Shown here: positions 1 to 64,000 of the stretch, in pieces
Position numbering within the stretch: position 1 is the first letter of the stretch
Layout: every line of letters begins with the position of its first letter
Assembly (NCBI GenBank): GCA_963817895.1
Contig: CAWFQB010000007.1
Location: 32,001-96,000, forward strand
Length of the DNA: 64,000 bases
From: an uncultured Chthonomonadaceae bacterium
GTDB lineage: Bacteria > Armatimonadota > Chthonomonadetes > Chthonomonadales > Chthonomonadaceae
Direction: 5' to 3'
Notes under the pieces: generated by a model
Told to the model about the DNA's origin: nothing
The model's database searches: none
The model's input: the letters and a program-made list of their open reading frames with translations, nothing else
Program-made: the position numbers and the translations under genes

Positions 1-960
1 GGGCAGAATCTCAACAATTTGCGTTACGGCGGCGGGTACGGCGGGCAAACGGAAAGCGTCAAGTCCTTCCGTATTCGGGCCGACAAGCGCGGCATGTCCC
101 CCGCCGCGCGTAATATCTTCGGCAAGCCGCCGATGCAGCAGGGCCGCGCCGCCTTCCCCCTCAAAAATAAGCGTGAGAACGTTTGCGCCCGCCATTTCCA
201 ATGGGCCGTGCCGAAACGCCGCCGCGCTCATGCCTTCGGCGTGTCGGCGCGTGGATTCCTTCAATATCAAACCCCCTGTGCCTGTGGTAGCAAGCGAGTC
301 GCCGCGCCCCGTGACAAACACGCTCTGAATCCCTTCCAGCAATGGCAGCAGTTCCGTAACATGTTCGCGCCATTTGCCGAGGTATTCGCGCGCGGCGCGT
401 TCCGCTTCCGCCAACTCCTCCAACGCGGCGCGAACATCCCCGCCCGTCAACTGCGCCGCCAGCCAGTGCAGCGCGGCAAGCGTAGCGACATAAGTTTTGC
501 AGGAAACCGAAGACTCGACGCCCGCATGAAGCAGAATCTTGCTGCCCGCCGCGCGTCCGAGCGGCGATTGTGGGTTGTTGGTGACGCCGATAAGATAGCC
601 GAACCGGGCTGCCTGTTGCGCCAGAGCGACGATTTCCGCGCTTTCTCCCGACTGCGAAATGGCGACGAGCAGCGTTTGCGAACTGTAAAGCGGCTCAAAA
701 CCGAAAAGCAACTCCGCCGTTTCCATCCAGTGTGAGGTATACCCGGCGCGGTGCAGGGCGCGATGCAGGGGATAGGCCGCATGAAGCGAACTGCCCATGC
801 CCGTCAGTACAATGCGCGCGAATTTCCCCGACTGCCAATCGGCAAGCAAATCCGCGTCAAGCGTCAGTTCCGCCAATTTTGCCCGCGCTTCGCGCAGAGT
901 GTCCGGCTGCGCAAGCAGGTCGTGGAAATACGCGCCTTCGATAAGTGCGCTATTTGTCAT
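1..960 (-). CDS. SIS-domain sugar isomerase / glucosamine-6-phosphate deaminase-like protein (3' end runs off window)
   Basis: Not in ORF track because it has no stop in the window. Manual translation from ATG at 960 gives MTNSALIEGAYFHDLLAQP...IVLTGMGSS...LVAISQSGESAE...SVSCKTY...EGMSAAAFRHGPLE, i.e. tandem GlmS/FrlB-type SIS motifs. Confidence 0.85.
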   Translation of the reverse strand, partial: MTNSALIEGAYFHDLLAQPDTLREARAKLAELTLDADLLADWQSGKFARIVLTGMGSSLHAAYPLHRALHRAGYTSHWMETAELLFGFEPLYSSQTLLVAISQSGESAEIVALAQQAARFGYLIGVTNNPQSPLGRAAGSKILLHAGVESSVSCKTYVATLAALHWLAAQLTGGDVRAALEELAEAERAAREYLGKWREHVTELLPLLEGIQSVFVTGRGDSLATTGTGGLILKESTRRHAEGMSAAAFRHGPLEMAGANVLTLIFEGEGGAALLHRRLAEDITRGGGHAALVGPNTEGLDAFRLPAVPAAVTQIVEILP

Positions 961-974
961 TCTTCAGTGAACTC

Positions 975-2750
975 CTATCGTTGGAACGGCATGGCTCTGT
1001 TGGTTGGCACGGGAATACGCGGAGTTGTGTAGCGCAGATTGGGCGTGACAAAGCGCGTCGCCGGAGGGTTCGCGGCGGTAAGATTCGGCTTGACCCCGCT
1101 GTTCCTTTCTGCGCCAATAGCCTCTTTGCGGGGCTTGCCGAAGTCTTCGGGGTTGAGATACTTGCCCGCTTCTGTTCCGGTTTTCTCCTGCTCCACTTGC
1201 AGCGGATGGTGTTTGGCGTAAGCGTCCGCGCGTACCGCTGTTACCTGCCACGAAACCTTCAGGCCGGGTTTGCCTCCCGCGATGGCAAACTGATTGTGGT
1301 CCATCTCGCGGTCTACATACACGGGAGCGTAGCCGCCCACACAGGTAAGCTGGTAGCGGCAGTCGCTATTTTCCGCTTGAAACCACTCGGGCATATCAAT
1401 AGTCGCTTTACCGTCGCTGTCGAGCAGGGTGTTGCCGCTATACGTGTTGAGTTGTTCGCTGCTTTCCACGCTGGCGTGAACGAGGTATTTGTGAGCAGGA
1501 TCGAGCGGATGATCTATTTTGAAGTGCTTGGTCGCCGCGCTCAAGGTTCCGGTGACCTGCACATCCCCCTGAAAGTAACCCGCGTACCCGCCGTTGCCCA
1601 AGGGAGCGCCATACACGCCCACGCGCCCGTAGCCCACCACGCCCAAACCGGCATTGCACTGTCCCTGCAAGCCGACAGCGTTGAGGAAGCCGTTGTCGTT
1701 ACGAAAGTAGCCGCTCGGGCTTTGCGTGGAGTTGCCGATCCCGATGACCGCTGCGCCGCCGGCAGCATTGGTTCCATACACGCCTGCCGCTTCCGCGCGT
1801 TCCGTGTATCCGTACACGCCATATCCATTCTTGCTTTGCCCCCACGTTCCCGCGCCGGAATTGGTGTTGACGCCGTACACGGCCGGGTCGTTGGGGCTGG
1901 CGCTCACACCGGCGACAGCCGTGGTGGTGATGCTGCTGCCAAACACGCCTGCCGCGCTGAAGACGCCGTTGGAGTTAATGCCGTTGCTGACGCCGTACAC
2001 GCCATACGTGCCTGTCGTTCCTCCGGGGATGCCGCTTATTCCATACAGCGCAGTACCTATGTCATTCGTGCCGAATACCCCCGGAAAGGTGAGAGCGCCT
2101 CGACCCCACACGCCGACCGCAGGCGTGGTTCCTGTGGACGCGCCATAAACGCCCGCAGACGTGGCGACGCCGTTGAAGACCGGTGGGGGAATGGAGGTGG
2201 AACCGACAAACCCTGTGAGTCCTATCACGCCGTAGCCCATAGCGCTTCCGCCGCGTACCCCAACGGAGAGGCCCGATCCATATACGCCTGTATCGCCGGA
2301 ACCCTGTACGCCTATGCCCGTGTTGGTACTGCCCGTAAAACTGGCCGTGCCGACCACGCCTCTGCCATCCTGAGATGTAGCCTCCCCCATCATGCCCACG
2401 CCTTGACTGCCCGTATTCAGGCCATAGATACCCAAAGTGTTGTGTTGGGTGGCAGTTCCCTGAATAGCAGTAGGGGTAAGAAAACTAAACTGACTTGTAC
2501 CCGTATTCGTAACAGCAAACGCCGCGTGGTCGGTAGACGCGGAACCCTGATAAGGCAGCGTCCAAATCGTGCCGTCACCGAGAGCGGGTTCATACGCCAG
2601 CGTGACGCCGAGCAGCAGGATGGTTCCCGCGAAGCGCTGCACAAAGCGCTGCCGGGGAGCGCGTGTCCGCAGCCAATTCAGGAAGCGGGTAACGCCTGCA
2701 TGAGACGGGACAGGCTGAGAGTTGGTTTCAAAGCGTTGCTTTTGCATCAT
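975..2750 (-). CDS. Secreted Gly-rich (GVxG repeat) protein with conserved C-terminal FKIDHPLDP domain
   Basis: AAAGGAG SD before ATG 2750; hydrophobic N-terminal segment; many GVYG/GVFG repeats; C-terminal KHFKIDHPLDPAHKYLVHASVES...KVSWQVTAVR. Confidence 0.75.
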   Translation of the reverse strand: MMQKQRFETNSQPVPSHAGVTRFLNWLRTRAPRQRFVQRFAGTILLLGVTLAYEPALGDGTIWTLPYQGSASTDHAAFAVTNTGTSQFSFLTPTAIQGTATQHNTLGIYGLNTGSQGVGMMGEATSQDGRGVVGTASFTGSTNTGIGVQGSGDTGVYGSGLSVGVRGGSAMGYGVIGLTGFVGSTSIPPPVFNGVATSAGVYGASTGTTPAVGVWGRGALTFPGVFGTNDIGTALYGISGIPGGTTGTYGVYGVSNGINSNGVFSAAGVFGSSITTTAVAGVSASPNDPAVYGVNTNSGAGTWGQSKNGYGVYGYTERAEAAGVYGTNAAGGAAVIGIGNSTQSPSGYFRNDNGFLNAVGLQGQCNAGLGVVGYGRVGVYGAPLGNGGYAGYFQGDVQVTGTLSAATKHFKIDHPLDPAHKYLVHASVESSEQLNTYSGNTLLDSDGKATIDMPEWFQAENSDCRYQLTCVGGYAPVYVDREMDHNQFAIAGGKPGLKVSWQVTAVRADAYAKHHPLQVEQEKTGTEAGKYLNPEDFGKPRKEAIGAERNSGVKPNLTAANPPATRFVTPNLRYTTPRIPVPTNRAMPFQR

Positions 2751-3099
2751 GGTGGACTCTCCTTTGTGTAAGCGGGGGGAGGTTGTAAGGGGCAATGCGG
2801 CAGAGTATTCCCTGCGATTTGCGCGATTTCCTGCTTCCTGCATACTGTTTTCGCGGACGGAGGTATTTCGCATACAGCGCGTTCCGCTTTTTCAGGCGCA
2901 TAGCGAGTGGTTTCAACAGGAGTTTTGACAAAGGGTGGCGAATAGTGCGGTGAAACATCATCGGCGCGGGAATGACGCCAAACAAAGCGCGTATAAATAT
3001 AGATAATCCGCAATGACAAGGTGGAACGAACCCGCCCTGCGCCGCTGAACAGAATAGCCCATTCATGTAAGATTACAGTATTGAAAGGGAGCAGACGCC

Positions 3100-4080
3100 G
3101 TGATTTATGAACACGCGACGGAATTTGCGGGCAAGCCCGTGAAAGACTGGAATCTTGGCGACGCCGCCGACCCGCAGTTTACCTATCGAATTCTGGTGGA
3201 CTACGAGGATGCAACGCTGTGGATGGACAAACTGGCTGCATTTCTGGAAACGCCGGGGGCGGAACAGGCGACCGGGCTGATTGTGGGCAACTGGGGCGAG
3301 GTTGCCAGCGGCGATGATTCCGCCGAACTCGTGGAAGCGCTGACCGTTGCCCGCGACCGCCTGCCCAACCTGACCGCGCTGTTTATGGGCGACCTTGTGG
3401 GCGAAGAGAGCGAACTCTCGTGGATCAACCAAACCGATGTGTCGCCCCTGTTCAGCGCGTATCCCCGGCTGGAACATTTTCGGATACGTGGCGGCGCGGG
3501 ATTGCGCTTTGGTGGACTGCACAACCCACATCTGAAAACGCTGATTGTGGAAACCGGCGGTCTGCCCGTGGAAGCCCTGCAAGACATTCTAAACGCGCAA
3601 CTGCCCAATCTGGAGCATCTGGAAATCTGGCTTGGCGAAGAAAACTACGGCTGGAACGGCAGCATTGACAGCCTGAAACTCCTGATGGAAAACGATCTGT
3701 TTCCTAAACTCGCTTATCTCGGCCTGCGCAACAGCGCCATTTCCGATGCGATTGCCGCCGGATTGGTCAACGCGCCTATCATGCAGCATCTGCGCGTGTT
3801 GGATTTGTCTATGGGAACGCTGTCAGACGAGGGCGCGAAAGCTTTGCTGCAAAGCCCGCACCTGTCCCGGCTGGAAAAACTGGATTTGCACCACCATTAC
3901 CTGTCCGACGCCATGATCGCGCAACTGACCGGCAACCCCGCGCCGGACGCGGCGGCGCAGCCGCCCCTGGAGGGCATTGCCCCCGAACTGGCCCGTTCGC
4001 CCGGAATCGGCATCGTCGTGGATGTCAGCGACCCGCAGCATGAAGAAGAGTATGGGCGCTATGTTGCCATCGGAGAGTGA
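3100..4080 (+). CDS. STM4015-family leucine-rich-repeat protein
   Basis: LRR-like units (LPNLTALFMGD, LPNLEHLEIWLG, FPKLAYLGLRN, LRVLDLSMGTL), ELSWINQTDVSPL motif, C-terminal RYVAIGE; first gene of the operon. Confidence 0.85.
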   Translation: MIYEHATEFAGKPVKDWNLGDAADPQFTYRILVDYEDATLWMDKLAAFLETPGAEQATGLIVGNWGEVASGDDSAELVEALTVARDRLPNLTALFMGDLVGEESELSWINQTDVSPLFSAYPRLEHFRIRGGAGLRFGGLHNPHLKTLIVETGGLPVEALQDILNAQLPNLEHLEIWLGEENYGWNGSIDSLKLLMENDLFPKLAYLGLRNSAISDAIAAGLVNAPIMQHLRVLDLSMGTLSDEGAKALLQSPHLSRLEKLDLHHHYLSDAMIAQLTGNPAPDAAAQPPLEGIAPELARSPGIGIVVDVSDPQHEEEYGRYVAIGE

Positions 4081-5266
4081 AACGCCGGAAATCGAACCGC
4101 TGCCGCCTGTGTCCCGCCCATTTGTCGTGATCGGCAATCCTTTGTGTCCCCGCGTGGATCGGTTTCAAACCGCGCTTGCGGGGTTGGGATTGCCGCCCGC
4201 GCAGGAAATCGCGTGGACGGACATTCTGGCGGGAGCGTCTGTTTGCCCGATGTGGTTCCTCCCGGCGCGATTGTCCGATTGGAAGCGCCCGGAACCGCCT
4301 TTCAACGGAACGCGCATTGCTGGCATTGGGGGCCGACCTGCCCGACCCGGAAGCGAAATACGAGCGTATTCCAAAACACGATGCGGCGAACATGGAGTTT
4401 CGATAAGGGGCGAATCGTCTGCCCCCGGCAATGGTATCTTGGGTTTCAAGCCGTACTGGAAATCGTGGAAGCGCAGTTAGCCGCCTGCGTCCACATTACG
4501 CGCATGAACCACCCGCCCGATATTGCCGTGATGTTCGACAAGCCACGTTGTCAGGAACGATTGCGGCTTGCAGGATTGCCGATTCCGCGCCCGTTGGGAA
4601 TTATCGCCGGATACAACGATCTTGTCGCCAAAATGCAGGCGGCGGATTGCGGGCGCGTGTTCGTGAAACTGGCGCACGGTTCGAGCGCGTCCGGCGTGGT
4701 GGCGTACCGAACGCAGGGCGACAGGCATCAGGCCACGACAACCGTGGAAATGGTAAAGCGGAACGGCAAACTGTTCTTATACAACACCCGCGATATACAG
4801 GTGTATACGCGACCCGAATGTGATTGCGGAACTAATAGATGCGCTGGCGCGGCATCGGGCAATGGCGGAAGAGTGGATACCCAAAGCGGGCATGGACGGA
4901 CACTGTTTCGATCTGCGCGTTGTCGTAATCGGCGGACAGGCGCAGCACGTCGTCGCCCGCCTGAGCCGCAAGCCCATGACCAACCTGCACCTGCGCAATC
5001 CGCGCCGCTCGTGGGAATTTGCGCGGGAATACATTGGCCCTGCAGCCGCCCATGCCGCATTGCAAACCGGTGAGGCCGCCCTGCGCTGTTTTCCCCACAG
5101 CCTGTACGCGGGCATTGATCTGCTGTTCGCGCCCGGCCTGCGCCGCCACGCCGTTCTGGAACTGAACGCTTTCGGCGACCTGCTTCCCGGCACACTCCAC
5201 GAGGGACGCGACACGTACACGGCGGAAATTCTTGCCGCATTGAGTGAGGAAGAAACAACGGATTGA
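4061..5266 (+). CDS. STM4014-family ATP-grasp protein (frameshifted in assembly)
   Basis: Pieces in three frames: VVIGNP, MFDK, VFVKLAHGSSASGV, EEWIPKA, FDLRVVVIGG, PMTNLHL, YAGIDLL, LELNAFGDLLP. Start overlaps the STM4015 stop. Confidence 0.8.
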
Positions 5267-5469
5267 GGAACCGCGAAATACGCGAAATAAACGAAAAGAA
5301 GAACAAAAGGAGAATAGACAGGATTAACAGGATTTTCAGGATTGAACAGGATTACAACAAGACGAAGGCTTGCCCCATCTGTTGTTCTCATCCGTGTTTC
5401 TCCGTGTCCTCCGTGTTCTCCGTGGTTTATCTTTTCTTTTTTCGTTTGTTTCGCGTGTTTTGCGGTTCC
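5267..5469. repeat. Nested inverted short-tandem-repeat element (9-mer units)
   Basis: ggaaccgcgaaatacgcgaaataaacgaaaag ... ttttcgtttgtttcgcgtgttttgcggttcc encloses (acaggatt..)n and (ccgtgttct)n tracts. Confidence 0.8.
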
Positions 5470-5495
5470 CATCGCATTGGAAGTGAGTGGACTAG

Positions 5496-6307
5496 ATGTT
5501 GAACGCGCGGGAACTGGTGGGTACGCATGACGTGCTGTTGGTGACGCTGGATACTCTGCGCTACGATGTGGCGCGGGATATGCTGGCGGCGGGACAAACG
5601 CCGTTTCTGGCTTCGCTGCTGCCCGAACGGGGTTTGGGAGGAGCGGCACACGCCGGGAAGTTTCACGTATGCGGCGCATCAGGCGTTTTTCGCCGGGTTT
5701 CTGCCCACTCCCGCCGCGCCGGGACGCCATCCGCGCCTGTTTGCCGCCCGGTTCGCGGGCAGCGAAACCACAATGGACGGAACCTGCGTGTTCGACGCGC
5801 CCGACATCGTGACCGGATTTGCGGCAACGTGGCTATCATACAGTTTGCATCGGCGGCGTGGGGTTTTTCAACAAGCAAACGGCGCTGGGAAGCGTTCTGC
5901 CGGGTTTGTTCGCGGAAAGCCACTGGTCGTCGGAATTGGGCGTGACCGATCCGCGCTCAACAGAAAATCAGGTTCGGCTTGCCGCGCAAATTCTGAACGG
6001 ATTGCCGCCGGAAAAGCGCGTGTTTCTATTCCTCAACGTATCGGCATTGCATCAGCCCAACCGCTTTTATCTGCCGGGCGCGATGGAGGACACGCTTGAA
6101 TCTCACGCGGCGGCGCTGGCGTATGTGGACAGTCAACTGCCGCCGCTGTTCGCGGCATTGCAGGCGCGCGGCCCGTCGCTGGTTGTTCTGTGTTCCGATC
6201 ACGGCACGGCGTATGGCGAAGACGGCTATGAAGGCCACCGCATCGGCCATTCCGTCGTCTGGACGGTTCCCTACGCCGAGTTTATCTTGCCAGGTGACAT
6301 ACGATGA
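5496..6307 (+). CDS. STM4013/SEN3800-family hydrolase (alkaline phosphatase/sulfatase fold; frameshifted)
   Basis: [59 protein letters not shown]. Confidence 0.85.
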
Positions 6308-6602
6308 TTGTGGAAGCATCAGGAAATTTGCTGGCTGCGGATGTGGACGCTCTGGTAAACACCATCAATACGGTCGGCGTCATGGGTAAAGGGATCGCGC
6401 TGCAATTCAAGCAAGCGTTTCCTGCGAACTTTCGTGCTTATGAAGCAGCCTGTTTGCGCGACAGGAAAACATCGGTTCGCTCGCGCTCCCGCCATTGGGT
6501 TGCGGGTTGGGCGGCTTGCAGTGGAGCGAGGTATGCCCACTCATTGAACAAGCATTCGCTGTCCTGCCGGATGTGGAAATTCGTTTGTATGTGCCGAAAT
6601 AG
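6304..6602 (+). pseudogene. Macrodomain (DarG-like) gene with internal deletion
   Basis: N-terminal [34 protein letters not shown] is joined out of frame to C-terminal [31 protein letters not shown]; the central INFPTK..HW segment is absent. Confidence 0.75.
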
Positions 6603-6626
6603 ACAAGAGTGTAAGGAAGCAACAAA

Positions 6627-8054
6627 TTGACAGTATCGCTTGATGCAACACCCTACGCGGGCTATACCTATGCGTACCCGCATAAGACGGCGTACCGCCC
6701 GCTTGTTCCGCCTGTATCCTTGAAGAATTTGTGGCAGGGCGAGAACCGGGACGCGCTATTCTTATATCTGCATGTGCCGTTTTGCGAGATGCGCTGCGGG
6801 TTCTGCAACCTGTTTACGACCGCGAACCCAAAGCAGAATTTTACGACCGCGTATCTGCAAGCGTTGCGGCGGCAGGCGGTTCAGGTACGGGAAGCGTTGG
6901 GGCAGGCGCGATTTGCGCGGCTTGCCATTGGTGGCGGGTACGCCGACGTTTCTCAACATCGCGGAACTGGAAGAATTGTTCGGGATTGTTACCGATCTGT
7001 ACGGCGTGGAACCGGGTGCAAATTCCCGTTTCTGTGGAAACGTCGCCGCGCACGGCGGAACCGGAGAAATTGACATGGCTGCGCGAACGGGGCGTGGATC
7101 GTATCAGCATGGGCGTACAGAGTTTCTCGAGCCGGAAGTGAACGCTTCGGGACGGGCGCAGAAAACGGCATGGGTGGAAGACGCGCTGGAACACATACGC
7201 GAAGCAGGCTTTCCTACGCTCAATATTGATCTGATTTACGGCCTGCCGCATCAGACGGTCGGCAGTTGGCTGTGTTCGCTGGAAATGGCGTTGCGCTGGC
7301 AGCCGGAAGAGTTGTTTTTGTATCCGCTGTACGTGCGCCCGCTCACCGGATTAGGACGCAAAGCGCAAAAAGTCGCAAAGTTTAAGACTGTCGGGAAGCA
7401 GGTACAACCACAAGGCGCGAAGTTCCGACGGTTTTCGATGACGCTGCATTAGAAGAATGAATAATGCCGCGCTTGCAGGTGATGATATTCGGCTTGCCTG
7501 CTACCGGGCGGGGCGGGAATTGCTGCTGGCGAACGGCTACGCGCAGGTGTCTATGCGGATGTTCACGCGCCTGAAAACCGGTTCCGAAGTTGCAAAGCCG
7601 GATGTGGCGTACTGCTGTCAGGAGGATGGCATGGTGGGGCTTGGCTGTGGCGCGCGTTCCTATACAACACGTTTGCACTACGCCAGCGAGTACGCGGTGG
7701 GCGCGCCGGGAGTGCGCGACATTCTGCGCGATTATGTCGGCAAGACTGCGGAAGCGTTTCAGTTTGCCGATTACGGTTACGCGCTTTCCGAAGCAGAGCA
7801 GAAACGGCGGTTCGTCATTCAATCCCTGCTGCAAACGTCAGGATTGGATCTGAGCGCGTATTTACAGCGGTTCGGAACTCGTTCCCCTCGCGGATTTCCC
7901 CGAACTGGCCGAACTCATCACGCGCGGATTGGCCGAACCCAACGGCAACGCGCTGCGATTAACCCCGGCAGGCATGGAACGCTCGGACAGCATTGGCCCC
8001 TGGCTCTACTCCCGCGAAGTCAACGTCCTGATGCAAACCTACGCGCTGCATTGA
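6627..8054 (+). CDS. STM4012-family HemN-like radical SAM protein (frameshifted)
   Basis: [69 protein letters not shown]. Confidence 0.85.
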
Positions 8055-8068
8055 TTACGATTCTAATA

Positions 8069-8133
8069 GCCCTCAATGGATGGCGTCCACTTGTAGACAT
8101 ACCCCTTCTCCCAAAGAAGCCTAAGCGAAGGGG
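8069..8133 (-). repeat. Dispersed hairpin element, family C (CCCCTCTCCC..GGAGAGGG-GTGTCCACAAGTGGAC-..GTGAGGGC)
   Basis: Reverse copy of the element at 23797, 27802, 36227, 42624 and 45588. Confidence 0.65.
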
Positions 8134-8186
8134 AACTCATAAAGGCAGACGCTAACTACTATTTCACTACGGGACACATTTTGTCA

Positions 8187-8315
8187 GGGGTTGAAAACCC
8201 CTGTCTACATGGCCTGCGGCCAAGCGTCCTTCGGACGCAAATGCTTGTTTACAGTCTCTCGCGTCCGAAGGACGTTTGGCGGAACGCCACTCAGACGGGT
8301 ATTTTCAATACCCGG
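8187..8315. repeat. REP-like composite palindrome, family B (GGGTTGAAACCC / GTCCTTCGGAC)
   Basis: ggggttgaaaacccc, gcgtccttcggacgc ... gcgtccgaaggacgt, cgggtattttcaatacccg; same layout as 32050-32182. Confidence 0.7.
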
Positions 8316-8353
8316 AAACAAGGCGAGCGGTAGTGAAACCGCTATTCAACACT

Positions 8354-9205
8354 ATGGAACTATCAATTCTTTATCGGGGGCCGCTGTCGAGCTGCAATTA
8401 TGGCTGCGATTACTGCCCGTTCGCCAAGCATGTGGAGACGGATGCGGAACATGCGGCGGACGCGGCGGCTTTGCAGCGATTTGTGAATTGGATTACCGGG
8501 CGCGAAGAGGATCAGTTGTCGGTTCTGTTCACGCCGTGGGGTGAGGCATTGGTACGCAAACGGTATCAACGCGCCCTTGTCCATTTGACCAATCTGCCGC
8601 AAACCCGCAAAATCGCTATTCAAACCAATTTATCCTGCCGGCTGGAATGGACGGAAGAGTGCGACAAACAGAAATTGGGATTGTGGGCGACCTATCATCC
8701 GACGCAAACCACACGCGAGTTCTTTTTAGGTCAGTGCCGCAAACTGGACTCGCTTCAGGTGCGGTACAGCGTGGGCGTGGTTGGCATGAAGGAGCATCGG
8801 GACGATATTGAAGCCATGCGCCGGGAACTGCCGCCGCATGTGTACCTGTGGATAAACGCCTACAAGCGCGAAGCTAACTACTACAGCGACGACGAACTGC
8901 GCCACTTCACGCGGATTGACCCGCTTTTCCCCATCAACAACACGCGCCACCCCTCGCAGGGACTCGCCTGCCGCGCGGGAGACAGCGTTATCTCCGTAGA
9001 CGGGGACGGAACCATGCGCCGCTGCCACTTCATCAAAACTCCGATTGGCAACCTGTACGCCCCCGATTTTGCCGACTGTCTGCGTCCCGCCCCCTGTACC
9101 AACAAAACCTGCGGCTGCCACATCGGCTATGTCCACATGCCGCATTTGAAGCTGTACGAGGTGTTTGGGGAGGGCGTTTTGGAAAGGATGAGGGATGAAG
9201 GATGA
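8354..9205 (+). CDS. STM4011-family radical SAM protein with C-terminal Cys-rich (SPASM/Twitch-like) domain
   Basis: YRGPLSSCNYGCDYCPFAK; FTPWGEAL; C-terminal CRAG..DGDGTMRRCHF..IGNL..CTNKTCGCHIG. Confidence 0.85.
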   Translation: MELSILYRGPLSSCNYGCDYCPFAKHVETDAEHAADAAALQRFVNWITGREEDQLSVLFTPWGEALVRKRYQRALVHLTNLPQTRKIAIQTNLSCRLEWTEECDKQKLGLWATYHPTQTTREFFLGQCRKLDSLQVRYSVGVVGMKEHRDDIEAMRRELPPHVYLWINAYKREANYYSDDELRHFTRIDPLFPINNTRHPSQGLACRAGDSVISVDGDGTMRRCHFIKTPIGNLYAPDFADCLRPAPCTNKTCGCHIGYVHMPHLKLYEVFGEGVLERMRDEG

Positions 9206-9316
9206 AGGATGAAGGCAATGCCTTTTCTCTACTTGCCTTCCCCACGTTGAGGATGGGGCTATAAAGAAGCGCATCCTCTTCATCCCTCATCCTTCATCCC
9301 TCATCCTTCATCCTTT
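9183..9316. repeat. Inverted heptamer tandem repeat (GGATGAA)n/(TTCATCC)n, probable bidirectional terminator
   Basis: Visible directly; lies between convergent genes and supplies the STM4011 stop codon. Confidence 0.85.
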
Positions 9317-9317
9317 G

Positions 9318-10439
9318 CTACGTTTCCATCACCGGCTGATACTCGTCGGGATTGTCGAAACCGGCCAACCACGCGGCGGCGCGGCGGCACGTTCGGATTT
9401 CGGGCGGGACGCGCAGCATGTACTCTCGCTCGGTTGAAGGACAGGAAACGGACAGGCAGACGAGCGGTTCGTCACCGGCAATGGGAACGCGCAACAGGCT
9501 TCGCTTTCCGCCGGGATCGGTGTCCGTGTCCAGAACCTCTGCTTTCGCCTGCGCCATGAAGACCTCGTAGCCCATGCGTTCCATCAGGACGCGGCGCAAT
9601 TCCACATTCACCGTTTGCAGTATCTCATTGGGCTGAATGGTTTCCGGCTCAAAGGCGATACGGCGGTCAATGGTCACGCCGCGCCAGCGGATTTGCGCGT
9701 TCGCCACGCCCGGCGGCAGGGACGTGATGCCCGTATTGGCGATATCAATCCATGAGCGAACCCGCAGAGAGGGCGGCAAATCGGTAATGTTGGCGCAGCC
9801 GCTCAGGTCGAGTTGGGATATGTCCGTAAGCCAGTCGGGAAGGGCCGTGAACTGCATACAGCCCCGCGCCACTAATCGGCCTATCTGCACAGTGGCGTGT
9901 CGAGGCCAATGATGCATGCCCAGACAGCCGGAAATATCCAGAAACGAAACGTCCAGCCCCTCCGGCAGGGTTTCCAGACTGGTACAATCGCGCAGCAGCA
10001 GAGAACCGACTTTCAGGCCGACAGGCAACGTTTCCAACACTACGCAGCCGCTGCAATCCAGCCGAAAATCTACGCGCAGGTCGGAAGGCAGACCGTGCAG
10101 AAGCGTGTTGTTCAGGTTCAGTTCATTGCAATGCAGGCCATTTGGAAGGCTTTTCAATCCGGTGCAGCCCGTCAGGTTGAGACAGCGCGTTTTCAGGCCG
10201 TCGGGCAGAGTTTCCAGCGTGTCGCAGCCGCTCAAATCAATGTTGTCAGCCTGCAAACCGGCGGGCAGGGTAGTCAGCCAGTTTCCCCCGCTCAACACAA
10301 GTGAACCGGAAACGCGCAGGTTGGTGGGAGCGCGGTCTTTCAAAATCAACGCTGCCGCCTCTTTTGCCGGAACAGGCGCGTTGTTTTCTGAGGATGTAGT
10401 ATTGAATTCAATATCGCGGTCAAGGAGCAGGGCAGTCAT
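9318..10439 (-). CDS. LRR protein with C-terminal DUF6745-like domain
   Basis: ~20-aa repeats LxxLPxGLxxxxLDLSGC; C-terminal NVELRRVLMERMG..DEPLVCLSVSCPSTEREYMLRVPP..AAAWLAGF; GGAG SD before ATG 10439. Confidence 0.8.
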   Translation of the reverse strand: MTALLLDRDIEFNTTSSENNAPVPAKEAAALILKDRAPTNLRVSGSLVLSGGNWLTTLPAGLQADNIDLSGCDTLETLPDGLKTRCLNLTGCTGLKSLPNGLHCNELNLNNTLLHGLPSDLRVDFRLDCSGCVVLETLPVGLKVGSLLLRDCTSLETLPEGLDVSFLDISGCLGMHHWPRHATVQIGRLVARGCMQFTALPDWLTDISQLDLSGCANITDLPPSLRVRSWIDIANTGITSLPPGVANAQIRWRGVTIDRRIAFEPETIQPNEILQTVNVELRRVLMERMGYEVFMAQAKAEVLDTDTDPGGKRSLLRVPIAGDEPLVCLSVSCPSTEREYMLRVPPEIRTCRRAAAWLAGFDNPDEYQPVMET

Positions 10440-10458
10440 GGCAGATTCTCCGTTCAGA

Positions 10459-10571
10459 GGTGGTTGGTGACTGGTGGTTGGTGGTTGGTGGTTGGTAACT
10501 GCGTCTGCGGAAATGCGCGAAACCTTTAACCAGTACAACCAATCACCAGTCACCAGTCACCAACCACCAAC
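10459..10571. repeat. Inverted heptamer tandem repeat (TGGTTGG/TGACTGG)n
   Basis: ggtggttggtgactggtggttgg... versus ...ccagtcaccagtcaccaaccacc. Confidence 0.8.
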
Positions 10572-10868
10572 TCAGTCAATCACGCGGCGAATGGCAGTGG
10601 GCGTGTATTCGCGCTGGAACCAGAACTTGTAAAGACCCTGCGGCAGCGTGATAGGCTTGTGTTCCTGATGCACAATGCGGGCGGTGTCGCCGGTCACTTC
10701 CAGAAACATTTCGCCCTGATGCTCCCACAGAATGGCGGTTGCGCCATCCTCAATGCGGTGGCTGTGTCCGGTCAGTTCGCCCCGCGCCAGAATGGTGGTT
10801 GCGCGGCGTTTCGCGCTTTCGGGAAGAGCGGGCGCAGCCGCAATCAGAATATCTCCGTGTCTCCACAT
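10572..10868 (-). CDS. Small conserved His-motif protein (98 aa), partner of the DUF6745 gene
   Basis: MWRHGD..RGELTGHSH..VHQEH..LPQGLY..QREYTP..RRVID; AAAGGA SD. Confidence 0.8.
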   Translation of the reverse strand: MWRHGDILIAAAPALPESAKRRATTILARGELTGHSHRIEDGATAILWEHQGEMFLEVTGDTARIVHQEHKPITLPQGLYKFWFQREYTPTAIRRVID

Positions 10869-11151
10869 GTCGTTCGTCCTTTCTTGCAGGCCGGAAGTAG
10901 AAGCAGTATTCCGGCGGGCGGTGAAGCGAGTGATACGACTGTTACTGTGAGGCCGGAGCGAAAAGAGGAAGACTGAATTTGCAAAATGGCGCGGCGTGTA
11001 GGAAAATATCGGCGGTGTGTCGAATAGAAACACGTCGGGTAAAATAAAGGCAGGGCTACGTCGGGAAACACCGGCGACCCTGCTGTCGCCGCTTCTTTTC
11101 CTCCTTAAATGATTTACAGGCAGGGAACTTATTTGCAAGAAAGAACTTTGT

Positions 11152-12903
11152 ATGTTGTTCAAACGCCGCTCTCGTTCCTCTTTGCCGTTGTTGCGTTCTT
11201 TTCTGCCGATCACGTTGAGTTTGTGCGCGATGCTGCCGGTTGTTACCCCGCCTGCCCGCGCGCATGGCAGGTTCGCGGGTTCGGGCAGCCAGTTGTTCGC
11301 TGAAGGCAAGTTCAATCAAGCGCGGGATGCTTATGCGTCCGCCGTCAGGAGCGATCCCAAAAACCCGGTTTTGCGCGTGGGGCTGTTGCGGACGTATCTG
11401 CGTCTGGACGACTGGCAGAACTGCGTGTCCGAAGGGCAAAAATTCGTTGCCGCGCTGCCTGCCAGTGCCGACGCGCATGGCCTGCTCAGTCTGGGGCTGA
11501 TGCGGGGCGGGCGTCCCAAACAGGCCGAAACCGAGGCCTACAAGTCGCTTGCTCTGGATGCCAGAGACTACTGGGGGCTTGTGGCGCGTGGGCGCGTCCT
11601 GACCTTCAATGAGCAAAAAGGCGAGGCCCGCGAAACGCTTACCCACGCCTTTGATATGCACCCCGACTGGCCCGACGCGCCCTTTTATCTGCTTCAAACT
11701 CTGGAGGAGAAGACCGGCGACGAGGAGAGGCAAAAAATCTATAAAGCCTACCTCAAAACCAATCCCAAAGGCCACCCGCACGACCGAACGATGGATAGCC
11801 TGTCCCGCGCGATGGATACCTACAACCCCGCCAACAGTCGTGAAGCGGACAAACCGGACAAAACTACAGGCGACCCAAAACCGGACGGGGAAAAAAAGGC
11901 GGACGGCAATAAGAAACCCGGCAGGAAGAGAGAAGCGCCGACGTTCGAGGCTATCGGCGCGATCAATGAACAGAAATTGAAGGACGCGGATGAGGGCAAA
12001 ATCAAGCCTGTTACCATTACCATCCCCTTTGAGCGCCTCAAACAGGACAACCAGACGATTATCATTCCTCTGAGCATCAACGGCGTCAGTATGCGGCTGC
12101 TGTTCGATACGGGGGCGGGACACGGCATTTCCGTTACCGGGGATGCCGCCGAGCGCTTAAACCTGCCCGCCATTTACAAATCGTTCGCGCGCGGCGTGAG
12201 CGGCAAGGAAGAGATACGGGTGTGCCGCGCCAAAGAGATGAAAATCGGCGCGCAGATGTTCAAGAACATCCCCGTAGATACTACCGCGAACGCCATTTCA
12301 CCCGACTTTGACGGGCTGATCGGTGGGGCGGTATTCGAGGAGTACGCCGTCACCGTAGATTACGAGAACAACAATCTGGTGCTGACGCGGGGCAAAACGG
12401 CAGCCGCGCCCGCGCCCGAAGAGGGCAATCATATCACGACGGTTCCCTTCCACGATTTTGGCGGCTACATAATTGTGCCGCTGAAACTGGAAGATCGCAG
12501 CGAGGCGGAATGGGGATTGCTGGATACGGGGGCGCAGGGTATGGGCGTCCTCTCCTATATTACCGCGTCACAACTGGCGAAAAAACAGCATACGGACGCG
12601 CAGGCGAAAGTCCACATTAACCAACGGCTTGGGGTCGGCACAACCAACACGGGCTTCGACGCCATTTTGTTCGAGTTCGCCATTGATTTGGGGTTGGTCT
12701 ACAACGCCGGAACGCCCTTCTTCATGGAGATGAAGCCCATTTACGGCGCGTCCATGATTGACACGGAAGTGAACCGCAGTTTCGACTTTCATCTGAGCGC
12801 GATTGTGGGCATATCGTACCTTGCCGAGGCCAAGCGCGTCACGTTCGACTACCCGCGCCACCTGCTCACAATGGAGGCCGGCCCGAAAACCGCCCAACCG
12901 TAG
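11152..12903 (+). CDS. Secreted TPR protein with two retropepsin-like aspartyl protease domains
   Basis: Signal peptide, TPR-like helices, LLFDTGAG..DGLIG and LLDTGAQ..SAIVG motifs. Confidence 0.8.
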   Translation: MLFKRRSRSSLPLLRSFLPITLSLCAMLPVVTPPARAHGRFAGSGSQLFAEGKFNQARDAYASAVRSDPKNPVLRVGLLRTYLRLDDWQNCVSEGQKFVAALPASADAHGLLSLGLMRGGRPKQAETEAYKSLALDARDYWGLVARGRVLTFNEQKGEARETLTHAFDMHPDWPDAPFYLLQTLEEKTGDEERQKIYKAYLKTNPKGHPHDRTMDSLSRAMDTYNPANSREADKPDKTTGDPKPDGEKKADGNKKPGRKREAPTFEAIGAINEQKLKDADEGKIKPVTITIPFERLKQDNQTIIIPLSINGVSMRLLFDTGAGHGISVTGDAAERLNLPAIYKSFARGVSGKEEIRVCRAKEMKIGAQMFKNIPVDTTANAISPDFDGLIGGAVFEEYAVTVDYENNNLVLTRGKTAAAPAPEEGNHITTVPFHDFGGYIIVPLKLEDRSEAEWGLLDTGAQGMGVLSYITASQLAKKQHTDAQAKVHINQRLGVGTTNTGFDAILFEFAIDLGLVYNAGTPFFMEMKPIYGASMIDTEVNRSFDFHLSAIVGISYLAEAKRVTFDYPRHLLTMEAGPKTAQP

Positions 12904-12959
12904 GGGAGTTGATAGATAATAGTTGATAGTTGATAGAGCCTGCCAGTGAAAGGAAGGCG

Positions 12960-13300
12960 CATGTCCGAGAGTAACGCCTTTTGACTGCCCCGCAGCATCC
13001 AGTGCCAGCGTTCGCCTAACACGCTATGCCAGACGCGCCGCAGCTCCTGAGCCGAACAGTTCCACAACTGCTCCACTGTCGTGACGCCAAACTCGTTCAA
13101 ACGCCGCTTCATCGCGCTGCCAATCCCCGGCAAGTCCGTCAGCTTCAATGCAAATAGCGCGTCCGGCAGATGGTCTTCGGGCCAGATGGTCAGGCCGTCC
13201 GGCTTTTGGCAGTCCGAAGCGACTTTGGCGAGAAACACATTGGGCGCGATGCCGACCGAGCGCGTCCGCAGGACACCAGCTTTGTCCAGCCAGAGATTTT
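12960..13300 (-). pseudogene. dinB: Internal fragment of Y-family DNA polymerase IV
   Basis: SVGIAPNVFLAKVASDCQKPDGL..LTDLPGIGSAMKRRL..GVTTVEQL (palm/HhH region); N- and C-terminal parts absent; boundaries approximate. Confidence 0.75.
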
Positions 13301-13320
13301 CAATCCCTGGCGATCCCGCT

Positions 13321-15651
13321 CTATTCGGACAGAGCAACGGTCAGCATTTCGCTTTCATCATTTGGCTTGAGGAGAACGCCCTCCGTTCCTGTTTGCATCG
13401 TTCCGCCGGTTATGGAAGCAGCAGTCTGAACGCCCACCAGCAGTATTTGCCAGTTGTGGTTGGCCCCCTCTGCGCGGAATTGTATCTGTGTCCCGGTTCG
13501 GCGCGTTGTCACTGTCAGCGCCGGATTGCCGCTCAGGTCGGGAATCGTGGTGACAATCTCCTTTTCCGATTCCAATTCGTATACGCGCAGGGTCACGCCG
13601 TCTGCAAAGTCGTAATCCGGCTTGTCGTTATTGCTGCCAACCGGAATGACCGAATGGGGGCGAACCAGCAGGGGAACGCTCATAAAATCGTGCGTTTCGC
13701 GTACCCAACCCGGCCCGCTGATTACTTTGCCCGTGAAGAAGTTCGTCCATTTGCCTTCGGGAACGTAGTAGTCCACGACGCCGTTTGTGGTGAAAACGGG
13801 CGCGACGAGCAGCGAGTCACCAAGCAGATATTGCCGGTCCAGCGTGTCGCAGGCGGGATCATCGGGAAATTCCAGCATCATGGCCCGCATCGGCCGGTAC
13901 GCCCGTCCGGTGGGATTGAACCGCCTGCCCGAACAGATAGGGCATCAGGCGGCACTTCAGTTTGGTGAAAAAGCGCAGCGTGTCTACGGCCTCGTCATCG
14001 AACAGCCAGGGAACTCGGTACGACGAACTGCCGTGCAGGCGGCTGTGCGACGAAAGCAGGCCAAACGCGATCCAGCGCTTGTACACTTCGGCCGGTGGCG
14101 TGCCCTCAAAGCCGCCGATGTCGTGACTCCAGAAGCCGAAGCCGGACAGACACAGCGACAGTCCGCCGCGCAGGCTTTCCGCCATAGACTCAAAACTGGA
14201 ATAGCAGTCGCCGCCCCAGTGCACGGGAAACTGCTGCCTGCCCGCCGTTGCCGACCGCGCAAACAGAACGGCTTCTCCCCTGCCCCGCTTTTCCTCCAAA
14301 ACATCGAAGACGGCCTTATTATAAAGGTAAGAGTAGTAGTTGTGCATCTTCTGCGGGTCGGAACCATCCTGCATACACGACATCGGTGGGAATACGCTCG
14401 CCAAAATCGGTTTTGAAGCAGTCCACGCCCATGTCCAGCAGCGCGCGCAGTTTGTCGCCGTACCACTGGCAGGCGTCCGGGTTGGTAAAATCCACAATGC
14501 CCATGCCCGCCTGCCACTGATCCGTCTGCCACACATCGCCATTCGGCTTTTTGAGCAGATAACCCCCGCCTTGCCCTCCGCGAACAGCGGCGAGAGCTGC
14601 GCGATATAGGGATTGATCCAGACGCAGATGTGCAGGCCGCGCTCTTTTAGCCGTTGCAGCATGGCGGGCGGGTCGGGAAACGCGCGTGGCATCCCACTCG
14701 AAATCGCACCAGCGAAACTCACGCATCCAGAAGCAGTCGAAATGAAAAACGTGCAGCGGCAAATCCCGATCCGCCATGCCCTGTATGAAACTCGTCACGG
14801 TCTGCTCGTCATAACTTGTGGTAAACGAGGTTGTCAGCCACAGCCCGAACGACCACGCGGGCGGTAGGGCAGGCTTGCCGGTCAGGGCGCGTATATTTCG
14901 CCAGCACCTCTTTGGGCGTCGGGCCGTAAATCACAAAGTAATCCAGCGTCTGCCCTCGAACGCTGAACTGAACGCGCGAAACCTTTTCCGATGCCACTTC
15001 AAACGACACGTCTTCGGGGTGATTGACGAACACGCCGTACCCCCGGTTGGTCAGATAAAACGGCACATTCTTATACGCCTGTTCGCTGCCGGTTCCGCCG
15101 TCCCTGTTCCACGTTTCCACGACCTGCCCGTTCTTGACAAAGGCCGTAAACCGCTCGCCCAATCCATACACGCACTCGCCCACACCCAGAGCAAGCTGTT
15201 CGTGCAGATACGGCCCGTTGCCCTCGACTTCCGCCAGTCCCAGCCCTTTTTGCCCGCTTTTCGTAATGGTGTTTCCATTGCCGACAAACTCCACTCCCCA
15301 CCCTTCGCCCCGCGCCACCTTCACGGCTAAATTGCCGCTGGCGAGGGTAGCGAATTCCTTATCCGCGCTCACCGTCACGCCTGCCGCTCCTCCTGCAAGC
15401 AGCGGAAACTGCGGACTGGCTTCCCGCTCGCCGCCGAAATGCGTGACCTGTACGCAAATCACGTCCAGCAGGGGCGAGGAGTAACGCACGGTCAATAATG
15501 GACCGTCCAGCGTGTTACCCCGGTTGTGAATCCGTTTCGCGGGAACCTGAACGACAAGCGCGTCCGGCAGGGTTTCCACCTCATACGCCTGTCCCGCATA
15601 AAATGCGCGAACGCCCTTCCGCATCATCCAGTTGCCATCCGTAAACTTCAT
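13321..15651 (-). CDS. yicI: Alpha-xylosidase, GH31 (frameshifted)
   Basis: MKFTDGNW, YGLGERFTAFVKNGQ, FHFDCFWM, DCFKTDFGERIP, FWSHDIGGFE, LSSHSRLHGSSSYRVPW. Confidence 0.9.
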
Positions 15652-15667
15652 TGTCAAACCTCTTTTG

Positions 15668-15770
15668 TTTGTCTTGAACCATGATTTATGTGATTAGGTG
15701 ATTAGCATGAGGAACGCGCCTCCTCAATCATGGTAATCCGAAAATCATAAGCATCATGGTTCAAGACAAA
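15668..15770. repeat. Inverted repeat element with perfect 18-bp ends and internal 9-mer units
   Basis: tttgtcttgaaccatgat ... atcatggttcaagacaaa. Confidence 0.8.
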
Positions 15771-17822
15771 TTACGTTGTTTCTTCCAGGATACGGAGTCC
15801 GCGCCCCGGCAATGTCACCGCGTCGGTAAAGGTTTCCCCGGACAGTAAATCTGTGTAACTGCCGTTAGGAAGGGTGACTTCTGAAGGGGTGGGCGCGTGG
15901 TTGAGCAGGTACAGCAGGGGGTTGTCGTTGCCCGTTACGCGCTGCGTCACTTCTACATTAGGCGGCGGAATTGCGCCCCCGGCAAGCGGGGAATGAATGT
16001 CGTGCGCGGCGCAAATGGCCTGCAAGATGGCGCGTAAACCGACTTCTTCTAATTGCGTTGCAAGAAAGTACGCGAGTCCCTGCCCTGCCCGGTTGCGGGT
16101 GAAGGCCGGCTCGTCCGCGTAGAAATCATCCGTGTACGCGCCGAGCGTTTCCGCGCCCTCCATACGCAGGCGGTCGCACAGCAGGCCGGAAGAGAATACG
16201 GTATCGGCGGCGATGCTTCCGAAAGATTGCGTCAGGCGGATGCCATTCGTTTTGGCTTGGGGAAGCGCGTCCGTTTCCTCCACGCTCAGGCCGAGGACGT
16301 CACGCAGCGGGCCGGGACTGCCGCCCTCGTGGATCAGGTCGTTTTCGTCCACCAGTCCGCTGAAAAACGTCGTCAGGAACGAGGCTCCGGCCTGAACGCG
16401 ATGTTCAATCCGCGCGGCGTCTTCCGTTCGCAGCATCGTCAGCAGGGGCGCGACAATCACCTCATAGCGGGACAAATCGGCGTCGGGCGCAACGATGTCG
16501 GTTTGTATCCCAAGATTGTGCAGCGCGCCGTAATAGGCGCGGCACACCTTCACGTAATCCAAATCCACGCTTGGCCCGCTGGAAAAGCGCAGCCCCCACC
16601 AGTTTTCCCAATCGAACAGCACGGCCACACGCGCCGGGACGCGCCCGCCCAATGTGCGACTGCCCAACTGTTCCAGTTCCCGCCCCAGTTCCGCCACTTC
16701 CCGAAACACGCGATTGTCGGGGCTGCCGCTATGCTCCACAATCGCGCCGTGCAGTTTTTCGATGCTGCCCCGTGACCGCCGCCACTGGAAATACATCACG
16801 CTGTCGGCCCCCTGCGCGATTGCCTGATAGGACTGGACACGCAAGGCTCCCGGCGGCTTCAGGGCGTTGTAGGGCATCCAGTTCTGCTGCGAGGGGCTTT
16901 GCTCCATCAGCAGAAACGGCTGGCCCTCCTTCAATCCGCGCATCAGGGCGTGGTTGAAAGCGACATTGGCTATCGGCTCTTCGGGGCGCGGGTAGTTGTC
17001 CCACGAAACCACGTCCATATCCTGCGCCCATTTGCGATAGTTGAGCGGGAAGAACGCGCCCATCAGGTTTGTGGTCACGGGAATGTCGGGCGTGATTTCA
17101 CGCAAAACCGTCGATTCCGCCTTGAAACAGTTCAGCAGGCTGTCGGACTGAAAGCGGTAATAGTCCAGTCGCAAGCCCTGCATACTGCGTTCGCCATTGG
17201 AAAACGGTGGCTCGATCTGCGACCAATCCGTGTAGGTGTGGCTCCAGAACGCCGTCACCCACCGCCGGTTCAGTTCGTCCAGACTGCCATAACGAACTTG
17301 CAGCCAATCGCGAAACGCGGACGCGCACTGTTCGCAATAACAGTACGTGCCGTACTCGTTGCTGACGTGCCACATCACCAGCGCGGGATGATCTTTGTAG
17401 CGTTCGGCAATGCGCCGCGCGATTCCGGTAGACAGACGGCGGAAGTTGGGCGAGTTCGGGCAAAAACTGTGCCTGTTGCCGTGCCTGCGCCGGTGTCCGT
17501 TCTCATCCGTGACCAGCACATCCGGGTATTTCTGGTCCAGCCACGCGGGTTGGGCGGCGGTCGCGGTGGCAAGGCAGGCCGACACGCCGCTTTTCGCCAG
17601 CCGGTCCAGAATGTCATCCAGCCAGTCAAACGTGAACGTGTTCTCGTCGGGCTGCAAACTGACCCACCCGAAAATGGGCGTAGAAACGATGTTGACATGC
17701 GCCATTCGCATCAGGCGCATATCCTCGTCCCATATCTCGCGCGGCCACTGTTCCGGGTTGTAATCCCCGCCATAAAGCACAGCAGGCAGGCGCGTCACAA
17801 AATCATCAGGCGTAGCGGGCAT
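15771..17822 (-). CDS. Beta-galactosidase, GH42
   Basis: YGGDYNPEQW, WHVSNEYG, WDNYP, LMEQSPS, YFQWRRSRGSIEKLHGA. Confidence 0.92.
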   Translation of the reverse strand: MPATPDDFVTRLPAVLYGGDYNPEQWPREIWDEDMRLMRMAHVNIVSTPIFGWVSLQPDENTFTFDWLDDILDRLAKSGVSACLATATAAQPAWLDQKYPDVLVTDENGHRRRHGNRHSFCPNSPNFRRLSTGIARRIAERYKDHPALVMWHVSNEYGTYCYCEQCASAFRDWLQVRYGSLDELNRRWVTAFWSHTYTDWSQIEPPFSNGERSMQGLRLDYYRFQSDSLLNCFKAESTVLREITPDIPVTTNLMGAFFPLNYRKWAQDMDVVSWDNYPRPEEPIANVAFNHALMRGLKEGQPFLLMEQSPSQQNWMPYNALKPPGALRVQSYQAIAQGADSVMYFQWRRSRGSIEKLHGAIVEHSGSPDNRVFREVAELGRELEQLGSRTLGGRVPARVAVLFDWENWWGLRFSSGPSVDLDYVKVCRAYYGALHNLGIQTDIVAPDADLSRYEVIVAPLLTMLRTEDAARIEHRVQAGASFLTTFFSGLVDENDLIHEGGSPGPLRDVLGLSVEETDALPQAKTNGIRLTQSFGSIAADTVFSSGLLCDRLRMEGAETLGAYTDDFYADEPAFTRNRAGQGLAYFLATQLEEVGLRAILQAICAAHDIHSPLAGGAIPPPNVEVTQRVTGNDNPLLYLLNHAPTPSEVTLPNGSYTDLLSGETFTDAVTLPGRGLRILEETT

Positions 17823-17864
17823 AGTAAACCTCGAAGGTTGATCGTTGTCAGGAATATTCGGGCG

Positions 17865-18824
17865 TCACGGTGTTTTGGAAGCGAGGGCGCTGGTACGCAG
17901 AAATAGCGTAAAATAATGGCGTTTCTGCATTACCTCGTCATGCGGTAAATCCAGCGTGTGGATGAACAGCGGACGGCGGGGCGTAAGCAGCGTCTCGTTC
18001 AGGTTGGGTTCCAGAATCGTCTCGAACGCGACATGCCGCTGCCGCAACAGCGTAAGCAGTTGAAAGTTGGCGGATGCCAGATGCTCCGTGAACAGACTGA
18101 CAAGCCGATGCGCCGAATTGCGTTTGGCCCAATCCGCGAACGCCTCCAATTCGCCATAGGAGGCGTCGAACAGCAGCACGTCACGGATAGCGTCCTCCAT
18201 GCCTCCATGTTTCAGGATCGCGCCCGTTACGAGATAGCCGCCGCTGTGCGCGCTCAGGGCGATATGGCCGATACGCGCCGTATGGATTTTGCCCTCCGAA
18301 ACCAGAAACGCTGTAATCTCCTTCATCAGCGCGGCAAACGCGCCGGTTTCGTGTTCCAGTTTGCCGCCGCCCGAATCCTGCGCGTCCTTTGGTCCCTGCG
18401 GCACGATCAGAATCGCGTTACACTTGCTTTGCGCTATCTGCTGCCGCAACTCGTAACGATCCAGTACCTGCGCCACATGGTTGGACCAGCCATGAAAATG
18501 AACGACATAATCTACAGTCTCGGAGGGGTGGTAGTCGGCGGGAATAAAAATACCGACCGTGCTGTCGTTGTAGTGAGTGGCGGCATCATAAACCGTTTTG
18601 TCGTAGACATGGCCTTTGGCGCGGCTTTCGTGTGGGTAGGGCGAATTGTTAAACGGATGCAGCAGCGTTTGTCCGTCCGGCGTGGAAATCCAGCGCCCGG
18701 TATCGCTGCCCTCTTTGCCGCCGGCTTTCGTTTGGGCGCGCGCTTCCGTCATGCAAATCCTCGCCACAAGGAACAGCAGCATACACAGGGCAGATACAAG
18801 CCCTGCCTGATACCTGTGTTTCAA
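17865..18824 (-). CDS. Secreted alpha/beta-hydrolase-fold protein
   Basis: TTG start with AGGAGG SD overlapping upstream TGA; VVHFHGW, ALSAHSGG, LFDASY. Confidence 0.7.
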   Translation of the reverse strand: MKHRYQAGLVSALCMLLFLVARICMTEARAQTKAGGKEGSDTGRWISTPDGQTLLHPFNNSPYPHESRAKGHVYDKTVYDAATHYNDSTVGIFIPADYHPSETVDYVVHFHGWSNHVAQVLDRYELRQQIAQSKCNAILIVPQGPKDAQDSGGGKLEHETGAFAALMKEITAFLVSEGKIHTARIGHIALSAHSGGYLVTGAILKHGGMEDAIRDVLLFDASYGELEAFADWAKRNSAHRLVSLFTEHLASANFQLLTLLRQRHVAFETILEPNLNETLLTPRRPLFIHTLDLPHDEVMQKRHYFTLFLRTSALASKTP

Positions 18825-19162
18825 CTTGCCTCCTGTCTGCCTGGCGGCAGCGCTTCGGGTTCGTTCACGCCAGTATGTGGCTGAAAGCGCAGGGTTGTCA
18901 GCAACGTGTAGGCCGCGTTTCTTCCTGTCCGCCACGCCTGTTCCTGTTCCTCCCGACTGGCGGGAAGCGACGGCGCAAAAGCAATGTTCTCGAATTCGCG
19001 GAGGGCGGGCGCGCTACTCCCCGGCAGTTCCGCCAGCGTTTTCAGGGTAAACGCGCGCCAGTCCCTGAAGCGGGGCGTGTCCGCGTCGGCAAAATTCAGG
19101 GTGCTAAGTTCGGCCAGACAATGGCTCAGGGCAGTCAGGGTACGGGGTTGATTCATGGACAC
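18821..19162 (-). CDS. Hypothetical small helical protein
   Basis: ORF translationally coupled to the downstream hydrolase gene. Confidence 0.55.
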   Translation of the reverse strand: MSMNQPRTLTALSHCLAELSTLNFADADTPRFRDWRAFTLKTLAELPGSSAPALREFENIAFAPSLPASREEQEQAWRTGRNAAYTLLTTLRFQPHTGVNEPEALPPGRQEAS

Positions 19163-19490
19163 AGCCTCATTCAGTTGTCATTACATTCATCAGGCAGCCG
19201 CCCCGCCTTTGGTTGGCAGAAACAGCCTGTTATCGCCCTGTACGCCCTTGTCAGGTTTGTTACTCTCTCAAATCAGTATCAGTATACCGGAAACACCGGA
19301 CGGATTGAGGTTATAGTGTAACCAATCACCAGCCACGAGCCACCAATCACCAACCAAAAGAGGAACCTTTCCCGCTAACGGCGAACATTAGGGCGCGTCT
19401 ATCGTATAGACTGTTTCCGCCCCTGATTGTTAAGAAACGGGCTTGCCGCCCTGATTCGTTCCGCCCGATGCGCCGAAAGGAAAGACCCGA

Positions 19491-21714
19491 ATGTGTTGTA
19501 AGTTCGGTTATGTGCTGACCACTGTGCTTTTGTTTGCGATGGCAGGCCGCGTTCCCGCCCAAAACACGCCCCCTTCCGAGGCCGATAGTTTTACGTTTCT
19601 GGATGTCACCGACCTGCACGTAAGTTCTCCGGGCAGCATCGAAGCCCTGCGCAAACTGGCGGATGAGGCCACGCAAATGTCGCCAAAACCCGCCTTTGTT
19701 GTCGCGAATGGCGATTTGACCGAAACCGGAACGCCCGCAGAACTCGCCAAACTAAAAGAGGCCATCGCGCCCTTAGAGCAGGCGGGTATCAAGTTTCACG
19801 CCGTTCCCGGCAATTATGATGTGCGCTGGTCGCCGGACGGCAAGGAGAGTTTCGAGCGCGCGTTCGGCAAAACATACCAATCGTTCGATCACAACGGGGC
19901 GCACTTTATACTGCTGGATACGACTGTCGCCTTAGAGCATTGGGGACATCTGGACAAGGCGGAACTGGACTGGCTGAAAAAAGACCTGACCAAAGTGAAG
20001 CCGCAAACGCCCCTGTTTGTCTTCATGCACCACTGGATCGGGCGCGACCGTCCGAGTGTTCGCGTAATTGACAACGAGTTCGATCTGGTTCCCATTCTGC
20101 GCAACCGCAACGTCGTCGCCATCTTTACGGGACACGGGCGGCAGGATTTGGCATGGCAAACCAACGGCGCGCGAACCTTCATGTCGGAGGGCCTGTATCA
20201 GGAACACGGCTCGTACTACCGCGTCAATGTTTCCAAATTGCTGGTTACGCTGGACAGGCAATTCCTCAAAACGGCGGGCGAACCGTTCCACGCCACCATC
20301 CCCATCGCCAACAAGTCGCATCCCTCCGTTCTCAAAGCCGAATGGGACGATCCCGACAATGCGTTTTTGTCCCGCCGCCGCCCGCAGGCCAGCCTGAACC
20401 CGCGCGCCGTCACCGACAATCCCGACAAAGAGACGGCGGAATACCGCATTGACGACGGCCCGTACCGCCCCCTGCTCAAAGACAAGCGCGACCTGTGGCG
20501 GCAGCAGTTCGAGACAAAAGACATTGCGATTGGCGTTCACACAACCGATGTGCGCCTGACCACGAGCAACAACGTCACGTATGAAGACGAACTTATCTTC
20601 GAGTTGGAGCGCAACAACAACGAACCCACGCAAAAATGGGCGATCAATTTAGACGGCCCGATTCAGTCCACGCCCCTTCTGGTGGAAGACGCGCTCTACG
20701 TCAGTTCCAACGACGGCAAATGCTACGCGCTGGAACTGGCAAAGGGCAAAAAACGCTGGACGTTCCCCACCAAAGGGCAGTTCCTCGCCTCGCCCGTCCT
20801 GGACGGCAACACGCTGTATCTCGGCTCGACAGACCACTATCTGTACGCGCTGGATTCGGGCAGCGGGCGGCAAAAATGGCGATATGATACGGGCGGGCCG
20901 GTTTTCGCCACCGCCGCGGTCGCGCAGGGCGTAGTTTGCGTGGGCGCGAAGGGCAAAATCGTGGGCGTGGACATCAATTCGGGCAAAATGCGGTGGTCGG
21001 TTCCCACTACAGCCCTGTTCCAGTCCCGCGCCGCTACGGACGGCAACACGTTCTACTTAGGCGGCTGGGACAATACCCTGTACGCCATTGACGCCACAAA
21101 CGGCAATACGCGCTGGACAGCCCGCATGGGCTACGACAAGAACAAGCAGCTATTGCCCACCTACTCGCCCGCGATTTCTTCCCCCACCCTCGCCAACAAC
21201 CGCGTGTTCATCTGCTCCAACGACGGCATCCTCCACGCCGTAAACGCGCAAACGGGCAAGGATGCGTGGACAGCCGCCGCGCCCACCAGTTCCGACTCGT
21301 TCGGCTACTCCACGCCCGCCGTCGTCGGCCCCTTCATCTACCTTGCCGGATTGGGCAAAAACGGCGACGTGTACTGTCTGGACGCGGGTACGGGCAGCAT
21401 TACATGGCGAGTCTCTACCGGACAAACCATCTACGACTCGTCGCCCGCATCTCGCCCCCGACGGCAAAACGTTCGCCATCATGGGCGTTCGGGGCCGCGT
21501 CTCGGTTCTGGACAGCCGAACGGGCAAGCGGGTGTGGGGCTACGAACTCGGACCGGGCAACATCTTCTCCACCCCGGAATACGACGGCCAACACCTCTAC
21601 ACCACCACAATGGCAAACGACGTGCAGTGTATCAACGCGCCCGGCGTGGGCGGAACCGAACGCCGCCAACCCCGCGCGCCCGCCACCGACACGCCGGGAA
21701 CAACCGCGAAGTAA
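19491..21714 (+). CDS. Secreted calcineurin-like metallophosphoesterase fused to PQQ-like beta-propeller (frameshift near 21450)
   Basis: DVTDLH, NGDLTE, PGNYD, FMHH, TGHG followed by repeated LYALD..G..KW blades. Confidence 0.85.
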
Positions 21715-21722
21715 AAGACAAG

Positions 21723-21856
21723 AATATTTCACCACCAGAGACACCAAGGACACCAAGAAATACAAAGGAGAAAGACTTCGATTATCATTGACCTCAATAT
21801 ATCTGCTTCTCTTCTTTTCTCTCTTGGTGTACTTGGTGTCTTGGTGGTGAAATATT
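21723..21856. repeat. Inverted 9-mer tandem repeat (ACACCAAGG)n between convergent genes
   Basis: aatatttcaccaccagagacaccaagg... versus ...cttggtgtcttggtggtgaaatatt. Confidence 0.8.
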
Positions 21857-21879
21857 TTTCGTGTTCTTCTCTCCGTGGT

Positions 21880-22628
21880 TTACTTGTTTTTGAGGTTTGC
21901 GGCGGCGGATTGGTCGAGGAACCAGGTCAGTTCGCCGTTTGTCGGCTGCACGGCCTGCGCGGGCAGGCTGTCGAAGTCCTCCGGGCCTTCCAGAATGGCG
22001 GCTACTTTGTCGGCTTTGTCGGCCTTGTCCACGAGAAACAGGACATGCGCGGCGTTGTTTAGAGACGGGATAGGTCAGGGTGATGCGCGGCACGAAAGGC
22101 TTCAGGCCGGGTTCGGTTACGACGGCAAGGCGGGTTTGTTCATGCAGGGCGGGCTTGTGGGGGAACAGGGACGCGGTATGGCCGTCCGGCCCCATGCCGA
22201 GCAGAATCAGGTCGAAGCGCGGCAGTTGTCCCGGCTGTAGTTGGAAGAAATCGCGGCAGGTCTTCGGAGTACTGCTGCGCGGCAAGGTCGTGGTCGGGCA
22301 GGTCGGCGGGAATGCGATGAATATTAGAAATCGGTAGGGGCGTCTTCGAGAACAGCGCGGTTTGCGCCATCTTGAAATTGCTGTCGTCGCTGTCCGGGGA
22401 TACGCAGCGCTCGTCCCCGAAGAACAGATGTATCTTTCCCCAATCTATGGTATTGTAGGGCGGTTCCGTCAGCAGGCCGTACATTGCGGCAGGTGTGCGC
22501 CCACCGGCAAGCGCGACGGTAAACGGTTCTCCAATTCGCTCTCTGGCGGTATACAATTGCAGCAAATGGTCAGCCGCCGCCCGCGCAAGTTCGTCGGGCG
22601 TGTCAAAGATGCGAATCGCGCGGTTCAT
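21880..22628 (-). CDS. pgl: 6-phosphogluconolactonase (frameshifted)
   Basis: [44 protein letters not shown]. Confidence 0.9.
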
Positions 22629-22641
22629 ACTCTTCCTTTCA

Positions 22642-22758
22642 GTTCAGGTGTTCAGGTGTTCGGGTGTTCAGGACAATGCATCATTAAACGTCTGTTGGCG
22701 CGGCAAGGTTTATAATTCAGTTCCCGAACACCTGAACACCTGAACACCTGAACACCTG
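22642..22758. repeat. Inverted octamer tandem repeat (GTTCAGGT)n/(ACCTGAAC)n
   Basis: Visible directly between divergent genes; same unit recurs at about 41424-41454. Confidence 0.85.
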
Positions 22759-22771
22759 TAGAGGAACTTTT

Positions 22772-23545
22772 ATGCTTGGAGCCATTGCCGGGGACATCAT
22801 TGGCAGCGTGTACGAAGTCTCCAATATTCGCACTACGGATTTCCCCCTGTTTATTCCGCAATCGCGGTTTACAGATGATACCGTTCTTTCCATTGCCCTC
22901 GCGCACAGCCTGTTGAATGGCGAAGATTTCACGTTTCTGCTCAAATGGTACTTTCGGCAGTACCCACATGCCGGTTATGGCGGCGCGTTCACGCATTGGG
23001 CCTGGTCGGGCAGCCGGGAACCGTATAATAGTTGGGGCAATGGGTCGGCCATGCGCGTCAGTCCGGTCGGGTGGGCGTTTAATACCATCGAAGACGTATT
23101 GGAACAGGCCAAACGCAGCGCTGAAGTGACCCACAATCACCCGGAAGGCATTCGGGGCGCGCAGGCGATTGCCGCCGCAATTTTCCTTGCGCGTAACAAC
23201 CAGAGCAAGCAGGCGATACGCGCTTACATTGAGGATACCTTTGGATACGCGCTGGATGATACCATTGACAACCTCCGCGCCACCTATAAATTCGATGTTT
23301 CCTGTCAGGGTTCCGTGCCGCAGGCGATTATCGCGTTTCTAGAATCGGACGGTTACGAAGACTGCATCCGCAAAGCCATCTCCATCGGCGGCGACAGCGA
23401 CACGATTGCCTGCATGGCGGGCGGCATTGCCCACGCCTTTTACGGAGCTGTGCCGGAAAACATCAAGCGCGAAATGTACGCGCGTCTGGACGAGCCGCTC
23501 ATTGAAATCACTTTCCAGTTCTGCGAAAAGTTCGGCTGCGGTTAG
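22772..23545 (+). CDS. ADP-ribosylglycohydrolase family protein
   Basis: GAIAGDIIGS, FTDDT, GNGSAMR, THNHPEG, GGDSDTIACMAG. Confidence 0.92.
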   Translation: MLGAIAGDIIGSVYEVSNIRTTDFPLFIPQSRFTDDTVLSIALAHSLLNGEDFTFLLKWYFRQYPHAGYGGAFTHWAWSGSREPYNSWGNGSAMRVSPVGWAFNTIEDVLEQAKRSAEVTHNHPEGIRGAQAIAAAIFLARNNQSKQAIRAYIEDTFGYALDDTIDNLRATYKFDVSCQGSVPQAIIAFLESDGYEDCIRKAISIGGDSDTIACMAGGIAHAFYGAVPENIKREMYARLDEPLIEITFQFCEKFGCG

Positions 23546-23596
23546 GAAAATAACAGCCGCGAATGAACGCGAATAAACGCCAATGGAAAGTTAAAT

Positions 23597-23625
23597 TTGA
23601 CTTCCCTCTTCTGATTGCGTATCAT
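23597..23625 (+). promoter_or_regulatory. Putative sigma70 promoter
   Basis: TTGACT-N17-TATCAT (followed by TATAAT) upstream of the DUF6599 gene. Confidence 0.45.
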
Positions 23626-23796
23626 TATAATGGTAATATGGCGACTTCCTGCGCATTCACATTCGCGCTTGAAACAACCGCCTGATTTCGGCGTCTACAA
23701 TAGTAGCGCGGAGCAGTTTGCTTCGCGTCATTTGCGCATGGATTCTAGCTGTGAATTACGGTAGCTATTCAGCCCTTTCTCATAATTTTAGAATAG

Positions 23797-23853
23797 CCCC
23801 TCTCCCAGATTTTTAGGAGAGGGTGTCCACAAGTGGACGCCCGGAGTGAGGGC
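23797..23853 (+). repeat. Family C hairpin element
   Basis: cccctctccc..ggagagggtgtccacaagtggacgcccggagtgagggc. Confidence 0.75.
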
Positions 23854-23891
23854 AATAGTTACGATTTCCCACTATATTTTTCGAGGAGTGT

Positions 23892-24872
23892 GTGATGCCC
23901 GTTCGTTCTTTGTCGCGCGTATCGTTGCGCAAGAGTTGTGTTCGCGTTGCTTCGCTGCTGAGTTTGGCAATGGTGGCCTGTGTTGGCAATATTCGTCCCG
24001 TGCGGGCGGATGGCAAATCCGCGCTGCCTCCGGGCGCGGGCGAGTTCAAGATGACCAAGCCCGTGCAGACGTTTTCGCCCGCCACGCTGGAAAACCACAT
24101 TGACGGGCAGGCCGAGTCCGTCAAGAAATACGATTTCAAGCAGTGCGATTACGCCGAATATGCCCCCGGCGGCAAGGGTACGCAACTGATAACGGTTGAC
24201 ATTTACACGATGGGCAGCCCGCTCGACAGCTACGGCTACTACAGCTATCAGCTGGGGCCGAGCGCGAAGGGCGTGAAGTTCCTGAAATTGGGGAATGTGG
24301 AGGGGTATCAGACGGGCGACAGCGTGAACTTCTGGAAGGGGCCGTACTACGTGGTCATCACGAACACAACCGCGAACGCGCCGCCCAGTTTTGCCGCCAC
24401 CATGCCCAAAATCGCTTCCGCCGTCGCCGCCAAACTGACCGGAGCGCAAACCCCGCCTGCGGGACTTGCCTCCCTTCTAACCGCCCTGCCGCCCGGTTAC
24501 ACGCCCCATTCCGAGGTGTATCAGCGCACGGACGTTTTCGCGCAGACGTTTTTGAAGAACGGCATCGTGGCGAAGTACCCGACAGCGGGGCCGCAGTCCG
24601 AGGCTTTTGTCGTTCAGTTGCCCTCTGCGGACGCGGCGAAACAGGCGTACACGCAGTATTCGGCCTATTTGACGCAGCCCACGCGGGTCGCCATCGGCGC
24701 AAAACCGCAGCCCCTGACCGGAATTGGCAGCGGCGCGGTTGTGGTGCGCTCGAAAGTGAGCGGCTTTTACGGGGCGGCGCAAAGCGGCAAGTACGTCATT
24801 GGCATCCGCCGCGCCAAGGATGCGGCCGCCGCGCAAACATGGCTCAAAACCGCTACCGCCAAACTGAAATAG
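23892..24872 (+). CDS. Secreted DUF6599-like protein
   Basis: Signal peptide; LENHIDGQAE..ITVDIYTMGSPLDSYGYYS..FWKGPYYV. Confidence 0.65.
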   Translation: MMPVRSLSRVSLRKSCVRVASLLSLAMVACVGNIRPVRADGKSALPPGAGEFKMTKPVQTFSPATLENHIDGQAESVKKYDFKQCDYAEYAPGGKGTQLITVDIYTMGSPLDSYGYYSYQLGPSAKGVKFLKLGNVEGYQTGDSVNFWKGPYYVVITNTTANAPPSFAATMPKIASAVAAKLTGAQTPPAGLASLLTALPPGYTPHSEVYQRTDVFAQTFLKNGIVAKYPTAGPQSEAFVVQLPSADAAKQAYTQYSAYLTQPTRVAIGAKPQPLTGIGSGAVVVRSKVSGFYGAAQSGKYVIGIRRAKDAAAAQTWLKTATAKLK

Positions 24873-24926
24873 TTGCCTGATCGCTTGCCACAATGCCGCA
24901 ACGTCTTTGAAGGACCTCAACGCACT

Positions 24927-25343
24927 ATGACCGCGCGAGGTTTGTATCATAAAGACGTCAGAAACGCGCTGATTAAAGATGGCTGGACGATTACCGACGA
25001 TCCTCTGCGCCTGGAGTGGGGGCGCAAGGATGTTTATGTTGATCTCGGAGCCGAGCAAATATTGGGCGCGGAAAAAGAGCAGCGCAAGATTGCTGTGGAA
25101 ATTAAAAGTTTTATTGGCACTTCCGAAGTGCGCGATTTGGAGTTAGCCTTTGGACAGTACATGCTTTACCTCAACATTCTTTTAGATGTTGAACCGGATC
25201 GGCAAATATACCTTGCGGTCAGCAGCATCAAGTATGTCGAAATTTTTGAAGACTCGTTGGGCAAACTGCTTCTCAACAAAGGAGTCGTTCGCCTGCTTGT
25301 CTTTGATCCAAAAACGGAGAGCATTAAGCAATGGATACCTTGA
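24927..25343 (+). CDS. xisH: XisH family protein
   Basis: YHKDVRNALIKDGWTITDDP, VDLGAE, IAVEIKSF, LAFGQYMLY. Confidence 0.9.
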   Translation: MTARGLYHKDVRNALIKDGWTITDDPLRLEWGRKDVYVDLGAEQILGAEKEQRKIAVEIKSFIGTSEVRDLELAFGQYMLYLNILLDVEPDRQIYLAVSSIKYVEIFEDSLGKLLLNKGVVRLLVFDPKTESIKQWIP

Positions 25344-25669
25344 ACGAGTACCGCAGTTTGGTGGAAGCGGCGCTTACAGAGCAGACCCGCGTTCCTTTTT
25401 CCAGAGGCGATATTGGTATTGAAACAGTGTTTGACCGTGAAGCGGACCGCTATCTTGTTATGCTCGTCGGCTATAACGCGCAGCAACGGCGCGTACATGG
25501 CTGTCTGGTTCATGTAGATATTCTGGATGGTAAACTCTGGATACAGCGCGATGGCACGGAAAATGGCGTTGCGAATGACTTTTTGGAAGCGGGCATTCCG
25601 AAGGATAGAATTGTGCTTGCCTTTCATTCGCCTGCTGAACGTCAACACACTGAATTTGCCGTCGCCTGA
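25331..25669 (+). CDS. xisI: XisI family protein
   Basis: RVHGCLVHVDILDGKLWIQRDGTENGVA..GIPKDRIVLAFH; overlaps xisH. Confidence 0.9.
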   Translation: MDTLNEYRSLVEAALTEQTRVPFSRGDIGIETVFDREADRYLVMLVGYNAQQRRVHGCLVHVDILDGKLWIQRDGTENGVANDFLEAGIPKDRIVLAFHSPAERQHTEFAVA

Positions 25670-25737
25670 TGTTGTTCACGCAACAGATAAATTGAGGTTC
25701 GAACCGGCTAAGAAAACGGAACGCTTGCGGAAACGAT

Positions 25738-26808
25738 ATGGATATAAAGCAGTGCTATTCCATCCTTGTTGTGGATGTGGGCGCCTCGTTACAGGAAGTG
25801 AAAGTCGCGTATCGCGATCTGGCGCAAGTGTGGCATCCTGACCGCTTTCAGAACTCGCCGCGCTTGCAGGCCAAAGCCGCAGAACAGATGAAGCAGATCA
25901 ATGCGGCGTATGAGATGCTGACAAAACATCTTGCCGCGCCGCGAACAACGCCGACACAGGCAAAGCGGCCATCCAAACCCGCGCATGCAGAGCCGGTACA
26001 TTCGGATTGGTCAACGGCGCAGGCCAGTTTCCATGCGGGCAAGGCTTGCTACGACGCCAGAAACTACCCGGAAGCCATCTCGAACTTTCAAACGGCCATT
26101 GACCTGAACCCGCGCTATGAAGAGGCTTACAAACATCTTGCAATGTCGTTTAGCCGTTGCAGTCGCTACGAGGAGGGGTTAGCGGTATGGAAGAAACTGC
26201 TGACGATAAACTCCAACAACGCTTCCGCCTACATGGGACTGGCAGGCATCTACAAAAGCTATGCGTCACAAAGTGAAACCGGTGGGGATGACGCAAGCCG
26301 AAAGCGCTTTTTGGAACAGGCCTTAGCAGCGTACAAGCAGTATGTTCGGTTGCGCTCACAGGAGCCGGACGGCCATTTTTCTCTGGGCGAAACACACTAC
26401 CAACTGGGCAATTTTCGAGAAGCGGCAGAATCGTATAAACGAGTTTTGAAACTTGATCCGATTTCGGAGGGCGCGAATTTCAATCTCGGCTGCGCCTATT
26501 TCAGTCTTGGCGAGTACATGCTTGCCATCGAGTTTTTGCAGCAGGGCATCCGCATTTCGCGTTATAATCTGAGCGGTTCGTGGACAATGCTTGGACGCGC
26601 CTTCATGAAGATCGGCTGGATAAAGCAGGCCGTTGACGCTTATAAAAAGGCCATACATATCAATTCCAGAGACGCCGATGCCCACTCCGGTCTGGGCGAG
26701 GCGTATCTGGCGACGCATAATAAAGCCGCCGTTCTGGAAGTAGTCAACGTTCTGAAACAACTTGATGCCGCAAAAGCAGAGGAACTGTACCAGCAGACAT
26801 TCTCTTAA
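25738..26808 (+). CDS. J-domain (DnaJ) plus TPR protein
   Basis: N-terminal J domain with HPD (VWHPDRF) followed by multiple TPRs. Confidence 0.88.
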   Translation: MDIKQCYSILVVDVGASLQEVKVAYRDLAQVWHPDRFQNSPRLQAKAAEQMKQINAAYEMLTKHLAAPRTTPTQAKRPSKPAHAEPVHSDWSTAQASFHAGKACYDARNYPEAISNFQTAIDLNPRYEEAYKHLAMSFSRCSRYEEGLAVWKKLLTINSNNASAYMGLAGIYKSYASQSETGGDDASRKRFLEQALAAYKQYVRLRSQEPDGHFSLGETHYQLGNFREAAESYKRVLKLDPISEGANFNLGCAYFSLGEYMLAIEFLQQGIRISRYNLSGSWTMLGRAFMKIGWIKQAVDAYKKAIHINSRDADAHSGLGEAYLATHNKAAVLEVVNVLKQLDAAKAEELYQQTFS

Positions 26809-26826
26809 CCAGTTATGTAACTCATT

Positions 26827-27378
26827 ATGACAACGAAGATGAAAGCCACAATTGACGACCTGTACCGCATACCGGAAAACGGAAAAGCGGAGTTGGTCAA
26901 TGGAGAGATCGTTCTTATGCCGCCAACAGGAGCCTTTCCCGGACGCGCGGGCGGAGAAGTTTACGTCAGTTTGCGCCTGCATGAGCGGAACGTTGGCGGT
27001 GGCCGCGCCTATCCTGATAATGTCGGCTTTGTCGTGAATTTGCCGCATCGAGAGTCGTTCAGCCCGGATGCCGCCTGGCATACAGGCCCATCTACGGGTC
27101 TGAAGTTTTTACAGGGAGCGCCCATCTTTGCCACAGAGATACGCAGTGAAAATGACTACGGACCTGCGGCGGAACGCGCGATGGCAGCCAAACGCGCCGA
27201 CTACTTTGCGACGGGAACGCTGGTCGTGTGGGATGTGAATTTAACGAGTACGGATGTCATCAGGAAGTACAGCGCGAGTGACCCGGACAACCCGGTGATC
27301 TTCCGGCGTGGCGACCAAGCCGAAGCCGAGCCTGCGGTTCCCGGCTGGACAATGCCTGTGAATGAACTGTTTACATGA
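26827..27378 (+). CDS. Uma2 family endonuclease
   Basis: KAELVNGEIVLMPP, SPDAAW, APIFATEIRSE, KRADYF..GTLVVWDV. Confidence 0.9.
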   Translation: MTTKMKATIDDLYRIPENGKAELVNGEIVLMPPTGAFPGRAGGEVYVSLRLHERNVGGGRAYPDNVGFVVNLPHRESFSPDAAWHTGPSTGLKFLQGAPIFATEIRSENDYGPAAERAMAAKRADYFATGTLVVWDVNLTSTDVIRKYSASDPDNPVIFRRGDQAEAEPAVPGWTMPVNELFT

Positions 27379-27432
27379 GAATGGATTTGCGAGATTGCTT
27401 TGACGCTGTTTGTTCTGTTGCTGGAGTTGCCC

Positions 27433-27735
27433 ATGAACGATACAATTACGTGTGAAGAGGTCGAACGCTTCTTTGAGGATTTCGCGACGGAACTGGAAAA
27501 GGGGCAGGCAACCGCGTATGCCCTGCAAAGTTTGGCGTATCAAGAAGGAAATACATTTTTCCGCAGCATCATTGAGGAAGTGTACGAAAGCGTCACTTAT
27601 GGCATGACGCTCACCGACGCGCTGATGCGGCATCCCAGCGTGTTCGATACGGACATTGTGGACGCGGTTCGCGAGGGCGAAGAAAATGGAACGCTTGCGG
27701 AAACGCTGTGCCGGCTCGGTGAAAGCGGCAACTGA
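27433..27735 (+). CDS. Stand-alone type II secretion system F (PilC-like) cytoplasmic domain protein
   Basis: GMTLTDALMRHPSVF..VREGEENGTLAETL; no transmembrane segment. Confidence 0.7.
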   Translation: MNDTITCEEVERFFEDFATELEKGQATAYALQSLAYQEGNTFFRSIIEEVYESVTYGMTLTDALMRHPSVFDTDIVDAVREGEENGTLAETLCRLGESGN

Positions 27736-27801
27736 ATAGTTGATAGTTCATAGCTAATACATTCCCATTGGCTATAAACTTGAAGCCTATCTTAATAGGT
27801 T

Positions 27802-27844
27802 CCCCTTCTCCCACAGTTGGGAGAAGGGGCTAGGGGTTGAGGGC
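27802..27844 (+). repeat. Family C hairpin element (short form)
   Basis: ccccttctcccacagttgggagaaggggctaggggttgagggc. Confidence 0.7.
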
Positions 27845-27884
27845 TAATTGGTATCGGCAATCGGTTTTGAAGGAGAACAAGAAC

Positions 27885-28958
27885 ATGGCAGAAGATCAAA
27901 CGACGGGCAAACAGGATGCGGTGAAAGTCGCGCCGAAAGCGGAAGACCACGCGCTCAGTCCCGAAGAAAAAGCCGCGAACCGCCGCAAGTTTTTGGAAGT
28001 CGCGGGCGGATCCGCGCTGCTCGGCGGCTTATACGGCCTGACCTTCTTCAACCACGAGGACACGGCAAAACCCGGTAACATCCGCAAACCCGCCAAAGCC
28101 ACGCCAACCACGCCCGACATCGTAGCCGTCGAAGGCAACCCCGATTCGTATGGCGACATCACGGAACGCGCCATTAACGAACTTGGCGGCATTGAAAAGT
28201 TCGTCAAAAAGGGCGACAAAGTGGTGATTACGCCCAATATGGGCTGGATGCGAACGCCGGAACAGGCTGCCGCCACCCACCCGGACGTATTGCGCCGTCT
28301 GGTGCAGTTGTGTGAGCGGGCGGGCGCGTCGCGCATTACGTGCATTGACTACACGCTCGACGACTGGAAGCTGGCATTTGAAATTTGCGGCGCGAACAAA
28401 GCCGTGCTGGGAACCAAAGCCAAACTGCTGTCGCCCACCGAGCAGACGATGTACAAGCAGGTGGATATTCCGAGCGCCGTGCCGCGCATGACGGCGGAGG
28501 GTCTGGTTTACGATCCCAAGCACCACTTCAACCAGATCGAGCAGCACATCCCGCATGACATCATCGAAGCCGACTGCTTCATCGTGAACCCGGTCGTCAA
28601 AGATCACGAGGCCGCTGTCATCACGATTGCCATGAAGAAACTGATGGGCTGCATCTGGAACCGCAAGGACTATCACCGCTACGGCCTGCACGACTGCATT
28701 GCCGAACTGAACATGTTCATCAAGCCCACGCTGATTGTCACGGACGCCACCCGCGCCCTGCAAACGCGCGGCCCGAAAGGTCCCGGCGAAGTGACCACGC
28801 CGCATAAAGTGGTGGCGGGCATTGATCCCGTTGCGCTGGACAGCTACTGCTGCCAGTTTCTCACGGTTAAAGGCATCACGCCGGATCAGGTGAACCATCT
28901 GATGCTTGCCAACAGTCTCGGACGCGGCCAGATTGATACCAGCCAACTGAACGTATAG
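27885..28958 (+). CDS. Tat-exported DUF362 (Fe-S) protein
   Basis: NRRKFL twin-Arg motif; LGGIEKFVKKGDKVVITPNMGW..ATHPD; KDH..ITIAMKKLMG; DPVALD. Confidence 0.88.
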   Translation: MAEDQTTGKQDAVKVAPKAEDHALSPEEKAANRRKFLEVAGGSALLGGLYGLTFFNHEDTAKPGNIRKPAKATPTTPDIVAVEGNPDSYGDITERAINELGGIEKFVKKGDKVVITPNMGWMRTPEQAAATHPDVLRRLVQLCERAGASRITCIDYTLDDWKLAFEICGANKAVLGTKAKLLSPTEQTMYKQVDIPSAVPRMTAEGLVYDPKHHFNQIEQHIPHDIIEADCFIVNPVVKDHEAAVITIAMKKLMGCIWNRKDYHRYGLHDCIAELNMFIKPTLIVTDATRALQTRGPKGPGEVTTPHKVVAGIDPVALDSYCCQFLTVKGITPDQVNHLMLANSLGRGQIDTSQLNV

Positions 28959-29070
28959 GAAATATCTGGCGCAAAGGCGTAATGAACGCTTCCGAGTTTA
29001 TGTTTCTGGACGCGCCCAACTGCCGGGTAGAACTTCGGCGCAGCGTTGTTTGTGAACGCGAGTTTTGTTC

Positions 29071-29124
29071 AACAATATCGTGTCCGTAGGACACGATATT
29101 GTTGCGCGGGGTTTCAACCCGGCG
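29071..29124. repeat. Family B REP-like element (half copy with palindrome)
   Basis: aacaatatcgtgtcc-gta-ggacacgatattgtt followed by gcgcggggtttcaacccggcg. Confidence 0.75.
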
Positions 29125-29225
29125 TACCCTCAGTTACAAATACACCAATAGAGTTCGCGCTTATGAACCCTGTTTAACACGCGCTTTCAACATTGAGGAT
29201 AGGTAAGTACACAGGAGCAGCAATC

Positions 29226-31504
29226 ATGGCGGATATACCGCAGCAAGGATTTGGATTAGGCGGCATCCAGCCGCGCCGCAACAGTGGCGGCGGATGTGGA
29301 AGCGGGTGCGGGTGCGGCAGTGGCGGCGGAGGTTGCGGAAGCAAGAACGCTGACGCCAGCGCAGCCAACGTTGTCCGACTTGGCGACATCGGCGGCGTAA
29401 TACAGAGGAAGGGGAAAAAGGAGAAAGCGACAGAAGATGCTTCTTCCTCAACTCTTAATCCTCAGCTTGCAAACGTCAAACTTGCGGCGGAAACTATCGG
29501 CGCGGGGGAAGTTGGCGCGAGTGGCGGCGGGGCGGCGTATTCGCGGTTTTCCGCCGAGCAGAAGCGCAAAATGCGGGCGGAACCGGGCAACAAGGCCGCG
29601 CATAACATCGTGCGGGTACGACGCGCCACGCAGATTTTTCTGTTCGGGCTGTTCGTCGTGTTCTTCTTCCTGACGACTGCCAACAGCCAGATGATGTGGG
29701 GCATCCCGAAGAACCTGTTCATGACAATGGACTTTCTGAACACGCTCAAGAATGGGATTGCGGCGCATAAATTCGCCGTGTACGCCATTGGGCCGGGGCT
29801 GTTCATTCTGTTCCTGACGCTTTGGGGCGGACGCATCTTTTGCGGCTGGATTTGCCCGCTTGGAACGGCTATTGACATCGGCGACACCCTGCTGTACCGC
29901 AAGGGTAAGCTGTTTTATACCAAAAAGCGCAGCGATACCCGCCGTTACCGCAACTGGAAATACATCTATCTGCTCGTCGGGCTGGGCGCTTTGGTTTTCA
30001 GCGTGGACATTCTCACGTTCGGCGACCCGATTTCGCTGATTACGCGCACGTTCACGTTCTGCTTCTACGCCCCCGTCGCGTATCTGTGGAACGGCATACT
30101 GGGCGTGGTGGCGGCTATTCCCGCCGGGCACAACGCGAACGGCAACCCGCTGCATCTGGACAGCGTGATTTACAACATGGGCGGCGACATGGATCGCTGG
30201 CACATGCAGAGTATGCACTTCTGGAACGGCGTCCCCGTACTCTTGATGTTCATCGGCATCATCGCGCTTTCGGGTTATCAGGAGCGGTTCTGGTGTCGCA
30301 ACCTGTGTCCGTATGGTGGCCTGCTGGCTCTGATTTCCCGCGTCTCGTGGCTGCGGCACTATATCAAAATGGACGGCTGCATCCACTGCAAAAAGTGCGA
30401 AATTCAGTCCCGCATGGGCTGCTACGACAATCTGGACAAGAACGCGAAACAGGAAGCCATGCACAGCATCAGCGAGTGTATTCAGTGCTTCCGGTGCGAA
30501 ACCATTTGCCCGACGGACGTGATTCAGATTCAGGCGAAAGTTCCCGCGAGTATCAAGGAGGCATTGGGAGCGGCGAAGCGTGGAACCGCGCCCCGTCCCG
30601 AACCGCAAACCGAGATAGATTTGGGCAAGCGGCGGGTTGTGGCGGCTGTGGGCGCGGGCATGTTGTGGGGAACCGCGACCAAAGCCAGCGCCAGCGAGTA
30701 TCAGGGCAGTATGCGCCGGTACAACAAGAATCGCCGCGCTATGCGCCCGCCCGGAGCCTTGCTGGAAGACGCGTTCTTGGCGGCCTGTACCCGTTGCGCC
30801 GAGTGTATGAAAGTGTGTCCGACCAACGCCCTTCAACCAGCAACCTTTGAAACCGGCTTGCAGGGATTGTGGACTCCGCTTCTGGTTCCGTCGAGCGGGC
30901 CGTGCGCGGAAAAGTGTACCAGTTGCGGCGACGTATGCCCGACCGGCGCTCTGCGTCCGTTTACGTGGCAGGACAAACGCTACAAGCTGAAAATGGGACT
31001 TGGCGAATGTAGACCGGTCAACGTGCGTGGCGTATAATGGCGGGCGCGACTGTATTGTGTGCGCCGAAGTATGCCCGTATTCCGCTGTGATTTTCAAGGA
31101 CACGTTCGACGACACGCTGCCCAAAGACCCTGACCGTTGCCATTGACCACAAGGACGAAACCGGCAAAGAAACCAACCGGGGCCGCATGAAGCGCGTCCC
31201 GACGGTTGACGAGAAACTGTGTACGGGCTGCGGACTGTGCGAGTACCACTGCCCGGTTCTGCCCGACCACTCCATCGTGGTCTACACGTTCCAGGAAGAC
31301 CGCGCGTACAACGAGCCGAAGGAGCGCCCGCTCGACGGCTTCCTGCGCAGCGGCTGGACGGAGCGCAAAGAATCCGGCAAAGATCAGGAGTACGCGGCAA
31401 CCGTAGAGCAGTTCAACAAAATCACCGGCATGAACAGCGCGCCAAGCCCCGGCACCGGTGGCGGTGGCAGTTCCTACAACCCGAACCCCGCACCGGGTAA
31501 GTAG
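29226..31504 (+). CDS. Membrane polyferredoxin, NapH/MauN-like fused to NapG/MauM-like (frameshifted near 31000-31150)
   Basis: GRIFCGWICPLG, RFWCRNLCPYG, several CxxCxxCxxxCP motifs, RPPGA..FLAACTRCAECMKVCP. Confidence 0.88.
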
Positions 31505-31589
31505 GTTCGCAGCAACGGGTTTGCAACAGTGGCGCATAGCAATCGTAACGAAGGCTATGCGCCACTTTGCATTATGAAAAGGAAAAATA

Positions 31590-32060
31590 ATGCCTGATCT
31601 TTTTCCGCCCACTGTAGGCGTATTTACCAGAAATCACAAACTGTACATTGAGGAGGCTGTAGCCAAGAAGGATATTGTCCTCCGTTCCAACAAGCGCTGG
31701 ACCAGCGTAGAAGAACACCTACAGAAAGGTGAAATCTGCATTGTCTACCTTGCCGTTGTTGATGATGGGCCAATAGTACAGTACAAAGCCTGCTTGGAAG
31801 AAGTTCTACTTAATCCAATACGCGGTCAGCGGGCTACGGACGACCTACTTAAATTAACTCATTCGGGAATTGACGAAGACGTACTGTTAAAAATGGACGG
31901 AAAGCCCGTTCTGACACTTTATCGTCTGACAGACTGTGAGAAAATCACACCGTTTCCCATGACGGAGTTAATCAAAATCAAGGGCGGCGAGCCTATCAGC
32001 GCCGAATACGGTTACGGCTATACGCTTGTCAAGCCACGTAGCGAGGATACGCCGGGTTGA
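31590..32060 (+). CDS. Hypothetical protein (lower GC)
   Basis: 156-aa ORF with AAGGA SD; no family recognised. Confidence 0.6.
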   Translation: MPDLFPPTVGVFTRNHKLYIEEAVAKKDIVLRSNKRWTSVEEHLQKGEICIVYLAVVDDGPIVQYKACLEEVLLNPIRGQRATDDLLKLTHSGIDEDVLLKMDGKPVLTLYRLTDCEKITPFPMTELIKIKGGEPISAEYGYGYTLVKPRSEDTPG

Positions 32061-32182
32061 AACCCTGCGCTGCAAAGTACGAGTGTCCTACGGACACAGG
32101 GTTCTTCGGGGTAGGTTTTGTGGGCAGGACGGATTATGTCCGTAGGACATTCGTTTTTGTAGCGCAGGGTTTCAACCCGGCG
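32050..32182. repeat. Family B REP-like composite palindrome
   Basis: cgccgggttgaaaccctgcgct..tgtcctacggaca .. tgtccgtaggaca..agcgcagggtttcaacccggcg. Confidence 0.85.
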
Positions 32183-32256
32183 GGGGTCATTCCCGTGGTG
32201 AAACGTTCTCCTGCATCAAAGAGAAACAACGTTTTTGAAAAAGGAGTTAGTTCAGC

Positions 32257-32493
32257 ATGACGCAGATTGTAGAAATATCAAACTCTAATCTGACGCTTAC
32301 GGAATTGGTTTCTCTCGTTCGCGCCGGAGATGAGGCACTTTTGACGGAAGAAGGCCGTCCTCTGGCACGAGTGGTTCTGGTTGCTTCTGAATCACCTAAA
32401 CGGCGAGTCGCCGGATTACATCGGGGCGCAACACAAATGAGCGATGATTTCGACGCGCCCTTGCCGGACAGCTTCTGGATGGGAACAGAATGA
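32257..32493 (+). CDS. Type II antitoxin (Phd/DUF2281-like)
   Basis: LTELV..GDEALLTEEGRPLAR..RRVAGLHRG..SDDFDAPLP; overlaps the toxin gene. Confidence 0.85.
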   Translation: MTQIVEISNSNLTLTELVSLVRAGDEALLTEEGRPLARVVLVASESPKRRVAGLHRGATQMSDDFDAPLPDSFWMGTE

Positions 32494-32876
32494 ACCTTCT
32501 GCTGGATACGCATAGTTTTCTGTGGTGGGATGGTGAACCGGAGAAATTGTCCGTCAGCGCAAGAACTGCCTGTGAAGATGACGATAACACGCTTTTTCTT
32601 AGCCTTGTCAGTATATGGGAAATGCAAATCAAGCATCAGCTCGGCAATCTTGCGCTACGCTTGCCCTTGCCTGAATTAATTCAGGAGCAACAGGAAACAA
32701 ACGGGCTGAAGTTGCTGCCGGTGAGTATTGAACATATATACCAATTATCGGCATTACCACCCCATCATCGTGACCCTTTTGATCGGTTGCTGATTGCGCA
32801 GGCGCAGGTAGAAGACTTTGCAATTGTCACTGTTGACACCATGATGCCTCTATACGATGTGCGTATTGTTGGATGA
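32490..32876 (+). CDS. vapC: VapC family PIN toxin
   Basis: LLLDTHSFLWW, SIWEMQIK, HHRDPFDRLLIAQA. Confidence 0.92.
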   Translation: MNLLLDTHSFLWWDGEPEKLSVSARTACEDDDNTLFLSLVSIWEMQIKHQLGNLALRLPLPELIQEQQETNGLKLLPVSIEHIYQLSALPPHHRDPFDRLLIAQAQVEDFAIVTVDTMMPLYDVRIVG

Positions 32877-32917
32877 TTTGAATAGACTACAAAAAGTTCG
32901 CTTTCTTCTTGAAGAGC

Positions 32918-33235
32918 ATGAATAACAACTTCGATAACGATGCCGAAAGTACAACGGATGAGGAGTATTCCGCCTTTGTCAAATGGCTGTCTGCTCTTGC
33001 GGTCGCTGAATTACGGCGGGCCGGGACAGATGTTGCGTTACAGAAGCAAGTTTTGTGCCGCTATTACAAACGCGGAGAACGCGCCAATCTGACGCCGAGT
33101 GAATTGATTGACTTTTTGGCCGTAAGCGGCCCTTGTACTCTGGAAGACGCCGGATACAGTAACGAGAAAGCAGTAGCACTAATGCAGATTTCCGACAGCC
33201 TGACTGATGACGACATTGCTCATGCTGTACTGTAA
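32918..33235 (+). CDS. Hypothetical protein
   Basis: Co-oriented ORF filling the gap; no family recognised. Confidence 0.5.
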   Translation: MNNNFDNDAESTTDEEYSAFVKWLSALAVAELRRAGTDVALQKQVLCRYYKRGERANLTPSELIDFLAVSGPCTLEDAGYSNEKAVALMQISDSLTDDDIAHAVL

Positions 33236-33256
33236 GCCATAGGGAGAGGGTTAAAA

Positions 33257-34198
33257 ATGGCGACAATTCGGCAGGAAGGCAAGCGGCTACTGATTGAGAC
33301 GACGGAGTTTCGAGCGGCGATACAAACCGAGGGCTACGTCAGTGGTGTGGCGGAAGGCAGTTTTATAGACCGTAAAACGGGAGCGCGCGATCCGGGCTAC
33401 GGTCTGCTGATTGCCGATTTTCTGCTTTCTCCGGGCGAAGACGCGCCGAACACGCCTGCCGAACGCCGCTATGTTTACGGCGACGGCTATCACGGCGACA
33501 TTGCCAAACACTATGTCGCGCTGCCGCAAATCTGTACGCAGGCCAAAACCCTGCCGCATGAGATTACTGCCGGGCCGGACTTTGTTGCGGTGCGGCAGTG
33601 GCATACCTGGGATGTGCCCTGCCCACCGTATCAGGCAGGCTCGAAATGGGAGCAAACTCTGCTGTTTCCCGATGGCAAGCGCTGGTTTTTAGGTTGGGAT
33701 CGTTTTGCCCCTGCGAATGACGTTGAGCAGGTAATGATGCGGATGGATATGCCCGGACACATCAAGCATCATGGCGGCGATGTGTTCAGGCAGGTGTACC
33801 TGAGCTACGCGGGCAAAATTCCGCAGTACGCCTTTCACCAGAACTTCGCGCCCGACGCCCATTTTTTGTATCGGCGCAGGGACAAACACGTTCCCAAACG
33901 CTTCATCCGCGCGTATCAGTTGGATAACGGCGTGTGGCTGGCGGGAATGGCGCTCGATCCCGCGATTGTATATGAAGCGTGGTGTCATCAGCGCGATTAT
34001 GTCTGCTTTATTGAGGAGTTCGGCGGGCGGAATGTAAAAGTGGGCGAATGGACGGGAATTGTGCATCTGGTAGGATATTTCGACAGCATTGCCGAAATGG
34101 AACATACGTATGACGCTTATCACGGCGCAACCGGCCTGCAAGTCAACGCGCAAAGCTGGTCGGTGACAAAATCCGCAATGTCTCTTCCATCCACATAG
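33257..34198 (+). CDS. Hypothetical protein (beta-rich, Trp/Tyr-rich)
   Basis: 313-aa ORF with SD and host-like codon style. Confidence 0.75.
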   Translation: MATIRQEGKRLLIETTEFRAAIQTEGYVSGVAEGSFIDRKTGARDPGYGLLIADFLLSPGEDAPNTPAERRYVYGDGYHGDIAKHYVALPQICTQAKTLPHEITAGPDFVAVRQWHTWDVPCPPYQAGSKWEQTLLFPDGKRWFLGWDRFAPANDVEQVMMRMDMPGHIKHHGGDVFRQVYLSYAGKIPQYAFHQNFAPDAHFLYRRRDKHVPKRFIRAYQLDNGVWLAGMALDPAIVYEAWCHQRDYVCFIEEFGGRNVKVGEWTGIVHLVGYFDSIAEMEHTYDAYHGATGLQVNAQSWSVTKSAMSLPST

Positions 34199-34232
34199 GC
34201 CCTACATTCAACAACATTCAAAGGAGAATGTC

Positions 34233-34853
34233 ATGCGTCCCTGTCCTACCTGCAACGCGCCAAATCCAATGAGTAATACCGCCTGCTACTCGTGTGGACA
34301 TTCCCTAACGTCACCGCCCGCGCACGGACAAGCGCCGCCTGCCATGCAGACCTACCCGCCACCGCAACAACTGCAACAGTATGCGCCGCAAGCGTACCCA
34401 CAGCAAGCGCCCGCGCCCCCAATGCAGCAGGGATACGCGCCACAGCAGCCGTACTCGCCGCAGCCCGGTATGCCCCATTATCCACAGGGCTACGCGCCGC
34501 AGCCTCCACCCGGCGTGTACCCTCAACAAATGGCTGCCGCGCCTCCGAACTTCAACCCGGCTGAAGTCGTTAGAGCCGCGCAGATTAAAAAGGAGTATCG
34601 CGCCATAACCGCGCGGCTGCTGTTGGCGGTACTGGCGATGATAGTGGCAGGGGGCGCGATTGCATACGGCTTGAAAGGGCAACAAGCGGTACTCGGCATC
34701 CCCACCATGTTCTGGTGCTGCGCGCCCGTACTTGGCATGATGGCGTATGCCGTTGCCATTTGCCGCTGTCCCGGCTGCAAAGCCTCCCTGATGATGCGCA
34801 ACAACGTCAATGAGACGGGGCAATGTCCGTTCTGCAACGCGCAATTGAAGTAG
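34233..34853 (+). CDS. Zinc-ribbon, Pro/Gln-rich membrane protein
   Basis: N-terminal CxxC..CxxC, PQ linker, two TM helices, C-terminal CPGC..CPFC; AAGGAG SD. Confidence 0.8.
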   Translation: MRPCPTCNAPNPMSNTACYSCGHSLTSPPAHGQAPPAMQTYPPPQQLQQYAPQAYPQQAPAPPMQQGYAPQQPYSPQPGMPHYPQGYAPQPPPGVYPQQMAAAPPNFNPAEVVRAAQIKKEYRAITARLLLAVLAMIVAGGAIAYGLKGQQAVLGIPTMFWCCAPVLGMMAYAVAICRCPGCKASLMMRNNVNETGQCPFCNAQLK

Positions 34854-34863
34854 GAGCGCAGTT

Positions 34864-35163
34864 ATGCTGAAAGCGAACTACGATCAATTTCTTGCCAACG
34901 TTTTGCGTAGCGAACGCGCTGCCTACGGTTTCGTCGCAAATGCGTCGTATGGAGCGGATTTACCCGCCGAGTTGGTATGGCTGCTGATACGCGCCCTTGT
35001 TCGGGAAAAAGAATTAACGCTCAATCATGCGGCACGAGTGGTTCTGGATTTCACCGAGCGCAATGGCGAACAGATACCGCATTTGCTAGCCGGTAAACCG
35101 TTCGTCGGCAAAATCCCGGCAGAAGATGCGGCGGAAACGCGGGAACGAACGTATCAACATTAA
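34864..35163 (+). CDS. Hypothetical protein
   Basis: GGAG SD, tightly packed co-oriented ORF. Confidence 0.6.
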   Translation: MLKANYDQFLANVLRSERAAYGFVANASYGADLPAELVWLLIRALVREKELTLNHAARVVLDFTERNGEQIPHLLAGKPFVGKIPAEDAAETRERTYQH

Positions 35164-35186
35164 ACTTTGCGTAAGGAGATACGATT

Positions 35187-36176
35187 TTGGAGTATCGGAA
35201 GGTTGGGAGGACGGGATTGAAGGTGTCGGAACTGTGTTTGGGAACCATGCAGTTCGGCTGGACGAGCGATGAGGATACGAGCCGACAGGTGATGGACACG
35301 TTTTGGGAAGCGGGCGGCAACTTCATTGACACCGCCGACATTTACACGAATTGGGCGGGCGAGGTTTCCTACGGCGGCAAGTCGGAAGAGATCATCGGGC
35401 GTTGGATTAAGGACAAGGGTATTCGGCGCGATTGCGTGTTGGCAACCAAAGCGCGGGGGCGCATGTGGCCGGGTCCGAACGGCGAAGGGCTGTCGCGTTC
35501 GCACATCATGCAGGCCTGTGAGGACAGCCTGCGCCGACTGCAAACCGATGTCATAGACCTGTACCAGTGCCATTGGGCGGATTTGAACACGCCCATTGAA
35601 GAAACCCTGTCTGCGCTGGATGATCTGGTCAAAGCGGGCAAGGTGCGCTATATCGGCGCGTCCAATTACCCCGCGTGGCGGCTGATGGAAGCGGCGGGCG
35701 TGGCGGACAAGAAGCATCTGGCGCGGTTTGACTGCTATCAGCCGGAATACTCGCTTATGGAACGGCAATTGTTTGAGTACGAGGCGATGCCGTTCTGCAA
35801 GCATTACGGCGTGGGCGTGATCCCCTACTCGCCGCTTGCCGGGGGCTTTCTGACCGGCAAGTACCGCCGCGATACGCCCAAACCCGACAGTGTCCGGGCG
35901 GGCGGTATTCTGGACAAGTACGGCAACGATCAGGGGTACGGCGTGATCGAAACGCTGGAAGCTATCGGCAAAGAACACGGCAAAACCGTTGCGCAAACGT
36001 CTCTCGCATGGCAGTTGTCCAACCCGGTCATTACGGCCCCTATCATCGGCGCGAACACGCCCGACCAGTTGAACGACCTGCTCGGCGTATCCGGCTACCG
36101 CTTGTCCCCCGAAGAGGTCACGCGCCTGAATGAAGCCACCAAATGGTCGCGCAACTGGCGTCCAATTTGGGACTAA
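35187..36176 (+). CDS. Aldo/keto reductase
   Basis: [57 protein letters not shown]. Confidence 0.93.
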
Positions 36177-36226
36177 GAAGAGTTTAGCCGCGAATAAACG
36201 CAAATAAACGCAAATAGATACAAAAA

Positions 36227-36299
36227 CCCCCTCGTCAGGCAACGCAGGAGCCGCATGATCGCAGGGGAGGGTGTCCACAAGTGGATGCCCGGGGTGAGG
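36227..36299 (+). repeat. Family C hairpin element
   Basis: ggggagggtgtccacaagtggatgcccggggtgagg. Confidence 0.7.
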
Positions 36300-36301
36300 T
36301 A

Positions 36302-36595
36302 ATGATTGCCGCATGGACGCCGCCCAATTGGGTGTATAACTGTTTTCCGCAGCCGGAACCGAACGTGGAAATTGTTTCGCTCTCTTACGTGGTAGCGGCC
36401 ATGCAGGAACAGGTAGACCAATGCACCGAGTGGGACAGTACGCCGCTTGGCTCTGTGCTGCACGTCGCCCACATGCTGGTGTGTTTTCAGGGGGCGGACG
36501 GATCGTGGGCGGCAACGCTCAATCTGCGTACAGGCGATGACGCAGGAGCAGAGCGCACGCCATGCGCCGCGCGATCTTTTGCGCCGCTTGAATGA
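36302..36595 (+). CDS. Hypothetical protein
   Basis: Short ORF after a GAGG SD; no family recognised. Confidence 0.35.
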   Translation: MIAAWTPPNWVYNCFPQPEPNVEIVSLSYVVAAMQEQVDQCTEWDSTPLGSVLHVAHMLVCFQGADGSWAATLNLRTGDDAGAERTPCAARSFAPLE

Positions 36596-36802
36596 AATTC
36601 TGGCTTCCTCAGAATTTGATTCTGCGATTTCTCGCAGCGAAGCAGGAATCGCCGCGCAAAAGTAGAATAATGCTTTAGAACAATCCCGCATTTTCGGTGT
36701 CAAAGGGTCTATATGCCCCTTCGTCCAACGTTTTCTATTCAATGTTCTCCCTTGAGTGTCTCTTCTGTATACCGCGCCTGAAGCGCAAAGGAGTGTACGC
36801 AG

Positions 36803-37868
36803 ATGCAATTCGACGATCAACTCGACCATTTCAAACAGCAAAGCAGCCAGTCGCCGCTTTCCCGCCGCGATTTTGTCCGCGCGCTTTCCATTGCCGGCGC
36901 AGCCGGACCGGGGCTTGTCGCCGCCGGACTGTCCGGGATCGCCCTTACCTCTACACAGCGCGTTGAAGCCGCCGAAGCCATGGTGGACGGTTTGGGCAAA
37001 CTGCCCAAAGTAAAATTCGGCACACGCATGGGCAACATGATGGTCGCGCCCCTGTGTATTTCACAGGACTGGAGCCGCGAACTGCTGGCCCCCGCCATAG
37101 AGATGGGCGTCAACTTCATTCACAAAGCCGGATATTGGAACGAACTGCCGGAGGACATCAAAAATCTGCCGCGCGAGTCCTACTACACGGACATTACCGT
37201 AGATAGCACCAGTCCGGGCGCCCACGATCCTGACAGCTTCGACGAAGCCTACAATCAGGTGAAGAACACACTGGCGAAAAACGGCCTGAAGTATTACGAT
37301 GTATACCGCGCGCACTATGGCTGGCGGACGCCAGACAAGGTGATGAAGGAGAACAACACGTCGTACAAGGCGTTCCTGAAACTGAAGAAAGAGGGACTGG
37401 TCAAATATTTCGGCGTGTCCCAGCATCCCTATACTGGTGTGGGCAACAGCAGAATCCCCCATTCCCACCTACCCGACAATGATCAATGCCTGTATCGACT
37501 CCGGGATCGTTGATTGCATGCAGGTTTGGTTCAGCTATAACGACGACTATACCAAAGAGGTGCAGGACGCCTTTGCCAGAGCCAGCAAAGCCGGCATCGG
37601 TATGACCGCCATGAAAATCAACCAGCATGGGCGCAAAAAGATGGGCGGCGACGCTGAAAAGCAGAAAGAGATGAAAGCCGACGGCATGATCGGACGCTCC
37701 CTCATCCGTTACGCCATGACCACCAGGCGGCCCGACGGCAAGCCGATCTTCCATACCTGCGTGTCCAACCTGCGCAGCGTGCAAACATTCGAGGAGAATG
37801 TCGGCGGCGTCAGCCCCAAAGTGGCACTACGCGATGGTTTCGACGATTCCATACGCGGCCTCGCCTGA
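36803..37868 (+). CDS. Tat-signal aldo/keto reductase-like protein (frameshift near 37440)
   Basis: SRRDFV twin-Arg motif; LPKVKFG, AIEMGVNFI, LKKEGLVKYFGVSQH, AGIGMTAMK. Confidence 0.75.
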
Positions 37869-37894
37869 GAAACCCCCGTTTTCAATCGGAACAC

Positions 37895-37944
37895 AACAAC
37901 GCGCCCTGCTCATCTCTTTTTGGAGGGGAGCAGGGCGCGTTGTT
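37895..37944. terminator. Hairpin between convergent genes
   Basis: aacaacgcgccctgctc ... gagcagggcgcgttgtt. Confidence 0.7.
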
Positions 37945-37945
37945 T

Positions 37946-38011
37946 AGATAGGAGATAGGAGATACGAGGTACGAGTGTGATACATCTACTCGTATCTCCT
38001 ATCTCCTATCT
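37946..38011. repeat. Inverted heptamer tandem repeat (GATAGGA)n/(TCCTATC)n
   Basis: Visible directly. Confidence 0.8.
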
Positions 38012-38018
38012 TCCTCAC

Positions 38019-39257
38019 CTACACCGGGCGTCCGGTTTTGTCGTCAATGCGGTTGCCGGTGACTGTGTCGGCGGCTTTTTCCATGATGCCGCGCGTATCG
38101 GGAGCGCCGGAACCGTCAACGGCATGCCCGCCCGTTTGAACGCCGGGAATGCTGCCTTCCGTGCTTTGCACCGCGCCGGAAGCCGTTGCCGCTATGTCGC
38201 GCGCCGTATGGCCGGCGGCAGTGCCGAAGGTGGTACCAGTCGTCGTTGTCGTGCCGGCGATCTGCTCCACTTCTACATCCGTGCGGCGAACCGTATCGTG
38301 AACCGTTTCCGTGCGCTCGGTTGCGGCCTTGCCAACAACCACTTCCTCGACAATGCGCGCTTCTTTGGCGACGACCGGCACTTCCGCCGTTTCCGTCACT
38401 TCAATCACGCCTTCGCGCAGATTGTTCAGCGTGGCCGCGTCTACCGGGCGATTGACCGCATGGCGCTCGACGGTGACATGCTCTTCGCGCAGGTTGATGC
38501 TCTCCTGAACGGGTGTTTCCGTGACATGGCTGTATACGCGAACGCCACCGCTCTGCACCTGTCGCTTGCCGAGCGCAATGGACTCTTCCACGACGGGAAG
38601 AACCGTTTCGCCCTGCGCGTTCACCGACTTGGTGGTCATGGGAGCAGCCGTCACAGGCGTAGTATTCATGGTCGCTGCCGTAGTGGTTGTAGCCACAGCC
38701 GCTGTTGCCGCGCCGGGAACATAGCCTTCATTGCGATACTGGTCAACGCGCTCATCAATGTTGACCGCGCCATCTTCGCCCAGAATTTCGGCGACACGCT
38801 GCGCCTGCTCGTCCTGCGCCCGAACCGCCAGCAGAATTCCGCCACGTCGCACGGCCTCGTTATAGTGGGAAGCATCATCCGCAGGAACGCCAACCGAAGT
38901 CAGCGCGCCGACCAGTCCACCGACAACCGCGCCCGTCGCGGCTCCGAGGATCATGCCGCCAAGCCAGCCCGCGGTGGCAATCCAGCCAAGACCGGGAATG
39001 GCAAGCCCGGTAAGTCCGAGCAGCAGGCCCGCGACGCCGCCGTATTCCGCGCCGACAACCGCGTCATGCCCAATAGCGTGACCGGACACATGCGGTTCGC
39101 CCGTCGTAGTCGTGTCTGTCGAGTTGGCCGCGTACTGGCCGTTTTCGTTGTTGGCGACAATGCTAATATCGTTGTGGCCGACGCCGGCGCTTTCCAGATC
39201 AGTTGCGGCTTTTTTAGCCTCATCGAACGTGTCGAACAAACCTACGATGGTTTTCAA
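38019..39257 (-). CDS. General stress protein with YsnF/AvaK (DUF2382) domain
   Basis: TIVGLFD, Gly-zipper region, LPVVEESIALGKRQV..GGVRV..LREEHVTVERH..VVAKEARIVEEVVV. Confidence 0.9.
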   Translation of the reverse strand: MKTIVGLFDTFDEAKKAATDLESAGVGHNDISIVANNENGQYAANSTDTTTTGEPHVSGHAIGHDAVVGAEYGGVAGLLLGLTGLAIPGLGWIATAGWLGGMILGAATGAVVGGLVGALTSVGVPADDASHYNEAVRRGGILLAVRAQDEQAQRVAEILGEDGAVNIDERVDQYRNEGYVPGAATAAVATTTTAATMNTTPVTAAPMTTKSVNAQGETVLPVVEESIALGKRQVQSGGVRVYSHVTETPVQESINLREEHVTVERHAVNRPVDAATLNNLREGVIEVTETAEVPVVAKEARIVEEVVVGKAATERTETVHDTVRRTDVEVEQIAGTTTTTGTTFGTAAGHTARDIAATASGAVQSTEGSIPGVQTGGHAVDGSGAPDTRGIMEKAADTVTGNRIDDKTGRPV

Positions 39258-39386
39258 AATCGTTTCTCCTTACGAGGGGAATGTGCGGCATCTATGACCG
39301 CGTAATGGTGTTCGCAGCGAAGCAGGCTGCAGCTGCTACTACACTTTGCCGTCAGTCCTGTTGTTCCTGTTCCGAGCAGGAACAAC

Positions 39387-39602
39387 TCAGGGACTGCTTG
39401 CGGACTTTGCTCCCGAAGCGGGGCGCGTATTTCCTGTGGGCGCGGTGTCGTTGTTACTGCTGCCGGCGTGCATCACCCGGTAAAGACCGAAAGCGATGAC
39501 AAGCACGATGAGTATTGCCAGTACCAGCGCGATGGGAGACGGCCCTTTCTTCTCCGGGCGATCATAAATTTTTACGTTGGATGTAGAATTCGGATCGGAC
39601 AT
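39387..39602 (-). CDS. Small single-TM protein
   Basis: GGAG SD; NVKIYDRPE followed by a hydrophobic helix. Confidence 0.65.
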   Translation of the reverse strand: MSDPNSTSNVKIYDRPEKKGPSPIALVLAILIVLVIAFGLYRVMHAGSSNNDTAPTGNTRPASGAKSASSP

Positions 39603-39963
39603 ATCAGTTTTGCTCTCCGACGCCAACACGCATCCAGGCAGGTTCGCATCAAAAGGACACAAGAGAAAACCAGCCGCAACACAACTTCCAACCGCCCACA
39701 GGTTTGCGCCTGCGCTGACACGGAAGGAATTGTAAAGAAACAGGCTGGTACAACGGGATGAGGGCCTTGCCGGACGGACAAATCCGCATCCATAAACACT
39801 AAAAATACGCTTCACAGATACTTTTCAGAAATGCTGTTCGCGCTTACGTCAGAACATGCGGCAGACGCGCAAATACCGGGAAAGGTTCCACAACATTCAG
39901 GGACGAAAACACTGCTGTTTTCGTCCCTAAATCCTCATGCCGACACGGTTAACGCGGAAGCAA

Positions 39964-40197
39964 TTACTTGCTGTCGCTATCCGCGCTCCTCGCGCCTCCA
40001 CCGCTTCCCCCGCCCTGCGTTCCGTCCTGATTGGCTTTTGATTGCGTATACTGGCGCCCTGTCGTGCCGCTCATAGACCCCATAGACGAATTGCCACCCG
40101 TATCATCCGACCCATGCGAACAGCCACCCAATCCCGTCAGGCTCAATGTTAGTCCCAGGCCTGCCAGCCACAGGGAACGCGAATTTCGTTTTGTCAT
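39964..40197 (-). CDS. Small Gly/Ser-rich lipoprotein
   Basis: AAGGAG SD; signal peptide with LGGC lipobox-like motif. Confidence 0.7.
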   Translation of the reverse strand: MTKRNSRSLWLAGLGLTLSLTGLGGCSHGSDDTGGNSSMGSMSGTTGRQYTQSKANQDGTQGGGSGGGARSADSDSK

Positions 40198-40456
40198 ATT
40201 CTATCTCCTTCTATCCTCCTTAATTTCTATAATCATAATAGTATAGCGCGAAAACGCCATGACATTCCTCCTCCAGCCACACGAATTTGACGAAAAATGG
40301 TTGCATGATGACAGGGCAGATTTCCATAGGTAAAGATACATCATTCGTTTATAATGTTTTGCCTGTCGGCACAGTAAAAGGTGTAAGGCTGACGCAATTC
40401 TGTCAAAACCCCTCTGGCGCAGCATCTTCCGGGCGCAAAGCCGCCCCGAAAAGGAG

Positions 40457-41416
40457 TTGGATTTCGTGGAAAAAATACCTTTTGAGCAGGAAACACAGGA
40501 TTTACTGGAAGCCGAGCGCGAGCGCCGAAGTGTTGCGCGGCGCGATCTGCTTCGCGGCCTGAGCGTGGGCGCAGTGGCCGCTCTGGGCGGCTTTGTCGTC
40601 AGCGGCTGTCAGTTCCGATCACAACAGCAACAACACAAACAACAATGGCAACAACGGCGCTAACAATGGCGCCACGCCAGGCACGGCCCGCGACATAGAC
40701 ATTCTCAACTTCGCGCTGAATCTGGAATATCTGGAAGCGGAGTTCTACACCTACGCGACGACCGGACAGGGCATTGAAGCGCAGGGCATTGCCATCACCG
40801 GACAAAACGGGACGGGGGGTACGACGCAGGCAGGCACGACGATTGGCGGCGCAAAGGTCAATTTCGACAACAGCGTCATTGCCACTGTCGCCGCAGCAGC
40901 TCGCCTTTGATGAGCGGACGCATGTTACGGACCTGCGCAACACCATCACTTCTCTGGGCGGCAAGCCGGTCGCCAGGCCGACCATCAATCTGGCCGCGCT
41001 GGCTCCGCAGGGCGTGGACATCAGCACCACGAATGGCTGTTTAATCGCGTCTCGCGCTTTTGAAGATACCGGCGTGAGCGCGTATGGCGGCGCGGCGCGT
41101 TTCATCAATAACAAAGACATTTTGCGGGCTTCGTCGCGTATCCTCGCCGTAGAAAGCTACCATGCCGCCAACATCCGGCTGCTGATTGCGCAGCGCGGAC
41201 TTGCGGACCCGGCCACAGACAATCTCGATGTGCCGCCGCCCCCGACCGGCACAGCTGTATTTTGCCGTAGACAACAACGCGCTGGCGATTATCCGCACTC
41301 CCCGGCAGGTGCTGAACATCGTCCTTGCCACGCCCAACAGCGCGACCTCGACCAAAGGCGGATTCTTCCCGACGGGAACCTACGCGAACCTGGCGACGCT
41401 GACGTCGCTGGCATAA
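40457..41416 (+). CDS. Tat-exported ferritin-like (desiccation-associated type) protein, copy 1 (frameshifted)
   Basis: ARRDLL; DIDILNFALNLEYLEAEFY, DERTHV, FEDTGVSAY, ILAVESYHA, GGFFP. Confidence 0.85.
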
Positions 41417-41572
41417 AATAACGGTGTTCAGGTGTTCGGGGATTCAGGTGTTCGAATACGCTCAGGCCCGCATACTCTTAAACCCGAACCTGCGCGAAAT
41501 ACGCGGCATCAACCATAACGTGAAACATAGCGTTGCTTTCACTTTAACTATTTGATAACCGGAGATTTAGCT

Positions 41573-42537
41573 TTGAAATCCAATGAAACGCAAACGCGCG
41601 TGGAGCGCGTTGAAGAGGAAACGATTCAGGACGCTTTGAGCGATCCGCAGCGCGTCCAAACCCTTGATACTCTGCTGTCGCGCCGCAACGTGTTGCGCGG
41701 ATTGAGCGGCGGAACCCTCGCGCTGATGGCGGGAGCGACGCTGACCGGCGCGGAACAGGCTGCGGAAGCGGGACCTGCCGGCGTAGGTCGAACGCGCGAC
41801 ACCAATCTGGACATTCAGATTTTGAACTTCGCGCTTCATGCCGAGTATCTGGAGGGCGAGTTCTACACCTATGCGTTTACGGGCCAGGGCATGACCGCCA
41901 ACGGCATTGACGTGACCGGCGTGGACGGCAGCGGCAATCCGGTCGCAGTCGGCCCGACAACCGGCGGCACGCAAAATCAATTTCACGGATGCGGGCGTTC
42001 AGTCGGTCGGCAACAACATCTGGCAGGACGAGTTGAAGCATATCGCTTTCATTCGCAGCCACCATCACGCAATTGGGTGGGAAGCCGATTGCCAAGCCGC
42101 CGCAAAATCTGGCCGCGCTTGCCACGCAATTGGGCATTGATCCCGCGTCACAGGCCAACTTCCTGATTGGCGGACGCTCGTTCTGCGATACCGGCATATC
42201 GGCCTATTGCGGCACATCCAAATACCTGACGAATGCCGCCGTTATTGAGGGCGCGGCCCGAATTGTGGCGGTAGAAGCGTTTCATGCGGGAGCCTTGCGG
42301 CTGCAAATCGCGCAGCACAATATTACCGCGCCCGCGCTCGACAACATTGACGTGCCGCCGCCGCCCGCAAACGCCAACTACTTCACCGTAGACCAGAACG
42401 CTTTCGCTATCAGCCGCAGCGCGCGCCAGGTTCTCAATATCCTGTTCCTGACGCCCAACAGCACCAATTCCACAGCCGGCGGCTTTTATCCGCAGGGCGT
42501 GTACGGCAATATCGCTACGCTGGAACAGCTTGTCTAG
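41573..42537 (+). CDS. Tat-exported ferritin-like protein, copy 2 (frameshifted)
   Basis: SRRNVL; DIQILNFALHAEYLEGEFY, DELKH, FCDTGISAY, IVAVEAFHA, GGFYP. Confidence 0.85.
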
Positions 42538-42559
42538 TCTATGACAGCGCCTTCGTAAA

Positions 42560-42599
42560 AACACGCAAGGCCAACCTGTACAGGTTGGCCTTGCGTGTT
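42560..42599. terminator. Perfect 40-bp palindrome between convergent genes
   Basis: aacacgcaaggccaacctgt|acaggttggccttgcgtgtt. Confidence 0.7.
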
Positions 42600-42623
42600 C
42601 TAGTATGAGAGCCAATCTCAATG

Positions 42624-42683
42624 GCCCTCAACCCGGGCGTCCACTCGTGGACATACCCCTTTTCCCAACTTTCGGAGAAGGGG
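42624..42683 (-). repeat. Family C hairpin element (reverse)
   Basis: gccctcaacccgggcgtccactcgtggacatacccct..ggagaagggg. Confidence 0.75.
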
Positions 42684-42698
42684 AAGCTATATCAGGTT

Positions 42699-44318
42699 TC
42701 ATACATCCTGTAGTTGCGCGACAAAGTAACGGGGGTTGAGCGACTCGCCTGTCGCATGTTCCAGCCAGCCTTCCCAGGCCCGGATCGCGCCCGGTTTGAA
42801 GAGTTGTTCCTGCATGTACGCGCCCACTTTCGGACTGGAAATTAGGCTCGCCTTCGCGGCTCCGGCCAGCACGACAGTCTGGATATGATGCAGCAACTGT
42901 GACGCCAGCATTTCGCCCAACAGATAGTTGTGGTAGTACACGGGCGACGATGCGAGATGGATTTTGCTGGCCCACATTCCTGGACTGCGGGCGTCAATGG
43001 GACAAACGAGGTTCTGGTACGTTTCCACCAGTCGTCCACCATAAATCATCTAAATCCTGTTCCGGGTCGCGGTACAGTTCGCGCTCAAAATGCGCCATGA
43101 CAAAGCACCAGCGCATGAAAACAAGCAGATGATCTCGCATTTCGCGCCGCGCCCCGGCTGCGATGCGATTGGCTTCTCCGGCCTCCACGCCCGCGTAGCG
43201 ATGCAGCCAATCCGCGTTTTTGGTCAGCCGTCCCATGAACAGGGCAATGGACTTCCGTTGTCATAATGTGGGCGGGTTCGCGCAGTAAAAACGGCAAATC
43301 GGCATCCGTGAACTTGTCGTAAACGGCATGTCCGAACTCGTGCAGCATGGTTCCCATCCACCGCTCGTTGGCGCGGCAGTTGCACAACACGCGCACATCG
43401 CCCGCGTGGTCAACATCCATGCAAAAAGCGTGCTGGCATTTGCCCTCGCGCTCATACAAGTCCGCGATTTGCAGCAGGTCATTCACGGGCAGGCCGATGG
43501 CCGCGTAAAAATTCGCCGTGAGCGCTTCGAGATTTTTGTCTTTGAAAAAGCGGTCGAGATCGGCCTCGCCCGGTCCCGGGTCCTGAAAAAAGGGGTTGGC
43601 GTAGTGCCAGGGGCGCAGTTCATCGGGCGCAATGTGGAATCGAGCGGCAAGTTCCGCATCCAGTTCCGCTTTATATTCCTGCCAGATCGGGTCAGATTGC
43701 GTTTTCAGGTCGTCGAGAAGCGCGAACAAACGCGCCTCGTCCACCTCCTGCAATTGCATGCTCATGGCGTAGTAGTTGGAAAACCCCAGGCGATGCGCTT
43801 CCCGGTTGCGCAGCCGCGCCAACTGGCGCACTTTATCGGCAACTTCACCCCCGACCGTTTTGCTTGCAAGCCAGGTCTTCGCGGCGCAAAGCGCTGTCAT
43901 GGGAACGGATCAGAATATCGTCAATGGCATTATCGCTGACGGGTTCGCCATCGACGACGGCGCGGTGCGTATTGAACTGCTCCTCGATGTCCACTTCCAG
44001 CCCGATCATCTCCTCAATCACCTGCTCCTCCATCTGACACCCAAGATAGCTGTTGAGCAGGAGGGCGTGTTGGCGGGCCAGCAGCGGGTTTTGCAAATCT
44101 GCAGGCGACAGGGCTTTGAGGAAAGCGTACTCGTGCGGATTGGCGTACACTTTGGCAACCTGCGCGCTCAATTGCGCGGAACGCTCTTTGGCGGCCTCGC
44201 TGCTCGTGGTTTGCAGTTCCCATGCGGCCAGATTGGCGTCGCGGAGCAGGGGCGCGACAACGGCCAGATGCCGGTCAATAAACGCCTGCATCTGCGCGTC
44301 GCCTGTGGATACAATCAT
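42699..44318 (-). CDS. M2/M3-family metallopeptidase (frameshifted)
   Basis: DLYEREGKCQHAFC, TMLHEFGH zinc motif, FERELY, WASKIH..PVYYHNYLLG. Confidence 0.88.
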
Positions 44319-44605
44319 GTTGAAATTTCCTTCATATTTGCTTTCAAATTTATTGACAAATAATCGTTGATTCATTGTACCCCCGCGCCCGTTAAAAGGC
44401 GCAGACTTTGCATAACACCCTCACAGATAAATTCAAGACCATTCCATAAGCCTGTACAGGATGTTGCTTCTGATTTAGAAAGTCTTTGCTTATGTTTTCA
44501 GGCGGCATGGGTGAAGATAACGGGCGTTTCAGCCAAAAATGTAGTCGCAACTCGCAAAGCAGAAAGAACGCTCTCCTCCAGATGTGTTCCCGGCTGCGCG
44601 GCATC

Positions 44606-44645
44606 CGGCGTTCGGACAGGAAGCCCATCTCCTGTCCGAACGCCG
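44606..44645. terminator. Perfect 16-bp stem hairpin in a divergent intergenic region
   Basis: cggcgttcggacagga-N8-tcctgtccgaacgccg followed by ttt. Confidence 0.55.
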
Positions 44646-44736
44646 TTTAGCATCTAACCCTCACTTCCATTACATTTTCGATATAAGGTACACTCCGTGA
44701 AGTGGAAGGTTTCTACCCTCATTTTGCAAAAGAGGT

Positions 44737-45546
44737 TTGCTCGTGCAGCGTCTGCTTGACCAACTCAATAGCCGCGATAAGAACCTGCGCGCTGAAGCCC
44801 TGCGCGAGGCGCGAACACTCACGCCTGAGGAACTGCTGCAACTGGTTGTGCTGGCAGATAACGTTCGCCATACGCGCCGCAAGCGCAGCGACCTTGTCTA
44901 CTATACTGTCATGGGCTTATACTTGCTGATAGGACTTATGCTTCCGGTTCCCGGTGACAAATGGGTGGGCCGATTTTCGCTTGCAGGCGTCATGTTTTCA
45001 GGGACATTCAAAACTTGGTACGTCAAAAAGTATTCCAGCGCGGTTATCAACATAACCACTCTGCTTTTGGAAACGGACGATGTAAGGTTTGCCGCGCCGA
45101 TGTTGCGGCTGAATCACGAACACGCGAATGAGTCCCTGCGTACCGCGCTGAAAAACCTGTTGCCGCAGGTACGCGCCGACCACGCAGCCCAATGGAGCAA
45201 AGAGGATAAAGCCGCGCTCTTACTGCCCTTGAAAAACCCTGAACAGAATTGTGAACTGACGCTTACCTGCCTGAACGCTCTGCAACAAATTGGCGACTCA
45301 TCCGCTATTCCTGCTGTTCGGCGACTAATAGAGAAACGTTCCCTGTTGGGTCACAGGAAAAAATTGCCCTTGCCGCGCAGGAATGTTTGTTGTATCTGGA
45401 AAGCGTGACGGGTATACAACAACAGGCTCAAACACTGCTGCGCGGCAGCGCGCCTGTCACAAACCACCCCGAAATTCTCCTGCGCCCCGCCTCCTCAACT
45501 CCCGATAATTCCACTGGCGAACAACTGCTTGCGTCCGGTTGAATAG
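44737..45546 (+). CDS. Membrane protein with HEAT-like repeats and C-terminal LLR(P/G) motifs (frameshifted)
   Basis: Two TM helices; ALQQIGDSSAIPAVRRL; tail TLLRGSAP..ILLRPAS. Confidence 0.7.
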
Positions 45547-45587
45547 CCCATTCTTACTGTTCACCAAATCTTTCAAATCACCATTCT

Positions 45588-45630
45588 CCCCTCTCCCAGG
45601 CTTTTTTGTGAGAGGGGCGGGGGTGAGGGC
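45588..45630 (+). repeat. Family C hairpin element (short form)
   Basis: cccctctcccagg..gagaggggcgggggtgagggc. Confidence 0.7.
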
Positions 45631-45642
45631 ACGGGGTTCCAC

Positions 45643-48371
45643 ATGCGCTTTCTCTTTGCCGATTTTCTTCCTGTTTGTTTCCCTCAATTTTGTGGCTCTT
45701 GCCGCCAATGCGCAGGAAAAGCCACTCCCGCCGCCCGGTCCGCAAATTCAGCAGATCGGGCCGCACAATACCATTATCGTTGAAGCGGTCGGCGTTCCGG
45801 GGCATTATATCGGTTTTGATGTTCGCGCGGATGGCAAACTTGTCGCGCCGGTTCGTTTCACGTCCCGCGAACTGATTTTCAGCCCGGATGCGGTGACGGC
45901 TACAAAGGGGGCGGTTTCTACCCTCACTTTTAACGATTTGCAGGCCGCGCCCGATTGCGGCATTGCTCTGCGGCAAAGCCGAATTGTGGTGTCGCTAGCT
46001 TCGCAGCAGTTCCCCACTGTCGCGTTCGACCTGCATCTCGCCACCTTTTCACCCCGCGAATGGCAGAACACCATCGGCTTGCAGCCGTTCCACTTTTTGA
46101 CGATTGGTCTGCCGGAAGCGACCGTCTGGCATCAGCGGGGCTGGCTTCATGCCACGCCCCGCGCCGATATGTTCCCGCTCCTGCTCGACGTTCACGCCAA
46201 TACGCCCGAACTCTCCGCTTTTGCCTACAATCGCGAATGGAGTCTGACGCCGCCGCTTTCCGCCCATGCCCTGCCCGTTATCGGGCTGTGGTCGCCCGCC
46301 CGCCGATTGTACGCGGGCTGGGATTTTCAGGCCGCCCGTTTGAGCGACAATTCCGAGCGCGACATCGCCACGGGATACTGCAATCGCCTGATTGTGCCGA
46401 TTGATCTGCGCGTCCGGCAGCCGATTGAGGAGACGCAGCCGCCTGCCGCGCCCCTGCCGGACGACGACGCGCCCCGCAGCCACAACGGGCTGCCCCCGCC
46501 CCGGCGCGATCCGCGCGTCCGCCGCCCGCTCTCCTATGATCAGCAGGCAAGCCGCGAACTGGACAATCGGGGCGTGGGCAAATTCGTCGCGCTCGTGTAC
46601 CCGCAGGGCGGCAAAGATTATCAGCAGCTTGTCTATCCGTCGGCAAACGCGCATATCGCTTCCCGCGCCACGCTGATGTTCCATACCGATATGGGCGAAG
46701 AGGACTACCCCGAATCAGTTTCTATGGCAGGAGTGGTGGCATACGCCCGCCATTCGCAGCGCGTCTGGCGCGCGTTCCCGCCATCATCAACCTGAATGCC
46801 CTCCCTCTGAATGGCAAGCCATCCGCCGCGCAAGTCGCGCCTGCGCCCGCCCTCCCCTCTGCTATCCGGCAAACCGATGCGGAAGACCGGTTTCATATCC
46901 CCGGTTCGCTGCTGCTTTCCGACGAGCCCACACAACGAAAGCGTCGTGGAAGCCGCCCTTCACAGCAACAGACGCGGCGCGGCTGGAAAAACTGCAAGCG
47001 GACGCGCAAATCCTGCTCCGCTATGTCAAGCGATTTACCGTCAACAGGGAACCCTGCGCGTACTGGGAACAGCCGCTTGCGGGCGAATGGGCAGGGGAAT
47101 GGGGCGGAGAACCCGCCACCACGCTGCACAACGCGCAGGGCTGGGCGGCGGGGCGGATGCTGCTGGACTTGTACCGGTTTGGGAAAGAAGAGGAGAAAAG
47201 GAGAAAAGGAGAAAAGGAGAAGAGGAGCGAAAAAGACTACATTGAGGGTTCCTCAATGCCTGTGCCTGACCAGAAATCGCAAAAAGATTCCCACTCTCCT
47301 TTTCTCCTTTTCTCCTTTTCTCCTTTTCTCCCCGTAATTGACGGCGTGTTCAACTGGAGTCGGCGCGTTGTCTGGACGCGGGGACTGTTTGCCGATTCGC
47401 CCGCGTCCGCTTCGGCGGGGGATAGCGCGTCCGCCATCGCGTTTCTGCTGGACTACTATTTTACGTTCAAAGACGATTTTCTGGACGGGGAGCATCGGAC
47501 GCGGGCGTTGCAGGCATTGGAATTGGCGCGCGCGTTCGCGTACCGTTCGCTGACGATGTGGACGGGACAGGGCAATAAAGAGGACAAACAAAACAGCCCG
47601 TTTTTGTGGGAAGCGGGCGCGGGGCGCGACAGAATGGGCGAGGTCAGCGCCCGCGAGATCGAGGGCAGTCTGGACGCGCTGGCGCAGGTGGCTGTACATA
47701 CCGGCGATCCCATCCTGATGTGGGCGCTGCAAGGCAGTTTGTCGCGCCCGATTACGCCACGTTCAAGCGAATTCTCCGCTCGCCTGACAGATATGGAAGG
47801 AAATTACAAGCAGGAAGGATTGGTACGGACGCGGGAAACAGCGCGGCAGGAGGCAGGTTCACGCGCGGCTACAGAAAACGGCGCGTTTCCGAGCCTGATT
47901 GCGCCGCTGCAAGATACTGATGCGCGTATCGTGTGCGGCGAAAAAGCCGCGCTCGTCTTCAATCGAAATTCGTCTGCTATTACGCTTCGCAACTATCGCT
48001 GCGCGCGTCCGGGGGAATTCGCGTTTACGCTGCGCATTCAGGGCGCGTCGCCCTTTTCCGCCGCAACATTGCCCCCTGTCAGCGTGACAATCACGTTCCC
48101 CTGCGTGGACTTGAGCCGACAAAACGTTGCGGTTCGGCATGGCAGCATCACGCGGCAAACGCTTATGGAGGGGGCAAATCTCACGCGCGCGCCTGATGCC
48201 TGCTGGTCTCTTCTTGTACGCGGACTACGCGAGGGGGATACAGTGGTCGTCGGCAAGCCGGATTTACGCGCCACCAGCCCCTTGCCTACCGCTCCGCCCC
48301 TGACAGAATTTTCGCCAACACGCCCGCAACCAAATGCTGTTTCGCGCGTCCAACAGAACAGAGGGGAGTAA
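45643..48371 (+). CDS. Large secreted protein of unknown function (several frameshifts)
   Basis: Signal-like VALAANAQ; ORF pieces 45539-46795 and 47157-48371 plus intervening coding-like sequence. Confidence 0.6.
47181..47333. repeat. Inverted octamer tandem repeat (AGGAGAAA)n/(TTTCTCCT)n inside a CDS
   Basis: Translated in frame as KEEEKRRKGEKEKRS...SPFLLFSFSPFLP. Confidence 0.85.
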
Positions 48372-48860
48372 CTCGCTGTAGCGCGCCTTTATATTGGCGG
48401 ACAGCAGACACAATATTGCTGTCAAATATATTTTGAATTGTTTATGTTGGCTGAACCGAACTTTCTGTGCGCCCCGTTTCGTCATTAACAGCAACCGCCC
48501 AGGGATGCCCGTTCGTTTAGCGGACGGCCTGCAATCGCTGCCATTCGATTATTGTCACCGACATCAATAGTCCGCCTGCGCGTTTCTTCCCCGGCCCGTT
48601 TTCCCGATTGCTTTGCAGCGCCGCTTTTACGGTGGCGCGATTTCGACGCGCAGCCTGTTTCACACCGTTGCAAGAACCCCTTGCGACTATTCTCTCGCAT
48701 CACACCAATTGCATTAAACCCATCGCAGTAAACAAAGCCGCGCCGCCACGTTTTGCATCTGAGATTGTTTGCGCCTTGCAGCGCCATTCGCCAGGAGGTT
48801 GACAGTTGAAAATCCAATTCCCGGACGCGGCTATAAGAACGACAGAAGGACGGTACTACC

Positions 48861-49578
48861 GTGCGAAAATGGAGCCGAGAGTCCATTGGACTGGAAATTC
48901 GCCACATGTTTGAATTCCGGCGAAGATTTGAATTATGCCCACATCGCTCACGAGCAGGTCGCGCTTCTCCGCGCCGCTACCCGCTATTTCGGGTCGTGGC
49001 GCAGCGCGGTGGAGTTCGCCGGACTGAACTATGACGACATTCGGCGTTATAAAACGTGGAATCGCGCCCGAATTCTGGAACGCATCCGCGAACTGCACGA
49101 CAAGGGCGAAGACCTGAGTTGGCGGCATGTCAGCACCAACGTAGACCCGCAACTTGCCGCCGCCGCCACCAAGCGCAAGCATTTCGGATCGTGGCGCGGC
49201 GCGGTATCCGCTGCCGGACTGGATTACGGCCAGATTCGCCGGTATCGCGAATGGGATGAGGCCACCATCAAGGCCAAACTGCTTGAACTGCACGAGCAGG
49301 GTATTGATCTTAATGCCAAGCATATAGAAGAGTACGACATTACGCTGATTACCGCCGCGCGCCGCCGCTTCGACAGTTGGGACAAGGCGCTGACCGCGGC
49401 GGGGCTGGACTACAAGCAGATCGTGCTGCGCGCGCCCTTCAAGCGCCGCCGCGTCCCCGGACAGGCCGCTAATCCACGCGCACCCCACCGAGAAACAGAA
49501 ATCGAAGCGGATACAGACGTATCCGCGCGCAAGCCCGCCACAGATCAGGCCGAACTCTCCGGTCAACCAAAACGCTGA
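48861..49578 (+). CDS. Protein with three ~65-aa W..I..I..GEDL..AA...FGSW..A..AGL.Y repeats (putative DNA-binding)
   Basis: GTG 48861 with AGAAGGA SD gives MRKWSRESIGLEIRHMF; a 1-bp shift near 48915 joins it to the 48769 ORF and completes repeat 1. Confidence 0.75.
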
Positions 49579-49601
49579 TAGACAGCAGGGTACAACACAA
49601 T

Positions 49602-49631
49602 CGCCCGAACTTCCAGTTGGAAGTTCGGGCG
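49602..49631. terminator. Hairpin terminator
   Basis: cgcccgaacttcca-gt-tggaagttcgggcg between convergent genes. Confidence 0.7.
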
Positions 49632-49646
49632 GTTGCTTTATGAGAA

Positions 49647-49728
49647 AAGATACGAGATACGAGATACAAGATATGAGGATATGTCAGAACCTCGCGCCTG
49701 ATGGCTTGTATCTCGTATCTCGTATCTT
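49647..49728. repeat. Inverted heptamer tandem repeat (GATACGA)n/(TCGTATC)n
   Basis: Visible directly. Confidence 0.8.
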
Positions 49729-49745
49729 CCTTACTTGTATCTTCC

Positions 49746-51101
49746 TTAGAAGCTTCGCAGCAGCAAGCCGGTATAAAGCACACTGCTGAAAGCGCTGGCG
49801 TAGTCGAAGATGTCGCGTCCACGCGGCTGTGTTCCCGTCGGAATCGTGATGGTATCGCCGGCCAGCAGTTCAATATCCTGCGCCTTGCCTTTGGCGATGT
49901 CGCGATAGCTGAACGGAATGATCTGCGAGTGCTTGGCGTCGTTGTCCGGGTGGCGGAAAATGATGCCATTGGTTTCTTTGGCGAACGGCGCGACGCCGCC
50001 CGCTTCGCCGATGGCCTGCGTCAGCGTGGTGCGCTTGTCGTAGACCTGCTTGCCCGGCTTGACAAAACCGCCGTTGATGTTGATGTAGGAGTTGTTTTCC
50101 AGCTTCTCGACGTAAACGGTGTCATCGGGCTTGAGCGTGATGTTGTTCACGACATCGCCCTGCTCGGCTTTGTCCAGATCAACAATCAGCGGGCGGTCTT
50201 CGCCCACGCGGCGAATGATGACCTGCTTGCGATTGGCGGCTATGCGGGTTCCGCCCACAAGGTTGACGGCTTCCCGCACGGTCAGGGTCTGGCCTGTCGG
50301 CAGGGGAATGTCGCGCTGCGTTTTTTCCACTTCGCCGAAGACGGAAATCGTGCCTTTGCTCGGCAGGGTCTTGAAGGCGACGATGATGCGGTCTTTGTCC
50401 TTCAAAACGGGGTTCTGGCTTTCGTCGGGCATTTCGCCCGCAGCCGGACGATAGAACTTTTCGTAGTTGAACGTCAGGGGCGTGACTTTATCTTCGTTCC
50501 CTACCTTGACATGGCGCAGGATGCTGACGCGCGACAGGTCGGAGTTTTCCGTCGGATCGACGCGGGAAAGCACGTCAATCAGGGTCACTTCGCTGCCGAT
50601 GACGAGCGGGCCGGGAGTTGCGCACTGCGCCGCCGATAAAGATAACCGGGCGCGGCACGCCCACAATCGTAACCGTGACCTGCGGGTTCTTGACGTAAAC
50701 TTTCAGGTAATCGGCAATCGCGGTCGCGGTCTGCGCCGGAGTTTTGCCGATAACTTTGATGGGCTGCATGATACCGGCGTATTTGACGTTGATGTTGCCG
50801 TTGCCGTCTACGGCATACGAGCCGCTCGGATCGGGTTCGCCTACAACGCTGACGCTGATCACGTAATTCGCTTTGATCGGCTGCGTCTGGCTGATGGCCT
50901 CTTCCCCAACGGAAGCCGGCCGACTTGTCGGCAACTTTGTCCACCTTCTCCAATTTGGTAATCGGGTCGGACTTATCTCCGGCGTCCACGGTTTGGGCGC
51001 GGGCCTGCCATCCTGCGCCCGCCAGCAGCAAGCCGGCACTGCAAGCCAGAATATGCGGAGCGCAGAACTCTGCGCGAATAAGACACTGAGGAACACTTCA
51101 C
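49746..51101 (-). CDS. Polysaccharide export protein (Poly_export plus SLBB domains, Wza-like; frameshifted)
   Basis: VDGNGNINV..YVKNPQVTV; SLBB repeats (ISVFGEV, LKPDDTVYV, TLTQAIGEAGG). Confidence 0.85.
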
Positions 51102-51277
51102 GGGCAAACTCCTTTCAAACAACGTACAAGAACCGGAACGGTTTTTGGGTTCGCATGGGGTAGTATAGAAAAAGCGTTTCGGGAATGGGAGCGCAGTCCT
51201 TTATACGTAGGCAGAATGGCTTCGTGTCACTGCCTGCGCGGAAATAGTCCATCTTATTTTATGGGAGTAACCCCGAA

Positions 51278-51922
51278 ATGAAACCTGCCGCCCTGAAAAT
51301 GCTCTGGGTCAACTGTGTCGAGCGCCTCAAAGACCGGATCAACAACCGCTCTTTCTGGGAAGCGCTGGAATCCACGCACGCCATCACTGTAGAAGGCGAT
51401 GTCCTGATTATCGGCTTAGAGCCGCAAAACTTCAATCGGGCCTCGCACTTGCAGCAAGTGACCAACATGCACGCGATTACAGAAGTTGTGAGCGAACTAT
51501 TCAATCAGCCTTTGCAGGTGCGTCTCATTGAGGGCGCGACGCTGCAGGACTGGGAAGCCACCAAAGAAAGCGACATTCGCATTGCGGCTATGAAGCAGGC
51601 GTCCACCACGCGCCACGTCCAGGAAGACCGGCAACTGACGGGCTGGGACAGCGTCTACGAGATCATGTCCCGATTATACGCGCAAGCGCCCAACCGTTCG
51701 CTGCCGCAGGGCAAAGCGCGTTTCGCGTCAGACGCGCTGTACACGCTGGTCGAAGCGATGGACACGCTGTATCCCGACGAACCGGATGATGTCACGGAGC
51801 GCAGTCTGGCGCGAACGCTGGAACGCATTGCCAACTCTTCGGAAATTCCGGCTTCAGTTCTGGCGTTTGAACTGGAACGCCTGCGCGCGTGGCGCAAAGG
51901 CGGACAGGAAGCGACGGAGTAA
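51278..51922 (+). CDS. Conserved hypothetical protein with DnaA-domain-I-like N-terminus
   Basis: LWVNCVERLKDRI..SFW..LE.THAITVEGDVLIIG..F...L.....I...VSELFNQPLQVRLI pattern; domain call is by eye. Confidence 0.65.
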   Translation: MKPAALKMLWVNCVERLKDRINNRSFWEALESTHAITVEGDVLIIGLEPQNFNRASHLQQVTNMHAITEVVSELFNQPLQVRLIEGATLQDWEATKESDIRIAAMKQASTTRHVQEDRQLTGWDSVYEIMSRLYAQAPNRSLPQGKARFASDALYTLVEAMDTLYPDEPDDVTERSLARTLERIANSSEIPASVLAFELERLRAWRKGGQEATE

Positions 51923-52118
51923 ACCTGCTTAAAACACGTTTACTATACCACCATACAATGATGATTGCAAGAATTCATGCCAAACTGCGCGTAAACAGCG
52001 TCAAGTGTGAAAATTTTTTGTTTTGCGCGATTATGGGAACATTCTCCTGTTTGCTTCCCGTCTTTCGCGCATAGCGCAGAGGTCGAGACATGACCTGCGC
52101 GCGAGGAGAAACAAAATA

Positions 52119-52662
52119 ATGGCACAGCATAACGCATCCGTGACGGTGAACGCGCCTTTGCATCAGGTGTATCAACTGTTCTCGCATTTTAACGACTTTC
52201 CGAAGTTCATGTCCTACATCAAGGAAGTGACGTACTACGACAACGAGCGCAGCCACTGGGTTGCCGATGTGGTCGGGCATCACGAGTGGGACGCGATCAA
52301 CGAAAACTGGATACCGGACAAACAGATCGGCTGGCGTTCCACCGATGGCCTTGAAAACAGCGGCGTGGTTCGCTTCACATCTGCAAGTGACACGGCTACC
52401 AAAGTGGAAGTCACCATCAATTACAATCCGCCTGCGGGCGTGTTAGGTGACGTGGGCGAGAAACTGGGCGTGGGCAAGAAGTTCGAGCAGACCATGCAGC
52501 AGCGATCTGGACAATTTCGCGGAGATGGTGGCGCAGGCTCCACGCGGCGCGCTCGATCCCGAATCCTCCAGCTACCTGTTCCACGAGGAGAGCGCGGCGG
52601 CGAAGGGACAAACCACCGAAGCGCAAAACGCTACAATGGACACGGCGGCAACCCTTCGTTAA
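52119..52662 (+). CDS. SRPBCC / polyketide cyclase-dehydrase family protein (frameshift near 52500)
   Basis: VTVNAPLHQVY..FPKFM..SHW..EWDA..IGWRS..G.VRF..YNPPAG. Confidence 0.88.
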
Positions 52663-52698
52663 TTTGCTTCAATCGCAATTGGGCGACAGAACTGTGAA

Positions 52699-52734
52699 CC
52701 CTCACTGCTGATATATTCGTATCAGCAGTGAGGG
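52699..52734 (+). terminator. Intrinsic terminator
   Basis: ccctcactgctgata..tatcagcagtgaggg followed by cttattt. Confidence 0.7.
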
Positions 52735-55233
52735 CTTATTTGTGTGCTCAGGGTTGGTAAATCTATCACTTGCCGAACCATTGGGAGGCCGGATGAGGCA
52801 AACGCGAAGTCCTGAGAGCGCCTTGAAACGAGAAAAGCAAGAGCAATATGTAGAGGCATCGTCGAAATAATGGCAATGCAGCGCTTCCAGCACTCCGCCT
52901 CGATAGTGTATACAATTGTACAAAGGAGACAGTCATGGCCTCCGCTATGTTCAGGGCGCTCGGATGGGAGCCGGCATCTTTTTGCACCTCCTTCCCTTGT
53001 TCGTGGGGACGGTATTAGGTTTTTGGCAAGCAGGGTATATTAACACTGGTCGGCGTTTTTAGAAGTATCGCAGCGCCGTTTTCGCGAAAATAGTTCGCCG
53101 TTTTCGCGAAAATAGTTGAAGGGGGGTTGTACCCTGATGCGCCGGGTTTCACCTTCGCCCTGCAAGGCAGAGGGCGAAGGGGCGCTACATTGACAGGTTT
53201 GCGCTTGCAACGTGGGCGATATCGTCGGTTCGGGAAGTTAACCATTTACGGACCCTTAGTGAGAAAATCAGGCAAACCATTCATAGCTGGAATGTATTGG
53301 ATTGAAGTCGCGCGCTTCCAAACCGCAGTGATTTTAATCAGCAGGTAATCAGCAGGATGCTTATGCTCACATGGCGAATTATACTGTAGTTCGTTATTCT
53401 AAACTCGCCTTGTTTCTGGTTTGTAATGTTCGTTCCATTGGGAGAAGACAATGCCGCTTGCAGAAACATTGATTTCCAATGTCGCCCCGGCCATCGCCAA
53501 AGGAATTTTGAAGCGTTGGATTAAAGACGATGTCGGCTTCTTTACAGGGGGCGGCATTGTTGATGCTGTTAAGGCAATAACAACAGACGCCTTCGCGCAA
53601 CAGAAGGGCAAGAATCAATTCGAGAGTATTGGAATACAAGTCGCGGAAAGCCTGTTGCCGATATTTGAAGTGGAAGGCGGACGGTTGGATGAAGGGTCGC
53701 GAAATGCTGTTGCAGCAACTCTTGCCGAAGCTCTGAACAAAGCTGTTATTACGCCCAAGTTGCTTGCTGAAAAAGACCTTGATCCGACAAACCTTGCGAG
53801 ACACCTTAAAGCGGCTATTCCTGACGCAACCAAAAACTACTCACAAGATGAAACTGCGCTTTATGATCGCCTCATCAGCGAATGTAGCCAGTGCATCATT
53901 GATATTGCGTCACAACTGCCGCAGTTCACCGAACGCACTATTGCCGAAGTTCTGCGGCGTGAAGGCCAGTTACTTGATGTTGCTAAGAAGACGCTAGACG
54001 AAGTTCAGCGTATCCGACTTGTAAGTGAAAAATTCAGTCTTGGGGACAAATCAAGACGTTTTGAAGAAGACTACTGTAAATCAGTGCTTCGTACTCTTGA
54101 TAAACTTGAACTTTTTGGAGCTACTCTCTCGCCTGCTAGTTCGCGTCATAAGTTGAGCGTCGCGTATGTAACGCTTTCAGTGCGTCAGCAGGGTTCACAA
54201 GCATCAAATGAACTGCATCAAGAACAAGCAACAGGACTAACCCGCGCTGTGAACTCTATGCCGATTTCACTTCTTCGTTCTAAAGATCAGTTGCAAGAAC
54301 AAAAACAGGAGAATAGCGATTATGATGTTTTATGGAAGTATATGCCGGTAGACCAAATGCTTGGTCGTTCCAAATCTTTACTGCTGCGAGGAGCGACTGG
54401 CTCAGGAAAAACCACTCTTTTGCAATGGATAGCAGTACAATCGGCATCAAGAGCGTTTGATTCTACCCTAGCATATTGGAACGACACAGTTCCTTTTCTA
54501 ATCAGGTTGCGGGACTTCTCGCGACGCCCAATGCCACGTCCAGAAGATTTTCCAAGTTTGATTAGTCCTAACCTTGCAGGCGCAATGCCCACAGGTTGGG
54601 TTCATGATCAACTTAGTTCTGGCAGGGCAATAGTTTTGGTTGATGGCGTTGACGAAGTGCCAGAACAGCAACGTGAACAAGTCCGTGAGTGGATTCAGGA
54701 TTTGGTTCAGACATTTCCTAAATGTCGCTATATAGTTACAGCTCGTCTCCACATTGATGCAGGTTGGTTGCAAAGAAATGTGTTCCATGATGCAGAACTT
54801 CAGCCAATGGATGTTACAGGCATCGCGGAGTTTGTAGACCATTGGCACAATGCTGCCATGCAGGCTCTTGCTGAAGAAAAGAACTACACTGACTTGAACG
54901 ATTTAGCTACAGACTTCAAGGAGCAAGTTAAAAGTAATTTATCAATACGCCATCTTGCAACAAACCCATTGCTATGCGCTATGCTGTGCGCGCTACATCG
55001 GGATAGACATCGTCGAGTTCCCGAAAGTCGGATAGCCCTGTACAAAGCATGCAGTGAAATGTTAATACATAGAAGAGATAATGAACGTGATATTGACCTT
55101 CGGGATTATCCGTCTTTGGATTACGAGCAGAAGCGTCTGCTGCTTGATGATTCCCTGTGTGCCACAATAGGTTGAGACAAAATCCCGTACACGAAATAGT
55201 GTAGATCGCCAGGGCGGAGAATGGATTTCTCAG

Positions 55234-55680
55234 ATGAATACGCCGTTGACAGACAGCCCAACCACTCGCCTCACCAACAATGGACACCACAGCGCGCCCT
55301 CCCCCGCGCTGCGCCCGGAGGCGCAGGTGCAAACGCGCCCCACGCGCCGCCGCTTTACCGCTGCGTACAAGCTGCGCATCCTTAAAGAAGCCGACGCCTG
55401 CGTCAAGCCGGGAGAGTTGGGGGCGCTGCTTCGCCGCGAAGGGCTGTACTCCTCCACGCTTGCCAACTTCCGCAAACTGCGCGAGGCGGGTCAGTTGGGC
55501 GAGAAGAACTCTGCCCAGGCGCAGAAGCAGCGCAAAGACAAAGAAGCCGCCCGCCAACGCGATGCCCGCAGGATGGCCGCTCTGGAAACCGAGAACCAGA
55601 AACTGCGCGTTCTGCTGGAACTCCAAAAAAAAGTAGCGGCCTTGCTCGACCTGACACTGGAAGAAACGCCGCCCGAATAA
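55234..55680 (+). CDS. IS3-family transposase OrfA
   Basis: RRRFTAAYKLRILKEA..GALLRREGLYSS HTH, followed by a coiled coil. Confidence 0.9.
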   Translation: MNTPLTDSPTTRLTNNGHHSAPSPALRPEAQVQTRPTRRRFTAAYKLRILKEADACVKPGELGALLRREGLYSSTLANFRKLREAGQLGEKNSAQAQKQRKDKEAARQRDARRMAALETENQKLRVLLELQKKVAALLDLTLEETPPE

Positions 55681-56708
55681 GCCTGGTTGCCGAAGCGGGC
55701 GCAACGACCGGGATTGGCCGCGCCTGTGATGCGGTGCAACTGAGCCGCGCCCGCTTCTACCGGGAGCAACACGCTGGTACGGGCACAATCCAAGAAGGCG
55801 TCCTTGTTCCCAAAGCACAACGGGGTTCTCCTCGCCGCTTGTCGGAAGAGGAACGCGCCCTGTTGCTCAATCTACTCTTGTCGGAACGCTTTGTAGACGC
55901 TTCGCCCCGGCAGGTGTATGCGCAATTGCTGCAAGAAGGCGTGTATCACGCTTCCTATCGCACGATGTATCGCCTGCTGCACGAACACCAAGCCATCTGT
56001 GAGCGTCGGCGGGTTCGCAGGCATCCGGCGTATAGCAAACCTGAACTTAAGGCAACCGGCCCTAATCAGGTGTGGACATGGGACATCACCTACTTGAAGA
56101 CGCCCATTCGGGGTCGCTTCTATTACTTATATGTGGTTATGGACATCTACAGTCGTTATGTGGTCGGCTGGATGCTCGCAGACCGGGAGTGTCAATACCT
56201 GGCGCACAAGCTGCTGCAAGAAACCTGTCGTAAATACAACATCGCGCCTAACCAACTCACCCTCCATGCGGATCGCGGCGGGCCGATGAAAAGCCAGTCG
56301 GTAGCGCAGCTCTTACTTTCGTTGCAGGTGACCCGTTCGCACAGCCGCCCGCGTGTCAGCAACGACAACCCGTACTCGGAAGCCGGGTTCAAAACGATGA
56401 AGTACAGCGCCTACTTCCCGGAGCGCTTTAGCAGCCAGGAAGACGCGCAGACGTTCTGCCAGGACTACTTTGTCGGGTACAATACGTGCCACCACCATAC
56501 CGGCTTGGTGTTGCTTACGCCCGAACAGGTGCATTTCGGCGAAGCAACGCAGGTATTGGCGCAGCGGCAAGTCACGTTAGATAACGCCTATGCCGCGCAT
56601 CCGCAACGCTTTCGAGAGCGTCCGCAGGCGGGGCAGTTACCCGACGTCGTCTGGATCAATGCGCCTGCGTTGCCCGTTGGCGAAGGCACAGCACCGGTTG
56701 CCGGTTGA
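55677..56708 (+). CDS. IS3-family DDE transposase OrfB
   Basis: WTWDITYL, LHADRG, NDNPYSEAGFKTMK; reachable by -1 shift at the A8G run 55625-55633. Confidence 0.9.
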   Translation: MSLVAEAGATTGIGRACDAVQLSRARFYREQHAGTGTIQEGVLVPKAQRGSPRRLSEEERALLLNLLLSERFVDASPRQVYAQLLQEGVYHASYRTMYRLLHEHQAICERRRVRRHPAYSKPELKATGPNQVWTWDITYLKTPIRGRFYYLYVVMDIYSRYVVGWMLADRECQYLAHKLLQETCRKYNIAPNQLTLHADRGGPMKSQSVAQLLLSLQVTRSHSRPRVSNDNPYSEAGFKTMKYSAYFPERFSSQEDAQTFCQDYFVGYNTCHHHTGLVLLTPEQVHFGEATQVLAQRQVTLDNAYAAHPQRFRERPQAGQLPDVVWINAPALPVGEGTAPVAG

Positions 56709-57935
56709 GTGGCGAGGAATGACTGCTCGCTACATAAAAATACTTTCGCTTTTTGTCTCAAAATCCTTGACACATTCCGATTTAGCCTTTTGGATGATGG
56801 AGAATAGTTATTCTGTAGCACCTATGGAAGAAACTATAAACCGTCTTAATTGGCGAGCTACAGGATTACAGGGTCTTCCTGAGAACGCAAATGCTGAAAG
56901 TATTATGAAGCTTCTACTCGAAAGAACTGGTATTTTGCGGCAACCAGTTGTCGGGCAGTTGGACTTTGCACATAGATCATTTCAAGAATTCTTTGCAGCT
57001 CAAGCCGCAATAGATGCAGGAAACGTAAACGTTTTAGTAGATCATGCTACTGATGACCAGTGGCATGGCACTATTGTACTGGCAGCAGGTCTCGCGAGAG
57101 GCAAGGCTGGGAACAACTTGCTTGATGGTCTTATCAACCGAGGTGACAAAGAAACCAAGTTCCGCTATCAATTGCATCTACTTGCAACAGCTTGTCTTGA
57201 CACTGCGATTGAGTATAGTCAAAAAACAAAAGAAAAGATAGTTGCTCGCCTAACCCCTCTTGTTCCGCCGAAAAATTTTTCAGAGGCAGCATCTTTAGCG
57301 TCAGCGGGAGAACTTGCTATTCCTCACCTTGCTGCTTCAGAGGCGCTTACTGATAAGATTGCCGCTTCCTGTGTACGAACATTAGCTTTAATCGGGGGTG
57401 AAAGAGCCTTGGATGTTCTAGCTAACTATGCTGATGATAATCGCAGGATCGTACAAGCAGAATTACTTCACGCGTGGCATCGTTTCGACTCCAACATTTA
57501 CGGACGTAAAGTATTATCTAACATGTATAAAGATGATCCCTTTCTTGAATTCCGTGACCTTTCTTCTCTTGAAGGCCTTCAGTATTTGGAGAACCTTGAA
57601 ACTTTGTACCTGATAAAGTGCAAAAAGGTAGTTGACCTTACTCCTCTGTCTAAATTAGTCAAATTGACAGAGCTTTATCTCGTAGGCTGTGAACAAATCA
57701 CAAATCTTGAGCCATTGCAAACACTTACGCAACTAAATAAACTTGATCTAAGAGAATGTAAAATGGTTCATGATCTTTCACCCTTGAAGGCCTTGCCAAA
57801 TCTGTCCTTATTGGACTTGCGCTCAACATCAGGCACACTTGTTGACAATTACAAGGTTCTTAGGGAAGCGGGACTGCTAAAAGCAACACTGCATTCATAA
57901 TTTCGATATTGAGGGAGTACAATTTGGCTACCCAC

Positions 57936-58253
57936 ATGTTTACAATAACTATGTCCGATGAAGTGCTTGCTCAATTGAGGATACGAGCGCAGAAGCAAAA
58001 AGCGCCGAGTTTGGAAGATTATGTTCGTGTTCTGATAGAGAAGGATGTCGAAACAGACAAACAGTTGTCTTCTGATTCAAACGACTCTGTTGCGACAACA
58101 CGTTCGCTGGCGGACATTTTAGCGCCAGTTCATCAGCAGGTAGAAGCCAGTGGCATCTCTGATGAGGAACTGGATGCGCTTTTCGACACGTTACGTGATG
58201 AGGTTTACAAGGAAAAGCAGGAAGCAAAACATCCTGTAGGACAGACAGCGTGA
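57936..58253 (+). CDS. Ribbon-helix-helix-like / antitoxin-like small protein
   Basis: TITMSDEVLAQLRIRAQ..SLEDYVRVLIE; C-terminal SGISDEELDALF. Confidence 0.6.
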   Translation: MFTITMSDEVLAQLRIRAQKQKAPSLEDYVRVLIEKDVETDKQLSSDSNDSVATTRSLADILAPVHQQVEASGISDEELDALFDTLRDEVYKEKQEAKHPVGQTA

Positions 58254-58306
58254 ACCCGGTTTCTGCGGAAAGAGTGAAAGAGAATTCTGAAACGAGAGAA
58301 GCAGTT

Positions 58307-60230
58307 ATGCTACAAAATCAGTCTTCATCGTCTATTGTGCTTCAACCCGGCGCGTTTACGCCCCTGCCGCTCGGCGGCATTTTGCCGCGTGGCTGGCTGC
58401 TGAAATCAGTGCCGTATTCAGGCGGACGGTCTGACCGGGCATCTGGAAGAGTTCTGGCCCGATCTTGGCCCGGATAATATGTGGCTTGGCGGCAGTCGGG
58501 AGGGATGGGAGCGCGGCCCCTACTATCTCGACGGGCTGGTTCCCCTCGCCCATCTGCTTGGGGATACGCGGCTGATCGGCATGGCGCAAAAGTGGATTGA
58601 CAGCATCCTTTCCATGCAAGATGAGACGGGTTGGATCGGGCCGGTTCGCTCAACGGCCTCCTCCCGGTCGTATGACCAGTGGCCGATTTTCATTGTGTTC
58701 AAGGTGTTGACGCAACACTTTGAGGCGACGGGCGACGCGCGCGTGATTCCGGTCATGCTGAATTTCGCCCGCTATCTGCGCGACACGCTGGACGAGCGGC
58801 CTCTGTTCTCGTGGGGGCAGATGCGTTGGGCCGATCTGGTTTTGTCGCTGCACTGGCTTTACGAACATACGAACGGCAACGAGAGCAGCGAGGATACCGG
58901 CTGGCTGCTGGACGTGGCGCGGAAAGCGCAGACACAGGGCTACGATTGGCGCGAACACTTTGAGAATTTTCGCTTCACGGAAAAGAACCCACCCGGTGAC
59001 ATAACGCTAAATACGCATGTCGTCAACAACGCGATGGCTGTCAAATGCGGCGGAATCGCGTGGCGGCAAAGCGGGGAGGAAGCCGACAAAGCAAGCGTTT
59101 ACAAAACCATAGAGATGCTGGACACGTATCACGGGCAGGCAACGGGCATGTTCGGCGGCGATGAGCATTATGCGGGCAAGAACCCGTCACAGGGTACGGA
59201 GTTGTGCGCGGTTGTGGAATATATGTACTCGCTGGAAGAATTGCTGGCGACGTTGGGCGATCCTGCTTTTGCCGACCGGCTGGAAAATATCGCGTATAAC
59301 GCCCTGCCCGCCACCTGTACCCCCGACTTTTGGGCGCATCAGTACGATCAACAGGTAAATCAGGTGTCCTGCACGATTGACAAGCGGCAGTGGACTTCCA
59401 ACAACGACGACAGCAACATTTACGGGCTGGAACCCAACTTCGGCTGCTGTACGGCGAACATGCACCAGGGCTGGCCCAAACTGGTTTCCCGTCTGTGGAT
59501 GGCGACGCCGGAGGGCGGATTGGCGGCAGTGGCGTATGGCCCGTGCGTGGTCACAACTCAGGTGGGCAGTGGCGCGACGGTGACAATCACCGAAGACACC
59601 GAGTACCCGTTCCGCGACACAATCGGCTTCACCATTCAGTGCGCGTCACCGACGGAATTCCCGCTGACACTGCGTATTCCCGCATGGACGGAGCGGGCCA
59701 TCATTCAAGTCGGGCATGAACAGATTGAAAAGCATCTGAAACCCGGAACCTGGCACACGCTGGACCGAACCTGGCACAACGGCGATACGGTCCGGCTTAC
59801 CCTGCCACAGCATATTCATCTGGAACGCCGCTTCCACAGTTCGGTATCGGTTTCGCGCGGGCCGCTGGTGTACGGACTGCGCATCGGGGAGCGATTCGAG
59901 CCGATTGGCGGGGTTGCGCCCCATTGCGACTACGCCGTTCACGCCACCACGCCCTGGAACTACGGCCTTGTAATTGACGAACACACGCACAGCAGCGGCC
60001 TTGCCGTCCGCGAACAGCCGCTCGGCGACACGCCCTTCGCGCCCGATGCCGCGCCCGTCGTGATAACCGCCCCGGCCAAACGGGTTCCGCAGTGGCAAAT
60101 GGAGCAGAACTCTGCAGGAACCTTGCCCCAAAGCCCGGTACAGACAGATACGCCCCTAGAAACCGTGGAACTCATCCCCTACGGCAGCACCAATCTGCGT
60201 ATCGGCGAATTTCCTACTATTGGAAATTGA
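58307..60230 (+). CDS. GH127-like beta-L-arabinofuranosidase domain protein (frameshift near 5' end)
   Basis: GWERGPYYLDG, THVVN, GTELCAVVE, ADRLE.IAYNALP, GCCTANMHQGWPK, TEYPF, LRIPAW. Confidence 0.88.
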
Positions 60231-60280
60231 ACACTATCCTTTGCGACATACTCTACACGAATGTACAGGAGGTGAACCTA

Positions 60281-60703
60281 ATGAATGTTCGCTCAAGAAA
60301 CGGGAAAAGTAGCGAATTATTTGTCGCAGGCGAGTTAATACGTAATGGTCTTGATGTATATTTACCGTGCGTTGATGATCAAGCCATTGATATGATTATC
60401 CGTTCGCCAGTAGGCAACTCGGTCAAGCATTATGATGTTCAAGTGAAAAGCGTGTCAGGGCATAACCGAGTAGTAGGGCTGAAAGATATTGAAGAGAAGA
60501 ACGATAATTACATTCTAATCGTTCACTATCGCCATGAAAATAAACCTGATGAGTGTTTCTACCTTACTCGTAGTCAAGTTCTCCAATTTCACAGAAAAGA
60601 ATACAAATGGGGTGATTTGATCCTCTACAAAAGTGACAGGGAGATGCTGGTATCTCAATCGTTATCATTGTTATCAACAAAGATTAAAAACAATGAAATT
60701 TGA
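60281..60703 (+). CDS. Small PD-(D/E)XK nuclease-fold protein (low GC)
   Basis: GKSSELFVAGEL..DDQAIDMII..YDVQVKS; AGGAGG SD. Confidence 0.75.
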   Translation: MNVRSRNGKSSELFVAGELIRNGLDVYLPCVDDQAIDMIIRSPVGNSVKHYDVQVKSVSGHNRVVGLKDIEEKNDNYILIVHYRHENKPDECFYLTRSQVLQFHRKEYKWGDLILYKSDREMLVSQSLSLLSTKIKNNEI

Positions 60704-60752
60704 CTTTGTGCCACTGAATACATTTGATTAGTTGCTGCATCGGATTCTTGAT

Positions 60753-61673
60753 CTATGCCCAACTCAGGTCACGGCTGATGAGCAGTTCCGTCATAGCGGC
60801 GTGGTGTGTGTTCTTCATGGGGATCGCCAGCGTCTCGAAGTGGTGTTTTGCCGCCAGTTCGCATACGCCCGGCGCGTTGTCGTAGGTCATCAGGAAATCG
60901 CCCCGCAAGGCTGCGGCAATGCGGAACAGTTCCTCGTGATCCAGTTCGTTGTGGGCATACAGGCGCGAACCGGCTTTCTTGCCTGCGGCGGTATAGGGCG
61001 GGTCAATGAAGAAAACTGCATCCGAGCGGTGGGCATTGTCGCGCAAAACTTGAAGCCCGTCGCCCTGCACAAAGCGGATGCGGTCGGCAACAGTGGCGAT
61101 GTTGTCAATGCGCGTTTGCAGCGTTTGCGGATACCAGCGCGACGCCAGCCCTTTGCCGTTTTCGCCATGTTTGAGGCGTCCGCTTCCCGGCGCTAAAATG
61201 CCGCCGTGATTGATACGGTTGCGCAGCACAGTTTGAAAAGCTTGTTCGCGTAGATTAGAAGCAGAGCGGTCAAGTTCCGCCTGTATGTTTTCAGGCGTGA
61301 GGTTGAAGTTTATAATTTTTTTCGCCAGCCATGCCGCGTCACCACAAAGAATGGTTTGCTACACGGCAGCCACATCCGCGTCCAGTTCCACCATTGTAAC
61401 GGCTTCCGCCAGCCTTTCAAAAGCAACGGTCAGGCTGATAATGCCGCCGCCCGCGAACGGCTCTATAAACTCCATCGGTTTTTCAGAACGTCCGGCAAGC
61501 CATTGCCGCAAACGTGGAACAAACCACGTTTTGCCACCGGGATAGCGAAACGGACTGCGCTGTGGAACCGACGCGACATTGACAATGGCTTCGCTTTTCG
61601 GCGCATCAAACAGCGCATACTGATATGCCGGTTCACAAACTTGTATCAAGGGGGTTGGACACGGTTCCGCCAC
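60753..61673 (-). pseudogene. D12-class DNA adenine methyltransferase with in-frame TAG at 61359-61361
   Basis: SPFRYPGGK, EPFAGGG, FFIDPPY; both ORF pieces are in one frame, separated only by GTG-TAG-CAA. Confidence 0.85.
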
Positions 61674-62508
61674 TGTTCAATCTCCTGTTGAGTTGCGCCT
61701 GCAACTGTCCCATAAAAGCGCCCTCGTCACCAGCCTCCGAGCGAGTGATCTTCAACAACGCGGCTTCAAATTTGGTGTAGATGATCTTGTGACGCGCAAG
61801 TTGATAGCGGTTCTGCATGGCATCGTGGAGCGTATCGTAGATCAGCCAAGCCATATCTGCATCGGCTTTGTCTACTTCCTCCAGTTTGGGCAGAGTGTTG
61901 TAGAAGCCACGATGCAGCGCGACCGCCATTTTGCGCTGCCACGAGTTTAAGATACCGCCTTTGAAGATCAGTTGCGGAGCCAGACGTTTGCGGGAGGAGG
62001 AAAGATAATCCGGGCGCGGGTAGTTGCGCTGACGCTTCCAATCCATGTCGAAGCGCGTTAGTGGGTCTTCCATGTAGTGTTCAAAGGGCGTTCGCACATT
62101 GCCCGAAATATAAACCGCCTGCACTTCCAACGCGCCGTAATCTACCACGCGGCCCAATTTATCATAAGAGATGAGTACCACATCAATGTTGCCGGCGGAT
62201 TTGCCTGCGCGGTCATTAAGCTGTACCTCCGTCAGTGAAGTCCAAGCCGCATCCGGCGGAAAGAAGAACTCGGCGGCATCGGTGGCTATGCGCCAATCCT
62301 GCCGAAACCGAACGGGGCAGGTAATCGCCACTTCGCCGCCCGTGCCGAATACGCTGCACACGCCAAGCGGATTTTCGACGCTGCTTTTGGTACAATTCGG
62401 TGAGGTGTTGTTGAAGGGACACAGACGATTACTGCGAACGCGGTCTGCGTCAGGAGAAAGATTATCGGTAGGAAAGCCAAACCCTTCGGCTAAGGGATGG
62501 TTGGGCAT
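61633..62508 (-). CDS. NotI-family restriction endonuclease
   Basis: CPF..CTK..LGVCS..TCPVRF Cys4 motif; GNIDVVL..GALEVQAVYISG; RPDYLSSSRKRLAPQL. Confidence 0.85.
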   Translation of the reverse strand: MPNHPLAEGFGFPTDNLSPDADRVRSNRLCPFNNTSPNCTKSSVENPLGVCSVFGTGGEVAITCPVRFRQDWRIATDAAEFFFPPDAAWTSLTEVQLNDRAGKSAGNIDVVLISYDKLGRVVDYGALEVQAVYISGNVRTPFEHYMEDPLTRFDMDWKRQRNYPRPDYLSSSRKRLAPQLIFKGGILNSWQRKMAVALHRGFYNTLPKLEEVDKADADMAWLIYDTLHDAMQNRYQLARHKIIYTKFEAALLKITRSEAGDEGAFMGQLQAQLNRRLNSGGTVSNPLDTSL

Positions 62509-62595
62509 AATGCCTGCTTATTCGCGCTTGCGAGGCAATTTTCCTCTGCAAGCATTAAAATTATGCCCAACCACTCACTTGTTGTTCATAGTGTA

Positions 62596-63248
62596 TCAGC
62601 GGGCAATGGCAATGCTGCGGTCAAGGCGAACGCCCATTTTGGTTCCTACCTTCAAATCCACATCCCGCGTGGATTTGCCGCTCTTGATAACGGAACCCGC
62701 GCCGTAGCCCAGCCCCGCGCCAAGTAACGTGTCCACCAGCGTACCCTTGCGCCCTGTGAGGACGTTGACCAGCAGACCCGCGCCCGCGCCGATGCCGACG
62801 TAGGTGAGACGGCTGGGGCCATTGTTGCCCGATTTGGCGACCAGTCTGCCGTCCTTGCGCGTGACGGTTTTGCTGTTTGGGTCAATGGGCGTTCCGCTGA
62901 TAGGATAGGAGCGGCCGCCGGGCATCACGATGCGGGTGAAATCCAGGTCCAACTTGCCGGGTTCTTTGCCGCTTTTGGCTTCGGCGGAGCGCACAACCCC
63001 TTCCACTTTCGTGCCGTCCGGCAGTCCGGCGTTGTTGTTGCCATCCCCATTGTTGACGGTTGCGGTAAACGCATCGCCTTTGCGCCGTCTTTGGAGTTCA
63101 GGGCGTCGTTGAGTTTGACCGCGATCACCGTGCCGGATTCCAGCGTCGTTCGATTGCGCTGTCCCTGCGCGGGCAATGCCAGAGTTACCGGGAGCAGCAA
63201 CGCGGTCAATCCCATCGCCGCTGCCTGTTTGAAACTATTGCGTATCAT
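62596..63248 (-). CDS. Secreted hypothetical protein (TrbI-like beta domain, Gly-zipper; frameshifted)
   Basis: Signal peptide; GTVIAVKLNDAL, LPDGTKVEGVV, IGAGAG..LLGAGLG. Confidence 0.7.
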
Positions 63249-63518
63249 GTTTTTCCTCTTTCCTGCCGTATTCATGTTGACGGCAGCACAAAAAAGTAGC
63301 CGTATCTATGCAGATAGACGTAACAGGCGTACATTCCGTTCCTTTGTTCCATCCCAGCACACGCAGTGGAAAATATGCCGCCCCTGATTGTTTCTACCCT
63401 CCTCCGGCAAACATACTTTTGTCGCAAACGTATGATTATGGAGTGATATGTAAGCGTTTGGCAGGGACAGAGCGCCTTTCAAAACGGCTTTACTTTCAGG
63501 CGGCAAGGCGGGCAGAAC

Positions 63519-64000
63519 ATGGCAGGCAGAGAGCAGGAAATTGCATCGGAAGCGGACGGCGCGGCGGACCAAGTGTTGGAGCAACGCCTGACGGAACTGC
63601 AAATCAATCCCCGGCATGCGCATGAACTGCAAATGATAGAGGAAGCGGACGAAGACGTCACAAACGCCGGGAACGGACACGGGCATCACCACGACGCCCG
63701 CAGCCTGCTGCACATTGACACGATCTACATGGAGCCGCAAATCGAAGAGTATGCGCGAGGGCGTGAAATTCTGGCCCGCTTCCCCGACGCCAAACGCATT
63801 GCAATCGCTTCCCACTGGAAAATCCCCGAACTGCACGGCAATGCGGAACTGGTTCAGGATTGGGTCAAGGTAAAGCGCAATGTGCTGGTGCTTGGCGTCA
63901 AGAAATCACTGGCCGCCATGCCCTACGAGCGCAGTTGCGATTTCGTCGCGCCTTCCCACGCAAATGGCTGCTCGATGGCTTGCTCGTACTGCTTATGTCG
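63519..64000 (+). CDS. Spore photoproduct lyase-family radical SAM protein (partial)
   Basis: Not in ORF track. Manual translation gives IY.EP..ARGREILARFPDA..SHWKIPELHG..KRNVLVLGVKK..DFVAPSHANGCSMACSYC. Confidence 0.85.
   Translation, partial: MAGREQEIASEADGAADQVLEQRLTELQINPRHAHELQMIEEADEDVTNAGNGHGHHHDARSLLHIDTIYMEPQIEEYARGREILARFPDAKRIAIASHWKIPELHGNAELVQDWVKVKRNVLVLGVKKSLAAMPYERSCDFVAPSHANGCSMACSYCLC

Follow-up and report, generated by a model that had tools for sequence, protein, structure and literature searches.

The five adjacent genes at positions 3100 to 9205 of the window, the 64,000-nucleotide stretch of DNA from an uncultured Chthonomonadaceae bacterium that was analysed here, are a copy of a widespread, named five-gene enzyme set, STM4011 to STM4015. 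We propose, with a probability of roughly 0.45, that this cassette is a protein-tail modification (or tail-as-carrier) system, in which the ligase STM4014 would act on the C-terminal Glu of the LRR protein STM4015 and the other enzymes would tailor the adduct. This reading is drawn from the constancy of the terminal Glu, the free ends of STM4015 fusions, the ATP-grasp invariants, the linkage of STM4015 with STM4014 and the contrast in their pI. The cassette alone has already been catalogued, and what is added here is its measured, partial linkage to a pair of genes for a DUF6745 protein and a small His protein. For seven protein families that occur across many bacterial phyla and have no assigned reaction, the comparison offers two direct handles, namely a single residue, the STM4015 terminal Glu, and a predicted heterodimer of DUF6745 with a member of an unnamed His family (about 7,800 clusters, no fold match).

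Results

A profile search matched all five STM4011–STM4015 families (NCBIfam) and DUF6745 (Pfam) in the window, and the five genes lie side by side on the + strand in the order 4015-4014-4013-4012-4011, with the same families, order and orientation as in the NCBIfam cassette (NF038073, NF006067, NF038075, NF038074 and NF038076). The gene content, order and family names that the initial annotation had given from the sequence alone were therefore correct, and the families are real and clustered in other genomes too; in a genome contig collection the clustering was far above chance, with 599 pattern hits and 589 confirmed relatives. Among 81 STM4011 loci (the best 80 and one from the relative genome G011), STM4012 was found in 76, STM4013 in 68, STM4015 in 61 and STM4014 in 56, many of the misses being contig ends. 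The distribution is patchy: one of 60 relatives, G011, carries STM4011, and this genome is also the only one of the 60 with an LRR-DUF6745 gene. In 7 of 55 loci the cassette is split, the STM4013-12-11 block lying apart from STM4015-14. Compared with other cassettes, the window copy has no HAD gene but has the His/DUF6745 pair and a macrodomain remnant. The earlier statement that these families have no assigned reaction is borne out within the literature searched, where, in the accessible portions of the papers, STM4011-4015 appear as names in tables only and with no function; supplements and subscription works, a 2009 survey of ATP-grasp enzymes for example, could mention them. A search with the NCBIfam model and PDB identifiers returned nothing on the system by title or abstract, and cassette and pair terms combined found nothing.

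The first gene (3100..4080, + strand; NF038076, 308 bits, cut-off 275) is intact and encodes a 326-aa acidic LRR protein of the STM4015 family, of which PDB 2RA8 is a homologue (E 2e-73), and which ends in RYVAIGE. A terminal Glu is present in 85 of 90 closed STM4015 ORFs, an acidic stretch preceding the consensus R-[YF]-x-x-x-x-E, and in tandem STM4015–STM4015 fusions the motif is found at the free end only (4/4). The C-terminal ends of the four cassette enzymes show no conservation, and no non-LRR protein with a convincing tail turned up in the loci (2,273 ORFs) or elsewhere in the host genome. Tailed paralogues of STM4015 occur up to five or six in tandem, some with WGR fronts, and since the tail is common to paralogues whose front ends differ, several proteins could be served. 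STM4014 is directly downstream of STM4015 in 50 of 55 loci (scripted count), and both move together in the seven split loci. The median pI of STM4015 is 4.5 (very acidic) versus 8.2 (basic) for STM4014, a contrast of the kind described for acidic carriers and basic enzymes in the available part of PMC11726168. The distance correlation between STM4014 and STM4015 (rho 0.42), set against 0.61–0.78 for STM4014 with the other enzymes, speaks for no special co-evolution of these two. Four long STM4014 hits are singletons, three of which resemble read-throughs of frameshifts, the fourth (P0169) a deletion junction, and they were therefore counted neither for nor against the tail. The STM4015 tail, which had been named among the possible substrates, is the best candidate; it could instead be a structural or docking element. 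A nucleotide, proposed there as well, is less well supported as a substrate.

The second gene (4077..5266, start approximate, + strand) encodes an STM4014-family ATP-grasp ligase, matched by NF038074 in three to four consecutive pieces, and a read-through alignment places four one-base indels in it, at about 4235, 4306, 4398 and 4807. The read-through is 58% identical to the protein of locus L006 and has the FDK, VKxxxGS, DxR, D and ExN motifs; K137, K179, S184/G188, R262, D329 and E343-x-N345 are invariant in 35 aligned rows. The accessible part of PMC4431377 gives as ATP-grasp catalytic features a linker Lys, a strand-2 Lys with a GxS loop, an Asp, ExN and an Arg, and all peptide-ligase features described there are present in STM4014, the window read-through included. 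Since the Arg of DxR is, as far as the available text goes, common to peptide-forming ATP-grasps, it is no pointer to a protein substrate. The best PDB matches of STM4014 are LysX and RimK-family enzymes, at weak E values (0.008–0.05), and the closest Pfam families for 35 members are YheC/D (25/35) and the sugar-transfer ATP-grasps (26/35), RimK accounting for only 5/35.

The third gene (5496..6307, + strand; NF038075 in three to four pieces, two one-base indels at about 5628 and 5827 by read-through alignment) had been called a sulfatase-fold hydrolase. The alkaline-phosphatase/sulfatase fold stands. Sulfatases carry a Cys/Ser formylglycine nucleophile in a CxPxR motif. STM4013 has T57, H184, D233, H234 and H246 as invariants, its best PDB match is an NPP (E 6e-6), and because the invariant Thr aligns with the NPP Thr nucleophile, the protein is not a sulfatase but an alkaline-phosphatase-superfamily enzyme with a Thr nucleophile. 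The STM4012-family HemN-like radical SAM gene (6627..8054, + strand) has five one-base indels, at about 6936, 7021, 7127, 7447 and 7883 in the read-through alignment, and because of these frameshifts its three to four NF006067 pieces each fall below the whole-protein cut-off. Most of STM4012 aligns with HemN (1OLT, E 3e-55) and the methyltransferase NocN (E 4e-36), and the protein retains CxxxCxxC and GGGTP, as in the HemN-like (class C) methyltransferases NocN and ChuW, although it scores, on pieces, far below the cut-offs of the HemN, HemW and HutW models. The last gene (8354..9205, + strand; NF038073, 409 bits, cut-off 200) is intact and encodes the STM4011-family radical SAM enzyme, in which C14/C18/C21 and five extra C-terminal Cys, C206, C224, C248, C253 and C255, are invariant in 32 rows. 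Its possible likeness to SPASM/Twitch proteins, whose auxiliary Fe-S centre is bound by a C-terminal Cys cluster, rests on these five Cys; a TIGR04133 match reached E 0.008 only, and searches of the SPASM Pfam models and the PDB gave no match.

The operon had been described as complete, which holds for its gene set of five, whereas STM4014, STM4013 and STM4012 contain four, two and five one-base indels, respectively. These 11 indels are probably assembly errors, and the window copy was probably intact in life, apart from a dead macrodomain insert. That it is instead a decaying pseudo-operon we regard as improbable. It is true that the density of indels, 11 over some 3.4 kb in three neighbouring genes, exceeds the genome mean of 0.54 per kb (the two figures come from different methods), that the loss of 49 codons from the macrodomain gene looks real and that repeats part genes which overlap in other genomes. 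However, all the breaks are single-base, most of them at short runs, the aligned frames of the three genes hold no substitution-type stop, and all catalytic motifs are kept. Furthermore, 20 of 62 test genes of the assembly are frameshifted, up to six times, a neighbouring gene (13399-15650) is frameshifted five times, and contigs of related strains have, among the matches listed, compensating indels at five of the 11 sites.

The macrodomain remnant (6304..6603, + strand, frame broken; PF01661) was missed by the initial annotation. It overlaps the STM4013 stop through an ATGA and lies between STM4013 and STM4012. It matches the DarG-like profile NF048014 at positions 3-52 and 102-153, with 88 bits against a cut-off of 250, and has neither positions 53-101 nor the C-terminal DarG domain. 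The deleted middle part is the one that carries the catalytic Lys in DarG. No DarT was seen beside the remnant, whose flanking genes are STM4013 and STM4012. As 6291 is linked directly to 6633 on one contig of run X1, where the remnant is absent, and as it is found in none of the other genomes' cassette loci, the remnant is a lineage-specific insert and was rejected as a regular cassette member.

Convergent with the cassette is an intact gene for a 373-aa protein (9318..10439, - strand), which had been taken for a second LRR gene. The N-terminal LRR repeats are there, but it is better described as a DUF6745 protein (PF20530, E 4e-19, C-terminal domain) with an interchangeable head, LRR here and tetrad or helical repeats elsewhere, partnered with the His gene. 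The latter (10572..10868, - strand, intact) encodes a 98-aa all-beta protein that matches phrog_27831 and no Pfam or NCBIfam family. Its motifs are RxGD, GExTGHxH, HxEH, QREY and a terminal Asp (conservation over 300 rows), its family comprises 7,803 clusters at 50% identity, and it is the constant partner of DUF6745. The structure models reach pLDDT 88.5 for the His protein and 91 for the DUF6745 C-terminal domain, and fold searches gave no PDB match for either (best Z 3.3 and 4.5, respectively; no Foldseek hit at E<=0.001), which is no proof of a new fold. A search of the Atlas found unnamed clusters only, and the values for cupins, a fold with the metal motif HxH...H, against the His model (Z 2.1–2.2, rmsd about 2.9, 55–58 aligned) are within noise. 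Pairwise modelling, as the initial annotation had suggested, predicts that the His protein binds the C-terminal domain of DUF6745 as a heterodimer, with a complex score of 0.74 compared with 0.02 for the best control, runs agreeing in at least 90% of contacts and partner pLDDT of at least 85; the mark used for this score, which applies only roughly, is one that 116 of the 157 solved complexes attain, as do 2 of the 215 mismatched pairs. None of 16 longer His hits is a fusion with DUF6745 or with a cassette protein. The terminal Asp of the His protein was considered as a second cassette substrate and rejected, as it is equally constant in viral loci without the cassette (84/84).

Discussion

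In the mechanism that we put forward, STM4014 would activate a carboxyl group on the free terminal Glu of STM4015, to which it would join an amine, a step modelled on LysX with LysW and RimK with S6. From their folds, STM4012 may then add a one-carbon unit, as HemN-like methyltransferases do, STM4011 may perform a second radical step, and STM4013 may add or remove a phosphoester via its Thr. The predicted His/DUF6745 heterodimer, which probably has a metal site and whose repeat head is interchangeable, would be an optional accessory of the cassette. What is shared with the LysW/LysX and RimK/S6 systems is, going by the available parts of PMC11726168 and PMC10375531, the closeness of a peptide-forming-group ATP-grasp to an acidic protein that ends in Glu, and STM4015 is such an acidic partner with a C-terminal Glu. 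The differences are considerable, since neither a small LysW-type carrier nor a LysX orthologue is present (LysX match E 0.008) and the acceptor would be a 326-aa LRR protein instead of a small zinc-ribbon carrier. LysW ends in EDWGE, unlike the RYxxxxE tail here. In addition, the tailoring enzymes are radical SAM proteins, and no release peptidase is conserved among the cassette neighbours, unlike in the LysW/LysX system. If the tail is modified, this would be a new kind of chemistry at a protein C-terminus, carried out with two radical SAM enzymes.

Alternatively, the product of the four enzymes might be a small molecule or a modified nucleotide, formed with no protein carrier, and STM4015 might be a scaffold or sensor that uses its tail for docking only. 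We consider this unlikely, although STM4013 is NPP-like, a HAD hydrolase adjoins the cassette in four loci, the STM4013-12-11 block can stand separately, the nearest Pfam families of STM4014 are not RimK and STM4014 has no co-evolution signal with STM4015; a docking tail needs no invariant free terminal Glu, and the neighbours include no recurrent gene for transport, release or tailoring. An answer to nucleic-acid damage or phage, in which WGR and LRR parts are the sensors, the enzymes produce a tag or signal and His/DUF6745 reads or removes it, seems more doubtful still. In favour of such a role are WGR-STM4015 fusions in several loci, ligase-WGR genes directly after STM4011 in a four-locus Obscuribacterales cluster, SIR2, SWIM, SUKH, MoxR/vWA and macrodomain neighbours, the patchy distribution (1/60 relatives), the paralogue arrays and the abundance of the partner module in phages. 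However, each such neighbour is present in at most 4 of 80 loci (86 proteins scanned, 79 of them picked from 330 neighbours listed), and the core genes fit no system model of PADLOC 2.0, which matched the DarG remnant, a WGR protein in a neighbour and, weakly, STM4012 as the HemN-fold PDC-M51A, and had no match for STM4015, STM4014, STM4013, STM4011, DUF6745 or the His protein. A damage or phage role is compatible with modification of the tail.

As to the His/DUF6745 pair, it accompanies the cassette in many lineages, and the co-occurrence suspected by the initial annotation is thus real: DUF6745 flanks the cassette in 30 of the best 80 loci, in at least seven phyla and five layouts (21/51 for loci with full flanks), and the pair is co-oriented with cassette genes in 16 of 47. 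Across 340 actinomycete genomes, STM4011 is no more than 7 kb away from 19 of the 20 His genes, though these cases are related and so represent far fewer than 19 events. Conversely, the pair is missing beside 50 of the 80 cassettes, and 30 of those 50 genomes have no His match anywhere. The pair is mostly alone in cyanobacteria, where 2 of 22 His-positive genomes carry STM4011, and in Planctomycetota, where none of 5 does. It is therefore a recurring optional companion and not a core member, and a phage-shared module that is more than a chance neighbour. The same adjacent pair with the same motifs is known from phages (PF20530/phrog_31813 with phrog_27831, for example gp174/gp175 of Ma-LMM01), there with a tetrad-repeat head and without the cassette, as opposed to an LRR head beside the enzymes here. 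A transcriptome paper on Ma-LMM01 lists genes next to gp174/175 among the middle genes without mentioning gp174/175 themselves, and a literature search for DUF6745/PF20530 found nothing. The pair could also be a hitchhiker of phage origin that has no functional bond with the cassette and was inherited after one or two fixation events, which we find somewhat unlikely. This would be in line with its independence in the two phyla above, with cassette genes in 0 of 80 viral loci of the pair and with five related Chloroflexota genomes in which the pair and STM4011 are on different contigs. On the other hand, the pair has kept its place next to the cassette across five rearrangements, even within a single co-oriented run that holds STM4015 or STM4013, all other neighbours are far less frequent, and the structurally distinct LRR-headed and helical DUF6745 types are both linked, in separate well-supported clades. 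The tree suggests two independent recruitments, a single origin of the linked pairs, which would suit the hitchhiker reading, not being rejected (p-AU 0.068).

If the pair acts on the tail, this would be the first function for a very common phage module. At its most speculative, and in our view decidedly improbable, the cassette would write a covalent, radical-SAM-elaborated tag on the Glu tails of diversifying LRR proteins and His/DUF6745 would be a metal-dependent reader or eraser of undescribed fold with a swappable head, which bacteria would keep next to the writer as a control or release step, while phages carry thousands of variants against host proteins; such a writer and eraser would amount to an undescribed protein-tagging axis in phage–host conflict.

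At the locus, Rfam gave no hit, and promoter and terminator counts are near shuffled levels. The spacers are occupied by dispersed repeats: two intergenic ones outside the system, at 5267..5475 (84 places in the host genome, many copies in G001/G002) and 8160..8340 (103 places), one between the convergent genes at 9206..9317 (82 places) and a further intergenic one at 10460..10571 (27 places).

Results and discussion

The families STM4011 to STM4015 are catalogued without a function: in the literature searched, the main part of open-access papers, locus tags are mentioned and no function is given, and DUF6745 is absent from it. The window's contig (C7) belongs to a 7.5-Mb assembly of 14 contigs (~57 % GC, 81 % complete). 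An NCBIfam search agrees with the initial annotation on the five-gene cassette (3100–9205, + strand): STM4015 (3100–4080) and STM4011 (8354–9205) score above their family cut-offs, and STM4014, STM4013 and STM4012 are each recognized as consecutive pieces. The convergent second LRR gene described there (9318–10439, − strand) is likewise confirmed, with DUF6745 as its C-terminal domain. The adjoining His gene (10572–10868, − strand; 98 aa) matches the phage protein family phrog_27831 and no family in Pfam or NCBIfam. All these genes are present once in the genome. A 632-aa Gly-rich repetitive protein with a seemingly conserved C-terminal domain (975–2873, − strand) has no match in Pfam or NCBIfam, and a gene for a TPR and double aspartyl-protease protein (11152–12903, + strand), divergent from the His gene, was not detected next to other cassettes. 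Dispersed intergenic repeats of four different kinds lie at 5267–5475, 8160–8340, 9206–9317 and 10460–10571, each occurring at 27–103 places in the genome and two also in same-genus genomes; more are seen near 15665–15775 and 22640–22760.

Frameshift-aware alignment to the closest intact cassette (L006) revealed four one-base indels in STM4014, two in STM4013 and five in STM4012, mostly at short base runs and with no substitution stops; identity to L006 in these genes (56–74 %) is comparable to that of the intact ones. The whole assembly is error-prone: 62 test genes spanning 80 kb contain 43 frame changes (20 genes hit, at most six per gene), there are eight across seven genes neighbouring the cassette and, counted at the protein level, 30 in 123 genes. 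Among the matches listed, contigs of run X1, which come from related strains, carry compensating indels at 4230, 4809, 5825, 7126 and 7879. Since the indel density of the cassette exceeds the genome mean, we give decay of this copy some credence, though little. In STM4012, an insertion of ~35 codons relative to L006 (~7360–7470) contains one indel. The initial gene list had overlooked a DarG-like macrodomain remnant (6304–6603, + strand), which overlaps the STM4013 stop, is translationally coupled and is devoid of profile positions 53–101 (~49 codons). No macrodomain gene was found in cassette loci of other genomes, and in one X1 contig among the matches listed STM4013 is joined to STM4012 with the macrodomain absent; the gene was possibly once a working insert.

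STM4014 retains, in 35/35 rows, all ATP-grasp catalytic features given in the accessible part of PMC4431377. Its top PDB matches, all weak, are LysX and RimK-family enzymes, and by Pfam it is closer to YheC/D (25/35) and sugar-transfer ATP-grasp proteins (26/35) than to RimK (5/35). STM4013, earlier described as a sulfatase-fold hydrolase, is more likely a phosphodiesterase, or conceivably a phosphotransferase, than a sulfatase, because an invariant Thr aligns to the nucleophile of NPP, the best PDB match of STM4013, and one metal site is clear. STM4012 is HemN-like with NocN as second PDB match, and STM4011, for which a PDB sequence search returned no relative, has a CxxxCxxC motif and five invariant C-terminal Cys residues. 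Right after STM4011, an ATP-dependent DNA ligase with one or two WGR domains is found in L011 (10975–13185), L014 (10905–12470), L017 (7740–9932) and L008 (Obscuribacterales). SIR2, DUF4253 and SWIM genes flank the L006 cassette (5046–14518).

Among the 90 closed STM4015 ORFs from cassette loci that reach 250 aa, 85 have a terminal Glu, mostly in an R-[YF]-x-x-x-x-E ending with an acidic stretch before it. The five ORFs that end otherwise are additional copies, all in cyanobacterial loci, and in tandem fusions the motif occurs at the free end only (4/4). By script, STM4015 lies immediately upstream of STM4014 in 50/55 loci, four of the other five looking from their coordinates like start-calling artefacts, and the two remain together in all seven split cassettes. 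Their median pI values (4.5 for STM4015, 8.2 for STM4014) follow the charge pattern described between amino-group carriers and the enzymes that act on them (PMC11726168), and likewise for RimK, LysX and TTL (PMC10375531). Co-evolution of the two is not special (rho 0.42 vs 0.61–0.78 for STM4014 with the other enzymes). STM4015 paralogues, some with WGR fronts, form arrays of up to 5–6 in tandem (L050, L059–L062, L066, L074, L081); in cyanobacterial arrays, interspersed WD40 proteins share an N-terminal segment with them and have no Glu tail. In planctomycete loci L013, L015 and L027, WGR/LRR paralogues beside a divergent STM4014 end in GDIE, GDYE or GDME, still Glu-terminal.

The analysis establishes composition, synteny, catalytic residues, tail conservation and partial linkage. 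In our preferred reading, to which we assign a probability of about 45 % and which takes up the suggestion in the initial annotation that the STM4015 tail may be the substrate, STM4014 would ligate a group onto the terminal Glu of STM4015, there would be radical tailoring and a phosphoester step, and the DUF6745/His pair would have some role. Against it stand the unremarkable co-evolution of STM4014 with STM4015 and the lack of a release enzyme conserved with the cassette. A pathway to a small molecule or nucleotide that dispenses with a carrier appears unlikely to us. A role in damage or defence would fit some of the neighbours, among them ligase-WGR, SIR2, SUKH and MoxR/vWA genes; however, each is found in at most four loci and PADLOC recognizes none of the core genes beyond a weak match to STM4012, and we regard such a role as rather improbable.

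The suggested association of the pair with STM4011–STM4015 was borne out in part by neighbourhood analysis: of the 80 best STM4011 loci, 30 have DUF6745 next to the cassette (21/51 with full flanks; at least seven phyla), and four have the second commonest accessory, a HAD hydrolase. Layouts over 47 loci with both are convergent downstream (21), co-oriented (10) or divergent (9) before STM4015, before STM4013 (3) and co-oriented after STM4011 (3), plus one inserted. Genome samples were scored for part of the candidates per genome, with the centre genome left out and a His profile built from cassette-linked copies. Among 340 actinomycetes, 20 have His, 34 STM4011 and 19 both, every one within 7 kb; the respective numbers are 7, 5 and 5 (close kin, different contigs) in 200 Chloroflexota, 22, 4 and 2 in 200 Cyanobacteria, and 5, 2 (partial) and 0 in 160 Planctomycetota, and among 60 own relatives either was found in one genome only (G011). 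The His gene occurs elsewhere in 20/50 genomes without an adjacent pair, and cassette genes in 0/80 viral loci. Among viral rows, linked pairs fall into two distinct clades, one LRR and one actinomycete (support 100 and 99), but a single origin is not rejected (p-AU 0.068, with 68 of the 120 rows included). The pair thus accompanies the cassette recurrently but optionally, and is neither necessary nor sufficient; that it is a hitchhiker and nothing else seems to us somewhat unlikely.

The pair is a module of its own. DUF6745 adjoins the His gene in 52/80 viral and 54/80 metagenome loci, and annotated phage records matching one partner also match the other (10/10). In 26/28 viral loci without DUF6745 (within L172–L251) the contig ends at most 821 bases from the His gene, probably because the DUF6745 repeat tract breaks assembly. 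The head of DUF6745 proteins varies (LRR, tetrad or helical repeats), and the His family comprises 7,803 clusters at 50 % identity. Residues R3, D6, E31, H35, H37, H67, E69, H70, Q85, E87 and D98, at least 97 % conserved in 300 rows, suggest a putative metal site; fold searches with models of both proteins matched no solved fold. A His–DUF6745 heterodimer is predicted with a score of 0.74 vs 0.02 for the best control, the mark, which applies roughly here (own alignments, zinc included), being reached by 116/157 solved complexes and 2/215 mismatched pairs; at least 90 % of contacts agree between runs and partner pLDDT is at least 85. The modelled interface places RVP, WLAG and the last seven residues of DUF6745, which would explain its conserved ending, against the His N terminus and QREY. 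Two DUF6745 copies each are present in L172, L198 and L216, and in cyanobacterial loci L252, L253, L262, L263 and L267–L269 a short-LRR pair lies distant from the cassette, often with a second pair of the helical type.
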